Source of the DNA: Eledone cirrhosa
Lineage: Eukaryota
DNA: 64,000 nt
Assembly (NCBI GenBank): GCA_964016885.1
Contig: OZ024763.1
Location: forward strand, 15,810,001-15,874,000
Direction: 5' to 3'
Part shown: positions 1 to 64,000 of the stretch, one piece after another
How the letters are laid out: each line of letters opens with the position of its first letter
Numbering within the stretch: the first letter of the stretch is position 1
The notes under the pieces: generated by a model
The model's database searches: none
What the model was told of the DNA's origin: nothing
Seen by the model: the letters and a program-made list of their open reading frames with translations, nothing else
Translations under genes and position numbers: made by a program

Positions 1-232
1 CCAGCACTTACTGTAAAGTGGTCGTGGAGGCGCCACGGAAAAAAAAGCACCCAGCACTCACTGTAAATGAGGTTGGTGTTAGGAAGGACATCCAGCTGTA
101 GAAATCAAGCCAGAATCAGTTCCCGTATGAGCAAGACAAGGTCAGCCGTCCGGACACTGGCCACAACAGGACAAACCGTCTAACCCATGCTAGTGTGGAA
201 AAAACGGACATAAAACGGTGATGATGATGATT
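1..232 (+). mobile_element. 3' end of RTE-related retroposon with (GAT)n tail
   Basis: GGTTGGTGTTAGGAAGGACATCCAGCTGTAGAAA module, then ...ACCCATGCTAGTGTGGAAAA..AAAACGGTGATGATGATG. The same end recurs at 1223-2012 and 36137-36580. Confidence 0.75.
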
Positions 233-320
233 ATATATATATATATTTATATAAATACATTATACATACTTGTAATTGGATAATATTTTATATTACCCAC
301 ATTATATATATATATATATA

Positions 321-507
321 TAGGAAAAGAATCAGAACCCCGCCGGCTAAGCACCGGCTGTTTTGACAGCTAGATCCGAACTGTCAAAATGGCCAGAGCT
401 CAGCCATCGGGGTCCTGACTATTTTCCTATTATCCACTGTACAACCCTAAGCATCGAGTACTCTGGTCTGTTATGGTCCACCTGGTATGTTATCACATCT
501 ACTTTGT

Positions 508-508
<1 letters not shown>
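321..508 (+). mobile_element. Short fold-back element in (TA)n, family A, probably PLE-derived
   Basis: A hairpin TAGGAAAA...TTTTCCTA (321-429) is followed by an ~80-bp tail, with (TA)n on both sides. Homologues lie at 10371, 19326, 27829, 40848 and 54808. Confidence 0.65.
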
Positions 509-544
<36 letters not shown>

Positions 545-558
545 CAGTTTTATTCATA

Positions 559-1059
559 CATCATCATCACCATCATCATCATCGTTTAATGTCAATCTTC
601 CACGCTAGCATGGGTTTAGACGGGAATTGTCCCACTTGAGGTAAGATTGGTCGTCTCGCTCGTATGGGACTGTCTGGCAGGTTTTCTACGGCTGGATGCC
701 CTTCCTAACACCAACCACGTTTACAGTGTGGGGCTGGGAGGTTTTTACCGTGTTACCTACACGGCCACATTACAGCGTGGACTGTGTGGGTTTTTTTTTG
801 TCGTGACACCTACACAACCTCATTTATTTAGGACTGGATGTTGTGGTACCAACATGACTTTACATTGAAAGGGATGAGGGTGGGGTGGGGGAGTTGGGGG
901 AGTGTGATGGGGGTGTATATTTGATTAAGAGGTCCCTACTGACTGTAGGTTTTGCTTTGTACTTAGGCAAGATGGGTTTTCTATATTACTGTGTAGCGCC
1001 AAAGATCTCGGTCCAGTGACATTGTCTTAGAGAGGTGCAAGTGTGTAAGGTCGGAATTT

Positions 1060-1063
<4 letters not shown>
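559..1063 (-). mobile_element. 5'-truncated RTE LINE 3' end
   Basis: Starts with a (CAT)n tail and is colinear with 13403-13915, including the ORF end (LSKTMSLDRDLWRY..). Confidence 0.8.
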
Positions 1064-1128
<65 letters not shown>

Positions 1129-1222
1129 GTTAGGTGTGTAATAAGCACTCAATACTGATACAAGGTTCTAGTTATCCTGGTGGGTTATTACCCCTGTACT
1201 ACCAACTGTCATTAGTGGCTGT

Positions 1223-2012
1223 AATGTCACTGGACCGAGACCTTTGGCGGTACTCAGTAATAGAGAAGACCCGCCTTACCTAAATACAAAGTAAAAACCT
1301 ACTACAGTCAGTAGGCATCTCTATCAAAACACACCCCCGTCCCACCACCTCCACCCCACCCACACCGCCCCTTTCAATGTAAAGTTATGTTGGTCCCACA
1401 ACATCCAGGCCGAAACAAATGAGATCGTGTAGGTGTCACGACAAAACCCACACAGTCCACGCTGTAAATGTGGCCGTGTAGGCAACACGGTAAAAACCTC
1501 CCAGCCCCACACTGTAAATGTGGTTGGTGTTAGGAAGGGCATCCAGCTGTAGAAAACCCGCCAGACAGTCCACGCTGTAATGTGGCCGTGTAGGCAACAC
1601 GGTAAAAACCTCCCAGCCCCACACTGTAAATGTGGTTGGTGTTAGGAAGGGCATCCAGCTGTAGAAAACCCGCCAGACAGTCCACGCTGTAATGTGGCCG
1701 TGTAGGCAACACGGTAAAAACCTCCCAGCCCCACACTGTAAATGTGGTTGGTGTTAGGAAGGGCATCCAGCTGTAGAAAACCCGCCAGACAGTCCACGCT
1801 GTAATGTGGCCGTGTAGGCAACACGGTAAAAACCTCCCAGCCCCACACTGTAAATGTGGTTGGTGTTAGGAAGGGCATCCAGCTGTAGAAAACCCGCCAG
1901 ACAGTCCTATGCGAGCAAGACAACCACTCTTGCCTCAAGTGGGAAAACCCACGTCCAAACCCATGCAAGCGTGGAACACGGACGCTAAACCTGATGATGA
2001 TGATGATGATGA
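1223..2012 (+). mobile_element. 5'-truncated RTE LINE 3' end with internal tandem duplication
   Basis: Reverse complement of the 13403-13875 region, ending in (GAT)n. Confidence 0.8.
1453..1906. repeat. 112-bp tandem repeat, about 4 copies, inside the LINE 3' UTR
   Basis: The unit CAGTCCACGCTGTAATGTGGCC...AAAACCCGCCAGA recurs every 112 bp. The identical 72-78 aa ORFs in the track reflect it. Confidence 0.9.
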
Positions 2013-2238
2013 ATACACAGAGTGTTAATAATAAACAGACTGGGACAAGGTATCAAGACTCTATATTACAGGTAATTAATTCACACATAAATAGCTTAAA
2101 CATCTGAGGAGCTACTGTGTAGTGAGTCAGAGCCAATCGGGATCGGTTGTACCTTGAGCCGATCGATAATGAAACAGGTGTCATGTGTGAATAAAATATC
2201 TCTAAAATGTTATCTTGACACTTTGTTCCAGCCTACTG

Positions 2239-2288
<50 letters not shown>

Positions 2289-2321
2289 CATACACACACA
2301 TATATAAATATATATATATAT

Positions 2322-2484
2322 ATTGTTATATTTGGGTAGGGTCATATTGTTATAATGTTGCCAGAAATGATAATAAAACATTGTTTGCTTTGGGTTGGTT
2401 TTCGCTTCTATATTTTTTATATCTCCATAGTTAATTTATCTGGCAATCAATGTTTATCATTGATTGACCAACGGTTAAAAATAC

Positions 2485-2490
<6 letters not shown>
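2322..2490 (-). mobile_element. Repeat family B terminus (PLE-like end)
   Basis: The end motif ATTGTTATA(T/C)TT(T)GGG.AGGGTCAT is shared with 17050-17275, 18100-18560, 29404-29680, 34865-35184 and 58267-58402. Confidence 0.55.
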
Positions 2491-2546
<56 letters not shown>

Positions 2547-2547
<1 letters not shown>

Positions 2548-2853
2548 ATCATCATCATCATCATCATCATCATTTTACGTCCGCTTTTCCCTGCTTGCAA
2601 GGGTGGGACGGGTCTTATTCAGCACAGCATCTCTCCACTCGTCACGGTCCCTCGTCATCTCCACCGTGAGCTTCAATGATCTGAGGTCTGTTCTCACCAC
2701 CTCCGCCCATGTTTTTCGTGGTCTACATCTACCACGTCTTCCTTCAACTGGCATTTCCTGGCACTTCTTCACCCATCGGTCATCCTCCATGCGCATCACA
2801 TGTCCATACCACCTCAGTCTCCTCTCCCGTACACTACATTCTATCCCTCTCAG
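2547..2853 (-). mobile_element. RTE LINE 3' fragment (second RTE family)
   Basis: Encodes ..RLRWYGHVMRMEDDRWVKKC..GRRGRCRPRKTWAEVVRTDL..KTRPTLASREKRT*, directly followed by a (GAT)n tail. This is a typical RTE ORF C-terminus. Confidence 0.85.
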
Positions 2854-2925
2854 ACACAGATATATATATATATATATAGAATAAGTAAAAGCGAAGTAGT
2901 TTCAGATGTTCAAGTCCTTTAATAA

Positions 2926-3107
2926 TAATTGTTTCTACTTTAGGCACAAAGCCAGCAATTACCCAGTGCATTACTGGTACTTTATTTTATCGACCCCGTA
3001 AGGATGAAAGGCAAAGTCAACTCGGCGGCATTTGAACTCAGATCGTAAAGGGACGTAACTATGCTGGAAAGCATGGCGTCCGACCCTCTACCAATACTGC
3101 CAATCCA
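2926..3107 (-). mobile_element. tRNA-derived SINE, family 1
   Basis: The minus strand has A/B-box-like TGGCAGTATTGG and GAGTTCAAATGCC, a core GCCTTTCATCCTTACGGGGTCGATAAAATAAAGTACCAG and an (ATT)n tail. Confidence 0.85.
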
Positions 3108-3331
3108 CAATGCTGTGATATATATTTCAATGACGACACTGGCCACACTGTTCTGTGTGCGAGTGTCGTGACATCATCAGACAGCTTGTTACGTAATAAG
3201 GTTATGTTTCCGAGGCAATCCAAATTGAATCAACATGGGAACGGATGAAGTTCGTGCTTTTGGGTTTTTCATCCGTTCCCTTGTCGATTCAATTTGGATT
3301 GCCTCGGAAACATAACCTTATTATGTAACAA

Positions 3332-3405
3332 GCTGTCTGATGATGTCACGACACTCGCACACAGAACAGTGTGGCCAGTGTCGTCATTGAAATATATATC
3401 ACAGC
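3332..3405 (+). ncRNA. Type I hammerhead ribozyme motif (mirror copy on - strand at 3112-3185)
   Basis: GCTGT-CTGATGA-[long stem II ACGACACT/AGTGTCGT]-GAAA-TATATA-TC-ACAGC. Stem I is perfect, but the 10.1/11.1 pair is non-canonical (T/T). Confidence 0.65.
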
Positions 3406-3528
3406 ATTATTATTAAAGGACTTGAACATCTGAAACTACTTCGCTTTTCCTTATTCGATATTTACTCCGTCACTCCTATGTGGAAAAAGTATGTTGACTG
3501 CTTGAATTGAATTGCATCAATGTTTACC

Positions 3529-3598
<70 letters not shown>

Positions 3599-3627
3599 AT
3601 CAAAGATAGTTCATCACACAGCTGTGA

Positions 3628-3692
<65 letters not shown>

Positions 3693-3895
3693 CACACACA
3701 TACACATATATATACATATATATATGTATATGTGATGATGATATATATATCTATCTCATCACCATTTTATGTCCATTCTTACGTCCATTCCTCCATGTTA
3801 GCATGGGTTAGACGGGTTGTCCTGCTGTGGGCAATGCCATGTCGGGCGACCTTGTCTTGCTCATATGGGATATATATATATATATATATGCACAC

Positions 3896-5444
3896 ATGGT
3901 GGCTGCCAACTTGTTTTCGAGTATGGCCATTACTTTATATCCATGTAGGAGAACCCCTACCGATGCGCTGAACGAGTGTGACTTTTTAGTCCAACCAGCG
4001 ACTTGAAACTCTGGTACAAACACTACACTTGTGACAATTATTGACACATAGCGCTGGGCCCATGGTACCATGTGACGACAAGTGCAGAGAGATCTCCAGA
4101 TATAAAGCAATGCCTGTGCCGTGAAGCTTTTATAGTGAGCAAAGGCACTGCACAAAGCCAGTCCCACTCTCTTAACCAAGATGATATTTACCAAAAAGAA
4201 GAACAAGTCAACATCATTGGATACCATCAGGGTTGCAGGTGTTATATCAGAGTTTTCCTTCTCCTAGAATTCTGCGTTGACAAAGGCTAAAGGGTCACCT
4301 CTCCCAGTGATTTTGGATGGCCATTGACTCTTAAGAGCTCCTTTGCATACATATATACATACATATATATATACATGGTGGCTGCCAACTCATTTTCGAG
4401 TACGGCCACTACTTTATATCCATGTAGGAGAACCCCTACCGATGCGCTGAACGAGTGTGACTTTTTAGTCCAGCCAGCGTATTGAAAACTCTGGTACAAA
4501 CACTACACTTGTGACAATTATTGACACATAGTGCTGGGCCCATGGTACCATGTGAGGACAAGTGCAGAGAGATCTCCAGATATAAAGCAATGCCTGTGCC
4601 GTGAAGCTTTTATAGTGAGCAAAGGCACTGCACAAAGCCAGTCCCACTCTCTTAACCAAGATGATATTTACCAAAAAGAAGAACAAGTCCACATCATTGG
4701 ATACCATCAGGGTTGCAGGTGTTATATCAGAGTTTTCCTTCTCCTAGAATTCTGCCTTGACAAAGGTTAAGGGGTCACCTCTCCCAGTGATTTTGGATGG
4801 CCATTGACTCTTAAGAGCTCCTTTGCATACATATATGGTGGCTGCCAACTCGTTTTCGAGTACGGCCACTACTTTATATCCATGTAGGAGAACCCCTACC
4901 GATGCGCTGAACGAGTGTGACTTTTTAGTCCAGCCAGCGACTTGAAAACTCTGGTACAGACACTACACTTGTGACAATTATTGACACATAGTGCTGGGCC
5001 CATGGTACCATGTGACGACAAGTGCAGAGAGATCTCCAGATACAAAGCAATGCCTGTGCCGTGAAGCTTTTATAGTGAGCAAAGGCACTGCACAAAGCCA
5101 GTCCCACTCTCTTAACCAAGATGATATTTACCAAAAAGAAGAACAAGTCAACATCATTGGATATCATCAGGGTTGCAGGTGTTATATCAGAGTTTTCCTT
5201 CTCCTAGAATTCTGCCTTGACAAAGGCTAAGGGGTCATCTCTCCCGGTGATTTTGGATGGCCATTGACTCTTACGAGCTCCTTTGCCCTTTGACAGGTTT
5301 TGTTTTTAGTCCTGCAGGATGTCCAAAGTCACCCTCCTCACCAAGAAACCTTGGTGGGGTTGCCAGTTTAGTCGCCAACGACCCGACCATGAGACAGGTT
5401 GTACTGGGATACATGTTACCAGTAGCACCAACTGGTGACCTGAC
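3896..5444 (-). mobile_element. Tandem trio of bipartite RTE-derived non-autonomous elements (two 5'-truncated, one full ~610 bp)
   Basis: The minus strand carries the RTE 5'-UTR motif CTAGGAGAAGGAAAACTCTGA and an ORF end with a C2H2 finger [23 protein letters not shown], then a (TA)n tail. Units are 3896-4346, 4375-4826 and 4836-5444. Confidence 0.75.
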
Positions 5445-5487
5445 ATATATATATACATACATATATATATATATATACATACACACA

Positions 5488-5521
<34 letters not shown>

Positions 5522-5528
5522 CATATAC

Positions 5529-5559
<31 letters not shown>

Positions 5560-5575
5560 TATATACATATATATA

Positions 5576-5611
<36 letters not shown>

Positions 5612-5922
5612 TACATATACATATACATACATACATACATATATACATATATACATACATATATATATACATACATACATACATATATATATATATATAC
5701 ATATATATATACATACATACATACATACATATATATATATACACATATATATACATACATACATACATACATATATATATATATACATATATATATACAT
5801 ACATACATACATACATATATATATATATACATATATATATACATACATACATACATACATATATATATATATACATATATATATACATACATACATACAT
5901 ACATATATATATACATATATAT

Positions 5923-5953
<31 letters not shown>

Positions 5954-6098
5954 CATATATATATACATACATACATACATACATATATATATATATACAT
6001 ATATATATACATACATACATACACATATATACATATATACATATATATATACATACATACATACATATATATATATATATACATATACATATACATAC

Positions 6099-6149
<51 letters not shown>

Positions 6150-6334
6150 TATACATATATATATACATACATACATACATATATATATACACATATATAT
6201 ACATACATATATATATACATACATACATACATACATATATACATACATACATACACACATACACATATATATACATACATACATATATATATACATATAT
6301 ATATACATACATACATATACATATACATATATAT

Positions 6335-6381
<47 letters not shown>

Positions 6382-6464
6382 TACATACATACATACATAC
6401 ATATATATATATATACACACATATACATATATACATACATACATACATACATATATATATACAC

Positions 6465-6509
<45 letters not shown>

Positions 6510-6626
6510 TATATATATACACACATATATATACATACATACATACATATATATATACACATATACACACATATATATACATACATACATACACATATAT
6601 ATACATATATACACATATATATATAC

Positions 6627-6657
<31 letters not shown>

Positions 6658-6816
6658 CACATATATATATACATACATACATACATATATATACATATAT
6701 ATATATATATATACATATATATATACATACATACATACATATATATATATATATACATATACATATACATACATACATACACATATATATATATATATAT
6801 ATACATATATATATAC

Positions 6817-6851
<35 letters not shown>

Positions 6852-6860
6852 CATATATAT

Positions 6861-6907
<47 letters not shown>

Positions 6908-6954
6908 TATATACATACATACATATATATATACACATATACATACATATATAT

Positions 6955-6985
<31 letters not shown>

Positions 6986-7689
6986 CATACATATATATAT
7001 ACATAGATACATACATATATATACATATACATACATACATACATACATATATATATATATACATGCATACATATATATATACATACATACATATATATAT
7101 ACATACATACATATATATATACATACATACATATATATATACATACATACATATATATATATATACATACATACATATATATATATACATACATACACAT
7201 ATATATATACATACATACATATATATATATATACATACATACATATATATATACATACATACATATATATATATATATACATACATACATATATATATAC
7301 ATACATACATACATACATATACATAGTACATACATACATATATATATACATACATACATATATACATATATACATACATACATATATATATATATACATA
7401 CATACATACATATATATATACATACATACATATATATATATATACATACATACATATATATATATATACATACATACATATATATACATATATATACATA
7501 CATACATATACATACATACATACATACATATATATATATATACATACATACATATATATATATATACATACATACATACATATATATATATATACATACA
7601 TACATATATATACATACATACATACACACATATATATATACATACATACATATATATATATATACATACATACATACATATACATATAT

Positions 7690-7722
<33 letters not shown>

Positions 7723-7775
7723 CATATATATATACATATATATATATATATACATACATATATATATATACATAC

Positions 7776-7806
<31 letters not shown>

Positions 7807-8065
7807 CATACATATATATATATATACATATACATACATACATATATATAGATACACACATATATATATATATATACATACATATATATATACATATACA
7901 TACATATATATATACATATACATACATATATATATACATATACATACATACACATATATATATACATATACATACATACATATATATACATATACGTACA
8001 TATATATATACATACATACATATATATACATATACATACATACACATATATATACATACATATAC

Positions 8066-8096
<31 letters not shown>

Positions 8097-8652
8097 CATA
8101 CATATATATATATATACATATACATACATATATATATATACATATACATACATACATATATATACATACACACATATATACATATATACATATATATATA
8201 CATACATACATACATACACATATACACACATACATATATACATACATACATATATATACATACACACATATATACATATATACATATATATATACATACA
8301 TACATACATACACATATACACACATACATATATACATACATACATATACATACATACACATACATATATACACATACATACATACACATACATACATACA
8401 CATACATATATATACATACATACATATACATACATACATACACATACATACATATACAAATACATACATATATACATATACATACATACACATACATATA
8501 TATACATAAATACACATATACATATATATATATATATATATACATACACACATACATACACACATACATACATACATATATACATACATACATATATACA
8601 CATATATATACATACATATATACATACATACACATATACATACATACATATA
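5445..8652. repeat. 3.2-kb compound (TA)n/(TACA)n microsatellite
   Basis: Direct reading. It accounts for the 689-1162 aa pseudo-ORFs. Confidence 0.97.
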
Positions 8653-9262
8653 TGGTGGCTGCCAACTCGTTTTCGAGTATGGCCACTACTTTATATCCAT
8701 GTAGGAGAACCCCTACCGATGCACTGAACGAGTGTGACTTTTTAGTCCAGCCAGCGACTTGAAAACTCTGGTACAAACACTCCACCTGTGACAATTATTG
8801 ACACATAGTACTTTGCCTTTGGTACCATGTGACGACAAGTGCAGAGAGATCTCCAGATACAAAGCAATGCCTGTGCCGTGAAGCTTTTATAGTGAGCAAA
8901 GGCACTGCACAAAGCCAGTCCCACTCTCTTAACCAAGATGATATTTACCAAAAAGAAGAACAAGTCAACATCATTGGATACCATCAGGGTTGCAGGTGTT
9001 ATATCAGAGTTTTCCTTCTCCTAGAATTCTGCCTTGACAAAGGCTAAAGGGTCATCTCTCCCAGTGATTTTGGATGGCCATTGACTCTTAAGAGCTCCTT
9101 TGCCCTTTGACAGGTTTTGTTTTTAGTCCTGCAGGATGTCCAAAGTCACCCTCCTCACCAAGAAACCTTGGTGGGGTTGCCAGTTTAGTCACCAACGACC
9201 CGACCATGAGACAGGTTGTACTGGGATACATGTTACCAGTAGCACCAAGTGGTGACCTGACA
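8653..9262 (-). mobile_element. Full-length bipartite RTE-derived element
   Basis: Colinear with 4836-5444 (TGGTGGCTGCC...GGTGACCTGACA). Confidence 0.8.
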
Positions 9263-9336
9263 TAATATATACATATATATATACATACATATACATACAC
9301 ATACATATATACATGTTGGTGACTATATACACACAT

Positions 9337-9375
<39 letters not shown>

Positions 9376-9660
9376 ACCCCATTCTTCCCCCAACTCTTAC
9401 TTTCACATACACACACACACGTACACCTACACACACACACCACCTTCAGCCCTCCCCGCCTCCCTCTCCCCACTCGACCTGCGACCACCCCTACACGCCC
9501 CACACCCTTCCACCACTTGTTTTACTTCATGTTTATTTTTATTTTTATTATGCTTTTATATTTAATTTCATTTGTACCGTTTACTCTCACCCCCTTTTTT
9601 CTATATGTCTCTCCATCACTCCCCTACACACCCTTGGAACTCTCTTCCCACACACTTTTT

Positions 9661-9694
9661 GCCTAAAGAAGGGCTTATGCCCGAAACGTCGTGC
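9661..9694 (+). ncRNA. Minimal hammerhead motif with mutated core, in a PLE 3' end
   Basis: GC-CTAAAGA-A-GGGC-TTAT-GCCC-GAAA-CG-TC. G5 is changed to A. The downstream GAGCGTGAAACTAATA resembles the flanks of the 50734 and 63331 copies. Confidence 0.55.
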
Positions 9695-9778
9695 CCCCAC
9701 CACCACCCCACTCTCAAGAGCGTGAAACTAATAAACCTTTGTTCGTACTGCCTCTCTGTTTTGTTCCCGTTCAATTTT

Positions 9779-10165
<387 letters not shown>

Positions 10166-10323
10166 TATATATATATGTTAAACAACTGATGTTATTACAT
10201 TGAGCTATTTATCTTACTGGTAATAAGATAGTAATGAATTACTGTCTTTCACTATTTAGAGTTTAAAATATATATAACCATAAAAGGTTTTATTATATAC
10301 ATAACCATAAATAGTATCCTTAA

Positions 10324-10370
<47 letters not shown>

Positions 10371-10374
<4 letters not shown>

Positions 10375-10559
10375 AAAATGTTTGACCTCGACGGCAGAGC
10401 TCAAGCCGTTTCGACGGCTATTTCAGAAATAGCCGTCAAAACGGCTTGAGCTCTGCTGTCGGGGTCAAACATTTTCCTATTACCCACTCTACTACCCTAA
10501 GTATTGAGTACTCTGGTGCGTTATGGTCCATCTGGTTCCTTACCACTCTTCCTTCGTTA
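10371..10559 (+). mobile_element. Fold-back element, family A
   Basis: Hairpin at 10371-10479 plus a tail, homologous to 321-508. Confidence 0.65.
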
Positions 10560-10573
10560 TATATATATATATA

Positions 10574-10685
10574 TAATTGTTTCTACTATTGGCACAAGGC
10601 CAGCAATTACCCAGTACATTACTGGTACTTTATTTTATCGACATGAAAGGATGAAAGGCAAAGTTAACCTCGGCGAGATTTGAAC
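10574..10685 (-). mobile_element. SINE family 1, 5'-truncated
   Basis: Matches 2926-3040. Confidence 0.75.
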
Positions 10686-10706
10686 ACAATATAATAATAG
10701 GGTTAT

Positions 10707-11086
10707 AGTATCTTAAGAGAGGAAAGAAGTATCTTAAGAGAGGAAAGAAGTATCTTAAGAGAGGAAAGAAGTATCTTAAGAGAGGAAAGAAGTATCTTAA
10801 GAGAGGAAAGAAGTATCTTAAGAGAGGAATGAAGTATCTTAAGAGAGGAATGAAGTATCTTAAGAGAGGAAAGAAGTATCTTAAGAGAGGAATGAAGTAT
10901 CTTAAGAGAGGAAAGAAGTATCTTAAGAGAGGAAAGAAGTATCTTAAGAGAGGAAAGAAGTATCTTAAGAGAGGAAAGAAGTATCTTAAGAGAGGAATGA
11001 AGTATCTTAAGAGAGGAATGAAGTATCTTAAGAGAGGAAAGAAGTATCTTAAGAGAGGAAAGAAGTATCTTAAGAGAGGAAAGAAG
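10707..11086. repeat. 21-bp minisatellite, about 18 copies
   Basis: Unit AGTATCTTAAGAGAGGAA(A/T)GA. Confidence 0.95.
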
Positions 11087-11276
11087 GGAGAGATACAAAG
11101 AAGTGCGATACAGAATATTACATGCCAAAAGCAGATGTGTAATGTGTTCAATGCTTGGGTTATCAGGGTTAAATATTAGAGAAAGTTAATATTTAGTGTA
11201 AAGATTAAGCAGAGCTAGAATAAGCAAATGAATGAGTGAATGGAAGCGTTACAAGGCCATAGCCATCTGAATATCT

Positions 11277-11319
11277 GCCTCTGATGAGCCCCCCCTCTGG
11301 GTGAAACACGTGTAAGAGC
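11277..11319 (+). ncRNA. Minimal type I hammerhead motif
   Basis: GCCT-CTGATGA-GCCC..GGGT-GAAA-CACGTG-TA-AGAGC. Stem III is palindromic (ACACGTGT) and stem I is short and bulged. Confidence 0.65.
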
Positions 11320-11375
11320 TATATAAAGATATGTTTTAACAGCTTGTAACTCTTTCATTCACTCATTCATTTGCT

Positions 11376-11385
<10 letters not shown>

Positions 11386-11433
<48 letters not shown>

Positions 11434-11467
11434 CGTGCGTGCGTGTGTGTGTGTGTGTGCGTGCGTG

Positions 11468-11510
<43 letters not shown>

Positions 11511-12040
11511 GCGTGTGTGTGTGCGCGCGCACACTATAACAAAGTGTGAGGAAAGAAAGTTGATGGTTGACTGTCTGCATTAAGAGAATTTTAGAATTAA
11601 TTATATGGAAGGTGGATAAGTTGGTGTCCCATGGAGGAAAGTGGAATTTCTCCCTTTCTGAGTGGGAGAGAGGGTGTGTGTGCGTGTGACAGAGAGTGAG
11701 AGGGCGTGTGTGTGAGTGTGAGAGAGAGAGTAAGAGGGTGTGTGTGTGTGTGACAGAGAGTGAGAGGGCGTGTGTGTGTGAGAGAGAGAGTGAGTGTGAG
11801 AGAGAGAGTAAGAGGGTGTGTGTGTGCGTGAGAGTGAGTGAGAGGGTGATTGAGACAGAGAGAGAGAGAGTGAGAGAGTGTGTCTGAGAGAGAGAGAGAG
11901 TGTGGGAGGGTGTGTGTAGGAGAGAAAAATAGATAGATAGAGAGAGAGTGGGAGGGTGTGTGTAGGAGAGAGAGTGGGGGGGGTAGGAGAGAGAGATAGT
12001 GGGGGGGGGGGGGGTAGGAGAGAGAGAGAGTGTGTGAGAA
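11386..12040. repeat. (TG)n/(GA)n low-complexity tracts
   Basis: Direct reading. Confidence 0.9.
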
Positions 12041-12283
12041 TGAGGGAAAATATGTTTGGTCTCTCATAGTCAAAGGGTGAGTCCCAAAACAACAAATTCC
12101 TCTTTTCCCCACAGCATATAAATTTATTCTAACTCATAAAATTCACTATATACATCTATACATTTATACATTCATATTTCTCTCTCTTTTCTCAATATAT
12201 ACATACATACACACACACATATATATATATATATATACCATGATATTAAATAAATGGAAACTATATTTATAAAACCATATTTA

Positions 12284-12344
12284 TTTGATTATATATATTT
12301 CAAGAGCAACCAAGACAACATAGGTGCACTTTCATCAGATAAAA
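12284..12344 (-). ncRNA. Type I hammerhead motif
   Basis: Reverse complement: TTTTAT-CTGATGA-AAG..CTT-GAAA-TATATA-TA-ATCAAA. Confidence 0.7.
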
Positions 12345-12454
12345 TACAAAGTTTGTTTTATAAACCCATGAAAATTTTACCTTATCGATTGGAAATTCAC
12401 TGGATAAAGTAGACTTTTCATAGATACGTCTCTATTTATAAAAGGAACTTTGTA

Positions 12455-12515
12455 TTTTATCTGATGAAAGCGCACCAATGTTGTCTTGGTTGCCCTTGAA
12501 ATATATATAATAAAA
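12455..12515 (+). ncRNA. Type I hammerhead ribozyme motif
   Basis: TTTTAT-CTGATGA-AAG(CGCACCAA..TTGGTTGCC)CTT-GAAA-TATATA-TA^ATAAAA. Stem I is a perfect 6 bp. Predicted cut after 12509. Confidence 0.8.
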
Positions 12516-12744
12516 TAAATATGGTTTTATAAATATAGTTTCCATTTATTTAATATCATTGAATATTTACTCCAGTAACTTGTTGAGTGCTCTAAATCAG
12601 TTATAAACATTTATGTTTGTCGGACTTCCAACAAATTAAATACAACTTCTACATATATATATATATACACACACATATATATATATATATACATATACAC
12701 ATATATACATATATACACATATATACATATATATGTATATATAT

Positions 12745-13280
12745 TTCATCATCATTATTTTCGTTTAACGTCCATCTTCCATGTTAGCATGGGTTAAACT
12801 GGTTTTCCCCATTTAGAGGCAAGTTTGGTTGGGTGTCCGTGTCTCGCTCATATAGGATTGTTTCTGACTGGTTTTCTACGGCATTTACAGTGTGTGATGG
12901 GTGTTTTTTGTAATGACACCTGCATGACCACTTTACAGTGTGGACTGGGTGCTTTTTGTCGTGACACCTATATGACCACTTTACAGTGTGGACTGGGTGC
13001 TTTTTGTCGTGACACCTATATGACCACTTTACAGTGTGGACTGGGTGCTTTTTGTCGTGACACCTATATGACCACTTTACAGTATGGACTGGGTGCTTTT
13101 TGTCGTGACACCTATATGACCACTTTACAGTGTGGACTGGGTGCTTTTTGTCGTGACACCTATATGACCACTTTACAATGTGGACTGGGTGCTTTTTGTC
13201 GTGACACCTACATGACCACTTTACAGTGTGGACTGGGTGGTTTTTTTTTTTTTTGTCACCTACACAACCACTTTACAGCT
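12745..13280 (-). mobile_element. RTE-related retroposon 3' end with a 48-bp tandem array (about 8 copies, 12883-13279)
   Basis: (CAT)n tail and RTE-type end. Unit TTTACAGTGTGGACTGGGTGCTTTTTGTCGTGACACCTATATGACCAC. Confidence 0.8.
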
Positions 13281-13402
13281 GTACAAATCCCAACCAAGAT
13301 ACAGTTCTGTTTGAGCAAGGTAAACTTATATCATAACCTGGATGACATGTCTAACCTATGCAATCATGGGACATTAAATGATGATGATGATGATGATGAT
13401 AT

Positions 13403-14881
13403 ATCATCATCATCATCATCATCATCAACGTTTAACGTCCGTGTTCCACGCTTGCATGGGTTTGGACGGGGGTAGTCCCACTTGAGGCAAGAGTGATTGT
13501 CTTGCTCGCATAGGACTGTCTGGCAGGTTTTCTACAGTTGGATGCCCTTCCTAACACCAACCACATTTACAGTGTGGGTCTGGGAGGTTTTTACCGTGTT
13601 GCCTACACGGCCACATTACAGCGTGGACTGTGTGTTTTTTTGTCGTGACACCTACACGATCTCATTTGTTTCGGCCTCGATGGCGCGGCACCAACATAAC
13701 TTTACATAGAACGGGGGTGGTGTGGATCGGGTGGGGGTGGGGTGGGGGGGGGGGGGGGGGGGGGGGTGTATTTTGTTAGAGATGCCTACTGGCTGGAGTA
13801 GGTTTTACTATATATTTAGGTAAGGCGGGTCTTCTCTGTTACTGAGTACCGCCAAAGGTCTCGGTCCAGTGACATTGTCTTGGAGAGGTGTAAGTGTGTG
13901 ATGTCGGAGTTTATCAGCTCGTCCCAGGTTTTTCTAGGTCTGCCTATTCCGTGACTACCGTCTATCTTTATTGCCCTGCACTTTGTTATACAGCTATCGA
14001 CTTTCATGCGCATCACGTGTCCATACCAACGTAGCCTTCTCTCGAGTAAACAACATCTGATCCCTCTTATCTCTAATTTTTTCCTTAGTTCGTTTATGCT
14101 TTGCCGTTCACGTATATTACTGTTACACATCCAGCGGAGCATGCAAGCTTCGTTCCTCTCTAGTCTGCGTATATCCTCTGCACACAATGCCCAGGTCTCA
14201 CTGCCATGCAGCATTGCTGTTCGTATGCAGGCATCGTACAACCTGCCTTTCATTTTTAGTGAGAACCCTTTAGCAGCTAATAGTGGTATAAGCTCTCTGA
14301 ACTTTTTCCAACCAGTTCTGACTCTAGCTACAGTACTTTCAGAGCACCCTCCCCCACTGCTGATTTTATCGCCCAGGTAACGGAAGCTGTCCACTATTTC
14401 TATAGAACCCTCTGCGCAATTGAAAGAGCTAGTAGTTTGTGGGCACTTGCTGCTACTTATTGCACCAGAGCACCGGCCACATGTAAAATCTATGTTCTTA
14501 GTTAGCTTACCTGTGATCCCACTACATCTTTTATGCACCCATACTTTGCATTTAGGACATAAAATGGAGTTTCTACCTACGCCTTTCCTACACACCGAGC
14601 ACGACCATTTCCCAGAAGGGACCGCCGCCTTGTTTTCTTTCCTACAAACTAGTACTTTGGTCTTAGCCAGGTTAATTTTAAGTCCTTTTGACTCTAGGCC
14701 GTGCTTCCATGTTTGGAATTTCTTCTCTAGCTCGGCCATTGATTCCGCTATGAGTGTCAGGTCGTCTGCGTATAGGAGTTCCCATGGGCAGCCTGTCTTG
14801 AACTCCTCTGTTATAGCCTGAAGGGCAATAATAAATAGTAGTGGACTGAGAACAGAGCCCTGATGGACGCCAACTTTTACG

Positions 14882-14882
<1 letters not shown>
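13403..14882 (-). mobile_element. 5'-truncated RTE-clade LINE (~1.5 kb)
   Basis: RT ORF fragment, ~390-bp 3' UTR and (GAT)n tail. The 5' end abuts (TA)n. Confidence 0.92.
13816..14882 (-). CDS. Reverse transcriptase C-terminal part with an inserted PHD-type zinc finger (partial, frame uninterrupted)
   Basis: GVHQGSVLSPLLF, LLYADDL, GLKINLAKTK, FRYLG and RLRWYGHVMR, plus a Cys4-His-Cys3 motif at 14470-14601. The annotated start at 14925 lies in (TA)n and is not real. Confidence 0.9.
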
Positions 14883-14922
<40 letters not shown>

Positions 14923-15093
14923 CACAGATTAAAAGTTTAAGCAAACAATTTCTAAAGGGTGAAAACAGAAATTGTTTGCTTAAACATTTAATCTGTGTTA
15001 ATAATAAATATTCACTCTACGGGTTATATAATATTTATATAGATGTGGGTTCTGTAAGCCATAGTGAAGGCAATCCATCTGGGAGAGCAGACA

Positions 15094-15470
15094 CCATCAT
15101 CATCATCATCATCGATTAATGTCCATCTTCCATGCTAGCATGGGTTAGACGGGTTCCATTTAGAAGCAAGTTGGGTCGGGTGACCGTGTCTCACTCATAT
15201 ATGGGTGTTTCTGGCTGGTTTCCTACGGCTGGCTGCCCTTCCTAACGCCAAATAAAAACTAACACAGGGTGGAAAGGACTCTTGAGTCCAGTAAGACAAC
15301 CTCTCAAGTGTTGGTGGCACAAATAATGCACCCAGTCCACACTGTAAGGTGGTTGGTGATAGGAAGGGCATCCAGCCAGAAAAACTCTGCTAAAATATGA
15401 GTCCAACCCATGCATGTGTGGAAAAGTGAACATAAAAAGATGATGCTGATGATGATGATGGTGGTGATAT
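15094..15470. mobile_element. Two short RTE-related 3' ends in opposite orientation
   Basis: A (CAT)n-led end at about 15094-15250 (-) and a GGTTGGTGATAGGAAGGGCATCC..(GAT)n end at about 15325-15470 (+). Confidence 0.65.
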
Positions 15471-15502
15471 CTATCTATCTATCTGTCTATCTATTTATCT
15501 AT

Positions 15503-15898
15503 ATCATCACCATCATCAACATCATCATCGCTTAACGTCCATCTTCCACGCTAGCATGGGTTGGACGGGAGACCGTGTCTCACTCATACAGTCTCTGGCA
15601 GGTCTTCTACAGCTGGATGCCCTTCCTAACACCAACCACATTTACAGTGTGGACTGGGTGCTTTTTGTTGTGTCTCCTACACGAGCACTTTAGAGTGGAC
15701 GGAAGTGGGAAGACGGAGTAGGGTGTGTGTGAGTGGGGTGTATATTGAGTTAAGTGGTGGCTACTGACTGTAGGTTTAAGTTTGTATGCAAGGGAAGGCG
15801 GGTCTTCTGTACAACTGCATGGCACCAAAGATCTTCATCCAGTGACATTGTCTTAGAGAGGTGTAAGTAAGCAAGGTCAATTTTCATCACCTCGTCCC
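15503..15898 (-). mobile_element. RTE LINE 3' end
   Basis: Encodes ..LHLSKTMSLDEDLWCHAVVQKTRL, followed by the same UTR module and tail. Confidence 0.8.
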
Positions 15899-16156
15899 TG
15901 TTTTTTTTTTGTTCTACCCAGTCCGTAGCTTCCATCAATATATATATTGAAGTGACCGAGACCCCCTAGCAGACACTGAAGAGGGGACCTGTCACATGTT
16001 TGTGCTTTCCTTTTATTTCTAAATACAGTTTATCAAGTAACCACACAGCCCCTTGTTCCTTCTAAATTTTTGTTAATTTTTTGCTGTGACCTGTTCTTTC
16101 TCTCCATCTCCCTTATTATTAACTCTTTCCCTTTCTCTCTCCTTCTCACTTATACC

Positions 16157-16583
16157 CTCTTTCTCTCTGCTCCCTTACTACCGTTTTCTCTCGTCTGCCT
16201 CTTTCTCTCTGTTCCCTTACTACCGTTTTCTCTCGTCTGCCTCTTTCTCTCTGCTCCCTTACTACCGTTTTCTCTCGTCTGCCTCTTTCTCTCTGCTCCC
16301 TTACTACCGCTTTCTCTCGTCTGCCTCTTTCTCTCTGCTCCCTTACTACCGTTTTCTCTCGTCTGCCTCTTTCTCTCTGTTCCCTTACTACCGCTTTCTC
16401 TCGTCTGCCTCTTTCTCTCTGCTCCCTTACTACCGTTTTCTCTCGTCTGCCTCTTTCTCTCTGTTCCCTTACTACCGTTTTCTCTCGTCTGCCTCTTTCT
16501 CTCTGCTCCCTTACTACCGTTTTCTCTCGTCTGCCTCTTTCTCTCTGCTCCCTTACTACCGTTTTCTCTCGTCTGCCTCTTTT
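16157..16583. repeat. 42-bp minisatellite, about 10 copies
   Basis: Unit CTCTTTCTCTCTG(C/T)TCCCTTACTACCG(T/C)TTTCTCTCGTCTGC. Confidence 0.95.
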
Positions 16584-16776
16584 CCCCTACTCCCACCAAG
16601 GTTAAACTTGTTTTTCTTCACTCTCCCTATCTTGCTGTCAATAAGACCTCTGCCTCATGTCCAGCCACCGGTTTGACTTCCCTCTCTCTCCCGGTTACTT
16701 ACATACTTGTGCTTCTCCTCGTCCCCCCCACCCCTTTATCAGTATGTTTTCTGCACCTTTTTTCTCTTTTTTTCCT

Positions 16777-16877
16777 TCCCCAATAACTTACAAAAGTTAT
16801 TGATACACTGGAGATAGATATATTGTCTTTAATGCGTTGAAATGTCCAAGACCCCCAGCAGACAACTGATGAGGGGA
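16777..16877 (+). ncRNA. Non-circularly permuted (pseudoknotted) hammerhead ribozyme candidate
   Basis: Strand order GATAT-A-TTGTC ... TGAAATGTC ... GACAA-CTGATGA-G. Its helices covary with the copy at 51107-51210. Confidence 0.65.
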
Positions 16878-17049
16878 CCTCTCCCTTGTTTGTGCTTTCC
16901 TTTTATTTCTAAATACAGTTTATCAAGTAACACACACAGCCCCTTGTTCCTTCTAAATTTATATATATGTATATATCGATCAACTTTCGTCAAATTGGAC
17001 CAACTAAACAATGTTTCCGTGGGTCTTTCCAGTTGCTAGTACTATGTAT

Positions 17050-17275
17050 TTATATCTGTATTGTTGACCGTTGGTCAGTCAATGATAAACATTGATGGCC
17101 GAATGAATTAACTGTGGAGATATAAAAGATACAGAAGCGAAAACCAACCAAACAGTGAGTGTGTTCTGTTATTTGTTTTCTGTTATATGTGTTCTGTTAT
17201 GTGTGTTCTGGCAATATTATTACAACAATATGACCCTCCCCAAGTATAACAATATCTGTTTCGACACACGATTTC
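17050..17275 (+). mobile_element. Family B terminus
   Basis: Homologous to 2322-2490 (reverse complement) and 29505-29680. Confidence 0.55.
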
Positions 17276-17284
17276 ATATTAAAA

Positions 17285-18000
17285 ACTGAGGTTAGCTGGA
17301 CACATGCTCACCGATATCCAGAGTTGACACTGCACTCAGTGCTCCTGTGGGAGCCCCTGCATGGACACACTGGAAGAGGAAGACTGAGGTTAGCTGGACA
17401 TGCTCACCGATATCCAGAGTTGACACTGCACTCAGTGCTCCTGTGGGAGCCCCTGCATGGACACACTGGAAGAGGAAGACTGAGGTTAGCTGGACATGCT
17501 CACCGATATCCAGAGTTGACACTGCACTCAGTGCTTCTGTGGGAGCCCCTGCATGGACACACTGGAAGAGGAAGACTGAGGTTAGCTGGACATGCTCACC
17601 GATATCCAGAGTTGACACTGCACTCAGTGCTTCTGTGGGAGCCCCTGCATGGACACACTGGAAGAGGAAGACTGAGGTTAGCTGGACATGCTCACCGATA
17701 TCCAGAGTTGACACTGCACTCAGTGCTTCTGTGGGAGCCCCTGCATGGACACACTGGAAGAGGAAGACTGAGGTTAGCCGGACATGCTCACCGATATCCA
17801 GAGTTGACACTGCACTCAGTGCTCCTGTGGGAGCCCCTGTATGAACACACTGGAAGAGGAAGACCAAGGTTAACATATGTTGATGCCCTAAGGACAGACA
17901 CTGGTCTGTTGGAGACGCAGGACATGGCAGCGATGATGAGGGACAGAGACCGCTGGAGAGAACTCGTCTATGGATCTAGGGAATTTTACCCACCCAAGAT
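17285..18000 (+). mobile_element. Non-LTR (RTE-like) ORF C-terminus with an in-frame 96-bp unit amplified about 6 times
   Basis: RLRLAGHAHRYPELTLHSVLLWEPLHGHTGRG repeated, then RPRLTYVDALRTDTG..MMRDRDRWRELV, typical of RTE-group C-termini. Confidence 0.8.
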
Positions 18001-18097
18001 AGATATATATATATTTCCAAGGGGGGTGCCACAGCATAGCCTCAGCCAGTTGGCTGGAACAAGTAAAAGAGTAAATACACACACACACACACACACA

Positions 18098-18560
18098 TTG
18101 ATACACTTTGGGAGGGGCATGCTGCCATTAAAAACACTTGCACCTGTTGGTTTTCACATCAGTTTATTATTTTTATTTCACAGTCTGCTAGTTTAATAAC
18201 CTGATGGTTGTTTATTTATTGTCAAAGCTCTTTTATCACCTCTTTTGTGTCCTCAGTCACTTTTATTATTTTGTGTCTCTGCTTTGTCCTGTCCTACATA
18301 ATCTTATTTTGTGTAACAAGATGCTGTAGGACAAAATAAAGTAGACACAAAAAATAACAAATTAATCACTGAGGAGGTTACAGAATGGGTCACGAAAAGG
18401 CTATGACAATAAACAAATAAACAATCATTTGGTTATTAAACTAACCGACTGGAGGGTTATAACAAATTGAATTGAAAATCAACAGGTGCATGCGTTTTTA
18501 TTGGGAGCATGACCCTCCCAAAGTATAACAATATCTGTTTCAACAGATCTTGCAAAACAA
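18098..18560 (+). mobile_element. Diverged fold-back element (family B) with a degenerate hammerhead at ~18366-18405
   Basis: Inverted arms at about 18098-18300 and 18324-18530. Motif TCA-CTGAGGA-G..C-GAAA-AGGC-TA-TGA. Confidence 0.55.
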
Positions 18561-18585
18561 ATACATATGTATATATATATATATA

Positions 18586-18795
18586 TCATCATCATTTTAC
18601 GTCCGCTTTTCCCTGCTTGCAAGGGTGGGATGGGAACTGATTCTGGCTTGATTTCTACAGCTGGATGCCCTTCCTAACACCAACCTCATTTACAGTGAGT
18701 GCTGGGTGCTTTTTTTTCCGTGGCGCCTACACGTCCACTTTACAGTGTGGGCTGGGTGCTTTTTTGCTGTGGCACCTCCACGACCACTTTGCAGT
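18586..18795 (-). mobile_element. RTE-related module carrying the tail of the second RTE family
   Basis: The tail is nearly identical to 2569-2612 and is joined to the GTTAGGAAGGGCATCCAGCTGTAGAAA module. Confidence 0.65.
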
Positions 18796-18827
18796 GGAAT
18801 GATAGGGACCCCAGTCCCTATCATCTC

Positions 18828-18968
18828 ATTTCTACAGCTGAGTAAACTGGAGCAATGTGAAATAAAGTGTCTTGCTCAAGGAAACAACACATCACCTGGT
18901 CTGAGAATTGAACTCACAACCTTTCGATTGCAAGGCCAATGCTCTAACCACTAAGCCATGTGCCTCCA
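18828..18968 (-). mobile_element. tRNA-derived CORE-type SINE, family 2
   Basis: Reverse complement: TGGCTTAGTGGTTAGAGCATT..GAGTTCAATTCTC..TCCTTGAGCAAGACACTT (CORE-like). Other copies lie at 41915-42138 and 62308-62510. Confidence 0.75.
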
Positions 18969-19019
18969 TATATAAATATATGACAAGTAAATGTGTTTTG
19001 AAACAGGGAGCTAATTTGA

Positions 19020-19308
19020 AATTAGAAATAGAAGCTTGCGCCATATTTTTGACTAAAGAAATTTTTAGCCTGATAGTGGGGTTTAGAACCTTAGAAATGG
19101 AAAAAGATGAGTTTTGACGTCCCTGGGAGTCGAACCCACATCTTTGGTAATCCAGACTACTGTACTACCATTACACCAACACATGATGTGTGGGTGTAAT
19201 GGTAGGTCAGTGGTCTGGATAACCAAAGATGTGGGTTCGACTTCCATCTTTTTCCAAGCTAAAAAATGTTGTTAGTCAAAAATACAGCAAAAGCTTCTAT
19301 TTCTAATT
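19020..19308. repeat. Fold-back containing two inverted tRNA-like heads
   Basis: 19130-19181 is the reverse complement of 19193-19245 (GGTGTAATGGTAG..GGGTTCGACT). The outer arms are AATTAGAAATAGAAGCTT / AAGCTTCTATTTCTAATT. Confidence 0.7.
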
Positions 19309-19325
19309 ATATATATATAAATATA

Positions 19326-19502
19326 TAGGAAAAGAGTGAAAACCCCCGACAGCTGAGCTCCAGCAGTGCTGACCTAGCTGTCGAAACGGCCGGAGCTCAG
19401 CTGTCGGGGTCCTGACTATTTTCCTATTACCGACTCTGCTACCCTAAGTATTGAGTACTCTGGTGCATTATGGTCCACCTGGTATCTTACCACACCCTCT
19501 TT

Positions 19503-19507
<5 letters not shown>
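19326..19507 (+). mobile_element. Fold-back element, family A
   Basis: Homologous to 321-508. Confidence 0.65.
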
Positions 19508-19556
<49 letters not shown>

Positions 19557-19560
<4 letters not shown>

Positions 19561-22500
19561 ATGGGTGGTTGGATGGCTGGATGGCTGGATGGTTACCTGG
19601 ATGGTTGGATGGTTACCTGGGTGGGTGGATGGATGGATGGTTACCTGGGTGGTTACCTGGGTGGGTGGATGGATGGATGGTTACCTGAGTGGTTGGATGG
19701 CTGGCTGGATGGTTACCTGGGTGGTTGGATGGCTGGCTGGATGGTTACCTGGGTGGTTGGATGGCTGGATGGTTACCTGGGTGGTTGGATGGCTGGATGG
19801 TTACCTGGGTGGTTGGATGGCTGGATGGTTACCTGGGTGGTTGGATGGCTGGCTGGTTACCTGGGTGGCTGGATGGTTACCTGGGTGGGTGGATGGCTGG
19901 ATGGTTACCTGGGTGGTTGGATGGTTACCTGGGTGGGTGGATGGTTACCTGGGTGGGTGGATGGTTGGATGGTTACCTGGGTGGTTGGATGGTTGGATGG
20001 TTACCTGGGTGGTTGGATGGCTGGATGGTTACCTGGGTGGCTGGATGGTTACCTGGCTGGTTGGTTGGATGGCTGGATGGTTACCTGGGTGGTTGGATGG
20101 ATGGCTGGATGGTTACCTGGGTGGTTGGATGGCTGGCTGGATGGTTACCTGGGTGGTTGGATGGATGGCTGGATGGTTACCTGGGTGGTTGGATGGATGG
20201 CTGGATGGTTACCTGGGTGGTTGGATTGCTGGATGGTTACCTGGGTGGTTGGATGGTTACCTGGGTGGGTGGATGGCTGGATGGTTACCTGGGTGGTTGG
20301 ATGGATGGCTAGCCTAGCTGGTCTGGCTGGTCTGGCTGGTCTGGCTGGCAGCAAAGTCAGGTGACTGGTCTTCACAAAGAATCTGATGACTAGTTTTAAG
20401 GTGAGTGAATTGTGAGGAACTCACTGGCTAGCTTAGCTGGCTGCTGGTTGGATGGTTGGTTGGATGGTTAGATAGTTGAATGGCTGGTGGGCAGGCTAGC
20501 TAGCTGGATGAGTGGTTAGATGGTAGGCTACCTAGATGGATGGTTAGCTGGCTGGAATATGGAGGGATGACTGGTTTGCTGGATGGATGGATGGATGGTT
20601 AGATATTTGAACAACTGGTTGGTGTGCTAGCTGGCTGGATGAGTGGTTAGATGGTAGGCTACCTAGATGGATGGTTAGCTGGCTGGAATATGGAGGGATG
20701 ACTGGTTTGCTGGATGGATGGATGGATGGTTAGATATTTGAACAACTGGTTGGTGTGCTAGCTGGCTGGATGAGTGGTTAGATGGTAGGCTACCTAGATG
20801 GATGGTTAGCTGGCTGGAATATGGAGGGATGACTGGTTTGCTGGATGGATGGATGGATGGATGGTTAGATATTTGAATGACTGGTTGGTGTGCTAGCTGG
20901 CTGGATGAGTGGTTAGATGGTATGCTACCTAACTGGATGGATGGTTGGCTGGCTCAAGGATGGAGGGATGACTGGTTTGCTGACTGGCTGGCTGGGTGGT
21001 TAGATGGATGGTTAGATAGCTGGCTGGATGGTTAGATAGTTGAATGGCTGGTTGGTGGGCTAGCTGGCTGGATGAGTGGTTAGATGGTATGCTACCTAGC
21101 TGGATGGTTGGTTGGCTGGCTGGTTAGGAGGGAGGTATGACTGGTTTACTGGCTGGCTGGATGGTTAGATGGCTGGATGGGTGGTCAGCTGGTTGGCAAG
21201 TAAGCAGGCTGCTGGATGAATTGCTGGTTGGGTGGGATGGTTGGATGGTTAGATAGTTGAATGGCTGGTTGGCAGGCTAGCTGGCTGACTGGATGGTTAG
21301 ATAGCTAGATGGTTAGATGGCTGGCTGGTTAGATGGCTGGTTTGCTGATTGAGTGGCTAGCTAGCTGGATGGTTGGCTGGTTTGATGATTGAGTGGCTGG
21401 CTAGCTGGATGGTTGGCTGGTTAGATGGCTGGTTTGCTGATTGAGTGGCTGGCTGGCTAGCTGGATGGTTGGCTGGTTATTTGGCTGGTTTGCTGATTGA
21501 GTGGCTGGCTGGCTAGCTGGATGGTTGGCTGGTTATTTGGCTGGTTTGCTGATTGAGTGGCTGGCTGGCTAGCTGGATGGTTGGCTGGTTAGATGGCTGG
21601 TTTGCTGATTGAGTGGCTGGCTGGCTAGCTGGATGGTTGGCTGGTTAGATGGCTGGTTTGCTGATTGAGTGGCTGGCTGGCTGGGAGCTGGATGGTTGGC
21701 TGGTTTGATGGCTGGTCTGCTGATTGAGTGGCTGGCTGGCTGGGAGCTGGATGGTTGGCTGGTTTGATGGCTGGTTTGCTGATTGAGTGGCTGGGTGGCT
21801 GGGTGCTGGATGGTTGGCTGGTTAGATGGCTGGTTTGCTGATTGAGTGGCTGGCTGGCTGGGGGCTGGATGGTTGGCTGGTTTGATGGCTGGTTTGCTGA
21901 TTGAGTGGCTGGCTGGCTGGGAGCTGGATGGTTGGCTGGTTTGCTGATTGAGTGGCTGGCTGGCTGGGAGCTGGATGGTTGGCTGGTCTGCTGATTGAGT
22001 GGCTGGCTGGGAGCTGGATGGTTGGCTGGTTTGTTGATTGAGTGGCTGGCTGGCTAGCTGGATGGTTGGCTGGTTGTTTGGTTTCGGAAAGCAGCAGCCT
22101 GTCTGTTTAGTGGGGGAAACCTGCTGCAGGAGTGGAACAGAAGGCTAGCTGTCTAAAATGGTGTTATATGGTAAATAGTAGCTAGCTGATAGAGGTGAGT
22201 GGTTGGCTGGCTGGTAGGCTGGTTGGGTAGTTGGTTGGTTGGCTGGATGGTTGGGTGGTTGGGTGGTTGGGTAGTTGGTTGGTTGGCTGGTTGGGTGGTT
22301 GGCTGGATGGTTGGGTGGTTGGGTGGTTGGGTAGTTGGTTGGTTGGCTGGTTGGGTGGTTGGCTGGATGGTTGGGTGGTTGGTTGGTTGGGTAGTTGGTT
22401 GGTTGGGTGGTTGGTTGGCTGGTTGCCTGGATGGTTGGGTGGTTGGGTAGTTGGTTGGTTGGCTGGTTGGGTGGTTGGCTGGATGGTTGGTTGGGTAGTT

Positions 22501-40983: not shown

Positions 40984-41093
40984 TATATATAGTGAAACAA
41001 ATTGTAAACGTTAGAAAACGTTCTATACAGATCACGTTATATAAGGAAAATGATTTTAAACAAAAGGAAAGGGTTTGAAAAGCAGACCTGTCA

Positions 41094-41653
41094 TCTAAAC
41101 TATAATAAAGTAAGGAGTGCTGGACTGCGTACGGTTTATAATTTTTTTATCCTATTAGTAAAATAAGTTGGATTATTTTGAATAAATAATGAATGAATAT
41201 TACATAATTTATCTCCTAAATTTCGTGGCTGTTCATTAAATATATTTTATTATTTATTTAAAGATCGATAAAATAAAGTACCAGTAATGTACTGAGTAAT
41301 TGCTAGCCTTATGCCTAACGTAGAAACAATTATTTATTTAAAGATTGACTTCTTTAAAATTTTCAAATGTCAACACTTCCGATTAGCGATCGCTTAAATA
41401 AACATTAATTTTCTGTCACTAATTTTTTCCTAATGCAGTTTATATATAATATCGTCTTTTTTTTAATGCATCATGGATTACGTTACTGATTACATAAGAT
41501 AATGTAACAGACTCTCTTCAATTTCTGTGTATATTGTCAATTACGATTTTATTTGACGTATCATATCTACATGTATATATACTTGCGTATAATATCAATA
41601 TACACACTACACATGCTAGCAGAAAACTACCCGAGGGGTGGTTTTTCTGCTAG
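41094..41653 (+). mobile_element. Non-autonomous Helitron-like element, copy 1 (SINE fragment inserted at ~41264-41330)
   Basis: 5' end A|TCTAAACTATAATAA, a subterminal hairpin and 3' end CTAG|T. No TSD. Paralogue at 42880-43490. Confidence 0.65.
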
Positions 41654-41654
41654 T

Positions 41655-41858
41655 ATATATAAAGGACCTTTATAACATGTGCAAAAGTTGATGTTAAAAA
41701 TTGATGTTAACAAAGCCTGCTTTGGTCGAGACTCAGTATGCAGGAGTTTTAACGAAAAAACAATTGAACCTAATAACAAATGTTTTGATAATCCCAAACG
41801 GAGAAAGCAGGTTTTGCTAACATCAACTGTTGTACATGTCATAAAGGTCCTTTATATA
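41655..41858. repeat. TA-flanked inverted-repeat element (MITE or PLE fold-back)
   Basis: TATATAAAGGACCTTTATAACATGT.. / ..ACATGTCATAAAGGTCCTTTATATA. Confidence 0.6.
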
Positions 41859-41914
41859 TATATACCAGGTGCGCTTTTCAGACCTTTTTTAGAATCATTT
41901 TCCATATATATATG

Positions 41915-42138
41915 AGACAGTCTATCGACTTTCGTCAAATCGGACCGAGGAAACAATGTTTCCGTTGATCTTTCTAACTGCTAATACTCTCTATCGGTCG
42001 CAACTCCAAGTATAGCAAGACACTTTATTTAAAGTGTCTTGCTCAAGGACATAACGTATCGCCCGATCCAGGAATCAAACTTACAACCAGACGATTACGA
42101 ATGCAATCCTCTAGCACCACTCAACCACGCGCCTTCAC
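41915..42138 (-). mobile_element. SINE family 2
   Basis: AAAGTGTCTTGCTCAAGGAC core and a tRNA-like head at 42060-42138. The 3' part also occurs at 16975-17045. Confidence 0.7.
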
Positions 42139-42345
42139 TCAAGATATGAACCTGTCTATAGAATTTTTTCTGCGTTTGTTACTCTAAATATAGTTTTTAA
42201 AGAATTCCCTTTTCTTTAAACCCATCAACCAATGACCTCCACTCATCCCAATCACCACCCTCTCCTACCACCATATTACTTGGACAGTCGGCTTCCTGGT
42301 GATTTCTCCCGAATGAAACAGTTCTAGTCTTGTAGAACCCTTTTT

Positions 42346-42384
<39 letters not shown>

Positions 42385-42387
<3 letters not shown>

Positions 42388-42729
42388 GGTCGTTTTGGAA
42401 GCCTCAACAATGCAGATGGGTAAATCTCCGGATCGGTTATTTATTTGTGGTCCTGGGTGTTTGATCCAAAGTGCTTCCTTGATTCTTAAAGTGTCGACGT
42501 TGCGTTCTGTCGCTAACACTGTGACAATGGGCCTTCCGTCTTTGTTTCCGCATTTGGTTATGTGTTTCCGGAAAGACGAGGCCCTGGTGTTGTTGTGCTC
42601 CTTGATCCGGATATGTAGTGGCCGGATTGTGCTACCGATATAGTAGTCGTTGCACTTGTGTAACCACTTTAAGAATCAAGGAAGCACTTTGGATCAAACG
42701 CCTAGGACCACAAACAAATAACCGATCCG
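42385..42729 (-). mobile_element. Penelope-like element fragment: GIY-YIG endonuclease C-terminal part with an inverted duplication
   Basis: The minus strand from 42660 translates to HKCNDYYIGSTIRPLHIRIKEH..LRIKEALWIKHPGPQINNR. 42665-42728 is an inverted copy of 42430-42493. Confidence 0.85.
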
Positions 42730-42879
42730 TGTATATATGTATATATATATATAATGCGCCTGATGAAGTAGGCCGGTGTTTTATGCTGTTCCTTCGTGCA
42801 CCTCCGTGTACAATTTGCAGGTGTTGCCATGCCGAGTCCTTTAAATCTAAGGTAGTGTAATATATGTTACGTGTTTGAA

Positions 42880-43490
42880 TCTAAACTATAATAAAGTAAG
42901 GAGCGCGGGACTGCGTACGGTTTATAATTGTTTATCCCATTAGTAAAATAAGTTGGATTACTTTGAATAAATAATTGTTTCTACTTTAGGCACAAGGCCA
43001 GCAATTACCCAGTACATTACTGGTACTTTATTTTATCGACCCCGTAAGGATGAAAGGCAAAGTTAACCTCGGCGGGATTTGAACTCAGAATGGCAGGGGC
43101 CGTAACTCTATGCGTCAAAACATGACTTTCAATAAATAATGAATGAATATTACATAATTTATCTACTAAATTTCGTGGCTGTTGATTAAATATATTTTGT
43201 TTATTTAAAGATTCACTTCTTTAAAATTTCTGAAATTTCAACACTTCCGGTTGGCCATCGCTTAAATAAACATACTAATTTTCTCCTAATGCAGTTGATA
43301 TATAATATCGTCTTTTTTAATGTATCATGGATTACGTTACTGATTAAATAAGACTGTAACGCAGTCTTCGTTCAATTTCTATATATATTGTCAATTACGA
43401 TTTTATTTGATGTATCATATCTACATGAATATATACACCTGCGTATAATATCAATATACACACTACACCTTCGGGTGGTTTTCCTGCTAA
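42880..43490 (+). mobile_element. Non-autonomous Helitron-like element, copy 2 (SINE inserted at ~42973-43130)
   Basis: A|TCTAAACTATAATAA ... CACCTTCGGGTG..CTGCTAA|T. Confidence 0.6.
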
Positions 43491-43825
43491 TCATAATAAT
43501 AAATAATAAACTACCTTCTACACTAGTGTGACCGCCTTCCTTCTTCATTCCATGGACACTTTCTCCAACCATCCTTCCCCCGCTCTCTCACTCGCCCCCT
43601 CTCTCTAAACATCTTTCACTCTCTCTCTCTCTCATCATCTCTTTCTCTCTCTCTGCCTCTCTACCAATCTCTATCATCACCTCATCTCTCCCTCCCTTTT
43701 TCATACTACCTGATGGTCACTCAATAGGGGAATTCAAGAGCACACACACACAGACATATATATATATATACACACACACACAGACACATATATATATATA
43801 TATACACACTACATACACACACACA

Positions 43826-43885
<60 letters not shown>

Positions 43886-43900
43886 CACACACACACAGAC

Positions 43901-43931
<31 letters not shown>

Positions 43932-44034
43932 GACATATATATATATATATATACACACTACATACACACACACTTCTATTTCAGCAAAAGTACTGCTGAC
44001 TATGTGTATGAATGTGAGACTTTAAGATTCTGAT

Positions 44035-45375
44035 GTGTGTACATACATGTAGTGTGTGTGTGTGTCTAAGTGTGTGTACATACATGTAGTGTGTTTGTGT
44101 GTGTGTAAGTGTGTGTACATACATGTAGTGTGTGTGTGTGTGTGTAAGTGTGTGTACATACATGTAGTGTGTGTGTGTGTCTAAGTGTGTGTACATACAT
44201 GTAGTGTGTTTGTGTGTGTGTAAGTGTGTGTACATACATGTAGTGTGTGTGTGTGTAAGTGTGTGTACATACATGTAGTGTGTGTGTAAGTGTGTGTACA
44301 TACATGTAGTGTGTTTGTGTAAGTGTGTGTACATACATGTAGTGTGTGTGTGTGTCTAAGTGTGTGTACATACATGTAGTGTGTTTATGTGTGTGTAAGT
44401 GTGTGTACATACATGTAGTGTGTGTGTGTAAGTGTGTGTACATACATGTAGTGTGTGTGTGTGTGTAAGTGTGTGTACATACATGTAGTGTGTTTGTGTA
44501 AGTGTGTGTACATACATGTAGTGTGTTTGTGTAAGTGTGTGTACATACATGTAGTGTGTTTGTGTAAGTGTGTGTACATACATGTAGTGTGTTTGTGTGT
44601 GTGTAAGTGTGTGTACATACATGTAGTGTGTTTGTGTGTGTGTAAGTGTGTGTACATACATGTAGTGTGTTTGTGTGTGTGTAAGTGTGTGTACATACAT
44701 GTAGTGTGTTTGTGTAAGTGTGTGTACATACATGTAGTGTGTGTGTGTGTGTGTGTGTGTGTCTTAGTGTGTGTACATACATGTAGTGTGTTTGTGTTTG
44801 TCTAAGTGTGTGTACATACATGTAGTGTGTGTTTGTGTGTGTGTAAGTGTGTGTACATACATGTAGTGTGTTTGTGTTTGTCTAAGTGTGTGTACATACA
44901 TGTAGTGTGTGTTTGTGTAAGTGTGTGTACATACATGTACTGTGTTTGTGTGTGTAAGTGTGTGTACATACATGTAGTGTGTTTGTGTAAGTGTGTGTAC
45001 ATATATGTAGTGTGTGTGTAAGTGTGTGTACATAAATGTAGTGTGTTTGTGTGTGTGTAAGTGTGTGTACATACATGTAGTGTGTTTGTGTAAGTGTGTG
45101 TACATACATGTAGTGTGTTTGTGTAAGTGTGTGTACATACATGTAGTGTGTGTGTGTGTGTGTGTGTGTGTGTAAGTGTGTGTACATACATGTAATGTGT
45201 TTGTGTAAGTGTGTGTACATACATGTAGTGTGTGTGTGTGTGTAAGTGTGTGTACATACATGTAATGTGTGTGTGTTTGTGTAAGTGTGTGTACATAGAT
45301 GTAGTGTGTGTGTGTGTTTGTGTAAGTGTGTGTACATACATGTAGTGTGTGTGTGCGTGTACATACATGTGGTGT
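44035..45375. repeat. ~29-40-bp minisatellite with a variable (TG)n spacer
   Basis: Core TAAGTGTGTGTACATACATGTAG. Confidence 0.93.
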
Positions 45376-45540
45376 GTGTGTGTGTGTGCCTATGTGTGTG
45401 TGTCTATATGTGTGTGTATGTGTGCGCACGCTTAAATTACACCATTGCTTGATCATCAGGTAACATGAGAGGGAGAGAGAGAAGGGGAGAGAAAGAGAGA
45501 GAGAGATGGTTAGAAGAAAATGAGAGAGAGGGGGAGAGAT

Positions 45541-45572
<32 letters not shown>

Positions 45573-45721
45573 TGTGAAAGAGAAAGAGAGATGGTTAGAA
45601 GAAATTTAGAGAGAGAGAGAGAAAGAAATGTGAAAGAAAGAAAAAGAGAGAAAGTTAGAGATAGGGAGATGTGAAAGAGAGAGAGAGAGATGCTTAGAGA
45701 GAAAGAGATAGATAGAGATAG

Positions 45722-45759
<38 letters not shown>

Positions 45760-45772
45760 AGGAGGGAGAGAG

Positions 45773-45807
<35 letters not shown>

Positions 45808-46051
45808 GAGATAGATAGATAGAGAGATAGATAGAGAGGGATAGATAGATAGATAGAGTGAGATAGATAGATAGAGAGAGAGCGATAGATAGATAGATAG
45901 ATAGAGAGAGGGAGATAGATAGAGAGAGAGGGGGAGATAGATAGAGAGAGAGGGGGAGATAAAGAGAGAGAGAGGACCATATAGTGTTGAAAGTATGTAG
46001 AAGTAAGTATATACTGGTATATTCAGACAATGGTTTGATATCGCTTGTTAA

Positions 46052-46234
46052 TAATTGTTTCTACGTTTGGCACAAGGCCAGCAATTACCCCAGTACATTA
46101 CTGGTACTTTATTTTATCGACCCCGTAAGGATGAAAGGCAAAGTTAACCTCGGCGGGATTTGAACTCAGAATAGCAAGGGCCGTAACTCTATACGTCAAA
46201 GCATGGCGTCCGACCCTCTACCGATACTGCCAAT

Positions 46235-46237
<3 letters not shown>
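46052..46237 (-). mobile_element. SINE family 1, full length
   Basis: Matches 2926-3107. Confidence 0.85.
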
Positions 46238-46274
<37 letters not shown>

Positions 46275-46690
46275 CTCAACACGTAAATCTAACTTGGAAG
46301 ATGGACGACGGATCGGCGGCGTGTAACACACACAGACACTATCGCTTGTTAATAATAATGGCGGCCGTCGTCAATTTTAAGGAAGACACACGTACGTACG
46401 TTGTTGAACGCTCCGAGCAAATTGGAAGATTTTTGGCAATGTTAATTCTGAGAAAGAGACCTCACACTGCCATTGGTTGTCTTCTCTAAGTAGTTCTCAC
46501 TACACACAATTACTTACCAGATACCCGGAGGTGCTTTTTTATTCTCTGCTAAATCCATTCGCTCGCTAAATTCTACCTCAACTCAATACTGTCTCTCTTT
46601 CACATCTCCCTCCCCCCCCTCCCTCTATCACTCTATCTCTTTATCACTCTCGCTATGTTTCTCTCTCTTTATCTCTTTTTCACATCCCCG

Positions 46691-46746
<56 letters not shown>

Positions 46747-46929
46747 ATCTATCTATCGCTCTCTCTCTCTCTCTTTATCTCTTGTTCACACCTCCCACTA
46801 TCTCTATTTCTCTCTTCCTCTCTCCTCTTACTATCTCTATTTTACATCTCCCCTTCCTCTCTCTAACCATCTTTCTCTATCTCTCTCCTTCAACACAATG
46901 ATCGCTCTCTCTCCCTCTCTAAACATCTG

Positions 46930-49900
46930 TCTCTTTCCTACATCTCGTTCCTTCAACACAATACTCTCTCTCCTACATCTCGTTCCTTCAACACAATACT
47001 CTCTCTCTCTCCTACATCTCCTTCCTTCAACACAATACTCTCTCTCCTACATCTCGTTCCTTCAACACAATACTCTCTCTCTCTCCTACATCTCCTTCCT
47101 TCAACACAATACTCTCTCTCCTACATCTCCTTCCTTCAACACAATACTCTCTCTCCTACATCTCGTTCCTTCAACACAATACTCTCTCTCTCTCCTACAT
47201 CTCCTTCCTTCAACACAATACTCTCTCTCTCTCCTACATCTCCTTCCTTCAACACAATACTCTCTCTCTCTCCTACATCTCCTTCCTTCAACACAATACT
47301 CTCTCTCTCTCCTACATCTCCTTCCTTCAACACAATACTCTCTCTCTCTCCTACATCTCCTTCCTTCAACACAATACTCTCTCTCTCTCCTACATCTCCT
47401 TCCTTCAACACAATACTCTCTCTTTCCTACATCTCGTTCCTTCAACACAACACTCTCTCTCTCTCTCCTACATCTCCTTCCTTCAACACAACACTCTCTC
47501 TCTCTCTCCTACATCTCCTTCCTTCAACACAATACTCTCTCTCTCTCCTACATCTCCTTCCTTCAACACAATACTCTCTCTCCTACATCTCGTTCCTTCA
47601 ACACAATACTCTCTCTCTCTCCTACATCTCCTTCCTTTAACACAATACTCTCTCTCTCTCCTACATCTCCTTCCTTCAACACAATACTCTCTCTCTCCTA
47701 CATCTCGTTCCTTCAACACAATACTCTCTCTCTCTCCTACATCTCCTTCCTTCAACACAATACTCTCTCTCTCTCCTACATCTCCTTCCTTCAACACAAT
47801 ACTCTCTCTCTCCTTCATCTCGTTCCTTCAACACAATACTCCCTCTTTCCTACATCTCGTTCCTTCAACACAATACTCTCTCTCTCCTACATCTCGTTCC
47901 TTCAACACAATACTCTCTCTCTCCAACATCTCCTTCCTTCAACACAATACTCTCTCTTTCCTACATCTCGTTCCTTCAACACAACACTCTCTCTCTCTCT
48001 CCTACATCTCCTTCCTTCAACACAATACTCTCTCTCTCCTACATCTCCTTCCTTCAACACAATACTCTCTCTCTCCTACATCTCCTTCCTTCAACACAAT
48101 ACTCTCTCTCTCTCCTACATCTCGTTCCTTCAACACAATACTCCCTCTTTCCTACATCTCGTTCCTTCAACACAATACTCTCTCTCTCCTACATCTCGTT
48201 CCTTCAACACAATACTCTCTCTCTCCTACATCTCCTTCCTTCAACACAATACTCTCTCTCTCCTACATCTCCTTCCTTCAACACAATACTCTCTCTCTCC
48301 TACATCTCCTTCCTTCAACACAATACTCTCTCTTTCCTACATCTCCTTCCTTCAACACAATACTCTCTCTCTCTCCTACATCTCCTTCCTTCAACACAAT
48401 ACTCTCTCTTTCCTACATCTCGTTCCTTCAACACAATACTCTCTCTCCTACATCTCGTTCCTTCAACACAATACTCTCTCTTTCCTACATCTCGTTCCTT
48501 CAACACAACACTCTCTCTCTCTCTCCTACATCTCCTTCCTTCAACACAATACTCTCTCTCTCCTACATCTCCTTCCTTCAACACAATACTCTCTCTCTCT
48601 CCTACATCTCCTTCCTTCAACACAATACTCTCTCTCTCCTATATCTCGTTCCTTCAACACAATACTCTCTCTCTCTCTCTCTCTCCTACATCACCTTCCT
48701 TCAACACAATACTCTCTCTCTCTCTTTCCTACATCTCCTTCCTTCAACACAATACTCTCTCTTTCCTACATCTCGTTCCTTCAACACAATACTCTCTCTC
48801 TCTCTCCTACATCTCCTTCCTTCAACACAATACTCTCTCTCTCTCCTACATCTCCTTCCTTCAACACAATACTCTCTCTCCTACATCTCGTTCCTTCAAC
48901 ACAATACTCTCTCTCTCTCCTACATCTCCTTCCTTCAACACAATACTCTCTCTCTCTCCTACATCTCCTTCCTTCAACACAATACTCTCTCTCTCCTACA
49001 TCTCCTTCCTTCAACACAATACACTCTCTCTCCTACATCTCCTTCCTTCAACACAATACTCTCTATCTCTCCTACATCTCCTTCCTTCAACACAATACTC
49101 TCTCTCTCTTTCCTACATCTCGTTCCTTCAACACAATACTCTCTCTCCTACATCTCGTTCCTTCAACACAATACTCTCTCTCTCTCTCCTACATCTCGTT
49201 CCTTCAACACAATACTCTCTCTTTCCTACATCTCGTTCCTTCAACACAATACTCTCTCTTTCCTACATCTCGTTCCTTCAACACAATACTCTCTCTCCTA
49301 CATCTCGTTCCTTCAACACAATACTTTCTCTCTCTCTCCTACATCTCGTTCCTTCAACACAATACTCTCTCTCTCTCGCCTACATCTCGTTCCTTCAACA
49401 CAATACTCTCTCTTTCCTACATCTCGTTCCTTCAACACAATACTCTCTCTTTCCTACATCTCGTTCCTTCAACACAATACTCTCTCTTTCCTACATCTCG
49501 TTCCTTCAACACAATACTCTCTCTTTCCTACATCTCGTTCCTTCAACACAATACTCTCTCTCCTACATCTCGTTCCTTCAACACAATACTCTCTCTCTCT
49601 CTCCTACATCTCGTTCCTTCAACACAATACTCTCTCTCTCTCTCTCCTACATCTCGTTCCTTCAACACAATACTCTCTCTTTCCTACATCTCGTTCCTTC
49701 AACACAATACTCTCTCTTTCCTACATCTCGTTCCTTCAACACAATACTCTCTCTCCTACATCTCGTTCCTTCAACACAATACTCTCTCTCTCTCTCCTAC
49801 ATCTCGTTCCTTCAACACAATACTCTCTCTCTCTCTCCTACATCTCGTTCCTTCAACACAATACTCTCTCTTTCCTACATCTCGTTCCTTCAACACAATA

Positions 49901-50053
49901 CTCTCTCTCTCCTACATCTCGTTCCTTCAACACAATACTCTCTCTCTCTCCTACATCTCGTTCCTTCAACACAATACTCTCTCTGTCTCCTACATCTCGT
50001 TCCTTCAACACAATACTCTCTCTCTCTTCTACATCTCGTTCCTTCAACACAAT
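46930..50053. repeat. ~37-45-bp minisatellite, about 78 copies
   Basis: CCTACATCTC(G/C)TTCCTTCAACACAATA(CT)n. Confidence 0.96.
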
Positions 50054-50186
50054 GCTATCAACTACTGTATCACTTCCAATGTAACCGATGGTGAACAGTT
50101 AGATTTGGCAGGGTTCTAACACTGCCTGCCAGTATTAAAGCTACCGATCTATCTTTGAGATTAAAAGTTCAAACCTCACCGTTATC

Positions 50187-50335
50187 ATTGGCAGTAGAAT
50201 CGGTAGCGCATCGGACAATGTGCTTTGTGTCATGTAGATACGTCCCTTTACCTTTCATCCTTACGGGGTTGATAAAATAAAGTACTAGGGATCGGTTTAA
50301 TCGACTGGTTCTTAGTGTTGTCCCTAACTCAGAAA
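50187..50335 (+). mobile_element. Diverged SINE family 1
   Basis: TGGCAGTAGAATCGGTAG..CCTTTCATCCTTACGGGGTTGATAAAATAAAGTAC. Confidence 0.6.
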
Positions 50336-50388
50336 TGATATTTTTTTTATTGGTCAGATATGTATGTTTGAGCCATTTTAAACTTTTG

Positions 50389-50449
<61 letters not shown>

Positions 50450-50733
50450 AGGGCAGAGAGGGGGGGGAGCAGAGACAGATGGAGAAAGAGAGGAGGAGAG
50501 AGAGAGATAAGTGAGAGTGGCAGAGATAGGGAGAGCGAGAGAGGTGGAGAGAGAGAGAGAGAGATGCAGAGATAGGGAAAGCGAGAGTGATGGTGAGAGA
50601 TGGTGAGAGAGAGAGAGAGAGATGGAGACGTAGAATTCTTTGCGGTATTCGATCTAGCCCTTTGCCATCTTTCAGTTCACAATGACGATATAATACATTA
50701 ATTAGTTTAAGGCTTGATAGAGCAGGAAACAAG

Positions 50734-50769
50734 TCTTGATGTTTCGAACGTTGATCCTTCATCGGAAGA
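50734..50769 (-). ncRNA. Minimal hammerhead motif (U4C variant)
   Basis: Reverse complement: TCTT-CCGATGA-A-GGA..TTC-GAAA-CA-TC-AAGA. Confidence 0.6.
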
Positions 50770-50997
50770 TAGAGCAAAAGATATAGAGAAGACGAAACGA
50801 AAGAGGAAAAGACGTGTGTAGTTAGTCAACTATTTTGATGTTCTCGGAAAACACCCGGCTGTGTTTAGTAATGGTCCCTAAAGCTTCCGTGTTCGAATCC
50901 CATCCGGAGGCGGGTCGATTTCATTCTTCATCTATATAAGAGTGATCACATAACTTACATATGCACACAAACAAACACATATATTATACACTGTATG

Positions 50998-51051
<54 letters not shown>

Positions 51052-51106
51052 AATATGATAATAAGGACGCTGCGGAGTTGCAAATGGGTTACATATGAAT
51101 AAAGTT

Positions 51107-51210
51107 TGTCCTTCATCAGTGGTCTTCCAACCATCATAGGCATTTCATCGCTTTAAAGACCATATACCTCCGGTTGGTGCGAGCAACGGCTAAAAAAAGT
51201 CGTTGGGACA
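51107..51210 (-). ncRNA. Non-circularly permuted (pseudoknotted) hammerhead ribozyme candidate, best-preserved copy
   Basis: Reverse complement: TGTCC-[hairpin]-C-TCGC-A-CCAACC-GG-AGGTAT-A^TGGTC-TTTAAA-GCGA-T-GAAA-TGCCT-ATGAT-GGTTGG-AA-GACCA-CTGATGA-A-GGACA. Confidence 0.7.
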
Positions 51211-51675
51211 CGTAAATAAAGGGGACGCGAGGGTAAACAAACAAAATGGTGAAGCAACAGAAAGTGAGGAAGAGAGAGACAAGTCCCAGATTTCTATGAA
51301 TTTAAATTCGGTGAAATCGTGAACGAGAGATGCAATGTATGTGATTGACGAGCAGATCGACACTGGAGTCGGGTCCATAACTTGCATGGGGGACGTTGAG
51401 CCAAATAACTGCGAAACACGCGTAACAGTTTGATGCACAATAAAAATATAAATACATAGAAACAAAACTTCATCTTTTTTCTTATATATATATATGGGGA
51501 TTGATAAAATCGATTATACACACAACTTATAAATTCCTGGTCTGGTGCCAACCTTACTAATCAATATCTTTATTGTAAATATGTTGTTTTAAGTATATAT
51601 ATATTTATTAAAATAACAGATTAAAGTTTAAGCAAAGAATCGCTGCTTTCACCCTTAACGGGATCTTCTGAAATA

Positions 51676-52407
51676 TACATATATATGTATATACACACAT
51701 ATATATATATACATACATATATATAAACATACATGTATATAAACATACATATATATATATATATATATACATATATATAAACACATATATATATATATAT
51801 ATATACATATATATAAACACATATATATATACATATATAAACATACATATATATATATACATATATAAACATACATATATATAAACATACATATATGTAT
51901 ATTTATATATATGTATATTTATATATATGTATGTTTATATATATATATGTATATATATATATGTATGTTTATATATGTATGTTTATATAAGTATATATAT
52001 ATATGTATATGTATATATAAATATACATATATATAAACATACATATACATATATATAAACATACATATACATATATATACATACATATAAACATACATAT
52101 ATATACATACATACATATATATATACATACATATATATATACATACATATATATATATACATACATACATATATATAAACGTACATATATATATATAAAC
52201 ATATATATATATATATATAAACATATATATATATATATAAACATATATATATATATATATATAAACATATATATATATATATAAACATATATATATATAT
52301 ATATATAAACATATATATATATATATATATAAACATATATATATATATATATATAAACATATATATATATATATATATATAAACATATATATATATATAT
52401 ATATATA

Positions 52408-52442
<35 letters not shown>

Positions 52443-52473
52443 ATATATATATATATATATATATAAACATATA

Positions 52474-52520
<47 letters not shown>

Positions 52521-52550
52521 ATATATATATATAAACATATATATATATAA

Positions 52551-52598
<48 letters not shown>

Positions 52599-52629
52599 AC
52601 ATATATATATATATATATAAATATATATA
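51676..52629. repeat. (TA)n-rich microsatellite
   Basis: Direct reading. Confidence 0.95.
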
Positions 52630-53237
52630 TGGTGGCTGCCAACTCGTTTTCGAGTACGGCCACTACTTTATATCCATGTAGGAGAACCCCTACCGATGCG
52701 CTGAACGAATGTGACTTTAGTCCAGCCAGCGACTTGAAAACTCTGGTACAAAGACTACACTTGTGACCATTATTGACACATAGTGCAGGGCCCATGGTAC
52801 CATGTGATGACAAGTGCAGAGAGATCTCCAGATATAAAGCAATGCCTGTGCTGTGAAGCTTTTATAGTGAGCAAAGGCACTGCACAAAGCCAGTCCCACT
52901 CTCTTAACCAAGATGATATTTACCAAAAAGAAGAACAAGTCAACATCATTGGATACCATCAGAGTTGCAGGTGTTATATCAGAGTTTTCCTTCTCCTAGA
53001 ATTCTGCCTTGACAAAGGCTAAGGGGTCATCTCTCCCGGTGATTTTGGATGGCTATTGACTCTTAAGAGCTCCCTTGCCCTTTGACAGGTTTTGTTTTTA
53101 GTCCTGCAGGATGTCCAAAGTCACCCTCCTCACCAAGAAACCTTGGTGGGGTTGCCAGTTTAGTCGCCAACGACCCGACCATGAGACAGGTTGTACTGGG
53201 ATACATGTTACCAGTAGCACCAACTGGTGACCTGACA
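52630..53237 (-). mobile_element. Full-length bipartite RTE-derived element
   Basis: Colinear with 4836-5444. C2H2 motif [19 protein letters not shown]. Confidence 0.8.
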
Positions 53238-53616
53238 TATATATATATATATATATATAAACATATATATATATAAATATATATATAAACATATATATAT
53301 ATAAATATATATATAAAACATATATATATATAAATATATATATAAACATATATATATATATATATATATAAACATATATATATATATAAACATATATATA
53401 AATATATAAACATATATAAATATATAAACATATATATATATAAATATATACACACACATATATATATATATATATACATATATATATAAACATATATATA
53501 TATATATAAATATATAAATATATACACACATATATAAACATATATATAAACATATATATATACATATATATATATATACATATATATACATATATATATA
53601 CATATATATATATATA

Positions 53617-54760
53617 CAGGTGTTGGACAAAATAATGGAAACACCTTAAAATTTCAAACAAATTTATTTTAATATGGGGTAGGACAGCCTTTAGCAGTAA
53701 TTACAGCTTCAATTCTACGAGCTATGGGCTCGTACTAGGTTTGAATTGTTTCCAAAGGAATGTTTGTCCATTCTTCAGCTAAAACAGTCTCCAGTTCTTG
53801 TAGTGATAATGGCGGAGGATATCGACCCCTTACTTGTTTTTCTAAAATGCACCACAAATGTTCAATACTTGTTTCTACTTTAGGCACAAGGCTAGCAATT
53901 ACCCAGTGTATTACTGGTACTTTATTTTATCGACCCTCGTAAGGATGAAAGGCAAAGTCAACCTCGGCGGGATTTGAACTCAGATCATAAAGGCATGTAA
54001 CTCTATGCTTCAAAGCATATATAGTAATAATTGTTTCTACTTTAGGCACAAGACCAGCAATTATCCCAGTGCATTACTGGTACTTTATTTTATCGACCCT
54101 CGTAAGGATGAAAGGCAAAGTCAACCTCGGCGGGATTTGAACTCAGATCATAAAGGCATGTAACTCTATGCTTCAAAGCATATATAGTAATAATTGTTTC
54201 TACTTTAGGCACAAGACCAGCAATTATCCCAGTGCATTACTGGTACTTTATTTTATCGACCCTCGTAAGGATGAAAGGCAAAGTCAACCTCGGCGGGATT
54301 TGAACTCAGATCATAAAGGGAGGTAACTATGCTTCAAAGCATATATAGTAATAATTGTTTCTACTTTAGGCACAAGGCCAGCAATTACCCAGTGCATTAC
54401 TGGTACTTTATTTTATCGACCCCGTAAGGATGAAAGGCAAAGTCAACCTCGGCGGGATTTGAACTCATCGTAAAGGGAGGTAACTATGCTTCAAAGCATA
54501 TATAGTAATAATTGTTTCTACTTTAGGCACAAGGCCAGCAATAACCCAGTGTATTACTGGTACTTTATTTTATCGACCCCGTAAGGATGAAAGGCAAAGT
54601 CAACCTCGGCGGGATTTGAACTCAGATCGTAAAGGGACGTAACTATGCTGGAAAGCATGGTGTCCGACCCCGACCCTCTACCGATACTGCCAATCCACCA
54701 CAAATGTTCAATAATATTGAGATCTGGGGACTGTGGTGGCCAGATAAGATGTTCAGCTTG
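53617..54760 (-). mobile_element. Tc1 transposon 3' fragment (defective transposase C-terminus plus TIR), split by a SINE array
   Basis: TIR TA|CAGGTGTTGGACAAAATAATGGAAACACC. The minus strand reads WPPQSPDLNIIEHLW / [59 protein letters not shown]. Confidence 0.88.
53868..54697 (-). mobile_element. Five tandem SINE family 1 units within one 18-bp TSD
   Basis: CACCACAAATGTTCAATA at 53850-53867 and 54696-54713. Units are ~160 bp. Confidence 0.85.
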
Positions 54761-54807
54761 AAACCAAACAAGGACATATCAGAACAAAATTATATATATA
54801 TATATAT

Positions 54808-54991
54808 GAAAGATTCGGGATCCCGACGGCTGAGCTCCTGCCGTTTCAACATCTAGATCCAGCTCGGATCCAGCAGTTGAAACGGCAAGAGCTCAGCCGT
54901 CGGAGTCCAGAATCTTCCATTCTACCCACTCTACTACCCCAAGCATCGAGTACTCTGGTAAGTAATGGTCTTACGGATTTTACCGCCTCCG

Positions 54992-54994
<3 letters not shown>
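54808..54994 (+). mobile_element. Fold-back element, family A (diverged)
   Basis: Hairpin GAAAGATTCGGGA..TCCAGAATCTTC, then tail CCACTCTACTACCCCAAGCATCGAGTACTCTGG. Confidence 0.6.
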
Positions 54995-55064
<70 letters not shown>

Positions 55065-55159
55065 TGAAGTAATTCCGTCGGAAAAGTCCAGGAAAAAAGA
55101 GTGCTCTATGTAGGTAACAGAGCTTAATAGTTATGTAATAAACAACATAAGGTAATTAT

Positions 55160-55218
55160 TCCATTTACCAGTGGTTTCTTAAAAGCAAAAAAATTTTGCT
55201 TTCAATCATCAGAATGAA
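55160..55218 (-). ncRNA. Type I hammerhead motif in a fold-back remnant (55062-55292)
   Basis: Reverse complement: TTCATT-CTGATGA-TTGAAAGC..GCTTTTAA-GAAA-CCACTGG-TA-AATGGA. Confidence 0.65.
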
Positions 55219-55286
55219 AAAATCCTGGTCTGTTTATTGAATTTAGATTTTAAAAATCCAAATTCAATAAACAGATGTTTATTACA

Positions 55287-55315
<29 letters not shown>

Positions 55316-55325
<10 letters not shown>

Positions 55326-58266
55326 GATCGAGTATCGAAAAATCGGCGCACGAGTTAACGAAAAACGAAATCCGATATGAGCGGCAGAGGGCTCAATAAT
55401 TCAGATGAATCAGAGCTATAACTATCGTTAAAATACCGTCACATATAGAACAAGTCTACAATCAACCATACGATTTAAAATCGATAAAGGAAGATTCGGG
55501 CCAAACAGATAAAAAATATCAATAAAACAATACGTCAATAATTTAAATGAATGTAAAATCATACCCGGACCCACTAGAAAGGTGTTAAATCTAGCTTCAT
55601 GGGTTTCTGTAAATCCTTAGACAGTACTCTATCAGCTCACATATAAATATAAAAGCCTACTAGAATAAGTGGAATGGAGTTTACGTCGTCAACGAGTTTT
55701 ATCCTGGCGGCAAAGGAGTCAACTAGCGGTGAAAAACGCACATGGCATTAGACAAGGGAGATGACCCCCATATCCGCGAAAATAATTCGAGTGAATGTGG
55801 AAATACACATATCGAATTAGAGTGCTCAATAGACATGTTAAAATAAAACAAAAGCTATTCATCACTCAATAGAATCGACAAAATATGAGCAATAAAATTA
55901 ACTGGTGGATAGCTAAGTCCAGAGCTAAATATATTAGAAAGATCGAGTATCGAAAAATCGGCGCACGAGTTAACGAAAAACGAAATCCGATATGAGCGGC
56001 AGAGGGCTCAATAATTCAGATGAATCAGAGCTATAACTATCGTTAAAATACCGTCACATATAGAACAAGTCTACAATCAACCATACGATTTAAAATCGAT
56101 AAAGGAAGATTCGGGCCAAACAGATAAAAAATATCAATAAAACAATACGTCAATAATTTAAATGAATGTAAAATCATACCCGGACCCACTAGAAAGGTGT
56201 TAAATCTAGCTTCATGGGTTTCTGTAAATCCTTAGACAGTACTCTATCAGCTCACATATAAATATAAAAGCCTACTAGAATAAGTGGAATGGAGTTTACG
56301 TCGTCAACGAGTTTTATCCTGGCGGCAAAGGAGTCAACTAGCGGTGAAAAACGCACATGGCATTAGACAAGGGAGATGACCCCCATATCCGCGAAAATAA
56401 TTCGAGTGAATGTGGAAATACACATATCGAATTAGAGTGCTCAATAGACATGTTAAAATAAAACAAAAGCTATTCATCACTCAATAGAATCGACAAAATA
56501 TGAGCAATAAAATTAACTGGTGGATAGCTAAGTCCAGAGCTAAATATATTAGAAAGATCGAGTATCGAAAAATCGGCGCACGAGTTAACGAAAAACGAAA
56601 TCCGATATGAGCGGCAGAGGGCTCAATAATTCAGATGAATCAGAGCTATAACTATCGTTAAAATACCGTCACATATAGAACAAGTCTACAATCAACCATA
56701 CGATTTAAAATCGATAAAGGAAGATTCGGGCCAAACAGATAAAAAATATCAATAAAACAATACGTCAATAATTTAAATGAATGTAAAATCATACCCGGAC
56801 CCACTAGAAAGGTGTTAAATCTAGCTTCATGGGTTTCTGTAAATCCTTAGACAGTACTCTATCAGCTCACATATAAATATAAAAGCCTACTAGAATAAGT
56901 GGAATGGAGTTTACGTCGTCAACGAGTTTTATCCTGGCGGCAAAGGAGTCAACTAGCGGTGAAAAACGCACATGGCATTAGACAAGGGAGATGACCCCCA
57001 TATCCGCGAAAATAATTCGAGTGAATGTGGAAATACACATATCGAATTAGAGTGCTCAATAGACATGTTAAAATAAAACAAAAGCTATTCATCACTCAAT
57101 AGAATCGACAAAATATGAGCAATAAAATTAACTGGTGGATAGCTAAGTCCAGAGCTAAATATATTAGAAAGATCGAGTATCGAAAAATCGGCGCACGAGT
57201 TAACGAAAAACGAAATCCGATATGAGCGGCAGAGGGCTCAATAATTCAGATGAATCAGAGCTATAACTATCGTTAAAATACCGTCACATATAGAACAAGT
57301 CTACAATCAACCATACGATTTAAAATCGATAAAGGAAGATTCGGGCCAAACAGATAAAAAATATCAATAAAACAATACGTCAATAATTTAAATGAATGTA
57401 AAATCATACCCGGACCCACTAGAAAGGTGTTAAATCTAGCTTCATGGGTTTCTGTAAATCCTTAGACAGTACTCTATCAGCTCACATATAAATATAAAAG
57501 CCTACTAGAATAAGTGGAATGGAGTTTACGTCGTCAACGAGTTTTATCCTGGCGGCAAAGGAGTCAACTAGCGGTGAAAAACGCACATGGCATTAGACAA
57601 GGGAGATGACCCCCATATCCGCGAAAATAATTCGAGTGAATGTGGAAATACACATATCGAATTAGAGTGCTCAATAGACATGTTAAAATAAAACAAAAGC
57701 TATTCATCACTCAATAGAATCGACAAAATATGAGCAATAAAATTAACTGGTGGATAGCTAAGTCCAGAGCTAAATATATTAGAAAGATCGAGTATCGAAA
57801 AATCGGCGCACGAGTTAACGAAAAACGAAATCCGATATGAGCGGCAGAGGGCTCAATAATTCAGATGAATCAGAGCTATAACTATCGTTAAAATACCGTC
57901 ACATATAGAACAAGTCTACAATCAACCATACGATTTAAAATCGATAAAGGAAGATTCGGGCCAAACAGATAAAAAATATCAATAAAACAATACGTCAATA
58001 ATTTAAATGAATGTAAAATCATACCCGGACCCACTAGAAAGGTGTTAAATCTAGCTTCATGGGTTTCTGTAAATCCTTAGACAGTACTCTATCAGCTCAC
58101 ATATAAATATAAAAGCCTACTAGAATAAGTGGAATGGAGTTTACGTCGTCAACGAGTTTTATCCTGGCGGCAAAGGAGTCAACTAGCGGTGAAAAACGCA
58201 CATGGCATTAGACAAGGGAGATGACCCCCATATCCGCGAAAATAATTCGAGTGAATGTGGAAATAC
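55316..58266. repeat. 615-bp tandem repeat, 4.8 apparently identical copies
   Basis: AGAAAGATCGAG starts at 55321, 55936, 56551, 57166 and 57781. Confidence 0.97.
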
Positions 58267-58402
58267 TTCGTTTCTGAATTTGTTTAGCAAGATTCTTTAT
58301 CTGAAAACGTGTGTTGAAACCGACATTGTTATGCTTTGGGAGTGAAAGCAACTGGTGCGTGTGTTTCTTATTGGCAACATGACCCTCTCAAAGCATAACA
58401 AT
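58267..58402 (-). mobile_element. Minimal family B fold-back with tail
   Basis: Hairpin ATTGTTATGCTTTG../..CAAAGCATAACAAT. The tail is shared with 17250-17275 and 35154-35184. Confidence 0.55.
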
Positions 58403-58418
58403 ATATATATATATATAT

Positions 58419-58475
<57 letters not shown>

Positions 58476-58655
58476 TACAACGAAAATTTACATGAAATAA
58501 AAAGTGAAGGTGAGAGAGGGAGAGGAGAGAGAGAGGGAGAGATGTACTAATGTAGAGACGGAAAAAGAAAAAATTAGTCGAGAAAGATATACACACTACA
58601 TATATATGTTTGCATATATATACACACACATATATATACACACATATATATATAT

Positions 58656-58696
<41 letters not shown>

Positions 58697-58980
58697 TATA
58701 TATATATACATATATATATACACACATATATATATATACATATATATATACACACATATATATACATATATACACACACACATATATACACATACATATA
58801 TATACACATACATATATCTACACACAGACACATATCTACACATATATATATATATACACACACACGCACATATATATATACACACACCTTTCTTATATAT
58901 ACACATATATATACGTGTATATATATATAAGAGAGGGAATAATAACACAGGAATATATATGAAGAAAGAGACGGCGACAA

Positions 58981-59025
<45 letters not shown>

Positions 59026-59181
59026 AATGTATTAGTTTGTATGCGTGCATAAGTATGTATGTATATGTGTGGGAAAGTCTGTATAATTGTGTGTATGTGT
59101 GTGTCTTTTATATGTGCGAAAGTCTGTCTAAATGTGTCTGTGTGTGTGTGTGTGTATAAGTATATATATATGGGAAAAATC

Positions 59182-59244
<63 letters not shown>

Positions 59245-59273
59245 ATGTATGTGTTTATGTGTGGGAAAGTCTG

Positions 59274-59306
<33 letters not shown>

Positions 59307-59379
59307 ATATGTATATGTATATGTGTATATAAGCGTGTATGTGAATGTATAAGCGTGTGTGTGTGAGTGTATAAGGCTG

Positions 59380-59866
59380 CACAAGTGTGTGTATGCTTCT
59401 GTATGTACGTGTGAGTGCGCCCGCGCGCTGGCGCGTCTATGTGTATGTATGTATGCGTGTGTATGTGTGTGTATAAGTCTGCACAAGTGTGTCTATGTGT
59501 ATGTATGTATGTATGCGTGTGTATGTGTGTGTATAAGTCTGCACAAGTGTGTGTATGTGTATGTATGCGTGTGTGTGTATGTGTGTGTATAAGTCTGCAC
59601 AAGTGTGTGTATGTGTATGTATGTATGCGTGTGTATGTGTGTGTATGTATGCATGTGTATGTGTGTGTATAAGTCTGCACAAGTGTGTGTATGTGTATGT
59701 ATGTATGCGTGTGTATGTGTGTGTATAAGTCTGCACAAGTGTGTGTATGTGTATGTATGTATGTATGCGTGTGTATGTGTGTGTATGTATGCATGTGTAT
59801 GTGTGTGTATAAGTCTGCACAAGTGTGTGTATGTGTATGTATGTATGTATGCGTGTGTATGTGTGT
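59380..59866. repeat. TAAGTCTGCACAAG-anchored minisatellite in (TG/TATG)n
   Basis: Direct reading. Confidence 0.85.
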
Positions 59867-60165
59867 GAAAGTCGATGGATAGACTTTTCCCCGATTAATC
59901 TCGACATCCTCGTTACCGTGTGTGCTAGGAGGTACCGAGTACTTTTACCGTATTGATTTTTGTCAGACAGAGTCTCCAAGCTGTACCTACTACGACTGCT
60001 AAAGCTGAGCTCTTGTCTGGCCTACATCCAACGATCTACCGACTCCGACCCTCTACATCACATAACCACACAGTTTGGCACTAATTCTACCTACAAACAA
60101 AATGGCCGCCCCTTTCTTAGTCGTTGTCAGAGTTGAACGCTATCTGACCACTAACAGACACGTAA

Positions 60166-60281
<116 letters not shown>

Positions 60282-60534
60282 GCATATGTATACATAAATA
60301 TATACACACATATATATACATAAATATATACACACATATATATATATATATATATACATATATATACATACATACATATATAAATATATATACATACATA
60401 TATATATAAATATATATACATACATATATATATAAATATATAGTATGCTAGGGAAAGGATCAGGGGTGTATAACACTCCACTTATCCAGCAGGCAGTATG
60501 AGGTTAGCTCAATGTCTGAGGACAGAGCCGTAAT

Positions 60535-62300
<1,766 letters not shown>

Positions 62301-62307
62301 ACTCATG

Positions 62308-62510
62308 TGAAGGCGCGTGGTTTAGTGGTTAAAGCGTTGGGCTTAAAATCGCGAAGTTGTGGGTTCGATTCCCAAACCGGGCGACGCATTGTGTCCTTGC
62401 GCCAGACACTTTAGTTCACCTTGCACCAGTCCACCCAGCTGGAATAAAAAGAGTCGTGAAGTCTCTGGTGCCAAGCTGTATCGGTCCTTGCTTTTCCATT
62501 GGACATTATA
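62308..62510 (+). mobile_element. SINE family 2
   Basis: GGCGCGTGGTTTAGTGGTTAAAGCG..GGGTTCGATTCCC..GTGTCCTTGCGCCAGACACTT. Confidence 0.8.
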
Positions 62511-62514
62511 TATA

Positions 62515-62940
62515 GGGCGGTGGATTGGCAGTATCGGTAGAGGGTCGGACGCTATGCTTTGCAGCAAAGTTCCGTCCCTTTACGATCTGAGTTCAAATCC
62601 CGCCGAGGTTGACTTTGCCTTTCATCCTTACGGGGTCGATAAAATAAAGTACCAGTAATGCACTGAGGTAATTGCTGGCCTTGTGCCTAAAGTAGAAACA
62701 ATTGTATATAGTGGCAGTATCGGTAGAGCGTCTGACGCAAATCCCGTGGTCATTTGGATTGGCAGTATCGGTAGAGGGTCGGACGCCATGCTTTGCAGCA
62801 TAGTTACGTCCCTTTACAATCTGAGTTCAAATCCCGCCGAGGTTGACTTTGCCTTTCATCCTTACGGGGTCGATAAAATAAAGTACCAGTAATGGACTGG
62901 GGTAATTGCTGGCCTTGTGCCTAAAGTAGAAACAATTATT
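62515..62940 (+). mobile_element. Two full SINE family 1 copies in tandem (plus a partial head at 62712-62738)
   Basis: TGGATTGGCAGTATCGG..GAGTTCAAATCCCGCC..AGTAGAAACAATT occurs twice. Confidence 0.85.
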
Positions 62941-63330
62941 TACCGAAGGGAGTCTTTACCTTTTACATCGGTCATATATATATATATATATACATATATA
63001 CAAGAAAGTACGTCCATAGAATCATTAGATAAAATATATACAGTATTTCCTCTCCCAATCAGCATAATTAACCACACAAAAAATCAATTAAACAAGGCTA
63101 TAAGTTTAAAAAGCACCTCTTTTTGGAAATATCCGATCAAGGATAAATTCACGAGTTTCGAAATCATCAGGAAACAAACTCAATTGGACAAAGATTTTTC
63201 TTAAATGATCCCCGCCAGAAACGATATATATATATGTGTGTGTGTAAAAGGTAAACAGAAATAACAACACAATCGGTACAGTTTATGGAAGGTATATATT
63301 AGGTTAACGCTTGATATAGTAGGAAGAGGG

Positions 63331-63366
63331 TCTTAACGTTTCGGACGCTAGTCCTTCATCAGAAGA
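63331..63366 (-). ncRNA. Minimal type I hammerhead motif
   Basis: Reverse complement: TCTT-CTGATGA-A-GGAC-TAGC-GTCC-GAAA-CG-TT-AAGA. Confidence 0.7.
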
Positions 63367-63659
63367 AAGAATAAGAAATAAGATAGATTGAGGAGAAGGG
63401 CGGGATGGAATTGGAAAAAATGTCTTTAGATAAAAATAACAGGTCCATTCATGTTGACATCTCTTGCAAAACTGTTGGTGTTGGCGTTTTGTGTATGATT
63501 TATTTTTTAGAAAAGTGGATGATGGAGCGCGTCTATTCTTCTTGTGACGCTAAACCCCGCCAGATGCAGACTGCGCTTCAACATAAGATATTTTTCTCCA
63601 CAAAGTTCGATCACCAACAGCAGAGTTCAGAGAGCAAAGATCAAGTCCAGTCCATAAGT

Positions 63660-64000
63660 TGACATTATCAAAGCCATCGTTTTGGCTGCCAGCCTCTGCT
63701 TCTCTTACCAGCCAACCTTCCTTCCAGGCATAAACCTACTCACACCACGAGTTGATCTTTTTATATGACCGTATAGTTTGAGTACTTTTGACTTGACAAT
63801 TGATGTAATTGGTCTAAGTTTGGTAATGTTGAGCAGCTCACTGATGCAGATGCTGTCACTGAGCCGCTTGCCAGTCATAAGTCTCATGATGTGGTTCTGG
63901 AATGTAGAGAGCTTCTCAAGTGACCTTGTCCTCGTCCAATTAACACAGTCAAGACCATATAACACAACTGGTAGGATGTAAGTATCAAAGATCTTAAGAC
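63660..64000 (-). mobile_element. Degenerate non-LTR (RTE-like) RT C-terminal fragment, running off the window edge
   Basis: LPVVLYGLDC..LSTFQNHIMRLMTG..KLYGHIKRS. Confidence 0.75.

Follow-up and report, generated by a model that had tools for sequence, protein, structure and literature searches.

A candidate four-strand hammerhead ribozyme of S-G-C block order in Penelope-like units of Eledone cirrhosa

Introduction

Can a hammerhead ribozyme be assembled from blocks in a non-circular order when its stem II is supplied by a separate strand lying upstream? The question is raised by the minus strand of a 64,000-nucleotide stretch of the Eledone cirrhosa genome (GCA_964016885.1, contig OZ024763.1, positions 15,810,001 to 15,874,000; hereafter the window), where a first-pass annotation had proposed a mobile-element-borne, permuted hammerhead with stem II replaced by a four-way junction provided by an upstream strand. 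Among Penelope-like retroelements, which leave partial tandems and inverted 5'-truncated copies, the Naiads prefer (TA)n as target and are described as lacking canonical hammerheads, only 'HHR_core' or 'HHR_half_core' being flagged, and because they thrive without them it was argued that ribozymes may merely parasitise Penelope-like elements (Craig 2021, PMC8557442).

Results

All bases of the hammerhead core are found in the minus strand from 51210 to 51107, in the block order site-GAAA-CUGAnGA, which is that of the published non-circular type SGC (Table 1). Read 5' to 3', the motif opens with the outer-helix strand, the hairpin, a single unpaired C, the stem-II strand and the joining-helix strand, continues with the 3' strand of stem III and its U-A, a stem I strand, a TTAAA linker, the stem-II partner, a T and GAAA, and closes with the 5' strand of stem III, the joining-helix partner, the second stem I strand, CTGATGA, an A and the outer partner. 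Stems I and III flank the CUGAnGA, the GAAA and the U-H site as the geometry of a hammerhead requires. Stem II differs from that of three-strand SGC: it consists of a stub of 1 bp and of a junction built by the upstream fourth strand. Fast hammerheads need a contact between stems I and II, and here the 6-bp joining helix would provide it. The first-pass annotation was right about the non-circular permutation, about the helices of copy 2, all of which are present on the minus strand, and about the cut position, which agrees with the U-A site; its stem I of 5 bp is actually 6 bp long (75 of the 76 alignment rows are paired at columns 61 and 95). The upstream strand that it invoked also stands, but the four-way form of its junction is not general, since it depends on a hairpin that is optional and absent in one older family.

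Table 1. Positions of the motif, its parts and related copies in the window
Feature	Position	Strand	Basis
Four-strand type-SGC hammerhead, candidate, intact copy 2 (family A, subfamily A1)	51107..51210	-	sequence, descriptor, alignment
Fourth (bridging) strand, whole	51172..51210	-	helices 1-4 each with double changes, 92-95% of their cells paired
Outer helix	51210-51206 with 51111-51107	-	sequence
Hairpin	51205-51199 with 51190-51184 (span 51205-51184)	-	one A-C mismatch
Stem-II helix	51182-51179 with 51151-51148	-	sequence
Extra (stem I-II joining) helix	51177-51172 with 51132-51127	-	sequence
Stem III	51169-51164 with 51143-51138	-	sequence
Stem I, 6 bp	51162-51157 with 51125-51120	-	sequence, alignment
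Site and predicted cut	U51164-A51163; cut 51163/51162	-	sequence
Core CUGAUGA	51119-51113	-	sequence
10.1 opposite 11.1	A51112 opposite T51147	-	sequence
Block S (stem III 3' strand, U-A site, stem I strand)	51157..51169	-	sequence, descriptor, alignment
Conserved TTAAW linker, stem I strand to stem II strand	51152..51156	-	partly fixed by search pattern
Block G (stem II partner, 11.1, GAAA, stem III 5' strand)	51138..51151	-	sequence, alignment
Block C (stem I strand, CUGAUGA, 10.1, outer-helix partner), preceded by the joining-helix partner (51132-51127)	51107..51132	-	
Copy 1 (family B ribozyme with decayed stem-II helix; site predicted at 16822/16823)	16777..16877	+	
5'-truncated half copy (3' half of ribozyme, core at 15976)	~15947-15988	+	890 nt before copy 1
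Family B partial tandem	15947..16976	+	ribozyme 3' half, one internally tandem-expanded unit, copy 1, tail ending at (TA)n
Non-coding family A unit, 5'-truncated copy, ~288 of ~617 nt	51043..51330	-	3' end runs into (TA)n

A descriptor of the four-strand form matched copy 2 and nothing else in the window, and had no match in 300 dinucleotide shuffles, both strands being searched. Rfam gave no match in the window at gathering level, and the ten weak matches obtained at E up to 10 included no ribozyme family. The motif is thus neither a circular permutation nor a gathering-score match of hammerhead types I-III, and searches for those types are blind to it, as had been foreseen: the descriptors of Craig 2021 also missed it. 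Nested folding of the motif is not unusual (z = -1.56), as expected of an RNA that is pseudoknotted.

Copy 1, which had been put forward as a second instance, is a four-strand member, but a decayed one of another family; it fails the descriptor, its ATAC/GCGT helix contains a mismatch, and most of its relatives read ACGC where it has ATAC. The window also holds a canonical minimal type I hammerhead (63335-63370, minus strand, core at 63362), missed at the Rfam gathering level and identical to the one behind long-ORF, C-terminal-endonuclease Penelope-like copies elsewhere in the genome. Other CTGATGA-bearing repeats, as inverted pairs and a single copy at 3174-3343, 12332-12467 and 38040-38046, are probably type I hammerheads of further Penelope-like families. 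A 136-aa frame with a YIG-type motif (42265-42675, minus) looks like a piece of a Penelope-like GIY-YIG endonuclease and has no Pfam match at E 0.1; a 370-aa frame (13816-14928, minus) is one that we take to resemble the C-terminal part of a LINE reverse transcriptase (RT). A long array of ~37-nt units occupies 46870-50059, and an array of ~163-nt SINE-like units 53900-54600.

Across the 3.0 Gb genome, the first look with copy 2 as query produced 1,540 candidates, and 43 matches of 96-100% identity were scored; with copy 1 there were 2,167 candidates and 39 other scored matches of 88-94% identity. A loose pattern consisting of the linker, GAAA and core at the right spacing matched 17,739 times (8,698 + 9,041) against 206 (98 + 108) in the reversed control. 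The family is present in four sequencing runs of contigs from one study. Fetched loci supplied 140 instances, of which those in the three biggest clusters (93, of which 79 were distinct) were aligned; leaving out three rows with internal deletions gave 76 rows in eight subfamilies (alignment A1), and the structure tested on it was named in advance. Pairing was found in 93.8% of 2,581 cells, which count related sequences and not independent events, against 80.9% after shuffling and 29-44% with slid partners; stem I was paired in 98.7% of its cells and stem III in 87.5%. Double changes occur in 21 of 34 pairs and in each of the six multi-pair helices, including five of the six pairs of the joining helix, and there is no excess of further pair types (46 against 48.8 when shuffled). 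Homologues keep the helices, on which the earlier reading had been staked.

The same holds between groups of copies. Subfamily majorities, eight in number, show a double change in 18 of 34 pairs, pairing stands at 166/176 within subfamilies against 961/1,232 across them, and 14 of the 17 pairs that changed between A1 and family B remain paired. The catalytic core bases are kept in all eight majorities, an invariance that the search patterns partly impose. Single copies decay, and the strict descriptor is passed by 41 of the 76. Positions 10.1 and 11.1 are pairable throughout the alignment (U-A in 38 rows, U-G in 38), and an alternative junction register, which fits worse, was rejected. A second pattern (502 genome matches against 98 in the control) led to older families of low similarity: by eye, families C and E keep all helices, with a G10.1-C11.1 pair, and family D keeps the bridging strand and is without the hairpin. 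One copy of family D (L302) can be read with a direct stem II of the three-strand kind, a reading that was discarded because the family does not show it generally.

The carrier of the motif is a pyrimidine-rich unit of ~617 nt in family A, in which no tRNA-like head was found. Units lie in head-to-tail partial tandems with periods mostly of 494-706 nt (hereafter 0.5-0.7 kb units), up to four of them at locus L220, and also in inverted 5'-truncated pairs; in most copies (TA)n begins 14-101 nt after the core, at A/T microhomologies. This anatomy is Penelope-like, in keeping with the mobile-element carriage first proposed. At one locus (L485, 1-880, minus) the neighbour of a family A-type copy is an RT fragment from a different Penelope-like element, the two lying tail to tail; the RT match, on the opposite strand and belonging to the neighbouring element, was dismissed as a partner.

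What might mobilise such units? Naiad-like RT fragments are present in the genome, but all scored copies are broken, with open frames of at most 223 aa against up to 828 aa in other Penelope-like copies. Weak GIY-YIG matches near the N-terminus in three of five full-length relative proteins of the RT fragment fit a Naiad. At the fetched genome loci no four-strand ribozyme was found downstream of a Naiad-like RT, the 3' regions aligning with no intact ribozyme among them, and no sense-strand RT was found in the window or in the scanned ribozyme-bearing loci. A pattern of the octopus Naiad end matched the genome nine times against seven in the control, and neither the word-index protein search nor the search of viral loci yielded an autonomous partner. 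Since the Naiad-like copies are broken while family A copies are 96-100% identical, an active partner was not identified among them. The long-frame Penelope-like copies examined carry a CxxC motif, a GIY-YIG domain after the RT, and the canonical minimal type I hammerhead.

The published Naiad consensi were compared with the motif by eye at the places of core motifs in File S5 of PMC8557442 (for CTGATGA, places 26-55 of 62; for the other three cores, places up to 19; motifs split by line ends are missed). On this reading nine of 54 consensi clearly show the four-strand design and one probably does, in four to five phyla. The clear ones are Naiad-3_Chem, Amil, Aacu and Anas (the last three being near-identical corals), Naiad-2_Movir, Plae, Obim, Ovul and one arthropod entry (part 19), probably EuTe; the probable one is Bfor, with a stem I of 2 bp. 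In Plae the outer helix is AGAGG/CCTCT, followed by an 8-bp hairpin, GGCCCC/GGGGCC, an 8-bp joining helix, a 4-bp stem III, a U-A site and GAGGA/TCCTC. In most of these ends 10.1 and 11.1 each pair with the upstream strand and not with each other, a register that is the window junction after a one-step branch migration; the 10.1-11.1 pair of the first-pass annotation is the better of the two registers in the 76 aligned copies, but not a general one. Two octopus consensi share the hairpin loop with subfamilies A4-A6.

Other Naiad ends depart from this design. Seven of eight nematode ends (parts 13-16) are clean type CSG with a joining helix, and one spider entry resembles three-strand SGC with an insert, again by eye. 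The Esco and Ppla ends match partially, and in CGi, Olur, Chem-1, Chem-4, Ebur and Tama (two oysters, two Clytia, hagfish and one fish) inspection by eye found no clean four-strand match. Spider, ostracod and crab ends (parts 16-20) have cores in long or unclear layouts, and the two oyster ends have a conserved G+C-rich motif in common but no hammerhead core; these ends may hold other ribozyme classes or further topologies. A clean four-strand motif with unrelated helix sequences was present in one metagenome locus (L479, 90-260, minus): among 120 listed metagenome loci the hairpin form was found in none and the relaxed form in two, of which the other (L404), being A/T-rich, was treated as a chance match. 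One of 120 listed, pattern-selected viral loci (L179) passes the descriptor with minimal helices and was likewise put down to chance. A literature search that covered few subscription papers found no description of the four-strand form or of permuted hammerheads in Naiads. The available parts of PMC8370743 and PMC13725137 do not describe the form either, the latter citing other hammerhead variants with extra helices. On novelty, which the first-pass annotation had left to Rfam and the literature, the block order proved to be published already, and the fourth strand was not found described.

Insertion junctions bear on whether the predicted site is cut in vivo. The strand upstream of it is kept in 75 of 88 sampled copies, so that cut RNA would not be the usual template, and three 5' junctions in the same sample lie at the site or at most 3 nt from it, one of them a perfect fold-back. 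Genome-wide, close inverted pairs are fewer around the site (22) than in a control window (41, of which 40 were fetched), but fold-back arms start most often at -1/0 of the predicted cut, where spacers are also shorter: 9 of 22 spacers are 15 nt or longer, against 31 of 40 in the control (p = 0.006; rank test of spacer length, p = 0.004). Counted per locus, junctions at the same offset are not significantly enriched (9/22 against 8/40, p = 0.14), and short palindromes or microhomology at the site can draw junctions and so mimic a cut-site signal. Loci L505, L192 and L520-L541 have fold-back junctions that coincide with the predicted cut or adjoin it, some of them perfect palindromes with the cut at their centre. 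Taken together, the junction statistics give a weak and confounded signal that is suggestive of cutting at the site in vivo.

Discussion

The reading that we favour, at a probability of roughly 80%, is of a hammerhead in S-G-C order whose stem II and stem I-II contact are supplied by an upstream strand, carried on units derived from Naiad-type elements. The upstream strand would pair with the tail of block C, form the optional hairpin, pair with the head of block G and then lie paired beside stem I, where the joining helix would make the contact between stems I and II; blocks G and C directly would contribute no more than one pair to stem II. From hammerhead chemistry and the published SGC assays, the cut is expected after the U-A (51163/51162). 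Transcription reaches block C and the outer helix last, so that no cutting should occur before the whole motif is transcribed, and because the 5' product would be held by four helices, about 20 bp, re-ligation should be favoured. Transcripts of tandem units may thus be cut to unit length and possibly re-ligated to circles, as has been proposed for retrozymes. The 0.5-0.7 kb units, which likely descend from Naiad ends, would be non-autonomous derivatives of Naiad-type Penelope-like elements, mobilised by an RT/endonuclease that in trans may nick (TA)n and prime at A/T microhomology 14-100 nt beyond the core, the template being mostly uncut or circular RNA with occasional stops at the cut site. 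In a Poseidon element, the Penelope-like protein primes internally at A/T-rich sites (PMC11167929).

Does the motif cut at all, and is the upstream strand part of what cuts? Cleavage at the analogous site is published for three-strand SGC RNAs (PMC10085705), but since the canonical stem II, with several direct pairs of the 10.1-11.1 kind, is missing here, activity cannot be assumed from theirs. A fold that is real and selected but has lost cutting or cuts too slowly, and that serves Penelope-like protein binding or stability instead, would accommodate this absence, the 75 of 88 copies that extend across the site, the failure of eight of nine tested frog retrozyme dimers to cleave, and the finding that ribozyme mutants of a Poseidon element had no effect on insertion in vitro (PMC11167929). 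We hold it unlikely, because every site triplet is U-H, the predicted cut is where junction arms peak, and the core is kept in all eight subfamily majorities (partly by construction) and also in Naiad ends from several phyla, for which neither GAAA nor the site had been a selection criterion; it is very probable on this analysis that the four-strand motif self-cleaves. Somewhat less likely again is a minimal three-block SGC ribozyme with a 1-bp stem II, perhaps acting as a dimer, with the upstream strand folding apart from it in a regulatory or accessory role. The pairability of 10.1 and 11.1 in 76 of 76 aligned copies agrees with it, and short-stem hammerheads of Penelope-like elements are said, going by a title, to act as dimers. 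Yet covariation links the upstream strand to three distinct segments flanking the core, at fixed spacing, and 10.1 and 11.1 are not mutually pairable in the majority of Naiad ends, so that there would be no stem II without the upstream strand. That all of this is chance pairing in a repeat, yielding a non-functional RNA, is scarcely credible: the unremarkable nested-fold z-score and the one viral locus in 120, which sets a false-positive floor on pre-filtered DNA, speak for it, but it is refuted by covariation, and the excess of pattern matches over the control, the shuffles, the older families and the cross-phylum Naiad ends all stand against it.

The ribozyme may be as we describe it and yet a Neptune-like element, with a C-terminal endonuclease, may mobilise the young units, or their Naiad ancestry may be long dead; we regard this as a serious contender, though one that falls short of even odds. 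It draws on the short frames of the scored Naiad-like RT copies beside the long ones of other Penelope-like elements, and on the CxxC linker of the latter, which Craig 2021 (PMC8557442) ties to (TA)n bias. Against it, the ribozyme design matches Naiad ends as read by eye, octopus Naiads share the A4-A6 hairpin loop, and the searches scored the best candidates only, so that an intact divergent Naiad could be missed.

How does the four-strand hammerhead compare with known systems? It shares with type SGC (HRIMA-1 and the SGC variant; Eckert et al. 2023, PMC10085705) the S-G-C order, the full core, a short linker between stems I and II and an extra helix that joins these stems. In the published form, however, blocks G and C make a direct stem II of ~5-6 bp (supplement SS_cons), three blocks suffice, and the joining helix comes from a tail after block C, whereas in the window motif both elements come from the upstream strand. 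The 583 SGC sequences of that paper are from metatranscriptomes, none from genomes of known organisms in its available part, compared with ~17,000 pattern matches here in one animal genome. Type CSG (CSG-1, CSG-2), of which the same paper has two metagenomic sequences, is likewise a non-circular permutation with a joining helix, and nematode Naiad ends share its order; its topology differs from that of the window motif. With Naiads the units have in common (TA)n targeting, partial tandems, inverted 5'-truncated copies and, as far as reading by eye goes, the design of the 3'-end ribozyme (PMC8557442), but their longest frame is 51 aa, where a Naiad would have an ORF, linked to the ribozyme, with GIY-YIG at the N-terminus and RT at the C-terminus. 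They resemble the non-LTR retrozymes (Li, Clavereau and Pollet 2026, bioRxiv 10.64898/2026.07.22.740005) in being non-coding tandem units with one hammerhead each, in a length inside the 51-972 bp range of those units, and in being read likewise as non-autonomous Penelope-like derivatives. Those retrozymes were defined, and searched for, by type I hammerheads only, with no Naiad-derived or permuted form in the part of that report available, unlike the S-G-C order found here. What is new is thus the fourth strand and the setting in an animal retroelement, the SGC block order being already known.

On balance we lean towards a wider proposal, in which Naiads and their non-autonomous derivatives would be the main natural home of non-circularly permuted hammerheads. 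An undescribed four-block form with a branch-migrating junction as stem II would occur in cnidarians, an acanthocephalan, an arthropod, cephalopods and probably a ctenophore, and CSG in nematodes, with the Naiad clade itself switching between permutations, and a single animal genome would contain active copies by the tens of thousands, yielding unit-length or circular RNAs. Non-circular permutations would then move from rare metatranscriptome finds to animal genomes at very high copy number, the three-block scheme would gain a fourth block, and the CSG examples would grow from two to a nematode clade. A stem II that depends on a separate strand would be a ready-made switch for RNA engineering. 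How hammerhead permutations interconvert would gain a phylogenetic frame, and ribozyme function in the Penelope-like retrotransposon class would become directly testable. If Naiads carry scrambled hammerheads across phyla, the argument of Craig 2021 that ribozymes may merely parasitise these elements (PMC8557442) falls.
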